64,000 nt of DNA from Octopus sinensis (Eukaryota): positions 74,648,001 to 74,712,000 of the forward strand of contig NC_043004.1 of assembly GCF_006345805.1 (NCBI RefSeq). The letters run 5' to 3'. Numbering within the stretch: the first letter of the stretch is position 1; every line of letters begins with the position of its first letter. The position numbers and the translations under genes are program-made. Positions 1 to 64,000 of the stretch are shown piece after piece. The notes under the pieces were generated by a model, which worked only from the letters and a program-made list of their open reading frames with translations, was not told where the DNA came from and did no database searches.

Positions 1-214
1 AGTCCTTCACAGGCTTCTGTCAGAAGGGCAATGTAATCTATACATTCTATAGAGGGTAAGAATTGGAATGAGCGGTGATGTTCTCGGTAAGACTGAGGAG
101 GAACAACTAATTTGTCTATCCAAGAGGACTTCCAGCCTTGGACAATTTTCAAAAAGTAGTAAAATACGACTGCGCAATCTCCTAGAGTAGTGAATAATTA
201 ACAGCAGTGTAATT

Positions 215-830
215 ACTTTTCCATTCATTATGTTTCCTATTTTCAAATCTTGCCCTAAATATTTCATCACTCAGCAATTCAATGAGATTTTCCTGCAAAC
301 TGTACATCAGTAACATTAGTGGAGGCGCAATGGCCCAATGGTTAGGGCAGCGAACTCGCGGTCGGAGGATCGCGGTTTCGATTCCCAGACCGGGCGTTGT
401 GCATGTTTATTGAGCGAAAACAACTAAAGGTCCACGAGTCTCCGGAAGGGGATGCTGGCGACCCCTGTTGTACTCTTTCGCTCCAACTTTCTCTCACTCT
501 TTCTTCCTGTTTCTTGTCCTCGACTTCCTACGCAACCTCTGAGCCTGGATGCGCATTCATCCATACGTCGATGTTCTCGGTGTCGGGGTTGACCTGCTTT
601 CTCTTCTGTGGGTCTTACGAATAGAAAAGGACCATGTATCGAACTTCTCCCACTCCAGAGGCGCGATCTTGCGAGCTCTGGGACGAAGGCCGCTTCGCTC
701 AACAAACAAACAAACAATCATCAACATTAACATGAACAGGAAATGTCATCCAGTGCGTGTATTTAACTTCAGTAGGTCACTAAACCGAGCTTGCATATCA
801 TCATGCAGGTTTTGAAAATGTTCAGCATAC
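215..830 (-). pseudogene. hAT (Buster/SCAND3-like) transposase C-terminal fragment, interrupted by a SINE
   Basis: Minus-strand translation gives YAEHFQNLHDDMQARFSDLLKLN (about 760-830) and LQENLIELLSDEIFRARFEN (about 240-300), resembling the hAT C-terminal region; AACATTA occurs on both sides of the SINE. Confidence 0.5.
321..720 (+). mobile_element. tRNA(Arg)-derived SINE (octopus OR-like)
   Basis: Pol III A box TGGCCCAATGG, B box GGTTTCGATTCC, TCG in the anticodon-like position, (AAAC)n tail; the head recurs on the minus strand near 19190-19295, 26660-26763 and 47510-47628. Confidence 0.8.
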
Positions 831-1555
831 AATACAAGGTAATCACTATGCGGATTACTGCTCATTAATTCCTAAATAGGAAATCGTAATTATGCACGAT
901 ATAAAATATACATTTTATAGAGTTGTGCTTTCCCTAGAAAAACAGTAATAGCTCTTTAGGCGAATATGAGATAAGCTGTTTATTAATCAGATTTATTTTA
1001 TCAAATATATCTGCTCAGTAAAATACATCACATTTAGCAGCAACCATTTAATGGCTGTTAGCCAGAAATGAGAACGGACTTTGTAATAGCTGTCTAATAC
1101 GTCGGATTTTCTCCATTTTTGTCAAATTTTTACAAATTGTTTTCTATCCAACATTTCGAATCAATGGAGGAAGCTTTTAAAAAACAAATTAATTCATGAA
1201 TTTAAAAGTCCCGAAAGTGCCTTCAGGAAAACAGCAAATGCTAAAACCTTTTCCGTCTTCGTTATTTTTCATGTTATAGTGTTTTTCTGTATTTCCGTAT
1301 TTTAATCTGGGATCTCAGCACCGTCATCCTCTGGCGTAGACTGTTTTTAATTTGACCAATATATTGTTACCGACACTCTGAGCAAGTTAATACAAATATT
1401 AGGTTTTCCGAAGCACAAGTGAAGATGATTCACTTAATGTTTTATCAACTTTAATTGCTTTTCATATTTTAGTCTTAGTTGAAAACGTTTAAAAGACGGA
1501 GACCAGTACTAAAATGTGCTTCATGATAAAATTATCTTAGCATTTCCTACCTTGT

Positions 1556-1698
<143 letters not shown>

Positions 1699-1699
1699 T

Positions 1700-1935
1700 T
1701 CAACGGCACTCCGTCGGTTACGGACGATGAGGGTTCCAGTTAATCCAATCAACAGCCTGATCGTAAAATTAATGTACCACAGACACAGTTATCTTAAACG
1801 TAGTTCTCGGGGAGATTCAGCGTGACACAGAATGACATGGCTTGTCCTTTGAAATACAGGTACAACAGAAACAGGAAGAAAGAATGAGGAAAAGATGTGG
1901 TGAAAGAGTACAGTAGGGCTCGCTCCCGCCTGGAG
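1700..1935 (-). mobile_element. SINE 3' body, truncated
   Basis: Homologous to 26435-26630, which is joined to the tRNA-like head at 26660-26763. Confidence 0.6.
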
Positions 1936-3545
1936 TTGGAGGTGCTTTCTGTCCCTATAAATGAACGTCTAATGACTCAACAATTGCACCTGAAAAGCGG
2001 GCAGTTTGCTACTCTAATAAGTCCGTATGCACCTACTTTGACTAACTGTGGTGAAGATGAAACTATTTTTTATACCCAGCTGAGAGCCATACTTAGAACA
2101 ATCCCTAATTCTGATAGTCATTCTACTGGGGGAATTCAAAGGCAACGTCGGAACAGGCCGTCAAACATGAATCTCTCTAGGACGTTTTAGAGTAGGGAAA
2201 CAGAATAGGAATGATCTTATCCAAGGTCTAAAGTTTGGCACCTGCTAGATTACGTCATCATCCGCAAGCGTGACGTCTATGATATTTGCAATGTCAAGTC
2301 CTTTCATGGATCGGAATGCTGGACAGACCACAGTCTGGTGCGAGCAAAGTTCCGATTGATGAATAGAGTGAAAGAGAGAAGAAGGCCAGTTGGCATTCCT
2401 CGGCGTCTGAAACATGATGCTGTGGTGAGGGATAGAGCTTCGAACTCGCTTGTCCAGAATTGAAAATACTGTAGAATGGGAAGAGTTTTGAGACCAGGTT
2501 CTTCAATATGCTGCTGAATCACTGGGATATGCTACTACCAGACACAGAGACTGGTTTGATGAAAATGATACTGAAGTTCAGCGACTATTGGTGCTAAAGC
2601 GTGGTGCCCACAATGTATTGCTACACAGAGGACTTTCTGCTGTGCAGCGAAATCTAGTTCTTGCCCACTATAGCAGTGTAAAATCACTACTGCAGCGATC
2701 TCTCAGGAAGATGCAGAACACTTGGTGGGATGATCTTGCTCTGATGTTCAGGCTGCTGCTAATGCAAATGACAGCAAGAAGCTTAACCATCTTATGAAGC
2801 AAGTTTATGGGCCTAAGAGCTCTGCATCAGCTCCTTTGCTTTCCAAGGAGTCTTCCACTCTATTTACTAAATCAACAGGAATCACAGGTCGCTGGATCAA
2901 ACAGGTCTCTGAACTCCTAAACCATGAGTCAGTTATGGATGAAACTATGATTGATACTATGCAACAAATACCGATAATTGTCTCATTAAATTCCACGCTC
3001 TCAATAGATGAAGTAATGACATAATGACATCACAAAGTAAATTGAATCTTGGTAGGGCACCTGGAAAGGATGGAATTTGTGCTGAGGTCTTGCGATTTGG
3101 TGGTGATTACATCATACAGTCCCTTGATGAACTTATTAGTGCAATGTCTAAGGCATGGAAAGATGCAATTATTCTTCTCTATAAAGGAAAAGGAACCTGA
3201 ACAATGTGTGGTAACTACAGAGGTATTGCTCTACTATCAGCAGTTGCAAGGTTCTAGCAAATATTCTTCTGACCCGCCTGAATGAGTGTCTCGTAAATGA
3301 TGCTCTTCCTGAATCTCAATATTGCTTCCGATCTGGTAGAGGTACAATGGATATGATTTTCACAGCAAGACAGGTGCAGGAGAAGTGCTCTGAGCAGAAT
3401 ATGGATCTGGTCCAGGTATTCTTGATTTAACGAAGGCCTTTGATACTGTGAATAGGTCCTTTCTATGGAAAATACTTGGCAAACATGGATGGCCGGATCA
3501 CATTGTATTTATAATTAAATCATTTCATGATGGGACGGATGCTTG
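1935..3545 (+). mobile_element. RTE-clade LINE fragment (APE endonuclease to RT), frameshifted
   Basis: PINERLMT..LHLKSGQFATLISPYAPT, LPESQYCFRSGRGTMDMIFTARQVQEKC and KAFDTVNR motifs. Confidence 0.85.
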
Positions 3546-3969
3546 AGTCATTGGATGCTTGGGTCTATATGCATATATACCTAGGTACACGTTATTCCCA
3601 TACACACGCATACATCTATCATTTATGCTTACACACAGTGAAAAGAAAAGTATATAAGCGAACACATAAAAAAGCTGAAACATACTGGCAAACATATACA
3701 TATATATAATGCACACATAGATATCTATACACACATATATATACAACACATTCCCCGCGCTTATGTGTTAGTACTCACACTTTATACATAATACACTTCT
3801 AACACATACCACGTTTGCTTTTGCTAGTAGAAGAGAGACGAAAAGAAAAGAAAGAAGGCACAAAGCGAATTAGATAAGTTGTGGTAAGTGGGGAGCAGAG
3901 TGAATAGAAAAACGCTTGAATTTTGGTACATTACCTTTCAATAAGAGAATCGCGTGGGATAAGAGAAAA

Positions 3970-4130
3970 AAATTCAATAGAATTTATAGTTTACTCGAAT
4001 ATTCTGGGAAACTAGCTTCAAGAATTCCCTACCTATATTAGTTTTTACGGCAATGTAAAATGTGGGATTAAACCACAAAACCTTCCTAGTTCTAGTCCTA
4101 CGTGCTCTATTACTGTTAGTTAAACCTTGA
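3970..4130 (-). mobile_element. Penelope-like element fragment
   Basis: RKVLWFNPTFYIAVKTNIGREFLKLV resembles the PLE post-RT linker. Confidence 0.6.
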
Positions 4131-4131
4131 C

Positions 4132-5388
4132 TATACAGGTCAACATTTAAATTCTGTCTGAAATTTGAAAAAAAAAACAAGTGTTCAAATGTTATATTTC
4201 ACTGAAATTTAATCCTCAATGTACTTTCCCTGACTATCTATGACATCCTTCCATCTATTTACTGGCATTTTAATCCCATCAATGTAAAACTCGTTTGGTT
4301 TCAATGCAAAGAACTCTGAAATGACACTTTCAACCTCCTGCTGGCTTGCGAAAGTTATGTCCCCCAAATGATGCTGTAAACTACGTAACAAAATGTAGTC
4401 TGAAGCAGCAAGGTCGGGAGAATAAGATGAGTGAGGAATATTTTCCCAACCAAGCTCTTCAATATTCTGTGATGTGATATTTGCAGTGTGGGGTCGCGCA
4501 TTGTCCTGATGAAACATCACTCCTTTTCGATTCACTAAAGCGAGTATTTTCTTCTTCAAAGCTTGGTTCAAACGCTCTAATTGCTGAGAGTAGACTTGAG
4601 CATTGACTGTTGCATTAGGCGCTAACAATTCAAAGAGAAGAAACTTTTTCCCATCAAGTTCCCTTCTCGGTTGTGGTTGAGCTTTTCCCTTTTACCAAGC
4701 CACTGTTTACGACATTTAAAATTTCGCTAGAGAATCTATTTTTTCATCACCAGCCACAAATCTATCCAAAAAGGGTGAAATGAGTTCGAGAGAATGGAGA
4801 GAAGAGCACATGTCAACTCGGGATTTGCGGTTGCTTTCGGACAATTCATGAGGTACCAATTTTCCAAGTTTAGGAACCTTTTAAAGTTGTTGAAGAGGAC
4901 GACAAACAGTTGTATGGTTTGAACTAAACTTTGTTGCCAAGTCTTCAACTGATAGTACAGGATTTTCTTCAAGTAATGCCTCAAGGAGCTTATCATCAAG
5001 CTCAACTGGACGTCCTGTTCGATCTTCATCTTCAAGGCTAAAATCTCCACTTCTGAATTTTCAAACCATCTTCTGCAAGTTCTTTCATTCAAGCATCTTT
5101 CCCATAAACTAAGTGTATGTTTCAAGTCGTTTCGGCAGCAGAGTTTCCTTTTTTCTTCTCATAAAGAATTATGTGCCTCAAATGCTCTTCGGATACTTTC
5201 ATGTTAGAAAGGGTTTTAATGAAAGCAATTTTAATTCTATTATTCTGTAAAATAATATTTAATTAGTTTAAATCTACACAAATGCATAAAAATAATTTTA
5301 AACTCCATTGGACATTCTAAAACAGTATTGAATTTCATTCAATTTAAAAAAAGGTAAAATAGGTAACAACTTATGGGATGACCTGATA
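4132..5388 (-). mobile_element. mariner transposon, degraded
   Basis: ORF 4209-4628 has HQDNARPH and YSPDLAASDY; diverged TIRs (TACAGGTCA... / ...TGACCTGATA). Confidence 0.9.
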
Positions 5389-5389
5389 C

Positions 5390-5610
5390 ATAAAGAGGTG
5401 AATATCGAAATATGAAGGATCGCTACAAATCTTAAATTTAGTGATAGTATAGAACACATTCACCCACATCAATCTTTTATTACTCTTAAGGACCACCAAC
5501 CCGATTTTCGTAGGATCCCTAAATGTAGACTAATTAACCCAGCTAAAATTAGAAATAGATATTATTAGTGAGAATATTTTAGAATATATCATACTGAAAT
5601 ATTTGTTCCA
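5390..5610 (+). mobile_element. Penelope-like RT fragment
   Basis: Plus-strand translation FITLKDHQPDFRRIPKCRLINPAK. Confidence 0.65.
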
Positions 5611-5740
5611 GTAGATAGTAAAAGCTAAGCATGTGAGTGCACGTGAGTAAATAAATGTAAAAACTTTGTTGATGATGCTGTTCTCGGCATCTTTGTTGTT
5701 AATGTTGTTTTTGCTCAGTATTATTTCTTTCGCCATTCTC

Positions 5741-5750
5741 GGAAATTCCC
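5741..5750 (-). promoter_or_regulatory. NF-kappaB consensus site upstream of peptide gene A
   Basis: GGAAATTCCC (reverse complement GGGAATTTCC) matches GGGRNWYYCC; the homologous position upstream of gene B reads GGGAATTCC (51763-51771). Confidence 0.35.
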
Positions 5751-6249
5751 TGGGAAATTTTATGATCAGCTTCACCGATAAATGTTTTGGGTTTTTGAAT
5801 TATCTTTTCTTAGTCCTTGGTCTGAAAAGTAAATTTGTAAATTTATTATTATTGAAAAATAAATTAGTAAAGACAAGATTTCTAGCAATATTTTTCAGGA
5901 GATTTTTCAAAGGATTCTAAGACTAAGTGCGCAGGATTGGAAACTTAGAAGATAGAGAGCACATTGGAAATTACTGATCTAAAGCACAATTTCTTATGTC
6001 CCTGAACAATTACACTAGATCCCCAATTTCCTACGTTGCACCCGTGTATCCCTACAAATCTTATTTGTACCCCTAGTCAAAGCAGGCTTACATTTTATTA
6101 TTTTCAATATTTGTTTTTAGAACGCGGGCATTTAGTAGATGAAAGGAGTGAGCTAGTACATCCTATTACAAAACTATTTGATAGTTTTCTAACGAAGCTA
6201 TTGTACATAAATGCATGAAGCATCATATTGAAATTTTTTCCAGAGGATA

Positions 6250-7170
6250 GATATCTTGCAAACAACTTGCACATGCAAGTGCTACCAGTTAAAAGCTCCG
6301 TATATCGGAAACTAGCAAGTGTATGGGGTCATCAGGAGAGAATGCGCGCCGTTTCGGGGCCTACCTCTCGACGGCATCAATGCGCACCGGCCCCCCTCAC
6401 TGATATGAGGCCCCGCTTGCTAGATCAGCTGGTTATGATGAACTCAATATACTTCTAGCCATCGCTCATCGTCTCTTTTTAACCAAATCCAGTGGCTAGC
6501 CTTCTCCACTGTAGATTGGATATCAGTCATGGTGGTATTGACTTTACGATGAGTTAGGCCTAACGATAACTCTTGCTACATCGTATATTGAGCTTGATAA
6601 TTTTCCCAGTTTTTCCACTGTAGAGCCTGTCATTTTATAAAGAGTCCGACAAACCTTGTTTTCAAACTCTTTATATTTCACTTTCTCATTAGCAGCAGGC
6701 CACAAAACCCTCGGTTTCCTCTGAGTATTATCCGATGCACCAGTTTCATGACTTGTAGTTTCTTCACGTGAAGAGTTCTGTGCTGTAGCATTTATCGATC
6801 CGCTGTGGTTTGAGTCCGGGGATGATTTGCCACGTGTTTTACGATCTGACGATCCACACTGCTCTGTCCTCTTCTCACAAGTCTTTCCCTGATGTATCTT
6901 CAAGCCTCTCTCAGTTGCAAAGGTTCTATAGCACAGCTTGCATCCAAAGTTGTTTGCATTTCGTCCGCTGTTCGAATGAATAATCATGTTCGTTTCAAAG
7001 GTCGTTTCCGTGCTGACTGGGTTTGATTGATTCTCGACTCCCCCCTCTCGGTCAATCATGGGGCTGTCTTTTCCTGTTATGTCTGTTACAATAAAATACA
7101 GAGGCGAGGATCGTAAGTCCGTAGCCTCCGCCAGTCTTTCCTGGTGTCGATAGTCTTTCCTATTGTCCGC
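6250..7170 (-). mobile_element. Internally deleted HERO/R2-superfamily-like non-LTR element
   Basis: N-terminal zinc finger CKLCYRTFATERGLKIHQGKTC and KPRVLWPAANEK, fused close to C-terminal VEKASHWIWLKR and a GC-rich 3' UTR; absent at the homologous site upstream of gene B (about 52250). Confidence 0.65.
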
Positions 7171-7269
7171 TTAAATTTATATTTTGATATCATAATTCAC
7201 AAACTTAGAATATTTCTTATTTTAAGTAGGATTGTATCTAGTGACTCATTCTTTGCATGAAAAAATTAA

Positions 7270-7572
7270 TCAAGTTAATGATAATGCTATCAGGTGTTAG
7301 AAAACGTGATAATTTCAAACACCACCACTCCCGTTTGCTTTAATATAAACAGTTGAGATTTCTACAAAACAGATGAATAAAGATAACCTTTACAAATTTG
7401 TATTTATATCTATCAATCTTAATTTGCATCTTTTGTTTCTGAATTATTTTTGTGAGAAATTCTCATCACAAACATTTTGAAGTCCGCTTCAATTGTTCTC
7501 CAAACGCATAAGTACCGACAGTAAACTCTTTCAGTATCAGATTTTGTTCTGGCAATTGACCAAAACACAATC
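7270..7572 (+). promoter_or_regulatory. Proximal promoter/5' UTR of peptide gene A
   Basis: Aligns with 52380-52677; TATA-like CATAAGTA (7507) lies about 25-30 nt before TCAGT/TCAGA Inr-like motifs; octamer ATTTGCAT at 7422-7429. Confidence 0.55.
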
Positions 7573-7621
7573 ATGATGCAAAGAACATTCATCATCTGCG
7601 CTTTGCTGCTCTTTGTAACAG
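7573..7621 (+). CDS. Peptide gene A exon 1, signal peptide MMQRTFIICALLLFVT
   Basis: ATG plus hydrophobic core, then ACAG|GTAAG donor in phase 1; paralogous exon at 52678-52726. Confidence 0.85.
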
Positions 7622-8542
7622 GTAAGAAATACCAGTCAAACATTTGCCTTCCACTCGTCACATTTCTTTTGCATCTCTTTATTAATATTGTCCTCTAGTC
7701 AAGATATGATGGATTGAAACAATATTCATGCCGTTGTATTAAGTTAAGGCTTTTATGTTCCTCGTTTGGGAACATAAAAAGGGCCAATGTCGATGTTAAC
7801 TTTCACTCATTCACTCATCTGTGGGTCGATGACATACTAGTCCTATACATTTCTTCAACGTATGAAATCCTGTGCATATGTCGTAAAATTAATATTTCGT
7901 TTGAGTCAGTAAAATCTCATGATACGTTTACCATATACATGCTTGCGTCTTCGTATCTTAGCGGTATTGTAGAGCTGCTTCCGTCGGTTGTGATGGTGTT
8001 ACCTTCAGGCATTATCGCATTAGCGAAATTCCACGTGGTATAAGATATATTTTTGAAATCCGCTTTGATTAATGCAACGCTGGTACTGAAAATGATAGGA
8101 AAACTAAACCAGTTACTGTTTTAGGCTGGAGGGGTCGGCATAAATGTAGAAGGAAACGTTCAAAGATATCTTTTGAAACGGCCCTCTTCGCTAGCACGTC
8201 CGATGATATTGACAGCACCATTTTATATGTATGTCGCAAAAGCAATATACAATACCATACGGAAAAAAAAGATTATTCTGAAATAAATATAGAGAATCCC
8301 CCTGTTATCGAATAGGTACACAAATATCAGTTCAAGAAATACTGGTAGAACATTTCCATCAAAACATCTGTCAGTTAGGATTAGCTTTTATTGTAAGAGG
8401 AACACTAAAATTATGCAAGACTTTTCGTAAATTTAAAATGTAAATTTAAAATGTAACAATGTCTTCGTTATCTACATTCCAAAGATAGAGCTTTCTATCT
8501 TTGTTAGAAACCAGCTCCTTACATTTATTTCTTATTTTACAG

Positions 8543-8754
8543 CTATGCAGTCTATGGGTACTCAGTTTCCACCTCCACCATGTGGATATTTTAACACAGA
8601 CCAATTCATTTGTTGCGAATTCCATCTCGTTTACAAACGACATATCACTAATAATGCTTGTTGTGGTATTATACCTTACACCTCCGGAGACCCCTACTAC
8701 GAAAAATGCTGTCATCATCATTGGCCTTTTTATCATAAATTCGTATGCTGGTAA
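8543..8754 (+). CDS. Peptide gene A exon 2: secreted galaxin-like Cys-rich peptide (86-aa precursor)
   Basis: Polypyrimidine TTTCTTATTTTACAG acceptor joins in frame to (A)MQSMGTQFPPPPCGYFNTDQFICCEFHLVYKRHITNNACCGIIPYTSGDPYYEKCCHHHWPFYHKFVCW*; AATAAA at 9044. Confidence 0.85.
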
Positions 8755-9149
8755 ATCCTAATGTAACGTGAGAATTTCCTCGACCCTGTCTCAATGATTC
8801 AATGACATAAATAATTACATTCATTATATAGATTGTTAATTTTAAAAATATAACCAACGATGCTATTATTAATGTAGGATATATAATGCCGCTGAGGCCG
8901 ATTTTGAAACCCTTTTTAACGTATTACATAAAACGCTGTAAATCACTTACTTCTCTTCCTGTAAGACTTTCGTTAACTTCCTTTCGTTAATAAGAGATAA
9001 TTTGATTAAATTTTAAAAGTATCATTGTACAGAAAATATAATGAATAAAAATGATGAATGATATCAAGTGTTGTTTCAAGTGTTGTTTCAAAGGTAAAAG
9101 GTAAACGGGGGTTTCCATCTTCTTCTGCAAAAGCCTGAGACTGAAACCC

Positions 9150-9427
9150 AAGAGACTGAACCCCAAGAGAGTGGACTCCAAGAGAATGGACCCAAAAGAG
9201 TGCTTCCCAAACATTTACTCTGGCTTTCATGTCTTTATGGGATTGTTTTCCCATAAATTACTATGTGAGGAGGGCGGTTTAGAAAGACACGTTGTGCTTG
9301 TGGTGAAGACTAAGGTGCTCGAAAATCGAGATGTTTGAAGATGTTTCCAGAGACATAATTAAGAATGCATGTACCCGGTTCCGGAACCGACTTCAGGTTG
9401 TGGTGTAAGCTGAGGGCGATTACATTA
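9150..9427 (+). mobile_element. Tc1/maT-like transposase 3' fragment
   Basis: Translates to NACTRFRNRLQVVV*AEGDYI, a typical Tc1/mariner C-terminus. Confidence 0.55.
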
Positions 9428-9619
9428 TCAAAATTTGAATTACGGCTATGTCAAGTCTATGACACACTTTAATTACACTTATGATCAAGTATGAAAAGTC
9501 GAGTCAGTGAAAAGATACAATAGTTGTGACTCGGCTTCTGTTAATGTATAATGTTATATTATACCACAAAATCACAACTAAGATAGATTCACCAAGTCCC
9601 TATTCCGTTTTATGCGCCC

Positions 9620-10207
9620 TTAAATATGGTTTCAGATTATAAATACCTTGGGTCATACATATCATCATCTGGAAAAGACTTTCTAACTAGAAAGGGTATG
9701 GCCTGGTCAGCCTGTAATGACATGCATAAGATCTGGTCATCAAATCTAAGTAGAGACTTCAAACTTGAAATATTCAAAGCCACAGTCGAACCAATTCTAC
9801 TATATGGCTCAGAAACCTGGACGTTATTAAAGAAGCTTGAGAGGCGGTTGGATGGAACCTACACTCGCCTCCTTATGAGAGCTCAAAATCTCTCGTGGAA
9901 GCGCCATCCAACCAAAATGCATATATATGGGAAACTACCACCTGTGTCATCTCTTGTGAAAGGTAGGAGAGTCCAGTTTGCTGGACATTGTTGTAGAGCT
10001 GAAAAAGAAGTAATTTCTACTCTTCTCCTCTGGAAGCCATCTACTCGCAATACCAGAAGGCACACACTCTCCTACCCTGATGTAATCTCCAGGGATACAG
10101 GCATCCAGCAACAGGACCTCCGTAATGCCATGATGGACCGTGAAGTCTGGCGTAGCATGGTAAATTCCATTGTCTCGACCACGGTCGAACAATGATGATG
10201 ATGATGA
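9620..10207 (+). mobile_element. RTE-like LINE 3' fragment with (TGA)n tail
   Basis: YKYLGS and ILLYGSETWTL motifs; tandem TGA repeats follow the stop codon. Confidence 0.85.
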
Positions 10208-10364
10208 AGTGTTGTTTGTTCTTCTCTGTGGATGATTTATGTATATTGAAATCAAAGAATTCTTTTACACGACCATAAACTGTTTCGCGCTCCAAAGTTA
10301 CACACAAATTCAACAATTTTGTAAGGTATATAATATACCTGTGTATGTACATGTATGTGCGTAG

Positions 10365-10444
<80 letters not shown>

Positions 10445-10578
10445 AATTAGAGATAAACCACTATTAGGCAACTCAAAGCTTAGGTTTTATCTCTAATTTA
10501 ATTTATATTTATATTTATACTGTGAAATTTGATTTAATCCTAAATCTAATTTTTCCCTGTAAGTTTGGATATACTCCC

Positions 10579-10675
<97 letters not shown>

Positions 10676-10695
10676 TACATACATATATGCATATA

Positions 10696-10756
<61 letters not shown>

Positions 10757-10768
10757 TATATATATACC

Positions 10769-10808
<40 letters not shown>

Positions 10809-10929
10809 AAGTATATTTGCCACTTAAATGTGGCAAATCACTAAGGGTGGATGCTACTGTAGCTTGTAGCCCAAGGAGAACATCTTCTCCACCTGGCTAT
10901 TGACACACTTTCTGTGCTCTATCAGTATT

Positions 10930-13900
10930 TGCAAAGGGAACTCATCCTTCCCATCGTCGACCTGACGTGATATGCACGGACCCGGGTTTCTGAATATTTA
11001 CCCGTCGTCAGCGCACGACAATCACCGGTCTTCGATAAATCTTTATGATCATGCGATCTAACATAGAAAAGGACACAACAAGACAGACAAATACAAAGAT
11101 GTTACATGAGTTCGAATGAGAATTTTAAAAATTTAATTATATGACATAAACGAAACCTTGGCTTACATTTGCCTTTAAACGAATAATTGGCTTACATTTG
11201 CCTTTACAACGAGAACTTTTGTGTTTTTTAAAATAAAACTTGAGAACATAACATAAGCTAAAAAGGAAAAAGGGGAAAATTCAGGTTAAAAATTTTAACC
11301 CGGCAGCCTATAAGGCCCAGCAACTAATTTTTCCTTTCTTCGATGATTAAGCTGGGTTACTAACACCTACCTTTTTCATCACTTCCTTCCATCGTTTTTC
11401 ATATTCATTCGGTGGCAGGGTCTTCCTCTCCAACCCAATCTTGCTCTTCAGATGATATCTGAAGTAATATAGCAAGCCGGGGCTGGAGACAAGGGACCCT
11501 GTCACAATACCTTCCATTTAGCCTTCCATACACACTCTTTCAGTACTGCAACCGTACAGTAAAACCAGGCCTTACCTTCTTTTGTTAGTCCAGTTGGTGG
11601 TATCATCTTTATTATAGATCCAGCCGACAGCTGTACTCGCCCCAGATGCGACAACACGCGTTCTACGTAACTTAAGCTAGATAGCTTTCGACATGTTACA
11701 AAAGCGTGCTGAACGGTTTCAACGTCCAGCACACATCTTGGATATGTCGATGGCACTGGCAAACCGTGCCTGGATAACTTAACGCGAACAGGTAACGCAT
11801 TCCTGTTGCACTGCCAGGTCAGGGATTTGGGGAAGTTATCCAAGTAGCTCGGCCTGAAAGTTTTTTTGAACAGGTTGGCAAGTTGGTTCTTATCGAACCC
11901 CTGAGCCCCTCCTAGGACGTCATCGTTTTTAGCCTCTACCAGCCCTCTATAGAACACCGAGGTGGTATTCTCGCAGCCGGCCTTTCCCGTCTTGTGGGTC
12001 AGCCAGAGTGCCTGACTGCCATAAAGTCAGGTTACGTCTTTTAATGAAACCAGGTTTAAATCTCTCCAAAGAGGCCGCTCGCAGCAAGAACTCCTCTGCC
12101 AACGGACTCCACTCCTTATCACCCTCCAGGTGGCACTAGAGAAGTCTCAGCCTCAACGCATGTCTGTGCATCATTAACCAGGGAATCCCCAAGCCACCCT
12201 TTAGCGGTTCCTGGCGGCACACGGAGCCCCTCACAAGTGGCTTTACTCGTCTCCACAAAAAGCGGAAGAGGAATCGTACCAGCTTGTTTAGCCAAAAGTC
12301 GGGGCAAGGCACAACGGACAGGCGGTAGGTGATTACAGATGCTATAAACACCTGCACCACCTCCACCCTGCCCTTCAAGGACCACTTCCGTACTATGGCC
12401 TCCGCCTTGTCCACTACCTCACTCCAATTATTCTCCGTCTGGGAGTCCGGACCAAACCAAACTCCAAGCAACTTAACAGTGTCCAACGACACTTGACGAT
12501 ATTGGCTTGTTCCTCCAGGTGCCGAGGCGCAAACCGGTAGAGTTGTCCTTGTGAAAGACTTTCTATATCTCCTCCTGACCATAGATCTTGCGCCCTCGCT
12601 CGTCCATTAAAGACTTTATAGAGGACTTTTTACCTCTCTGACTCTCCTCACGACGTGCCCATCCGGCAACATTACTACCTTCTCGCTTCCCTGCACGTAG
12701 CTTGGCCCTGACGCTGCAAACTTCATGCTTGGCGTTGAGGTGGCGGTACAAGACCGTTCTTGCTGCCAACACTCTAGATGCAGAGCCAGATTCCACTGCC
12801 TCGTCTAAGTTGTTAACTAAATCGCCCTGTATTCTAGTCCTATCTAAACTTAGCTGCTTGCTAAATCTAATGGACTCTAAACGGATGGCTCTTTTGAGGG
12901 CGTGCCACCATCTATTGTTAATAATGGTGCCACATAATGCCCTCTGAACTAACATCGTAATCCGGGTACGGAAAGCTTGACAAGTCAAAATAGACTTGTT
13001 CATTTTCCAGTTCCCGGGTCCCTGTCTATGACATTTATCTACGTGTACCTCACACGTCACAAGCTTGTGATCCGTGTAAGGCACAATACAAAATTGTGGA
13101 CAACTAACACTATTCTTATCTCTTTCCTTAATAAATACCCTATCTAGGTACGATCTGTGTGAGCCGTCGTTGTTACTCCACGTCCACTGTGGAACACTCG
13201 GCTCATCCAGTCGGTAACGGTCTACTAGATTATAGCTCTCTTGTAGACCCTTGAGGCAAGGATTCCCTTTCCTATTAGTTGAGCCCACACTGTCGACCCG
13301 TGCATTGAGGATAGTGTTGAAGTCTCCTACCAAAACTAACGTTTTAGATGGCACTAGAAAGTGCTCCAGATTCCGGTAAAAACCGAACAGCCTACCCTCC
13401 ATAAAAGCGTAGAAGCTACCAATCTGAAGGGCTGCCTACTCGCATGAGTCACATCTAGTACAACCAGCCTGCCTTCTAGGTCCAGAAAGACAGTACCTAT
13501 CTGTAAATCCAAGTTCTTCCTGATAAGGACTGCCACACCTGCACCTCCTCCTCGGCTAGGAGAAATAAATTTCTCATAACCACTCAGAAGAGGCGAGAAC
13601 GCTTGAGGTCCACTCATCTTGGACTCGGTTACAATAACCACATCGATTCTATGTGTCGCGAGGTCGTTCAGGAAACAAGCCTGTTTCCATTTCGACCCCA
13701 TTGCACACACATTTAAACAATCTAACTTAATCATCAGAGAAAGAAAAATTGATTACTTACGGTTGTGAGAGGGAGCATGGCAGTTTATGTCTGCCTGCCT
13801 CCCCCACACTCTCCGTTGTTGTTGAGCATTTCACCGGCGTTGCCACCGGGCTCTGGATTGGTGTGGCTGCCAGGCTGATGACCACTCTCCCAGCTATCAC

Positions 13901-15645
13901 CTCCTAGGTGACATCTTTGATGAGATTGTCCTTCACGTGCCGTTGGAAGAGTTTCTCCTTCCACTCTTCCTCGTCGACCTTTGCGTATCCCCATTCAGGG
14001 TCTTTCTCTGTAGTTTTAAAACAGTTGATTTGAGTTCTTGCCTTTATAAACCACACCACCCTCTCACTTTTCGCATTAAATGCTATAATCTTATCAGTTT
14101 TTTAAAATCCTTTTAGAGTTGGAGAGGTGGGGTTTATTGAAAAGCTGTCCTACAAACGTAGTACCAGCGGGGTGGGATTGGAGAATTTTTTGTGTTGTTC
14201 GTCTCTATTATTAATTTTCTTTTTTGTTTGGGGTAGGGAGTCCGGGGTGTAAGATTTTTTCTCTTGTTTGTCACAGTCGTGTACTCCATTTTTTCATGTT
14301 CTTTTTCCTTTGTTAGATATTTTTCTCCGCCTTTTCTCTTTTGTTTTGTTTTTCATTCTTTTTCTTTTCCTCCCTTTGATTTTCAGTTTGTTTTGTTCCC
14401 GTATTTTCTTTCGTTGTTGCTGTGTTGTCTGATTTGTTGTTCTCTGTGTTTTTCACAGCGTTTTGAGGAGGGTCATTAACCGTTTTTTTCTTCGTGCATT
14501 CGAAGCTAACGTGGCCTTTCTGTCCGGACTTGAAACACCTGGGCCTACGTCCCTCCACCGATACACGTATAGTATACCCCACCCCCCACCCCACGAAGAC
14601 TCTATCTGGCAAACTTTCCAGCGTCGAATTGTCAGTTTGGACTATCATTTCAAGTTCTTGGTCTTTCCAATTCGTAGCCTCTTTCTTCCTCATGCTCAAT
14701 AATGATAATTTTTCCTCCAAGTCGAAAATAACTTCATAACCCACGGGTATATATTCTACTGTTACCTTTGCCGTTCTGCGGCCTAAGTAAGTGGGCAGCA
14801 GCATGATTTGTTCGCTCTTCAACGTTTGTGTTGAATTTTCTTTCGCTACGCTAGCCAACTCGAAATGAGCTTCTATCGTAGTGCTTCTCACTCCTCGGCT
14901 AACATGGCGAACTTTATTCCATATTGGTGCCATACACCGTTCAACTATTTCATTTTCTATGTCCGCAATTTTTTAAATTTTATATTATAGACTTAGTAAA
15001 TAACTGTCTTTTCACGAATGGCTTGCATGTTTTCAGTGGGTGATATCACTTTCGTTTCTTCACCAGATTTCTGAATTAACTTTCTGAACTGGAAGAGCTT
15101 GTCCATTGCCACTTCCAGTTCTACAATATTACTGCCTACGGCGTCCGAAAAGCTTTGTTTAGCCTGGGTGACCTTTTGTTTGTCGACGCTTTTACCTTCT
15201 CCCATATCGGGAAATTCTGATTTTGACGTTAAGTCGAGTTCCGTTGCAAAAACACGAGAAACTTGTCACAAATGACAAGAAAAAAAGGAATTTTTCAAAA
15301 ATAAACTGTAAAGGTTAAGAGTTCGCACAAAAAACAGAAATTTTCTGCCCCGTAGGGCGAAAATTACTGTGTGTCAAAAAGACAACAGTTTAAAACTTAA
15401 ACTTGTAACATGAGAACAAAAGGGACAGACAGAAACGAATTGACACAACAGTTAGCTTGCAGCAGAAAAAAATTCGACGTAGATCCAAGGAAAAATTCAA
15501 AATAACCACCGGTATTCTATGCGAAGGGGTCCCAATGCAAATACATATATCTTTTTTCCAGTGACAGAAAGTCACTGATCTCGAAAAAGTGTAAACAAGC
15601 AATAATAAATCTCTGAACGAGGTATAAACAGTAACTGCACGACAA
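10930..15645 (-). mobile_element. Tx1/L1-clade LINE with the RT core deleted
   Basis: ORF1 (14313-15205) has a decayed knuckle CFKSGQKGHVSFEC; ORF2 has an APE domain (LVGDFN, SYLDR, TDH) and a C-terminal zinc-finger region (11502-11957); the frame jumps to post-RT sequence near 12555. Confidence 0.85.
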
Positions 15646-15849
15646 TGTGAAGTATATTTGCTATCTAAATGTGGCTAACCACTAAGGGTGGATGCTACTG
15701 TAGTTTGTAGCCCCAGGAGAACATCTCCAGCTGGCTATTGACACACTTTCTGTGCCTTACCAGCCACATTTAACCACAAATGAGGTGTGTTTTTAGATTA
15801 CTACCAACCAGTATTTTTATCAAGATACCATCTTTATTAAGGTGGTCCG

Positions 15850-16450
15850 CCTAGGTGGTAGGATCCTTGATCCCCTGGTATTCGACTCAAAGCTTTCCTT
15901 CTCTTAGACTGCTTGCCACTCAAGTTACAGCCTTCCCGGCGCACTGGTTATTTCAAGGCGCCAGATACTCACACTTCCGCAGTTGGCTTGCCGAAGGAGA
16001 CAACCAGGATTGCAGAGCTCTTACTACCTATAAGTTGGGGTTGTTCCCTTCGCATTTCTGTGTGTTGGGGGCCATGATCTTGGTTTTTACTAGGGGACAG
16101 GTGTGCGTCAGTTGGTCCCGTATCTTCATCGAAATATTGTTCCGGAGTCAAGTCCCGATTCACGGTTCATCTGCCACCATTCCATGCATAGCACCATTGG
16201 ACACTGACAGTTTGTCACCACTCTGACTAAGGGGTTCAGTCTACACTTAAATCAGAGTATTCCTTCTCGTAGACAGACTGCCATCCAAGGCTCACGAGTT
16301 CTGTCTACCCTACTTCGGAGTGGCCATTGACTTTTTAAGTTCCTCTGCCCTTTTCCTTGTTTTGTTTTTAAACTCGCAGGGTGTCAAAAATCCACTCTCC
16401 TCGCCAAGCAAGCTTAGTGGTGTTACCGGTTTAGTCGCCGACGACTCGGC
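15850..16450 (-). mobile_element. RTE-like 5' UTR / N-terminal fragment
   Basis: AGCCTTGGATGGCAG...GAGAAGGAATACTCTGATT resembles RTE 5' UTRs; recalled similarity only. Confidence 0.4.
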
Positions 16451-17144
16451 GTTATCACAACGCCACTTATTAATCATTCTGGGTAATTCTTGTTCACTAT
16501 AATAATTTCATTATTACAAATATAATCCCTGTCTTGTTATTTCCTAGTTCACTGCTATAATTGCGCAATTATTACTATACGTGTATAATTACAATAAGAC
16601 CTACGGGTCCTAATAATGTCTACACTAATTTCTTTAGGCAACTAATGATGGCTTATTTACGACTGTTGCTTCAGCTGCTGCTGCTGATTGTTGTTGTTGT
16701 TGTTGTTAAGCAACAAGACGGGTAAGGGTGATTAGGTGATGGTCTTGGGCTTAGGGGTGGAAGACCACAGACCTTAGAAAAAAACTTTGGTCGTCTTGTT
16801 GTAGTCGAGGGCTCTTCGTTGATGCCCGACACCACTGGGAGGTGGCTCTCGAAGTCGCTGGAAATGGAGATCTCCAGGTTCAAATTCTTGAACGGATACT
16901 GCTGCTGCTGCAGCGGCGTTAACTAGAAGAGCAGGCATGTGACTACTAATACAAGCTGTTTGATTGGACTGCTGCTTCATATGGCAGGCAGTCGATTAAG
17001 TGTGGGTGGGAGAAAATACTAGAACAGTCTTACACATATTTGGGGAAGCTGTTAAATGACGATGTCATCAGGTGGATGACTTCAGCAGCTCTGAGGACCC
17101 ATTGAAAGTGGAGGGACGAACATATATATATAAATGTATCTATG

Positions 17145-17225
<81 letters not shown>

Positions 17226-17241
17226 CTGAATATATATATGA

Positions 17242-17280
<39 letters not shown>

Positions 17281-17319
17281 ACATACATATAGATATACAT
17301 ACATTCACACGCATATATA

Positions 17320-18530
17320 CATACATTATGGCGGCCCCCTCGTTATCGAGTATGGCCATTGCACGAAGCTTATCTGTTACTGGTGCTGTGATCGAATGTG
17401 ACTTTTTAGTCCAGCTAAAGATCTACAATGTCTTGTACAGAATTGGCAACTAAAACCTTTACTGGTAATAGCCGGCTGCAGTTGTAACTGGGCTTCATGT
17501 ACCTTTGCATGTCGTTTAAGTCCTCCTGCCGAATTACACTCTCTTCCACATGCCCGACAGATATGATTAGTATGGTGTGTTACACCACCACCGGTGTCCA
17601 GGTTGTCACTCATCTGTCTCGCTTTATGACTACGAAGATTACTCTTTAGTCCAGCTTTACTGACGCAGGATCTTGCACAGACACTGCATGTCAGCGTCAT
17701 AGGAAGACCCTTCCCATCTGGGAGTGTAACAGCGATGCCCTTCCTGACATCCTTCCTTACTTTCTCCTGTGCAACTCGAGATTTCTCAAAAGTGGCTGTC
17801 CGCTCGTGCACAATCCTTCTTCACCTGCTACGATCAATAGCTATGCCTTCCCATGTGTCAGGAGAGATGCAAGTATCTCTTAAGGAAGCCTTCAGCAAGT
17901 CCTTATACCTCTTTTTTGGTTTATGTGGAGGTCGTTCTCCTTTAGCTAACTCTCCATAAAAGAGTTGTTTTGGCATCCTTGAATTCTTCTTCCTGACCAG
18001 ATGACCACTCCATCTGAGCCTTTGCTTTAACACAAGGGCTTCTATACTTTCACACCGAGAGCCTTCCAATATTTCAAGATAACTGAGGCGGTCCTTCCAC
18101 TTACTGCCATAGATCCGTCTGAGGCACATCTGATGGAAACGTTGCAGTTGTTTAAGGTGGTATAGATATGTGACCCACGTCTCGCAGGCATAGAGAAGGT
18201 GAAGGGAGCACAGATGCCTTGTACACATTTATCTTTGTTTTTCTGCATATGTCTCGCCGACTCCAGAGGACATAGAAATAATCGGACTGAATACCTGATC
18301 GCGCGGTTAAACCATTGGGAGTGAAGGACTCCTAGCATTTGTTAGGGCATCCTTCTAGGAGAAGGTAACTCAGGTAACTGGGATAACTCCGACATAAAAG
18401 CTGCGGCTCAGTGGTTACCGATGATGTTGACTTGTTCTTCTTTTCGGATTATGGCTGCTGTTGCTTAGTGAGTGGAATTGACTCAGTGCACAGCCTTTTC
18501 TCACTTAAAAAAATTCTTCTTGCACAGGCT
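17320..18530 (-). mobile_element. RTE LINE 3' part ending in three C2H2-type zinc fingers
   Basis: LLYACETW, RLRWSGH and RMPKQLFYGEL; fingers CSVC..GLKSNLRSH, CRAC..GLKRHAKVH and [14 protein letters not shown]. Confidence 0.85.
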
Positions 18531-18714
18531 TTGCACGATAACAACATTGATTGATTGATTAAATTGATTAACTAATTCATGATTGTTGATGGCGCTGTGA
18601 GTCTCAACTGCATGACTGGCTGTAGCCTTAAAAGCAAAAAATCAATGATGTACCAAAACAGTATATATATACATACACATATATATTCAGACATACATAT
18701 TGTTATTGTTGTTT

Positions 18715-18898
18715 TAGCTTTCAAATGATTCGACCCCGCTGGCTAAGCGAGCAGGCCAACAGAAGAAAGATTGAGAGAAAGATGTGGCGAAAGAGTACAG
18801 CAGGGATCACCCCGCCTCCCTGCCGGAGGTCAATAAACACTCACAACGCCCGGTCTGGGAATTAAAACCGCTACCCTAACAACTGAGTCATTGCGCCT

Positions 18899-18986
<88 letters not shown>

Positions 18987-19296
18987 CACCGTGATCACCG
19001 TGACCGACCAGGCTATCAGATGTTGCTACACATCACTGGTCACAATGCGCTTCGCATTATTTTAGCCTTCAAATGACGCTACCCCGCTGGCTAAGCGAGC
19101 AGGCCAACAAAAGACAGAGTGAGAGAAAGTTGTGGCGAAAAAGTACAGCAGGGATTGCCACCACCCTCTGCCGGAGCCTCGTGGAGCTTTAGGTGTTTTC
19201 GCTCAATAAACACTCACAACACCCGGTCCGGGAATCGAAACCGCGATCTTACGACCGTGAGTCCGCTGCCCTAACCACTGGGCCATTACGCCTCCA
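18715..19296 (-). mobile_element. Two tandem tRNA-derived SINE copies separated by CA/TA repeats
   Basis: 18715-18900 and 18985-19296 are homologous; reverse complement of the head seen at 321. Confidence 0.75.
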
Positions 19297-19344
19297 CACA
19301 CACACACACACACATACACACATACATATGTATATATGTATATA

Positions 19345-19449
<105 letters not shown>

Positions 19450-19730
19450 TACTAATATAGGATGAATTCCATCAAAAAATGTGGCAGCATATTAAAATAC
19501 CATTACGGTTGAAATTATAAACAACTTATAAGTAAAGGCTAAAGAAAATTATTTCAATGCCAATATGCTGATAACAGACTATTAAATCGTCAATTTTCAC
19601 ATATTATTTACTCGCTACAGAAAAAAACACGAAGAACTGAAATCGGCCAAGCCGGCCGATAGAATTTTTTACAAAGTTCGTTATTTCTATATTGAATCAA
19701 TTTCGGAATTAATCTCATAATCTCATAAGT

Positions 19731-19867
<137 letters not shown>

Positions 19868-19900
19868 CCTATATATATATACATACATACATATATATAC

Positions 19901-19934
<34 letters not shown>

Positions 19935-19945
19935 ATGTATATACC

Positions 19946-19992
<47 letters not shown>

Positions 19993-20812
19993 AATTGAAT
20001 ATTGAAATGATACCCATCCTGCCCATTCCACAAGATAAGAGTTTACTGGAGAGCATGATAAGAGGGATGAGTCTGTGAAACATGATTAAGGTTGTTATCT
20101 CGAACACGAATGAGAATATCATGATTTTCATGGGGGTCACTAACCATAAGAATGGCTACTTCATTAGATGTGGTGTCATAAAAACAGCATAACATGTTCT
20201 TTACTATAGTTTACTGTAAACGCGAGGAAGGCAGAAACACACACTCATAGAATTGATCATATTGAAAAGAGCAAAATGTACAGATACGAAGTTCAAGTGA
20301 AACGAAATGAAGTTAATATAGATGCCAAACGTAATTTCTGTAACATAGTTATTCTATAAAAAAATACGGCAAGTCACCAATTTAACAAAAGTTAATAAAT
20401 GTGGTCTATATAGGTGCAGAACGTACTTTCTGTAGTATAGTTATGCTATAATATAATGAAAAGCCAGTAATTTAGCAAAAGTTATTATGCGTCACCAATG
20501 TAACAAAGTAGAAATAGTGAACATTTATTTGAAACATGTACTAAATGTTATAACATTCACGATTGAATATCATGGTGACGAAAGTGAAAGTCCAAAGTCA
20601 GAAAGCATAATTCAGTTCTTCATACGAAAATAATTTATTTTGCAATTTTCAAACGAACGCTGACCAAGTGTATAAAAAGGAAGATGATGTTGTGAACGTT
20701 AATTTTAAATATTTACTGAAGAATGTATGTGGCAAGATATAAATTAATTTGATATAACTGCATATTTTCTTACGGTGTAACGTTAGAATAAATACTGTAT
20801 GTGTGTGTGTGT

Positions 20813-20869
<57 letters not shown>

Positions 20870-21149
20870 CAACAATTGAGGGTAAAATTAATTAATTAAT
20901 CAATTTCACCAAGTATTCAGTATGCAAAGGGACCATTTAAGGCGAATTCAAATTATTACATTATATAAAAGGGCTTAGTAAAATAAATTACTTTGCCGCA
21001 TACTGAACTCATTAGAAATAGCAGCTAAAAAAACTTTTATAAAACTATTTCTAATACTTAAAGAAAACCTCTCTCATATAGTGTTTGCTCAATTCAACTC
21101 ACGAAAGTATGGGGGTAGAGACATTAAAAAATCAAATGCAAAGGTTATT

Positions 21150-21202
21150 TGAGAACGTACGTTTCAAGATTAGTCAAAATCGACATTTCTATCATCAGCT
21201 CA
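21150..21202 (-). ncRNA. Type-I hammerhead-like ribozyme, one per 559-bp monomer
   Basis: TGAG-CTGATGA-[TAGAAATGTCGATTTTGACTAATCTT]-GAAACGTACGTT-CTCA: core CUGAUGA/GAAA, palindromic helix III, GUU triplet, 4-bp helix I; helix II is imperfect. Confidence 0.55.
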
Positions 21203-23775
21203 GAACTCCCTGGTTTGGATTTGAAAACACTGAAAGTGGGAGCATACCCTTTCGGCTTCTTATCGCTTCTGAAGATCCGCTCGAAACTAACAGTGCCAGC
21301 AAACTCAAATATGCAAGCGAAGAATTTCTGCTCTCCCCTTTCCACCAGCGTGGGTTAAAATCAGTAAACACTATGCTTTTTTCGGTAAAATCCGAGGCAT
21401 TTAAATAGAGAGAGATGAATTATAATTTCAACAATTGAGGGTAAAATTAATTAATTAATCAATTTCACCAAGTATTCAGTATGCAAAGGGACCATTTAAG
21501 GCGAATTCAAATTATTACATTATATAAAAGGGCTTAGTAAAATAAATTACTTTGCCGCATACTGAACTCATTAGAAATAGCAGCTAAAAAAACTTTTATA
21601 AAACTATTTCTAATACTTAAAGAAAACCTCTCTCATATAGTGTTTGCTCAATTCAACTCACGAAAGTATGGGGGTAGAGACATTAAAAAATCAAATGCAA
21701 AGGTTATTTGAGAACGTACGTTTCAAGATTAGTCAAAATCGACATTTCTATCATCAGCTCAGAACTCCCTGGTTTGGATTTGAAAACACTGAAAGTGGGA
21801 GCATACCCTTTCGGCTTCTTATCGCTTCTGAAGATCCGCTCGAAACTAACAGTGCCAGCAAACTCAAATATGCAAGCGAAGAATTTCTGCTCTCCCCTTT
21901 CCACCAGCGTGGGTTAAAATCAGTAAACACTATGCTTTTTTCGGTAAAATCCGAGGCATTTAAATAGAGAGAGATGAATTATAATTTCAACAATTGAGGG
22001 TAAAATTAATTAATTAATCAATTTCACCAAGTATTCAGTATGCAAAGGGACCATTTAAGGCGAATTCAAATTATTACATTATATAAAAGGGCTTAGTAAA
22101 ATAAATTACTTTGCCGCATACTGAACTCATTAGAAATAGCAGCTAAAAAAACTTTTATAAAACTATTTCTAATACTTAAAGAAAACCTCTCTCATATAGT
22201 GTTTGCTCAATTCAACTCACGAAAGTATGGGGGTAGAGACATTAAAAAATCAAATGCAAAGGTTATTTGAGAACGTACGTTTCAAGATTAGTCAAAATCA
22301 TCAGCTCAGAACTCCCTGGTTTGGATTTGAAAACACTGAAAGTGGGAGCATACCCTTTCGGCTTCTTATCGCTTCTGAAGATCCGCTCGAAACTAACAGT
22401 GCCAGCAAACTCAAATATGCAAGCGAAGAATTTCTGCTCTCCCCTTTCCACCAGCGTGGGTTAAAATCAGTAAACACTATGCTTTTTTCGGTAAAATCCG
22501 AGGCATTTAAATAGAGAGAGATGAATTATAATTTCAACAATTGAGGGTAAAATTAATTAATTAATCAATTTCACCAAGTATTCAGTATGCAAAGGGACCA
22601 TTTAAGGCGAATTCAAATTATTACATTATATAAAAGGGCTTAGTAAAATAAATTACTTTGCCGCATACTGAACTCATTAGAAATAGCAGCTAAAAAAACT
22701 TTTATAAAACTATTTCTAATACTTAAAGAAAACCTCTCTCATATAGTGTTTGCTCAATTCAACTCACGAAAGTATGGGGGTAGAGACATTAAAAAATCAA
22801 ATGCAAAGGTTATTTGAGAACGTACGTTTCAAGATTAGTCAAAATCGACATTTCTATCATCAGCTCAGAACTCCCTGGTTTGGATTTGAAAACACTGAAA
22901 GTGGGAGCATACCCTTTCGGCTTCTTATCGCTTCTGAAGATCCGCTCGAAACTAACAGTGCCAGCAAACTCAAATATGCAAGCGAAGAATTTCTGCTCTC
23001 CCCTTTCCACCAGCGTGGGTTAAAATCAGTAAACACTATGCTTTTTTCGGTAAAATCCGAGGCTTTTAAATAGAGAGAGATGAATTATAATTTCAACAAT
23101 TGAGGGTAAAATTAATTAATTAATCAATTTCACCAAGTATTCAGTATGCAAAGGGACCATTTAAGGCGAATTCAAATTATTACATTATATAAAAGGGCTT
23201 AGTAAAATAAATTACTTTGCCGCATACTGAACTCATTAGAAATAGCAGCTAAAAAAACTTTTATAAAACTATTTCTAATACTTAAAGAAAACCTCTCTCA
23301 TATAATGTTTGCTCAATTCAACTCACGAAAGTATGGGGGTAGAGACATTAAAAAATCAAATGCAAAGGTTATTTGAGAACGTACGTTTCAAGATTAGTCA
23401 AATCGACATTTCTATCATCAGCTCAGAACTCCCTGGTTTGGATTTGAAAACACTGAAAGTGGGAGCATACCCTTTCGGCTTCTTATCGCTTCTGAAGATC
23501 CGCTCGAAACTAACAGTGCCAGCAAACTCAAATATGCAAGCGAAGAATTTCTGCTCTCCCCTTTCCACCAGCGTGGGTTAAAATCAGTAAACACTATGCT
23601 TTTTTCGGTAAAATCCGAGGCATTTAAATAGAGAGAGATGAATTATAATTTCAACAATTGAGGGTAAAATTAATTAATTAATCAATTTCACCAAGTATTC
23701 AGTATGCAGAAGCGATAAGAAGCCGAAAGGGTATGCTCCCACTTTCAGTGTTTTCAAATCCAAACCAGGGAGTTC

Positions 23776-23828
23776 TGAGCTGATGATAGAAATGTCGATT
23801 TTGACTAATCTTGAAACGTACGTTCTCA
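23776..23828 (+). ncRNA. Same hammerhead-like motif in the first inverted monomer
   Basis: Identical motif read on the + strand. Confidence 0.55.
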
Positions 23829-26349
23829 AATAACCTTTGCATTTGATTTTTTAATGTCTCTACCCCCATACTTTCGTGAGTTGAATTGAGCAAACACTAT
23901 ATGAGAGAGGTTTTCTTTAAGTATTAGAAATAGTTTTATAAAAGTTTTTTTAGCTGCTATTTCTAATGAGTTCAGTATGCGGCAAAGTAATTTATTTTAC
24001 TAAGCCCTTTTATATAATGTAATAATTTGAATTCGCCTTAAATGGTCCCTTTGCATACTGAATACTTGGTGAAATTGATTAATTAATTAATTTTACCCTC
24101 AATTGTTGAAATTATAATTCATCTCTCTCTATTTAAATGCCTCGGATTTTACCGAAAAAAGCATAGTGTTTACTGATTTTAACCCACGCTGGTGGAAAGG
24201 GGAGAGCAGAAATTCTTCGCTTGCATATTTGAGTTTGCTGGCACTGTTAGTTTCGAGCGGATCTTCAGAAGCGATAAGAAGCCGAAAGGGTATGCTCCCA
24301 CTTTCAGTGTTTTCAAATCCAAACCAGGGAGTTCTGAGCTGATGATAGAAATGTCGATTTTGACTAATCTTGAAACGTACGTTCTCAAATAACCTTTGCA
24401 TTTGATTTTTTAATGTCTCTACCCCCATACTTTCGTGAGTTGAATTGAGCAAACACTATATGAGAGAGGTTTTCTTTAAGTATTAGAAATAGTTTTATAA
24501 AAGTTTTTTTAGCTGCTATTTCTAATGAGTTCAGTATGCGGCAAAGTAATTTATTTTACTAAGCCCTTTTATATAATGTAATAATTTGAATTCGCCTTAA
24601 ATGGTCCCTTTGCATACTGAATACTTGGTGAAATTGATTAATTAATTAATTTTACCCTCAATTGTTGAAATTATAATTCATCTCTCTCTATTTAAATGCC
24701 TCGGATTTTACCGAAAAAAGCATAGTGTTTACTGATTTTAACCCACGCTGGTGGAAAGGGGAGAGCAGAAATTCTTCGCTTGCATATTTGAGTTTGCTGG
24801 CACTGTTAGTTTCGAGCGGATCTTCAGAAGCGATAAGAAGCCGAAAGGGTATGCTCCCACTTTCAGTGTTTTCAAATCCAAACCAGGGAGTTCTGAGCTG
24901 ATGATAGAAATGTCGATTTTGACTAATCTTGAAACGTACGTTCTCAAATAACCTTTGCATTTGATTTTTTAATGTCTCTACCCCCATACTTTCGTGAGTT
25001 GAATTGAGCAAACACTATATGAGAGAGGTTTTCTTTAAGTATTAGAAATAGTTTTATAAAAGTTTTTTTAGCTGCTATTTCTAATGAGTTCAGTATGCGG
25101 CAAAGTAATTTATTTTACTAAGCCCTTTTATATAATGTAATAATTTGAATTCGCCTTAAATGGTCCCTTTGCATACTGAATACTTGGTGAAATTGATTAA
25201 TTAATTAATTTTACCCTCAATTGTTGAAATTATAATTCATCTCTCTCTATTTAAATGCCTCGGATTTTACCGAAAAAAGCATAGTGTTTACTGATTTTAA
25301 CCCACGCTGGTGGAAAGGGGAGAGCAGAAATTCTTCGCTTGCATATTTGAGTTTGCTGGCACTGTTAGTTTCGAGCGGATCTTCAGAAGCGATAAGAAGC
25401 CGAAAGGGTATGCTCCCACTTTCAGTGTTTTCAAATCCAAACCAGGGAGTTCTGAGCTGATGATAGAAATGTCGATTTTGACTAATCTTGAAACGTACGT
25501 TCTCAAATAACCTTTGCATTTGATTTTTTAATGTCTCTACCCCCATACTTTCGTGAGTTGAATTGAGCAAACACTATATGAGAGAGGTTTTCTTTAAGTA
25601 TTAGAAATAGTTTTATAAAAGTTTTTTTAGCTGCTATTTCTAATGAGTTCAGTATGCGGCAAAGTAATTTATTTTACTAAGCCCTTTTATATAATATATA
25701 TATATATATATATAACTCTTCCCCCACTCTCTCACATTTCTCTGTCTTTCTCACTTTGCACTCACAAGCCAATCCTTGGCACGCACTCTTTCTTCTCCCC
25801 TCTTTAATTCCTTCTTTCTCTCTCTTCTCCCCCTTTGTTGCCTTCGTCCCTCTTTTTCTCTCTCTCTTTGTTTCCTTTGCCCCCTTTCTTTTCTCTCTCT
25901 TCTCCCACGTGACCGCTCGTCAAATCAGCCTTTTTGGCCTCCGACCACTGCCGTGAGAACATCGTTGTCTTCGTCTGCCGATAAAGGCATTATTTCCAAA
26001 TACGCCAGCTAAACTTGTTGTACTGTTTATTAGTCGTAAGACACCCGCTGTTTTTGTCCTGTTTTTACCATTATTGTTTTTTGTATTTTATATTCGTGTG
26101 GCATCGTCCGATTTTCTGTCCCTGTTTCGTATACATTCGATCCTTCTTCCAAGAAATCTAATGCTCGTAGCTTAGTTTTTCCTTGGGGCTGGCCGGATCG
26201 GAGCGATCTCAAGATTAATCAGCCGAAATTGCTAGGATGATCCGGTTCTTGACTGAAGATTGAAGGCTTCGAATGTCCCGTCCGTGTTTTTTGTATCTTC
26301 TTCTAAATGTTTTACTTTCTTGTCCCAGTTTTTTATTTTTCTACATATA

Positions 26350-26434
<85 letters not shown>

Positions 26435-26438
<4 letters not shown>

Positions 26439-26763
26439 TGGCACTCCGTTGGTTAAATCGACGAGGGTTCCAGTTGATCCGATCAACGGAACCGCATGCA
26501 CGTGAAATTAACGTGTAAGTGGCTGACCACTCCTCAGCCACGTGTTACCTTAACGTAGTTCCCGGGGAGATTCAGCGTGACACAGTGTGTGACCAGGCTG
26601 GCCCCTTCAAGTACAGAAACAGGAAGAAAGAGTTAGAGAAGCTGAGCCTTATGGAACATTAGGTGTCTTCGCTCAATAAACACTCGCAACGCCTGGTCGG
26701 GGAATCGAACCCGCGATCCGACGACCGCGAGTCCGCTGCCCTATTCACTGGGCGATTGCGCCT
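26435..26763 (-). mobile_element. tRNA-derived SINE
   Basis: Reverse complement of the A/B-box head at 26690-26763; body shared with 1700-1935. Confidence 0.75.
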
Positions 26764-26820
26764 CTATATATATCGCGTTCATATTTAATCCTAACAATCG
26801 CAAATTTATAATTCGAAATA

Positions 26821-26880
26821 TTACACTGAGGAGAGAAATAGGCAAATATAATTTACTTTAATCTCGAAACGCGTGTGTAA
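26821..26880 (+). ncRNA. Hammerhead ribozyme motif, probably inactive (GUG triplet)
   Basis: TTACA-CTGAGGA-GAGA...TCTC-GAAAC-GC-GTG-TGTAA; helices I and II pair. Confidence 0.55.
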
Positions 26881-27466
26881 TTAATCGAAGTCGTGTGGAT
26901 TCATCATTTTTCTTTTTACCTACGTAGAAATGAGTGCAATTGTCTCGGAGATACTTATGGTAGTTGAAAATGACATTAACGTCTATTTCTAATTTCGGTA
27001 CGTGGCGAAGCAATTAGCTGACCCCTGATTATAATTATGCATATAATTATAGAATATCATATATATATATATATATATATTTTTAAATATATATATATAT
27101 TTTTATATATAAAGTGATCTAACGAATTACATTTAATTTAATTTAATCTGAGAATTTAATTAGTCAGACATTATATTAAGTAATTATTAAATGGCTTCTT
27201 TATTTGTAAGATTACATTTTAAGTTAATTTAGTATTATATTATTTGATATTTAGTCAACTTTGTTATAGATTGTTATATTAAATCTATAGATACTACACA
27301 TGCATATTGATTATATGGTTAGCTTATTTAAGGAGTTTGTCTATATTTGAACCATTTCTTATTTGGATTACAATTTAATGGTTTGTGTATTTGTATATTT
27401 AATTTAATTTGAAAGTATATAATAATTTAAGTATTGTTTTACTTTTCAATTATGTATATTTAGTAT

Positions 27467-27532
<66 letters not shown>

Positions 27533-27574
27533 GTATATTTATTAATTAATTATTTTATTATTCTAGTTTATTTT

Positions 27575-27663
27575 TAATCTGATGAGTGACTATATTGATT
27601 TCGAAGTGATTTCTCTACCACTATAACCATTTCTTAAATATAGCCACGAAACACGTGTCGTTA
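27575..27663 (+). ncRNA. Type-I hammerhead ribozyme
   Basis: TAAT-CTGATGA-GTGACTATATT...AATATAGCCAC-GAAAC-ACGT-GTC-GTTA; GUC triplet, palindromic helix III. Confidence 0.7.
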
Positions 27664-27844
27664 TTCTACAATTTATATAAGTTATTATTATTATTTATTT
27701 TTTTGCAATTTACTTAATCTTTGACATTTTATTGTTATTTTAATGTTAATATTTCTAATATATGTAATTTTCTGGATTGTGTAATCAGCAGTTGGAAAGG
27801 TAAATCACCACATTCTGTTAGAAATTGTAAATACCTTCATAGAA

Positions 27845-29400
27845 CCAAATATAGTATCTGAGTCTCAATGTGACTTTCGCTTCTCCAGGGGCACAGTTGA
27901 TCGTAACTTTAGTATCAGACAATTTCAGGAAAAGTGCATTGAACAGAACAGAATCTTGCCTTGTACCATTGCATTGTTGATTTAACCAACACAATTGATA
28001 CTGTTAATTGAAATGCTCTGTGGCTAACTGTAGGGAAAATAGGTTTCCCGGAAAAATTTGTGAACATGATCAGAACTTTGCATCAAGATATGAAGGCAGG
28101 AGTTAATTTTGGTGGTAGGCTCTCTGAATCTATTGCTGTGGAAAATTGAGTACAGCAAAGAGACCTTGATACACTCACCCTCTTTGCTATATAATTTTCT
28201 GTTCTGCTGTCACAGGCTTTTCATAACTCCGAGGAGGGTATTTACACAAAATATCGGACAGTGAATGTTTTTAATCTAACCCGCCTGAAATTCAAAACAA
28301 AGGTTTTTACTTCACTCGTTAAGGAATTCTTATACGCTAACGCTTGCGATCTTCTCAGTTACTCTGAAACGGGACTGCAATCTCTTGTATCTGCATTTGA
28401 CACAGCTTGGGGTTGACCATCAGCTTGAAAAAACAGTAGTAAAATTTCAACCGGCACGTGCTCCTGTTTGCATCTCATTAAAAAGCTTCGTTATGGATAA
28501 GTAACTTGAGGTTGTTGACGCTTTCATTTACTTGGGAAGCTCTTCACAAATCATTTGACTTCCTATCCCAGTCGTATTCTTCTGAAACATGGACGTGTTA
28601 TGAAAGTAATTTCAAATTGTTTCGAAGATTCCACCAAAATGCCTTCGACGCATTCTAAACATTAAATGGTTAAATTGGGCTTTTTTTCATTCCAGACAGA
28701 TGTCTATGCGACTGCAACCATCACCTCAATTAAATCAATGATTCTAAACAAGTTACATGAGATGGTTTGGTGATATTGTTCGAATGGCAGATGAACGCAC
28801 ACCGAAACAGCTGTTTTATGAAAAGAATGCAGAGGGGAAACACAATCGGTGTAAACCTAAAAAGAGGTTTAAGGACGGCATAAGAACTACAAATGGATCC
28901 AAAAGTCATTGAAACCGTTGCTTCAGATCGAGCTGGATAGTACATAAAAAATGTGGAGTGGAATGAAAGCGTCTAAGGAGGCCAGGATATGCAAGAATCA
29001 AAAGAGGTTTAAAGAAGGATGTTGCGATCGAGAAGGTGAATCTCAGTCACCTTTTTCTGTGCACAGTTTGTGACAGACCAAGCATTTTTTTGCTGGGCTC
29101 AAATTTCATTTGAAGATCAATGACAAATGAACTTCCACCAACTACTGTGCCTATGTATCTGTGCATATCTTTTAATGCCGTGTATAACATAAGGTCTACA
29201 AATCTAACAGAACCCTCAAAAGACATTTTAACATCCACACAGATCAGAACTTAACTACAGCTCTTGGTGATCCAAGCTGGATCTGCCATGTATATGGTAT
29301 CTTTTCAATACATTGTCTGGTTTAAAAAGCTACATCAGACGCCATGATGTAAGTAGAAGAGGTGGACAAACTCTGCTTTAGATGTAGACAATTACCACAT
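27845..29400 (+). mobile_element. Degraded RTE LINE (RT to C-terminal zinc fingers)
   Basis: QEKCIEQN, FIYLGS, ERTPKQLFYE and CxxC finger remnants, with many stop codons. Confidence 0.75.
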
Positions 29401-29555
29401 ATATCTATCTATCTCCCTATCTATTTACATATATAATTTTTATATGAATATATATATATATATATGTGTGTGTGCATGTGTGCCTGTGTGTGTGTAGAAG
29501 AAAATGGAGATTTTGAAGATGATAAGAGTCTATTAGCAACAACAAATCGATCGTT

Positions 29556-29640
29556 GTCCCTTACAGCTGTTTCAGTTATACACAATGAAGTCAATCAAAA
29601 ATTTAATTCCTATTTCTCAGCATAATCTCTTCAGAGAGAA
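29556..29640 (-). ncRNA. Type-I hammerhead ribozyme
   Basis: Reverse complement TCTCT-CTGAAGA-GATTATGC...GTATAACT-GAAAC-AGCT-GTA-AGGGA; GUA triplet, palindromic helix III. Confidence 0.6.
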
Positions 29641-30029
29641 AAATATACCCTTAGATGTTTTGTATGTTTGTTTGTAGATTCATCACAGAAGACTGAATGA
29701 TACTGTTTATGATTTATATTCATATGTGACTGGGCGAAGGATTTGCAGGTTGGTTGGATATAAGATAGAATAGGTAAATAGTATTTGAGTAATAAATGAA
29801 AGAATAAAATTATACAGTAAATTATAATATAAATAAAACACAATATCAATAAGGTAAGGAAGTAAAGTGCATTTATAAGTTGTATATAAAGGTAGGAAAG
29901 TTTGAACATATATAATTAGGTACATACGAGATAGAAAACATACACCACAAGCGTGGATATATGTATATATATATACATATATATATCTACACACATGTAT
30001 ACATACTTGTATGCATGTATCACACCCAA

Positions 30030-30089
<60 letters not shown>

Positions 30090-30249
30090 ATGCATGTATA
30101 TATGTATGTATTTATGTATGTATGTATTTATGTATGTATGTATGTATATATTGTCTATGCGACTGCAAGCATCACTTCATTTAAATCAATTAAATTGTCC
30201 AGCGGCTGACCTGGCTACAAACACAAAGCTGGAACTATACCTACCACCA

Positions 30250-33175
30250 CATATGGCCACCACCAACAGATGCAGGATGGCCACCACAAACACCAACACA
30301 CACGTCACAAAAATATTCCTACTAAACGTAGAAGGGCTGTTGCACGGCAACTGTAAAAGGAAAATCTCATTCCTGAGAGACCTTGCGGCATGCAATTAAC
30401 CTCTATGCATGGCACTCATAGAAACGCATCTTGGAACTGATATAGGGGATGCAGAAATAAACATACTGTAATATGTTGTCATACGCTCAGATAGAAAAGA
30501 GAGGAGTCATGGTGGAGTTGCAGTGTACATCCGAGATGACCTCACACCCCAGGTCCTGTTGTCAGAATGAAATTCAGTGTGTGATTCTCAAATTGTACAC
30601 AAAAGACAACTAAATATCGTCTTATATACTACATATCGCCCACCGGATGCCCCAAATCACACAGGCATGTTTGAAGACTGCCTAACAAAAATAGGAGAAG
30701 TTCTCACCAAACTGGAACAAAACAATAGTGTATTCTTCATGGGTGACTTTAACTTCCCCACAGTGGAATGGCCTGGGGGGGGGGGCAGATGCTCCCAGGA
30801 ATGACACACCATCAGCAAGCACAGGCAGAGTCCCGGTTCGACCTCACAAATGCCTCTTTCATTGAGCAAATTGTGCTGCAACCAACCAGGGCAGCCTATG
30901 TATGGACCAAAATCCCCCGCAGGCGCACAGCCTCTACGAAGCATCCACAATCTCTCCAAACTAAACTTTCATAAAGTAAATTGAAAGTTGATTGAGAAAG
31001 AGATCCTCAAACAAGATTGGCCTAAATGTCTTTCCACACCAGACATTGACATGAAACACAAACGTTTCATGTCCATAATACAAGCCATATATAACAAATA
31101 TGTTCCAGTGTGCACGGCCAGCACACACAAAAGCAGGATCCCTAGGGAAAGGAAGATTCTTATGAGACGAAGGGCAAGGATTGCGAACTGCCTGAGCAAG
31201 TACACCAAAAGTGGTGAGAAAAGTCTACATCAGTCTCATGAAAAGGAGAGAGCAGATAAAGAAGCTTCGGTTATAGAAAATATAAAATTAAACCCTAAAG
31301 CCTTCTTTAAGTTTGCCAAAGAGGCGGCCACAGTGCGCCAGAGGATAGGACCGCTCTTCCAAAAAGATGGTTCCCATGACGATAAGTGAAATGCTGAACG
31401 AACAGTTCCAAAGTGTGTTTACTACGCTTCTAGGACACAGGCAAGTAAACAAACCAGAAGAATTCTTTGCCACTTTACCTGTAGCCAAAGAGGCAAAAGT
31501 TGAGTACATTAACATTGAAGATGATGATATCACACTAGCCATAGATGAGATTGACACAAACGCAGCTGCTGGACCTGATGGAATACCAGAGATCCTTCTC
31601 AAATCGTGCAAACGAGCCCTTGCAAAACCACTACAGCTTCTTTTTCAGAGCTTTCTTGCAACTGGTAAGCTCCCAGTCAAATTGAAAGGAGGGATAATAT
31701 GCCCTATTCATAAAGGAGGAAGCAGAGCAGATGCTAAAAATTATAGGCCTATCTCTCTGACCTCACACATCAGCAAAGTCATGGAACCAATAGTCCCCCA
31801 GAAACTAATCATGTTCCTTGAAGAAAATGACTTGCTGACTGACACCCAGCATGGATTTTGACCAGGTAGAAGCTGTGTAACACGGCTCCTGTAACACTAT
31901 GACTGGGTGTTAAAACAGCTACTAAATGGCTCAAGTGTGGATGTGATATATCTCGACTTTGCAAAAGCCTTTGATAAAGTCGACCATGATATGATCTCTC
32001 ATAAACTGCGTGATCTCGGTATAGGCGAAAAACTTGGAGAGTGGCTGCACAACTTCCTAAAAGATAGAAGGCAGGCTCTGGTGGCCAATGGAGCCATCTC
32101 CAAGGAAACACAAATAACAAGTGGTGTTCCACAGGTCACTCTCTTGGGGCCACTGCTGTTCATAGTGGCCCTTTCAGACATGCCCTCAGTTGCTAAGATG
32201 GCCACCTTTGCTATCTATGCAAATGACACAAAATTCTGTCAGACAATACAAAACCCTAGAAATATTGCACATCAGCAACGGGAGTTAAATACAATATACA
32301 GGTGGGATGAGGGCACCAACAAGCAGTTTAATGCAGGTAAGTTCCAAGCCCTGTGCTACCGGCACACAAAGATGAACAACATGCAGAACGGATACACTGG
32401 CCCGGGAAGAATTGCAATTCCTGAATCAAAATCAGTGCATGTCTTGGGCATTGACATGAGCAATGATGCATCTTTCTAAGTGTATATTGCCAATTTGGTA
32501 ATAAAATGCAGACGGCTAGCTGGATGGATCCTCAGAATTTTCAGAACAAGAGAGAAGCAGACACTGATGGTCCTTTAGAAGACATTCGTTCTCAGCCGCT
32601 TGGACTACTGCTCCCAACTGTGGTCACCACACAATATAAAGTTAACAGCAGAAATCGAAGCAATCCAGCGAAGCTACACTAAGAAAATATATTAGCTACT
32701 GGGAAAGACTGAAAGTATTAAAACTCTTCTCCCTGGAACGAAGGTGGGAGAGATATGCAGCAATATACATCTGGAAAATCCTGGAGGGTCTTGTCCCGAA
32801 TTTTGGTATTGAAAGTTATCACAACAGCAGAACGGGGCGCCACTGCATGGTGCCAAAGATCCCAACATCACCATCAAAATACAGGACCAGATACTGCAAC
32901 AGCTTGGGTTTCAAGGGACCACAGCTCTTCAATATCCTTCCTAAATGTCTGAGAGACTTGCATTGTGTGGATGTGGGTTTCTTTAAAACTAAAGTGGATC
33001 TCTTCTTGTCAGGGGTTCCAGATGAACCTACCTCTCGGCAGGAAACACAAACGCGAGCAGCGGCGTCGAACTCCCTTGTTGACCAAGTGCCACGTATAGA
33101 GGTAGTTTCACATACTAGTGTAAGTCATTCAACGGTGGTGCCCCAGCATGGCCGCAAACTTCGAGCTGAAACATT
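30250..33175 (+). mobile_element. CR1/L2/jockey-group LINE ORF2 (APE + RT), degraded, with 3' tail
   Basis: MGDFNFP, NYRPISLTS, YLDFAKAFDKVDH and SGVPQ; ends GGTGGTGCCCCAGCATGGCCGCA...GCTGAAAC. Confidence 0.9.
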
Positions 33176-33899
33176 TTTAGGGATTTAAGGATATATCCAT
33201 ATATATATGTGCATATACATATCTATATATATAGAAAGAGAAGGTGAGGAGAAATGTATATATACTTTTTGCTTATTATATGTAAGGAAGTAAATATTTA
33301 AGCTAGCATGATCTTTCCCACCTCTCCTCCCAAACCCAAAAAGCATATACATAAATAACACTTCTTTGAACAAACATTTTAATAAAAAGTCATGTATCTT
33401 ACTCCATTAACACCACTAAACCAGACACACACTTAAAACAGAAAGAATTTGGAAAAACAACTGGTCATTAGATTTCTGACAAAAGGTCAACTATTCAAAG
33501 TACGATAACACCATTCGAGAAGAAATAGAAAAAAGAAGCAGTGACACCGTGAGAGATAGAGTCTTTGACCTATGGAAGACCGATACAACCAGAGAGGGAT
33601 TAAAATCAAAGAAAATCTTGGCGTCAAGCACACATTAACTACAAGAATAGAAAAAGATCTATGGAAACAAAAACAAATAAAACCCAGAAAAAGAAATCCA
33701 TAAGCTCTCAAACTTGAGAAAATTCAAAAACACATGAAATGAAAAAATCTCACGCAACAAACAAACTTCAACCAGAATATCGGAGACTCTCAAACACACA
33801 ATTATACACAGATCAAATACTAAACACTAGAATCAGCTACAACTACTGTCAAAGCCCCAAGAAAAATTACCATAGACAAAATCAAAGATATGAAAAGAA

Positions 33900-35645
33900 C
33901 GAACGGAACAACAGGACCAAACCCTTCACATATTAACCACCAAACAAAATTCTACCACTCAGAAAATTATCAACATGAAATGCCAGTGAACAGAATATTT
34001 CACCACAACAGAAACACCCCTATCCCAAACGGGAATTCATTTTTAGGACAAGGTGTCTCCAGCAAATGAAAGAAAAAAAAAGAAAACACCACCCTTGACG
34101 AACAAAAACTACAGACACCAAAAATAATCAACATATCGGCCACGAAATGAACACAACAGGAAATCAAACTATTAGAAAACGAACTGAAGTTCACACCCAC
34201 CCCGAAAGCAGATAGAGCCGATTTTATAAAGGACAGAGAAGATATTTGTCGCAAATTACTTCTAGAAGAATTTTTCTAGAATATGACGAGGAATCAGTAG
34301 TGAAAACAAAATGAACTTCAATCCACCACTAAATAGAAACATACACCTGGAAGAATACATAACCTGCCTACGACGATCAATGCAGTATAGCATTATAGAG
34401 ACGAAACACAAATGTAACATCACTACACACCAACTGCTAGCACTAAGCAAACGACAAAACGACTCCTAAATAATTATAAAAGAAGCTGACCAGAGTGGAG
34501 CAATCACCATCATGGCCAAAAAGCACTACAAAGATATGATCCTAGAACAGTTGAATGACAAAGTATTTTACAGGAAAATCAACAAATGCGAGAAAAAATT
34601 CAATGATTAAAGTAGGTAAACTGACGAAAAGCGCCAAAATAACTTCACACTAAAACTAACTTTGAAATGAAAACCAGCATTTTTTATGGATTACCGAAAG
34701 TTCATAAATCCAAAGAAATCCAAAACAACATAAATGGCAAAACGTTGAAGTACCAAAAGCGACAGATTTTAAATTACGCCTAGTTGTTGCTGGACCAGCA
34801 TGCAATGTCTAAGTAAGTTATTAGACATCCTTTTGAAACCCCAATATAAAAAAAGTGCCGAGCTACATCAGAGATGATATGGAATTCCTGAATTATATCC
34901 GCCAGAGAGTACACCAAGATACAATCTTAGTCAGCTTTGATGTAACAAGCTTATATACTAACATCCCACACGATTTAGGAATTGAAGCTGTTGACATCTG
35001 GATTATAAAACATCCAGCTTCCATTTAAGAGAGATTCCCGAAAGACTATTTTGGAAGGGCTCAAATTAACATTGTGGAAGAAGCACTTCCTATTTCATAA
35101 CGAGCTATATTTACAAATAAAAGGAACAACCATGGGCACCAAAGAATCCCCAACATATGCAACACTTGTTATGGGAAACCTAGAGACAAAACTATATTCC
35201 CAACTGCAGGAAACGTTCAGTCACGACTTCGCCACCTACATAAATAACAACTGGAAACGTTATCTAGACTATTGCTTCATCTTCTCGGATAGAAACCAAG
35301 AGGACCAGCAAAGATTCTGCTCCATCATAAATAATCTTCCTGAAGAAATACAAATCACCATGGAATGTAGCAGAAAGGAAGTATCATTTCTGGATATCCT
35401 TATCATTCAAGAAATGGAAAATATCGAAACAGACCTATTTTACAAACCAGCAGACACACATCAATATTTAAATTTCGAAGCAGCACACCCCTCACATAGC
35501 AAAAGGAACATTCCCTTTAACATGATAAAACGCATCTGCACCGTAGTTATACAGTCCACATTACAGGGAAAAAGATTACATGAACTAAATTGGTTCCATA
35601 AAAGACAAAAGTATTCGATGAAGCATAAGGGGTTATATTGAAGGA
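33900..35645 (+). mobile_element. Penelope-like retroelement RT, degraded
   Basis: FYGLPKVHK, SFDVTSLYTNIPH, GTTMGTKESPTYA and FYKPADTHQYLNF. Confidence 0.85.
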
Positions 35646-36109
35646 AAACAATTTACATAACGTCTGAGATGTTCACACACACACACGCACATATACTTAT
35701 ACACACACATACATACACATATACATACATGCATACTTGTAATAGTGTAATATAAAAAAAAACTGTGAATGAACAATCATTGATGGTACGAATGTATATT
35801 GTACTTTTAAACACGATATACACAATATATAAGAGATATTATCTCCGGACGAATACTACAATAAATTTGTCTGTCCTGCAGCGCTTAGGTCGAAAATGTC
35901 ACATAAATAGCTATTCTAATCTAAAACTGGTTCTGTTGCATGTAACGAATTTTTAGTCAGCCGGACCGCTACTCGCAAGATCATTGATTCTTTATTCTCT
36001 ATTCTTGTAAATCGGTGGTGATAAATTTCGTCTAAGCATGATAGTTCTAAGGACAACCAATTGAAGATACTCAGCGAAACCGAAATGCATTAAATGTACT
36101 CATTTGCCA

Positions 36110-37790
36110 CTTAATTATTATATTATACTTTAGTTTGGTTTTAATTATTACTTACTACATATAGCTCAATTGTTATTATTATCTCTAATTTTTATTTTTA
36201 AAGTGAAATATCTGACATAAAATAGAGAAATGTTTTTGTTTCATTTTTAACACGTAATACTGAAATAGTGGAGAAGATATGATATTGCTATGGGCTCGCC
36301 CTAGGCAAGAAGTTGAACATTTGTTTTTGCCCATGAAACTACATGGACCCTAAGTAAAGCATGTGTAAAATTTGAATGAAATTGGTTGTGTAGTTCTCAA
36401 GTTTTAGGGAATTGTAGTGGAGAAGATATGATATTGCTGTGGGCTCGCCCTAGGCAAAAAGTTAAAGTCTTTTTTGCCGATGACACTCCCCGGACCCTAA
36501 GTAAGGCATGTGTAAAATTTGAATGAAATTGTTTGTGTAGTTCTCGGGTTTTAGGGAAACACACAGACAGACAGACAGACACACATTCTCAGTTTTTTAT
36601 ATATACTAGTATTAAAGACCCTTCGTTGCCGGGTCATAGTGCTAGTACATGTATATATGTGTATATGTATGTGTACATATTACATGTACATCTATATATA
36701 TACATCTACACATAAAATACAAAATACAAAGTTATATCTTGATATCGCTAGTGATAACAATACTCAAAATATATAACAGACTGGAATTGTTAGCCCGTCT
36801 CTTGTAATTTCAATCAATTGTATCTTGCCCTCCCTCTTGTATAGAAGTGTGGCTACAAACCAGCCTACATCTACTTCTGGAGGGGGGGGGGGCGCATTAA
36901 AATTTTTTTCCGGGACGACCTACGTCCAATATATAAAGGTAAAAATAAAATATTTCCACTTTGCAAGTTCGAGTCGAGTACTCCGTTGACTCGACCCTTG
37001 CTTCTGTTGTGGCGAATTTACTGCCTCTGATTAGATATCTTTCATAGTCGAACCAAGACACTTTTCGAAGGTGCTTTCCTCCATGTGTTCAAATCTTCTT
37101 TTTTCTCTACATTGTATACTTTATAGACAATAGTCTTTTCTTTAATTTAATTTTTATTATCCATCTGGACTATTTCATTTCTGCACACTAATTTTATTTT
37201 TAATTTATTCCCATTCATGTTAAACCACTTATTCAAATTCAAGTCATTGATGCAATTTTATACCAATTGCTATTTTTACTTTTGTTATGTTACGATTATA
37301 TTATACTTTAGTTTGATTTTAATTATTACTTACTACATATAATTCAATTGTTATTATTATTTTTATTGTTAAAGTGAAAGTATCTGACATAAAATATAGA
37401 AATGTTTTGTTTCACTTTTAACAAGTAATACTGAAATAGTGGAGAAGGTATGATATTGCTATGGACTCGCTCTAGGCAAGAAGTTGAACATTTTTATTGC
37501 CCATGAAACTACATGGACCCTAAGTAAGGCATGTGTAAAATTTGAATGAAATTGGTTGTGTAGTTCTCAAGTTTTAGGGAATCGTAGTGGAGAAGATATG
37601 ATATTGCTGTGGGCTCGCTCTAGGCAAAAAGTTAAACATTTTTTGCCGGTGACACTCCCCGGACCCTAAGTAAGGCATGTGTAAAATTTGAATGAAATCA
37701 GTTGTGCAGTTATCAAGTTTTAGGGAAACACACAGATAGACAGACAGACAGACACACATTCTCAGTTTTATATATATAAAGATAGATATA
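36110..37790 (+). mobile_element. Non-autonomous Helitron/Helentron-like element with duplicated ~490-bp end modules
   Basis: 36110-36600 resembles 37295-37775, each with ~125-bp internal repeats and (GACA)n; hairpin GACCC...GGGTC followed by CTAG at about 36617-36645. Confidence 0.5.
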
Positions 37791-38499
37791 TATACAGGAG
37801 GGATTCACAAAAAAACAAAAGACAAAGACAGGTGGTGTAGACAACAAACAGATGTATTAGTATAACGCTCGGGAAGTGAAAAAGTCTTTAACGTTTCGAG
37901 CCTACGCACTTCCATAGAAAGGAACACAGAAAGAAACAAGGAGATAAAAGAAAGCATGTGTAGTGGCTTGCGATCAATCATGCCGAATGCCGGACAGAAG
38001 GGTCACACAGGAGAGCGAGAGAGAAGGGGAGATGATAAAGTAGAGGTGATCTCAAAACGAAGGTGCGCGTGCGTCGGTATAAGAGTTTGTATGTGCATGT
38101 TGAAGAAGGCTGGTGATCTTGATGTGTGCGTATGTGTATGTGTAGGTGCGAAAATGTGGGACTGGGAAGTGGTCAGTGCTGATGTGTGCGTGGTGGTGTG
38201 TTGTGTTTTGATGTGTGGTGTATATACACACACACACACATCTTTATACGTATCACATCATTATACAAATCACGTCCTTAGGTGATATCTTCGCAAGAAT
38301 ACCATAATTCATGAGTCTATAAAAATCTATTTACATCAAGCATGATACATAAATATTTATTTTACTTACAATGGGATTAGTTGTATATACCACTATATAT
38401 ATATATATATATGCATGTGTGGATGTATTCATATATAAATCTTTGATAGTTATATATGTGTGTGGATATATGTATGTATGCATGCATGTATGCATGCCA

Positions 38500-41400
38500 T
38501 TATTCAGCTTATTTCAAGATTTCTTGCCAATATTGAAAGAACCGGTTTCTAACCTAGATCTAAGGTTCCTTATTGAGATTTCAACATCAAGAACTGTATT
38601 TTCGTATGGATGCATGTATGCATGCGTTTGTGTATGTGTGTATGTATTTATTTATGTATGTATCTATGTATCTATGTATGTACAGATTTATATGCTTTAT
38701 GTATATATTCTCATTCATATAGTTACATATCTAGACATGCTAATATATAATGATAAACTTCTGTTAAGTTTTACAGATTTTTACAGCTCCAGTGATAGTC
38801 TGGATCTTAGCTTTCCCCTTTCTGGTTTTGAGAAGCCTAAATTCTCAAGATCGGTGTATAGGTACTGTGATACATATCTAAGGGCCCCAATGATTACTGA
38901 CCTAAACCTGAACTTGTGATCTGGATAGAGTAACTGCACGATTCTCAATAGTTCAGCATAGGTGTTCACTTTTCCACAGATCTTCAGCTTTATGTTAGCA
39001 TCAGCTGGGCAGCTAATTTCTACAACTGTACGCAGATATCTTCTCTATCCCAAATAATTATATCAGGTCTGTTGTGCTTACATTTTATTGAGCTCTTCAC
39101 TGGTGTATTCAACCTGTATTCCTTTTTATTATGAATGGCTATGGATTTTATCACATTGTGGGTTCTTATTTCTTTGTCCTCGGGATCATCCTTCCGACAG
39201 ATTTCATTATAGAACGTCCTAGCTACAGCAGCATGATGACATTTTCGGACAACTGTTAATGATATGGGCGATATCTTCCTTGTGAATTCCACAAAGCCTG
39301 CATCGATTGACACATTTTACAGCTTTTCCTGCATCTCTATCTCTTTTGTGCATCAGGTGCTTGGTTGATATTTCCTATTGCTGGATTTCAAACGCATACC
39401 CTTCAAAGTGGGAGATAGTAATCTTATGATATTATCAGCCTCATGTATGTAATCTTCGTCAAAGGATGCACTCGTCATTTCGTAGTTAAAATATGTTGCC
39501 GAAGGGATATGATGCGACATTTAAAAGGCATTTGGGATCGATGTTAAACTTCTGCTACCTTGTTTTCATTTTAGGTGGATGCGGTCTACGTCAGTTTATG
39601 AGTAAATTATGTATGCTTGTTAGTATTTTTCGGATTTTCACGTCAATGGCTCGGATCTCATCAAGCGTCCAATCAAGTAGCCCAAATGTTGGTATGAGTA
39701 GTGGCACTGAAGGCACATTGTGGGCCACTGTTTTATTGAATGCAGTGAGATCTGAGGCCCAAAGTTTCTTTACTCGGCTATAATATTCTTTAGTGACAGG
39801 TGTCACTGTAGGATATATTTTCATTCACCCCCTGATACTGTAACATTCGTCGTCAGATACGGGAGAAACAGTCAAATCCTTAATAGAGATGTTACCAGTC
39901 TAGTGTACAGTTTGCCCCCTTTTCACAACCATATAACATTTATTCTGACCAAACTCTAGCCCTACATATTTTGCGTATATTGTGACTAGGTCAAGGCTTT
40001 TTTTCACTTCATATATATTCTTTGCATAAAGTTTCAAGTCATCCACAAAGAAACAGTGTGTAATTTTGGTATTTCTTTTTCCTTGTGATCCAATGAGATA
40101 TCCTTCAGACTTTCTTAACATGAATGATAAAGGGTTTACAGAATTTATAAACAACATCATAGAGGATCTGTCTCCTTGGAATATGCCTTTGAGCTACTGT
40201 TTTCTAACGGTGATAATACAGTCACTCCGTGTGTAATTTCAAGGTGGTGGCAGAGAAACTTTAGCAAGTTAAAAAGCTTCTAGCATCCATGAGTGGGGAA
40301 CAGAGTCAAAGGCTTTCTTATAGTCTAGCCACATTGAAACTAGGTTCCTCCTATGCTCTCGCACCTCTGACATCACAATTTATTAACAATTGATTAACAA
40401 TTGTGCGCCACATCCCAGACTCCCTTCTTCCCAGCTGCTTGTTCTGCTGTGATAATGCTATTTGTCTTATAATGGTCCTGGAAGAAGAGGTTTAAACATG
40501 CAGTATATATTTTATACATTAAGTTCTGGCATTCAATTGGCCGGTAGTTTTTTTTTTTTTTTGCCATGTGGGTGGTTCTGCATTTGGGGATCAATTTTGT
40601 CTCTAACAAAGCTAACCAGTGTGGTATGCTGCTGTTCCCCATGAAGGCTTGCTGGTACAAATTGATCAGATATGGTTGTAGAGTGTTAGCTGCTTGTACA
40701 AATATCCAAAAATCAAGTGTCTTCAAGGGAGCTTTTCCATCCTGGAGTTTCTGGATCAGAATTGTAAGTTTCACCATGAATTTTCTATGTCTTGGATGTT
40801 ACGCAGGAGCAATAACTTTTTCAGATTTCTTCCAGCCACAGAGTATCTTGGTTAAACTCCTCCGCTTCACTCCAGATTTTCCTCCAGAAGGAGTATGTGC
40901 CTTCTCGTGAAGGAGCTTTCATGATGTTTACTGCTCCTCTTCAAATGTCTCTGTAAACTGCTGCCTGGTTGCGGTTAAATGTTTTGTTTATTGTTGGTCT
41001 CTCGGTTATTCTCTTCTGATGTCGGATTTTTTCATTGACAGCTTTTAGCTCCTACTTGAGGGTAATCAGTTTTCAAGTGAGTATTCTCATTTTACTGTCC
41101 CCAAAAATCATTTCCATCACCTTCTTTACTTTCTGTTGTTGTTGGGACGTATAGTGATTTGCTTGTTTGCATACAATAAGCATCATTACATGACTGATGG
41201 TCTTCCGTAAACCACTTATCTTTTTCTCCTTCAAAACCAATGATGGTACTTTCTATGTTTCCGTTTTGTTTACCTTTTGAATATCATTCATGTACTGCTT
41301 TACTGTAGTAAATAGAACATACAGACAGGCATTAATCTGCCAGTATGTAGGTTCATTACACTGTTGTAAATACTCATCACCAATTTCGTTAACAGCTTTA

Positions 41401-41528
41401 AATACCGTATCTGATGCGGTGTTTTACTTACTTTGGTAGAGAATACTCTCTCCTCGAGAGAGTCCTTCAGAGCCGAAGTTATTTTTTCTCGGAAAATTTA
41501 AGGGCACGTTCACTGGCATATAATCTAG

Positions 41529-41599
<71 letters not shown>

Positions 41600-41900
41600 A
41601 ACAATAATCATTGCGGTTGTGCCTCCTAATTATCATAGCCGTAGTAGGGGGACAGTGGCCAGTTACTTGAGCTGGTAATGTCGTTTGGTTGGCAGGCACT
41701 ACAGAATCTGTTGGAATGTCGCTAGCTGCAAAACCGCGTTATGGTCTCATATCATTCACGTTTTTTCATAAAGTAACAGTTACTAACCTTCTTCCTATGT
41801 TCTGCAATTGTTGTTTGTTGGCGTAGGTGCTTCGCGGTAAAATGATTTAATTCTGGATGCAGATCGTCCCAATATGATTTCAATCGATTCATATAGCCAA
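38500..41900 (-). mobile_element. R4/Dong-clade non-LTR retrotransposon, degraded
   Basis: WLDYKKAFDSVPH, HCFFVDDLKLYAK and RLE motif HNRPDIIIWDR; internal (TAC)n at 41529-41598. Confidence 0.85.
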
Positions 41901-44198
41901 CAGCGGAGTTTTGTTTCGCTTTTTCGTTGCAGTTAAAACAGATCAGTATTCAATTCATAACTCCAAAAGAAATGAGTTTTGTAGTTACGCTTTCTTCTAT
42001 TACAACAGCTAAAAAGAATCTGTTTATCCGTTGAGCTTTTGTTTTCGTTCTGTTCCTCGATTGTGTTGTTGATGTTGATGTCCAGTCATGTTGTTTGTAG
42101 TAACTCTCTGCAAGTTCAAGTTTCAGTCGAAAATCACTACGATCGTAAATAAAAAGTCCCTCAGTTAATTCATTTGAAGATTAACCAGTTATTTAACAAG
42201 GCTGATAGCTGTGGCTCCAACGTTGGAGATATTATTCATCGTATTTTCGATAAATAACTTCCCACGCCAAAACGCGACTTGTCGTTTCGAATGCATGTAT
42301 GTATGTATGTATGTATGTATGTATGTATGTATGTATGTATGTATGTATGTATGTATGTATGTATGTATGTATATATGTATGTATGTATGTACGTGAGAGG
42401 ATCGTCTCCTGGATATGAAATTAAACTTCATCCAGTTTAAAGGTCCAGTTAGAAAGTTCTGAAACTGTGTGGGGCATGAAATCCACCCTTAATTACTATT
42501 TCTCCCCGATCCATTCTGACCTGGAACGTTAATACCTGTCAGGGTCACATCTAAGTGTTATATTTCACTGGGGTGGAAGAGGCTACCGTTATCATTGACA
42601 AAGCCGTGGAGAAGGAAGCATTTCTATGAGAAAGATTCTCTGACATAAAGCTTGCAGTCAAAATTGTGCCAGTCCTGTTGCAATGCTTGTCACTGGAACC
42701 TACTATAGTGTCTGGGCGAATACAGGGAGATGTTGAAATGTTCCTGGTTTTCAGTAAAAGAAAATACAGGAAGATCAGTTAATTATGATTATATTCAAAA
42801 TATTCCCCTCACAACTTCACACACTGGTTGCAGCGGTCCTTCAGTAAAATAACTCAGAATGTTGGGGGGGGGGGGTCTAACCAGAAACTTTTCAGCACCT
42901 CCACGTAGCAAGTGTATTGCACAAGCTTTTCTTACTAGAAACCAATCACCTACGGATTTCTCTCTATCATTTCCCTTCTTGATCGCTTCTGTATTTTATA
43001 TAGTCTTATGGCGATGGATATCCACGCACTTGCAATGATGAAAGTAAATCAGAACAACCAGGCCGAGTGTGAGACGATTATCATCAACACGATGAAGCAA
43101 CTTATGATACGATGTAGCTTCAAAGATTATAAGAATCACATACGATACTGAAGTCACGTTTGAGTTAACAATTCCAACAGAAACTTAGCTTATACTGAGA
43201 TGTTTTGTGCCTTTCTGTATGAATTGTGGCCTAGCCTAAACATCTCTTCGTCTCTTTAAATGATCGTTTAGGCAATGTTTGTCAGACATTTTGTCATTTC
43301 ACTCTCGAATTTTTCTGTTCCTGCCTTCTTTACATCTTACTAGTTCTGCTACCACGATTCTTTTACACTTATCCTTCACCCATTGATTTTCTAGTTTCCA
43401 TCTCAATTGAAATACAACACACAGTGCGTATCAACACGCATACTGAGCACTTGTGAGTACATTCGAGATGATAAAGGAACACGTATAGGCACAGATACAA
43501 AAAGAGATGCTGAGTGAGAGAGAAGCAAATGTATTTTATAAGTAATTATTTTCATGTCTGCATAAACCTCATGTAGGGGCATGGCTTGGTGACTGGTAGG
43601 TTCATCTGAACGTCATAAGATCGTTCTTTCGATCCCTTGACATTTGATGTGTTGAATCCTTCATTACATAATTTCATCTTACGCAGGTGAAATGAGTCCT
43701 AGTACTGTTCACTCTCACTCCTCGTCTACCATTATGTCGCTGTTTCTCTGGAGCATGTGTGATTAACCCAGAAAATACCTATGACGATGGTGACGCCTAA
43801 ATCTTAGAGTGAAACCATGATGCATGTTACCATCTCACACTCTCCTAAGCGTGACATATACTCTCCCTCGTTATTTATTCTATAAATAAATTACTTACGG
43901 AATTTTATTACAATCAGTTTAACCATATTTTCAATCATATGTTAAATATGTTAATTATGTTTCTAATTATATGTTGAAGGACTATGCACAATTCTGATTT
44001 ATAATTTAGAACCGGAATTTCAAGCTGTACAAATTTTTCTGCAATTTAACAATAGAACATGAAAACCACCAAGTGCAATTGAGATATTTAAATTTAGCAC
44101 GTTGCTTACAATACTTTGGAGTTTAAATTTGGAACAATACATTACTGGTTGTTAATGCTTGTGAATTTACAATGTCCTTGAAATGAACAAGTTTATGA

Positions 44199-45491
44199 TA
44201 CGAGGGACGTTCAATAAGTAATGCCCCTGACCCACTTCCCATAGCAGTAGAGCAACGACACTTGGCACAGTTATTAGTCTTTTCCCACATAGGAACTACC
44301 CAGAGTTATGCATTTCTCCCATCGTTTGATACAGCTCTGAAGACCGTTTTTGTAGAAGACCCCAGCTTGGTCCTCCAACCACGACGTGACTTCAGAAATC
44401 AAGGCTGCATCATCTGGGAAACGCTTTCCTTTCAAAAACAACTTCATGGCTGGAAGAGATGAAAATCAGAGGGTGCAAGGTCAGGAAAGTAGGGGGGATG
44501 GGGGATGAGTTCATAGCCGCACGCCTGTGCTTCTGATCTGGCAACAAGCGAGTTGTGGATCGGTGCGTTGTCCTGCAGGAGGAGGATGCCTTTGCTGATC
44601 TTGCCCCGCCTCTTGATTTTGATAGCTTCTCTTAATTTCCTCAAAAATGAAGCACATAGACTCCTGTAATTGTGGCACCCTTTGCCAGGAAATCTGTCTT
44701 CACTACTCCGTCCTGGTCCCAGAAGACTGTAAGCATGACCTTACCAGCGGAGGGCTGCACCCTTGCCTTCTTTGGAGGAGGTGAGTCACGGTGCTTCCAC
44801 TGCATTGACGGGCTTTGGTCTCTGGATCATAGTGATGGACCCAGGTTTTATCCTATGCAATCAGTCTTTTGAAAAATTTTGACTCATCTTCTTGGCACAT
44901 CTCCAAATTCATCCACGAGCAATCGACGCGTTCTTGCTTCTGGAAAGGTGTGAGCAGCCTGGGAATCCATCTGGCAGACACCTTTTGCATATGCAAATGG
45001 TCATGAATGATAGTTTCCTCAGACCCGGTACTAATCTTGACCTCATGGGCTATTTGGCGAATAGTTATGCGTCGATCTTCCAAAATGGCAGCCTCAACTT
45101 GACAGACAGATGCTTCATCAATGGCAGAAGGGGGCGACCAGATCTGGGAGCTGTTTCCACAGAGTTCCGACCATGTTTGAATTCACGATGCCAGCGTTTT
45201 ACAAGGTTATATGATGGGGCATCATCACCATAAGTTACTTTCATTTCATCAAAAGTCTCCCGTGGTGTGCGTCCTTTCAAATACAAAAACCGGATCACTG
45301 CTCGACACTCAACATGCGCCATTTCACACTTGACTCAGTTCAAACACCGGTAAATCGGAAACCACAATTAGTTCAGAGCTGTAATTTGCTACTTCATCTA
45401 TAGAGATATAAATAATTGCACATGCAAAATTTCAGCTAGATCAAACAACTGTAAGGGGATCAGAAGCACTACTTATTGAACGCCCCTCGTA
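44199..45491 (-). mobile_element. Full-length mariner transposon, frameshifted
   Basis: TA-flanked TIRs CGAGGGACGTTCAATAAGTA / TACTTATTGAACGCCCCTCG; WIPRLL, QDNAP and PDLAPSDF motifs. Confidence 0.95.
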
Positions 45492-45636
45492 CGGTTTCAA
45501 ATGAAGGTACATTGTGCTTCGATAGATATCAACGGTTTTAATTTTTCAATAATATCTCATGAATTAATTCAAAGATTCGATAACGAAACATTAAATAAAA
45601 TACAGAATATTGGAAAATATTTGTTTCATTTTCTAG

Positions 45637-45850
45637 TTTCAGCTCAGAGCTGCGCCTATGCTGATGCGCCGCCGTGTTGTGCTACACTGTTATTACTAAG
45701 AGCGTCCACTAATATGTGGCACTTGGTGAAGAATGGAGTTTGATATAGCTACCCTCATTTGCACCTCTTGCCGTGAGGTAGGTTCATCTGGGACTCTCGA
45801 CAGGAAGAGGTCCAATTTTGATTTAAAAACACCTACATCTACTTTGCGCA
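45637..45850 (-). mobile_element. 3' tail fragment of a CR1/L2-like LINE
   Basis: Reverse complement GGCGGCGCATCAGCATAGGCGCAGCTCTGAGCTGAAAC resembles the tail at 33135-33172. Confidence 0.5.
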
Positions 45851-46364
45851 ATTTCCTCAAACTCTTTTTAAATAATTTAAATCAAATAATTTTAATCAAA
45901 TAGTGTATTGAATGGAATTACTAACAACACAAAGAGATCTGAAATAGACAGTATAATAAATGACAGGGCTAAGTTGTATAGTCGACGATAATTATCCATA
46001 TATAAAGTCAGAGTATGAAAATGTATGGATTCCACGAATGGTTTATATGGTGAGCTTAGCTTACATGTATCAGTTAAGCCAGCTTATATAATTTATAGAT
46101 ATATAATTATGTTTTTGCTGGGGTCTAACCAGATATCTCGTACTTGTAGCCAGTTGTGAATAGAACATTAGCAATTGCCTTCCTTAGTAAACCTGTTTCC
46201 TCAGTTTTTGTTTTTTGGCATTTCTAAGATAGCGTATGTTCCACTGCATCAAAATTCTTTTCCTGCTAAGTCTTATTCAATATGTCACTATCCCAAGTAT
46301 TTCTTCATGAATACATATTTTAGCATTTTTACCTGTTTCATGTTTAATCATCTTTCTGTACAAT

Positions 46365-46600
46365 AGAGTAAGGGCACGTTCACTGGCATATAATCTTGAC
46401 TACCACTACTACTACTATTACTACAATAATCATTGCGGTTGTGCCTTCTAATTACCATAGTCGTAGTTGGGAGACAGTGGCCAGTTACTTGAGCTGGTAA
46501 TGTTGTTTGGCTGGCAGGCACTACAGAATCTGTTGGAATGTCGTTAGCTGCAAAACCGCGTTGTGGTCTCATATCATTCACGTTTTTCATAAAGTTTTTC
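46365..46600 (-). mobile_element. R4/Dong 5' fragment
   Basis: Highly similar to 41498-41775. Confidence 0.8.
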
Positions 46601-47509
46601 ATAAGTGTGAGTGAATCTTTAGCACATTGGCATTTTTTCCTGCCGTCTATGCTATGATTTCAAATCCTGACAATGACCAACATTTCGCTTCGTCCTTTAT
46701 GATAAACCACTCCCTTCAATTTGCCAATATACTTTACGCATCCCTTGAATCAACATGTGCTCGTCTTTCGTACTTTCTCTCTCGCCCTTCTTTATACTGA
46801 GATAGTCTTGTTCACCCTGCAATCTAGTTCCTGCTTCAGCCTTTGATCACTACTGATTATGCCTACCAAGTACGTTAAATGATCTCCTTCTACCAGTTAT
46901 GATGACGATAGGTTGAGTTTGTCCTGCTTGGATTCATCGAGTTAGGACTCGAAAGAAATTAAAAATTTTCTAAATATTAATATTTAAATCTAATTTTCCG
47001 ACAACAACGACAAAAACATCCATCTTGTTTTATATGTCCACCGCACAATAAGAATTAGAAATGCCATTATCGACGAAAAACATTCATCCCACGAATACAC
47101 GTGTAATCTTGGTCATAGTTTTGGGCTGTGGCACTATAATTTGCTTAATATCATGTCTTGTTTGTTTGTGTATACCTTTAGTTGAGCTGCAGAATGCTTC
47201 TGTAAGTATCGCTGATATATTGAGCAAGAGTAATTTTGATACTAATACTCACACCTGCTCAAATTACGCAGCAATATACGTATTCAGAACCCTAGTTCTA
47301 ACGTGTGTTATTAGAAAGAACTTTACCGAATACCAAAATTTCTAAGTAACAACACAGTTCTTATCATTATTTCGTATTCAGTATTTTCCTTGTGATTTTA
47401 TCCTCTTTCTTCCGTACATTTCAGTCAATGATGTCAGCGCAAATCAGGTAGTATCACACTCTTTACACTTAGCTTTCTTTTGTATTAGAATTAACAATTT
47501 GATGACAAT

Positions 47510-47628
47510 TCGTGGAGCTTTTAGGTGTTTTCGCTCAATAAACACACACAACGCTCGGTCTGGGAATCGAAACCGCGATCCTGCGACCGCGACTCCGCTG
47601 CCCTAACCACTAGGCCATTGCGCCTCCA
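47510..47628 (-). mobile_element. SINE tRNA head
   Basis: Reverse complement of 321-430. Confidence 0.8.
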
Positions 47629-47804
47629 TATATGTATATATATATATATATACCAATTAAGGACTGAACGCGAAAAGTGGACAGTCAACATGCTAGATAT
47701 AGACGTCAAATCGCCATTCTCCACAAAAAGTTTATGTTCTCAGATCAAACTCAACACAAAACCAAAGCAATAAACAAGTGAAAATATACGAAATAAATAT
47801 TTAC

Positions 47805-47869
47805 CCATGTACTAATTTAGTTTCGGCTGTTATTTTCCGCAAGGAAAAGTGCAGCCATCATCAGCATGG
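47805..47869 (-). ncRNA. Type-I hammerhead ribozyme inside a 509-bp monomer (47652-48174)
   Basis: Reverse complement CCATG-CTGATGA-T-GGCTG...TTTTCC(TTGC)GGAAAA...CAGCC-GAAAC-TAAATTA-GTA-CATGG; all three helices pair. Confidence 0.75.
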
Positions 47870-48170
47870 TCCCATATAAAATGCAATTTGCTGGACTAGA
47901 TGCCAACACGATACCGAAATATCGCGTGCATGGAGTACGGCCTATTACATTTGAAATGTATATTTCAAATGTCTTTACTTTTGGCGCGATGAGACACGAG
48001 AAAACTAGCCTGCAGCTAATAGTTAGCAGCAGTTAATTTATCGGTTAGAGAACAAATATTTATATAAAATTAAATTTAGGGTAGAAATTGATATTTATCA
48101 ATTAGAACCAGTGGTCTAGCATATTAAAGAAAGAATCCGAAGATTAAAATATTTATATATACCAATTAAG

Positions 48171-48216
<46 letters not shown>

Positions 48217-48221
<5 letters not shown>

Positions 48222-49689
48222 TAGATAAACTTAGATATGTTTCGACCAAAGATTGGTCCAGGCCATGTCTAACTTAATAGCACCACCTGCTAGGATTATT
48301 CGAATCCTGTTTAAGTCAAGTTTTGTTTAAGTCAAGTTTTGTTTAAGTCAAGTTTTGTTTAAGTCAAGTTTTGTTCAAGTAGTGAGTTCTTGTTGGGTGA
48401 GTTGTATCCAATTATGGGTGGCTTATCTGGTATTCTTTGAAGGAATCTATCCAGACTCTGTTTAAAGTTGATGGGATCCTTTTCCTCTTTGATCTCTCTC
48501 GGGACAATGTTAAATAGGGCAGGGCCTGTTGAGGAAAAGAAATTATGTTGTAGTGTACATGTATGTTGTGATCTTGAATTGGGCAGGGGACGTATAGCCC
48601 GTGGTCCAAGTCTTGGATGGACCTTGAAGCTAATGTTTAGGTCGTTTGGGCAAAGTTGGCGGTATATTTTCCACATCGTACAAATGATGTACCGCTCACG
48701 GCGACGCTGTAGGGAGTAACGTTTCAAGGCTTTAAGGCGATCCCAATAATCGAGAGCAGCCATGCCTTCAATTCGTTTAGTGAGTGCCCTCTGGGGTGAC
48801 TCAATTCTGGAGATGTTTTGTCTTGTGTGAGGAGACCACAGTGGGCAGCAGTATTCAAGGTGTAGCCGTACAAAGGAGGAAAAATGTGGTATGATGACAC
48901 CTTGTTCTCTGGACCGGAAAGTTCTTAAGATCCAGGAACACATCCTACGAGCTATATCGACCTTCTTGTTGATGTGTGCACTCCAACTGAGATCGTCATC
49001 AACAATTACACCCAGGTCTCTGATATTGTTAGAGGCTGTGAGCGGTTCCCCTGAAGGAAGAGAGTATGGCTGTTTTAGTGAGGAGTTTCTTCCAAAATGC
49101 ATCAGCTCAAATTTTCCCTCGTTCAGTTGCATTTTGTTTCTGTCTGCCCATTGACTCACAGCATATAGATCAGACTGGAGTTGAGTTCGGTCTGCTTCTT
49201 CATTGACGATTTGCTGGAGCTTGGTGTCATCAGCGAATATTTTCACTTTGCAGTAATGTACGACACTGGAAAGGTCGTTTATGTAGATTATGAAGAGTAG
49301 CGAACCCAAGACAGTCCTCTGGGGGACACCGCTGGTGACTTTTGCTGGGCTTGAGTGGACTCCATCAACTACAACATGTTGTGTTCTATTCGCCAGGAAA
49401 TACTTGATCCAGTGTAGAACTTTTCCACGGATTCCAACATTTGCCAATTTTGAGAGTAGGATATGATGGTCTACCCTGTCGAACGCTTTACTGAAGTCAA
49501 GATATATGACATCAGAGTTCGAACCTGTTCCCAAGGCTTTGAGTACATCTTCAATGTGGTGTAAGAGCTGTGTTAGACAGTCCCTGCCACAGCGAAAGCC
49601 ATGCTGATTTGCATTTAGGAGTTTCTGGGTCTCCAGGAAGTCAGCCATCCTTGATCTTAACACTCTTTCAAACACTTTGATGATGTGGG

Positions 49690-49692
<3 letters not shown>
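48217..49692 (-). mobile_element. Young 5'-truncated CR1/L2/jockey-group LINE in (TA)n
   Basis: Open RT frame (QHGFR, YLDFSKAFDRV, SGVPQ, FADDTK); 16-bp repeat GTTTAAGTCAAGTTTT x4 at the stop codon. Confidence 0.92.
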
Positions 49693-49779
<87 letters not shown>

Positions 49780-49871
49780 TCGTTTCAAGCGGTTGCAATT
49801 AATTTAACAATGCAATCATTACATGTGTATGTGTGTGTGTATTTATTTATTTTATATATGTATATATAGAG

Positions 49872-49942
<71 letters not shown>

Positions 49943-50612
49943 AGGAAGCGTAGCAATGTGGTAAGAAGTTTCCTTCGTAATCACACGGCTCCGCGGTTGG
50001 GATTTTCTATCGGGTTCTCTTTTCTCTGGTGTTCCTCTCTTTATTTCTCGATCTTTCTCAAGCATCTTTGATGGAACGCCTCTAGTTTTCTCTTTTCACA
50101 ATGCTCTTCCTTGTCCTTGTTGTCGTGAACAGCTGTTGGAGGTACATTCTATTATAGATTTGTATCATTGTGTATAGACCGTTGTTGGTAAAGAACTATA
50201 TACCACAGATTCTCCGGAATACTGTGCAGATCCCAGATCAAATTACCCAAAACGGAAAAATAGCATTCAGCCAAAATAGCTTTAAACGTAGCAAAGTTTT
50301 ACAATAATAGTTAATTACAAGTATACTTTTATTAGTTTCTATTTAATAGATTTAATGTTTCTATTAGTTACAGGTAAGTTTACATTAATGAGTATGCAGT
50401 GTTTTTATTATTAACTTTTGATTTATGAAATGATGTATTTCACTCATAATTAGTTTATTATTCGTAAATTCAATTCAATTGTGTTTTCTTTTGGAGAGGA
50501 AATAAAGTTTTCATCTTTTATTATAGTAGTAACTATGGAAGACTGACGGGATGCATATTTGTAAGGACTTTAAGATTGCTGGTTATTTAGTATATAATTT
50601 AGTTATTATATT

Positions 50613-62495: not shown

Positions 62496-63792
62496 TACGA
62501 GGGGCGTTCAATAAGTAATGCCCCTGACCCACTTCCCATAGCAGTAGAGCAACGAAACTTGGCACAGTTATTAGTCTTTTTCTACATAGGAACCACCCAG
62601 AGTTACACATTTCTCCCATCGTTTGATGCAGCTCTGGCGACCGTTTTTTTAGAAGACCCCAGCTTGGTCATCCGACCACGACGTGACTTCAGAAATCAAG
62701 GCTGCATCATCTGGGAAACGCTTTTCCTTTCAAAAACAACTTCATGGCTGGGAAGAGGTGAAAATCAGAGGGTGCAAGGTCAGGAGAGTAGGGGGATGGG
62801 GAAGGAGTTCATAACCGCACGCCCGTGCTTCTGATCTGGCGACAAGCGAGTTATGGACCGGAGCGTTATCCTGCAGAAGGAGGATACCTTTGCTGATGTT
62901 GCCCCGCCTCTTGATTTTTATAGCTTCTCTTAATTTCCTCAAAAGTGAAGCACAATAGGCTCCTGTAATTGTGGTACCCTTTGCCAGGAAATCTGTCATC
63001 ACTACTCCGTCCTGGTCCCTGAAGACTGTGAGCATGACCTTACCAGCGGAGGGCTGCACCCTTGCCTTCTTTGGAGAAGGTGAATCACGGTGCTTCCACT
63101 GCATTGACTGGGCTTTGGTCTCTGGATCATAGTGATGGACCCAGGTTTTATCCTGTGTAATCAGTCTTTTGAAAAATTTTGACTCATCTTCTTGGCACAT
63201 CTCCAAATTCACCCTCGAGCACTCGACGCGTTCTTGCTTCTGGAAAGGTGTGAGCAGCCTGGGAATTCATCTGGCAGACACCTTTTGCATATGCAAATGG
63301 TCATGAATGATAGTTTCCACAGACCCGGTACTAATCTTGACCTCATGGGCTATTTGGCGAATAGTTATGCGTCGATCTTCCAAAATGGCAGCCTCAACCT
63401 GACGGACAGATGCCTCATCGACGGCAGAAGAGGGGCGACCAGATCTGGGAGCTGTTTCCACAGAGTTCCGACCATGTTTCAATTCACGATGCCACCGTTT
63501 TACAAGGTCATATGATGGGGCATCATCACAATAAGTTACTTTCATTTCATCAAAAGTCTCCCATGGTGTGCGTCCTTTCAAATACAAAAACCGAATCACT
63601 GCTCGACACTCAACAGGCTCCATTTCACACTTGACTCAGTTCAAACACCGGTAAATCAGAAACCACAATTAGTTCAAAGATGTTATTTGCTACTTAATCT
63701 ATAGAGATATAAATAATTGCACATGCAAAATTTCAGCTAGATCAAACAACTGCAAGTGGGTCATGGGAATTACTTATTGAACGTCCCTCGTA
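62496..63792 (-). mobile_element. Full-length mariner, same family as 44199-45491
   Basis: TA-flanked TIRs; WVHHYDPETK and QDNAP motifs; frameshifted. Confidence 0.95.
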
Positions 63793-63889
63793 AATATGTA
63801 TCTGTGTGTGCATGCGTGCATGTACATGTCTATGTGTTTTTATGCATGTATATATGTGTATGTATATACGTATATATATACATGTATAT

Positions 63890-63935
<46 letters not shown>

Positions 63936-64000
63936 TGTTGTAAGTATGTATATGTATATATGATTGTGCGTGTATTGTGATATGTTGTGTCTGTGTGTGA

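Follow-up and report, generated by a model that had tools for sequence, protein, structure and literature searches.

The repeat array at positions 20862-25698 of the window, the 64,000-nt stretch of Octopus sinensis DNA that was analysed, is best described as a very young two-armed insertion of a protein-less hammerhead repeat. Such a repeat would likely owe its mobility to a Penelope-like element (PLE) acting in trans and would probably be copied from a 559-nt RNA circle, a reading that we hold to be fairly probable as a whole.

The unit of the array is 559 bp long and, in the right part, 1424 of 1424 positions agree at a lag of 559. About 8.65 copies were counted, in agreement with an earlier note made from this DNA, which had described about 8.6 near-identical monomers. 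The copies differ over 4.8 kb by just two substitutions and two deletions, of 1 nt and 12 nt. The very recent insertion proposed in the same note is supported. The unit holds no credible protein, as had also been claimed, its 108-aa open frame having no Pfam match. No similarity to phage records was found, and a bacterial promoter scan, uninformative here, identified no promoter. On one point the earlier description has to be revised, since the insertion is not a simple tandem array. It is composed of two head-to-head arms set inside a (TA)n tract, in the manner of Penelope elements, with one tailed and one untailed end. The left arm (20862-23708, minus strand, 5.1 units) has its 5′ end, at unit position 344, at the junction and its 3′ end at a long site L, unit position 408, where GAAATTATA is followed by TA. 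The right arm (23709-25698, plus strand, 3.55 units) has its 3′ end at a short site S, at about unit position 310-313, where TTTTATATAAT is followed by ATA. The two arms meet at 23707-23709 with a 2-nt overlap (CA). The (TA)n target tract extends over 20816-20865 on the left (25 copies at 100% according to TRF, overlapping the arm end by TATA) and over 25690-25714 on the right. Only the left arm ends with a 95-nt 'tail' (unit 314-408; 20862-20956, minus strand), which is the most conserved segment among young loci, with a locus-fixed change at 8 of its 95 positions.

Nine hammerhead motif sites are found in the array, five on the minus strand and four on the plus strand, and eight of them are intact. 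At 23776-23828 (plus strand), the motif TGAG-CTGATGA...GAAAC GTAC GTT-CTCA can be read as a type I hammerhead with a GUU triplet and a predicted cut after 23824. Helix I is formed by TGAG/CTCA, the core by CTGATGA and GAAA, and helix II by AGA/TCT, a 3x3 loop and GTCG/TGAC, while helix III is palindromic (ACGTACGT). The other motifs of the plus strand, at 24335-24387, 24894-24946 and 25453-25505, have predicted cuts after 24383, 24942 and 25501, respectively. On the minus strand, in the left arm, the motif occurs at 21150-21202, 21709-21761 and 22815-22867, as well as at 23374-23425, where a deletion makes the helix II loop 1 nt shorter. The remaining site, at 22268-22308, is likely dead, 12 nt being deleted from its helix II (22299/22300), so that the motif in every copy, as first proposed, is slightly off. 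The GUU triplet is present at the locus but is not fixed, relatives carrying GUC or GUA.

The search with hammerhead models that the earlier note had recommended was negative: Rfam gave no hammerhead family at the locus at E ≤ 10, nor in three diverged loci at E ≤ 5. This is likely explained by the length of helix II, and an Rfam match was therefore not treated as defining. Moreover, the motif alone folds no better than shuffles (z 0.06-0.56). Because of these two results, support for the hammerhead has to be comparative. The predicted active dimer fold with one active site reaches −17.8 kcal/mol versus −1.6 kcal/mol for the monomer fold; the minimum-energy fold is not the active one, whether for the monomer (−7.1) or for the dimer (−22.3).

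In the 2.72 Gb of genome searched for the family, the hammerhead core pattern has 3,602 matches versus 3 for the reversed control, and the conserved 3′ box has 17,998 versus 0. The genome-wide copy survey suggested at the outset thus reveals a dispersed multi-copy family, a large one (about 18,000 box matches) to have been missed by Rfam. Its units are head-to-tail, non-coding and devoid of LTR, with lengths of 545-644 nt and a GC content of 0.32-0.36, and its arms reach up to about 11 units. The subfamilies are about 68–93% identical, and the hammerhead covaries across them. In 11 subfamily units picked by box spacing, independently of the ribozyme, the first core box is kept in 11/11 (once as U3-A8) and GAAA in 9/11. 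The core is thus conserved in diverged copies, the absence of which would have spoken against a ribozyme according to the earlier note. One subfamily shows a C3·G8 to U3·A8 core swap, and the variant as a whole occurs with GUU, GUC or GUA as triplet and with either core pairing. In the hammerhead alignment A1, 96.3% of the cells are paired (24-44% in slid controls). Two-sided changes affect 11/15 pairs, a value that none of 500 shuffles reached, in a test where related sequences can exceed shuffles. Since a sequence entered this alignment only if it had the core and 3 bp in helix I, the independent evidence there is confined to helices II and III and to the spacing. Together, the core-pattern counts and the covariation support a type I hammerhead with a palindromic helix III; the predicted cut after 23824 is supported as well.

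Conserved structure is not limited to the ribozyme. From cut to cut, the predicted monomer RNA is 559 nt long (23825-24383, plus strand). Its circular fold has an energy of −144 kcal/mol (z −5.4, 40 shuffles), compared with −123.5 for the antisense, and, of the 65 consensus pairs over the whole unit, 26 show two-sided changes. Some 117-131 nt downstream of the hammerhead, the unit has a 3′ domain whose structure is conserved (unit 215-408; 24482-24675, plus strand, in one internal unit). It comprises a hairpin, the box GCTGCTATTTCT..TTCAGTATG, a long stem around site S and a hairpin before site L; a covarying stem pairs unit 262-275 with 342-356. The domain is likely the region where reverse transcriptase (RT) binds and starts. 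Contigs of the family crossing the unit boundary were found in 4/4 runs guessed as RNA, no listed holder being registered as RNA; in contigs, a circle and a tandem transcript are indistinguishable. A neighbouring repeat that is deep in the large run X15 gave 0, 0 and 1 contigs in three of the runs guessed as RNA, and such thin coverage proves nothing.

The geometry of the insertion recurs across the family. Among 38 best-hit loci, 28 are two-armed, and 26 of these have one L and one S end (p=1.5e-6 against 50%), the remaining two being one L+L locus and one unclassifiable. Sites L and S are about 95 nt apart, and TA flanks both sides in 26 of the 28 loci. The same pairing was observed in 13/14 position-ordered loci and in 11/11 diverged loci; on reading, the lone 'LL' of the former proved to be S+L, which gives 25/25 further loci. 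It was observed separately that L108 and L109 look like duplicates. One-armed, 5′-truncated copies account for 8 of the 38 best-hit loci, and only 1 of 56 5′ arm ends coincides with the hammerhead cut site. Tandem and inverted layout, 5′ truncation, a tail at one end and a (TA)n target, all seen here, are among the traits of a non-autonomous EN+ Penelope-like element.

The PLEs of the same genome share this geometry. An autonomous Neptune-like RT+GIY-YIG family, whose intact frames are 784 aa long and which has a CxxxxCxxC linker, is inserted in (TA)n. It shows L/S-type pairing in 7/7 two-armed copies, with a 38-nt tail. In an older PLE family, a short partner arm was found in 13/13 cases. The retrozyme/Penelope affinity put forward earlier is supported and, judging from this shared pairing of ends, the enzyme of the Penelope elements likely copies the repeat. 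Intact, young candidate helper proteins are present in the genome. However, the 95-nt tail and the cut-to-start distance of the retrozyme differ from those of the two active PLE families. Among the sampled GIY-YIG families, none of the autonomous PLEs proved homologous in DNA to the unit; the sample comprised 150 scored candidates out of 5,029, with 30 loci and 30 larger stretches read. When 70 stretches with box matches were fetched, no in-frame PLE was found upstream of the box, nor any PLE protein match within 1.5 kb of a 72%-identical family; no solved structure matches the PLE protein. Neither the PLE families with 784-, 781- and 775-aa frames nor the other GIY-YIG loci have DNA homology to the unit. 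In L106, a PLE lies next to an array of the family but has its own ends and was inserted separately. At L040, a family arm stands head-to-head with another hammerhead element. With a divergence of 11-16% from every scored relative, this neighbour is much older, so that a chimeric insertion was rejected.

The variants carried by the units inform on the template. Those fixed in both arms number 82, versus 4 arm-specific ones, which points to one template for both arms; divergence is 0.82% within arms, 0.80% between arms and 1.97% between loci. In 13 of 38 loci, 16 private variants are fixed across units, as would be left by a monomer bottleneck. A different template may be envisaged for the same two-site PLE insertion. 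It would be an uncut linear multimer, the hammerhead being weak or a passenger and the arrays being homogenised and regrown by local DNA amplification. Several observations go in this direction. At L059, four variants are mirrored between the arms, in register from the 3′ ends, so that this locus must have been copied from a linear multimer. Core mutants are fixed in multi-unit loci (U4C in every unit at four loci of one subfamily, A6C in both units of L035), and young loci show no significantly stronger conservation of the core than of the other positions (2/11 versus 130/531 positions, p=0.47). In addition, as far as the available texts go, PLE insertion in vitro did not need ribozyme cleavage (PMC11167929), and local amplification has been proposed by Li et al. 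(bioRxiv 10.64898/2026.07.22.740005). However, in the 13 loci mentioned above the private variants are fixed through all units of both arms. Moreover, 147 single-unit variants have no mirror in the other arm and mirrored pairs are overall at chance level (5 versus 4.5 expected), and adjacent units share variants in just 11 cases versus 8.3 expected. Since assembly errors may account for single-unit variants, the mirror test loses some weight. Finally, subfamilies with an identity of about 68% keep core and helices, and one core swap is compensatory. We consider this alternative, taken as a whole, unlikely. Arm-to-arm conversion about the junction is unsupported (3 versus 4.1 expected).

The head-to-head form might also arise without priming at both ends of a break, if an antisense template served for self-priming or fold-back, the model proposed for rotifer Penelope (PMC3846280), and the L031 junction does fall inside a 44-nt palindrome. 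Yet, in the 28 two-armed loci, the unit positions at the junctions are unrelated between the two arms, with overlaps of 0-9 nt in 17/28 and small gaps in 10/28. Both outer ends lie at fixed TA-rich sites of the sense strand, which also carries the conserved structure. This route appears quite improbable. A foldback or MITE-type DNA transposon with long terminal inverted repeats made of tandem units would account for inverted arms and a TA target, but we give it hardly any credit: instead of identical terminal inverted repeats, the termini differ by about 95 nt in 26/28 loci, one-armed, 5′-truncated copies exist, inner ends are random, and ribozyme and RNA structure covary on one strand. It is just as implausible that inversion or homogeneity is an assembly or polishing artefact, even if other loci carry 1-4% of indel-rich noise and the sequences compared are those of the assembly, because more than 50 loci repeat the two-site geometry, diverged subfamilies and unrelated families of PLEs included, and loci have haplotypes of their own.

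Returning to a repeat copied by a PLE from a circle, the following scheme may be proposed. The tandem unit carries a conserved type I hammerhead and, downstream, a structured 3′ domain. Multimeric transcripts would self-cleave, best as dimers through the palindromic helix III, and the monomers would be ligated into circles. As suggested by the ends, a PLE RT-endonuclease would cut both strands of a (TA)n tract, and each DNA end would prime on the same RNA at a different internal TA-rich site, S (about 313) or L (408). Each RT would then circle the template several times and stop at random; both arms run through many ribozyme sites. End-joining of the two cDNAs head-to-head would leave a tail on one arm and none on the other. 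In some cases, the template is an uncut linear multimer instead. More tentatively, and as a possibility in which we place limited confidence, a dimer of the RT-endonuclease could sit on one circular RNA. Its protomers would prime both (TA)n ends at the fixed sites, and the two RTs would chase each other round the circle to give a palindromic multimer. If so, the rule of one long and one short end, seen here in three families, would account in general for the tails and the head-to-head copies of PLEs, and the retrozyme would parasitise the PLE via RNA structure alone, without shared sequence.

Retrozymes are a known class, and what this variant adds is the geometry of its insertion. Outside subscription journals and Repbase, the literature searched yielded no account of a retrozyme in octopus. 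In the main text, as available, of a 2026 octopus repeat annotation, the word 'ribozyme' has 0 occurrences; the family may sit under a neutral name in its supplements or repeat library. According to the accessible part of Cervera and de la Pena (2020, PMC7229834), metazoan non-LTR retrozymes likewise consist of non-coding tandem units with a GC content below 45%, have one type I hammerhead with a palindromic helix III per unit, and occur in thousands of copies with co-existing PLEs. The U-U at the base of helix II is common to axolotl HHR_Amex2 and the present hammerhead. In contrast, their units measure 170-400 nt instead of 545-644 nt, and helix II is here extended, with a conserved 3x3 internal loop, and undetected by Rfam. 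The same part of that article, in which the word 'inverted' does not occur, does not describe two-armed head-to-head insertions with paired fixed ends; set beside those retrozymes, the circular RNA of the present unit is a prediction. EN+ PLEs of the Neptune/Nematis type, as far as the consulted sections document them (Craig, 2021, PMC8557442; Cervera, 2014, PMC4209133), share partial tandems, an inverted 5′-truncated arm, a tail at one end, a microsatellite target and a hammerhead upstream of the 3′ end, including the U3-A8 core variant. The present family differs from them by the absence of an ORF, a tail of about 95-100 nt versus 30-40 nt, and up to about 11 units per arm.

The idea of a non-autonomous element dependent on PLEs has close precedents in MRC1-type non-autonomous Chlamys and in vertebrate retrozymes, with units of up to 972 bp (Li et al., 2026, bioRxiv 10.64898/2026.07.22.740005). 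In the available part of the latter work, no mollusc is listed among the sampled taxa and 8/9 Xenopus retrozyme dimers failed to cleave in vitro. That work argues from co-occurrence and pLTR homology, whereas the present case is built on insertion geometry and on haplotypes shared by the arms. How animal retrozymes reinsert and what causes tandem, inverted, tailed PLE copies are published as open questions. The family leaves a countable record bearing on them, in which start sites come in pairs, both arms carry one haplotype and many ribozyme sites have been copied through. Given this record and the intact young helper candidates, both questions are testable with the existing in vitro assay on Poseidon of Anolis (Frangieh, 2024, PMC11167929). 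As the accessible sections of that study report, two internal RT start sites define the tail, and both target strands are cut and extended. As in the octopus family, the Poseidon start sites are downstream of the hammerhead cut, but they have no homology to the target and no strand difference, whereas here they resemble the target in being TA-rich and are paired one each.

The near-identical 559-bp monomers claimed by the earlier note are real: across 4.8 kb they differ by no more than two substitutions and two deletions, of 1 nt and 12 nt. The array is not a simple tandem run but consists of two opposed arms, the left on the minus strand (20862-23708) and the right on the plus strand (23709-25698), whose 5′ ends meet with a 2-nt overlap and which are flanked on both sides by (TA)n. 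Nine hammerhead-like motifs are present, one being broken in helix II, so that "one motif in each copy" stands only in part. No credible protein is encoded, the only notable open frame (108 aa) being without a Pfam match. Elsewhere in the window, at 26253-26345, a CTGAAGA...GAAT GTC motif is followed after about 65 nt by a (TA)n tract; it could be the degraded 3′ end of a different element with a hammerhead. Fragments of non-LTR retrotransposons (RVT_1, endonuclease, zf-RVT) and of mariner-type transposases (48359-49798, 31895-32479, 35009-35641, 11502-13435, 4209-4691 and 62742-63266) are unrelated to the array. Two similar tandem doublets of 146-147 bp are found about 1.2 kb apart (36266-36558 and 37437-37727).

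The family is large. In the 2.72-Gb genome, the core pattern gave 3,602 matches versus 3 for the reversed control, and the conserved box of the 3′ domain 17,998 versus 0. A DNA search gave 1,150 candidates; the 38 that were scored are the best-hit loci counted here. Eleven distinct full units from fetched loci measure 545-644 bp and are 68-93% identical to the window unit. The unit was found in part in sequencing runs from three organisms; four presumed RNA runs each contain 28-60 family contigs, which are blind to ends, strand and circles, and some of which span the unit boundary.

Among the best-hit loci, 28 have a simple two-armed form, 8 have a single arm and 2 are complex. Of the two-armed loci, 26 have one arm ending at unit position ~408 and the other at ~306-325; the exceptions are one locus with 408/408 ends (L047) and one unclassifiable. 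Mixed ends also occur in 13/14 scorable two-armed elements from 45 position-ordered stretches (the fourteenth was mis-scored and is mixed on reading) and in 11/11 from 30 further stretches (two likely duplicates). Both end sites are TA-rich and continue into the target. Inner arm ends are scattered, 1/56 lying near the predicted ribozyme cut; five of the 56 arm 5′ ends at the best-hit loci fall at unit 274-277, which borders the strongest conserved stem and might be where the RT stalls. Junctions at the 28 loci show overlaps of 0-9 nt (17), small gaps (10) or a 44-nt palindrome (1). Adjoining a young arm, a patchwork junction (L040:4482-4745) is made up of an inverted unit fragment and an old hammerhead element together with its snap-back copy.

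Rfam scans found no hammerhead, and shuffled sequences fold as well as the isolated motif does. Comparative evidence nonetheless supports a putative hammerhead. In subfamilies where the core filter gave a match, the core lies 117-131 nt upstream of the box. Among 22 sequences, picked by a filter that admitted only those with the core plus 3 bp of helix I, 96.3% of alignment cells are paired (24-44% in slid controls), and 11/15 pairs show two-sided changes, a value reached by 0/500 shuffles. The unbiased full units bear out core conservation in diverged copies, the first box being kept in 11/11 and GAAA in 9/11. One of these 11 (the L304:2945-3504 subfamily) keeps the box as U3-A8, with a 6-bp helix I in which every pair differs and with GUC as its triplet; hammerheads of PLEs (Penelope-like elements) are known to carry this core swap (Cervera 2014, PMC4209133). 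As claimed, helix III is palindromic, and a palindrome or near-palindrome persists across relatives despite letter changes. The predicted dimer fold is much more stable than the active monomer fold (-17.8 versus -1.6 kcal/mol), neither being the energy minimum. Cleavage would follow a GUU, which figures among cleavable triplets (PMC3138052). Among 53 young loci the core was not significantly better conserved than the rest (p=0.47). Every unit of four loci (L283, L284, L289 and L310) carries U4C (CCGATGA), and both units of another carry A6C. Taken together, these observations count against strong present selection. The U4C subfamily (unit ~543 bp) still builds multi-unit arrays despite this change. 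From viroid work, U4C leaves partial hammerhead activity. In diverged subfamilies, helix II is lengthened to an AT-rich hairpin of ~50-80 nt (L062:6053-6163, L180:850-965, L254:1643-1729).

The unit is also structured beyond the hammerhead: 26/65 consensus pairs show two-sided changes across subfamilies, and the circular monomer has a predicted fold with z -5.4, the sense strand being favoured. In young loci the 3′ domain (17/99 positions variable) and the tail between the end sites (8/95) are best kept, other segments having 23/60, 14/54, 29/93 and 41/141.

The two arms have a common haplotype: 82 variants are fixed in both and 4 are arm-specific, and divergence is 0.8% within versus 2.0% between loci. 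Across units, sixteen private variants are fixed, in 13/38 loci, which requires that arrays be amplified anew from a single unit. Variants confined to one unit are not passed on in register: 147 are unmirrored, a count possibly inflated by assembly errors, and mirrored pairs number 5 against 4.5 expected. This pattern fits a monomer circle as template, as proposed in Cervera 2014 (PMC4209133) and 2020 (PMC7229834). A single repeat locus, L059, accounts for four of the five mirrored pairs; its arms match in register from their 3′ ends, and one mirrored variant, A15.1, lies in the ribozyme core. The unit-specific variants common to both arms of L059 mean that it was copied from an uncut heterogeneous multimer, which supports one RNA having served both arms and shows that linear multimers can be templates too. 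A cut linear monomer was not the template, because the arms traverse several ribozyme sites.

The element behaves as, and by all testable features is, a non-LTR retrozyme inserting as a non-autonomous PLE. The sequences show its anatomy, the size of its family, covariation, paired ends and the haplotype common to both arms; cleavage, the circle, a helper and two-ended priming are inferred. The retrozyme class and the PLE link are already in print; the literature searched, outside supplements and repeat libraries, holds no description of the 559-bp family or of strict end pairing. No DNA sequence is common to the unit and any PLE sampled in the genome. Young RT + GIY-YIG elements with intact 775-784-aa frames bear a CxxxxCxxC linker and would be Neptune-like, by the linker described in Craig 2021 (PMC8557442). 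The first such family, very abundant with 19,406 first-look candidates (L106:2016-5200 and L178-L187; G000:C3:57.63 Mb and others), encodes RT-GIY-YIG in an intact frame of 784 aa, which is overlapped by an upstream ORF (~440 aa) read in a different frame; its tail is 38 nt long and its hammerhead has the U3-A8 core. The second (L228-L235 and L241-L243) has 781 aa and an upstream ORF of 479 aa; its hammerhead, TTGATAA...GAAACATGT, is likewise U3-A8, and its two end sites lie ~38 nt apart. One-short-one-long pairing occurs in 13/13 of an older hammerhead family and in 7/7 fetched two-armed copies of one RT + GIY-YIG family, whose tail measures 38 nt and whose sites resemble TATAT. Inverted arms and a tail at one end are published PLE traits, and Frangieh 2024 (PMC11167929) describes a PLE with two internal RT starts, both strands being extended, and a dispensable, protein-assisted ribozyme.
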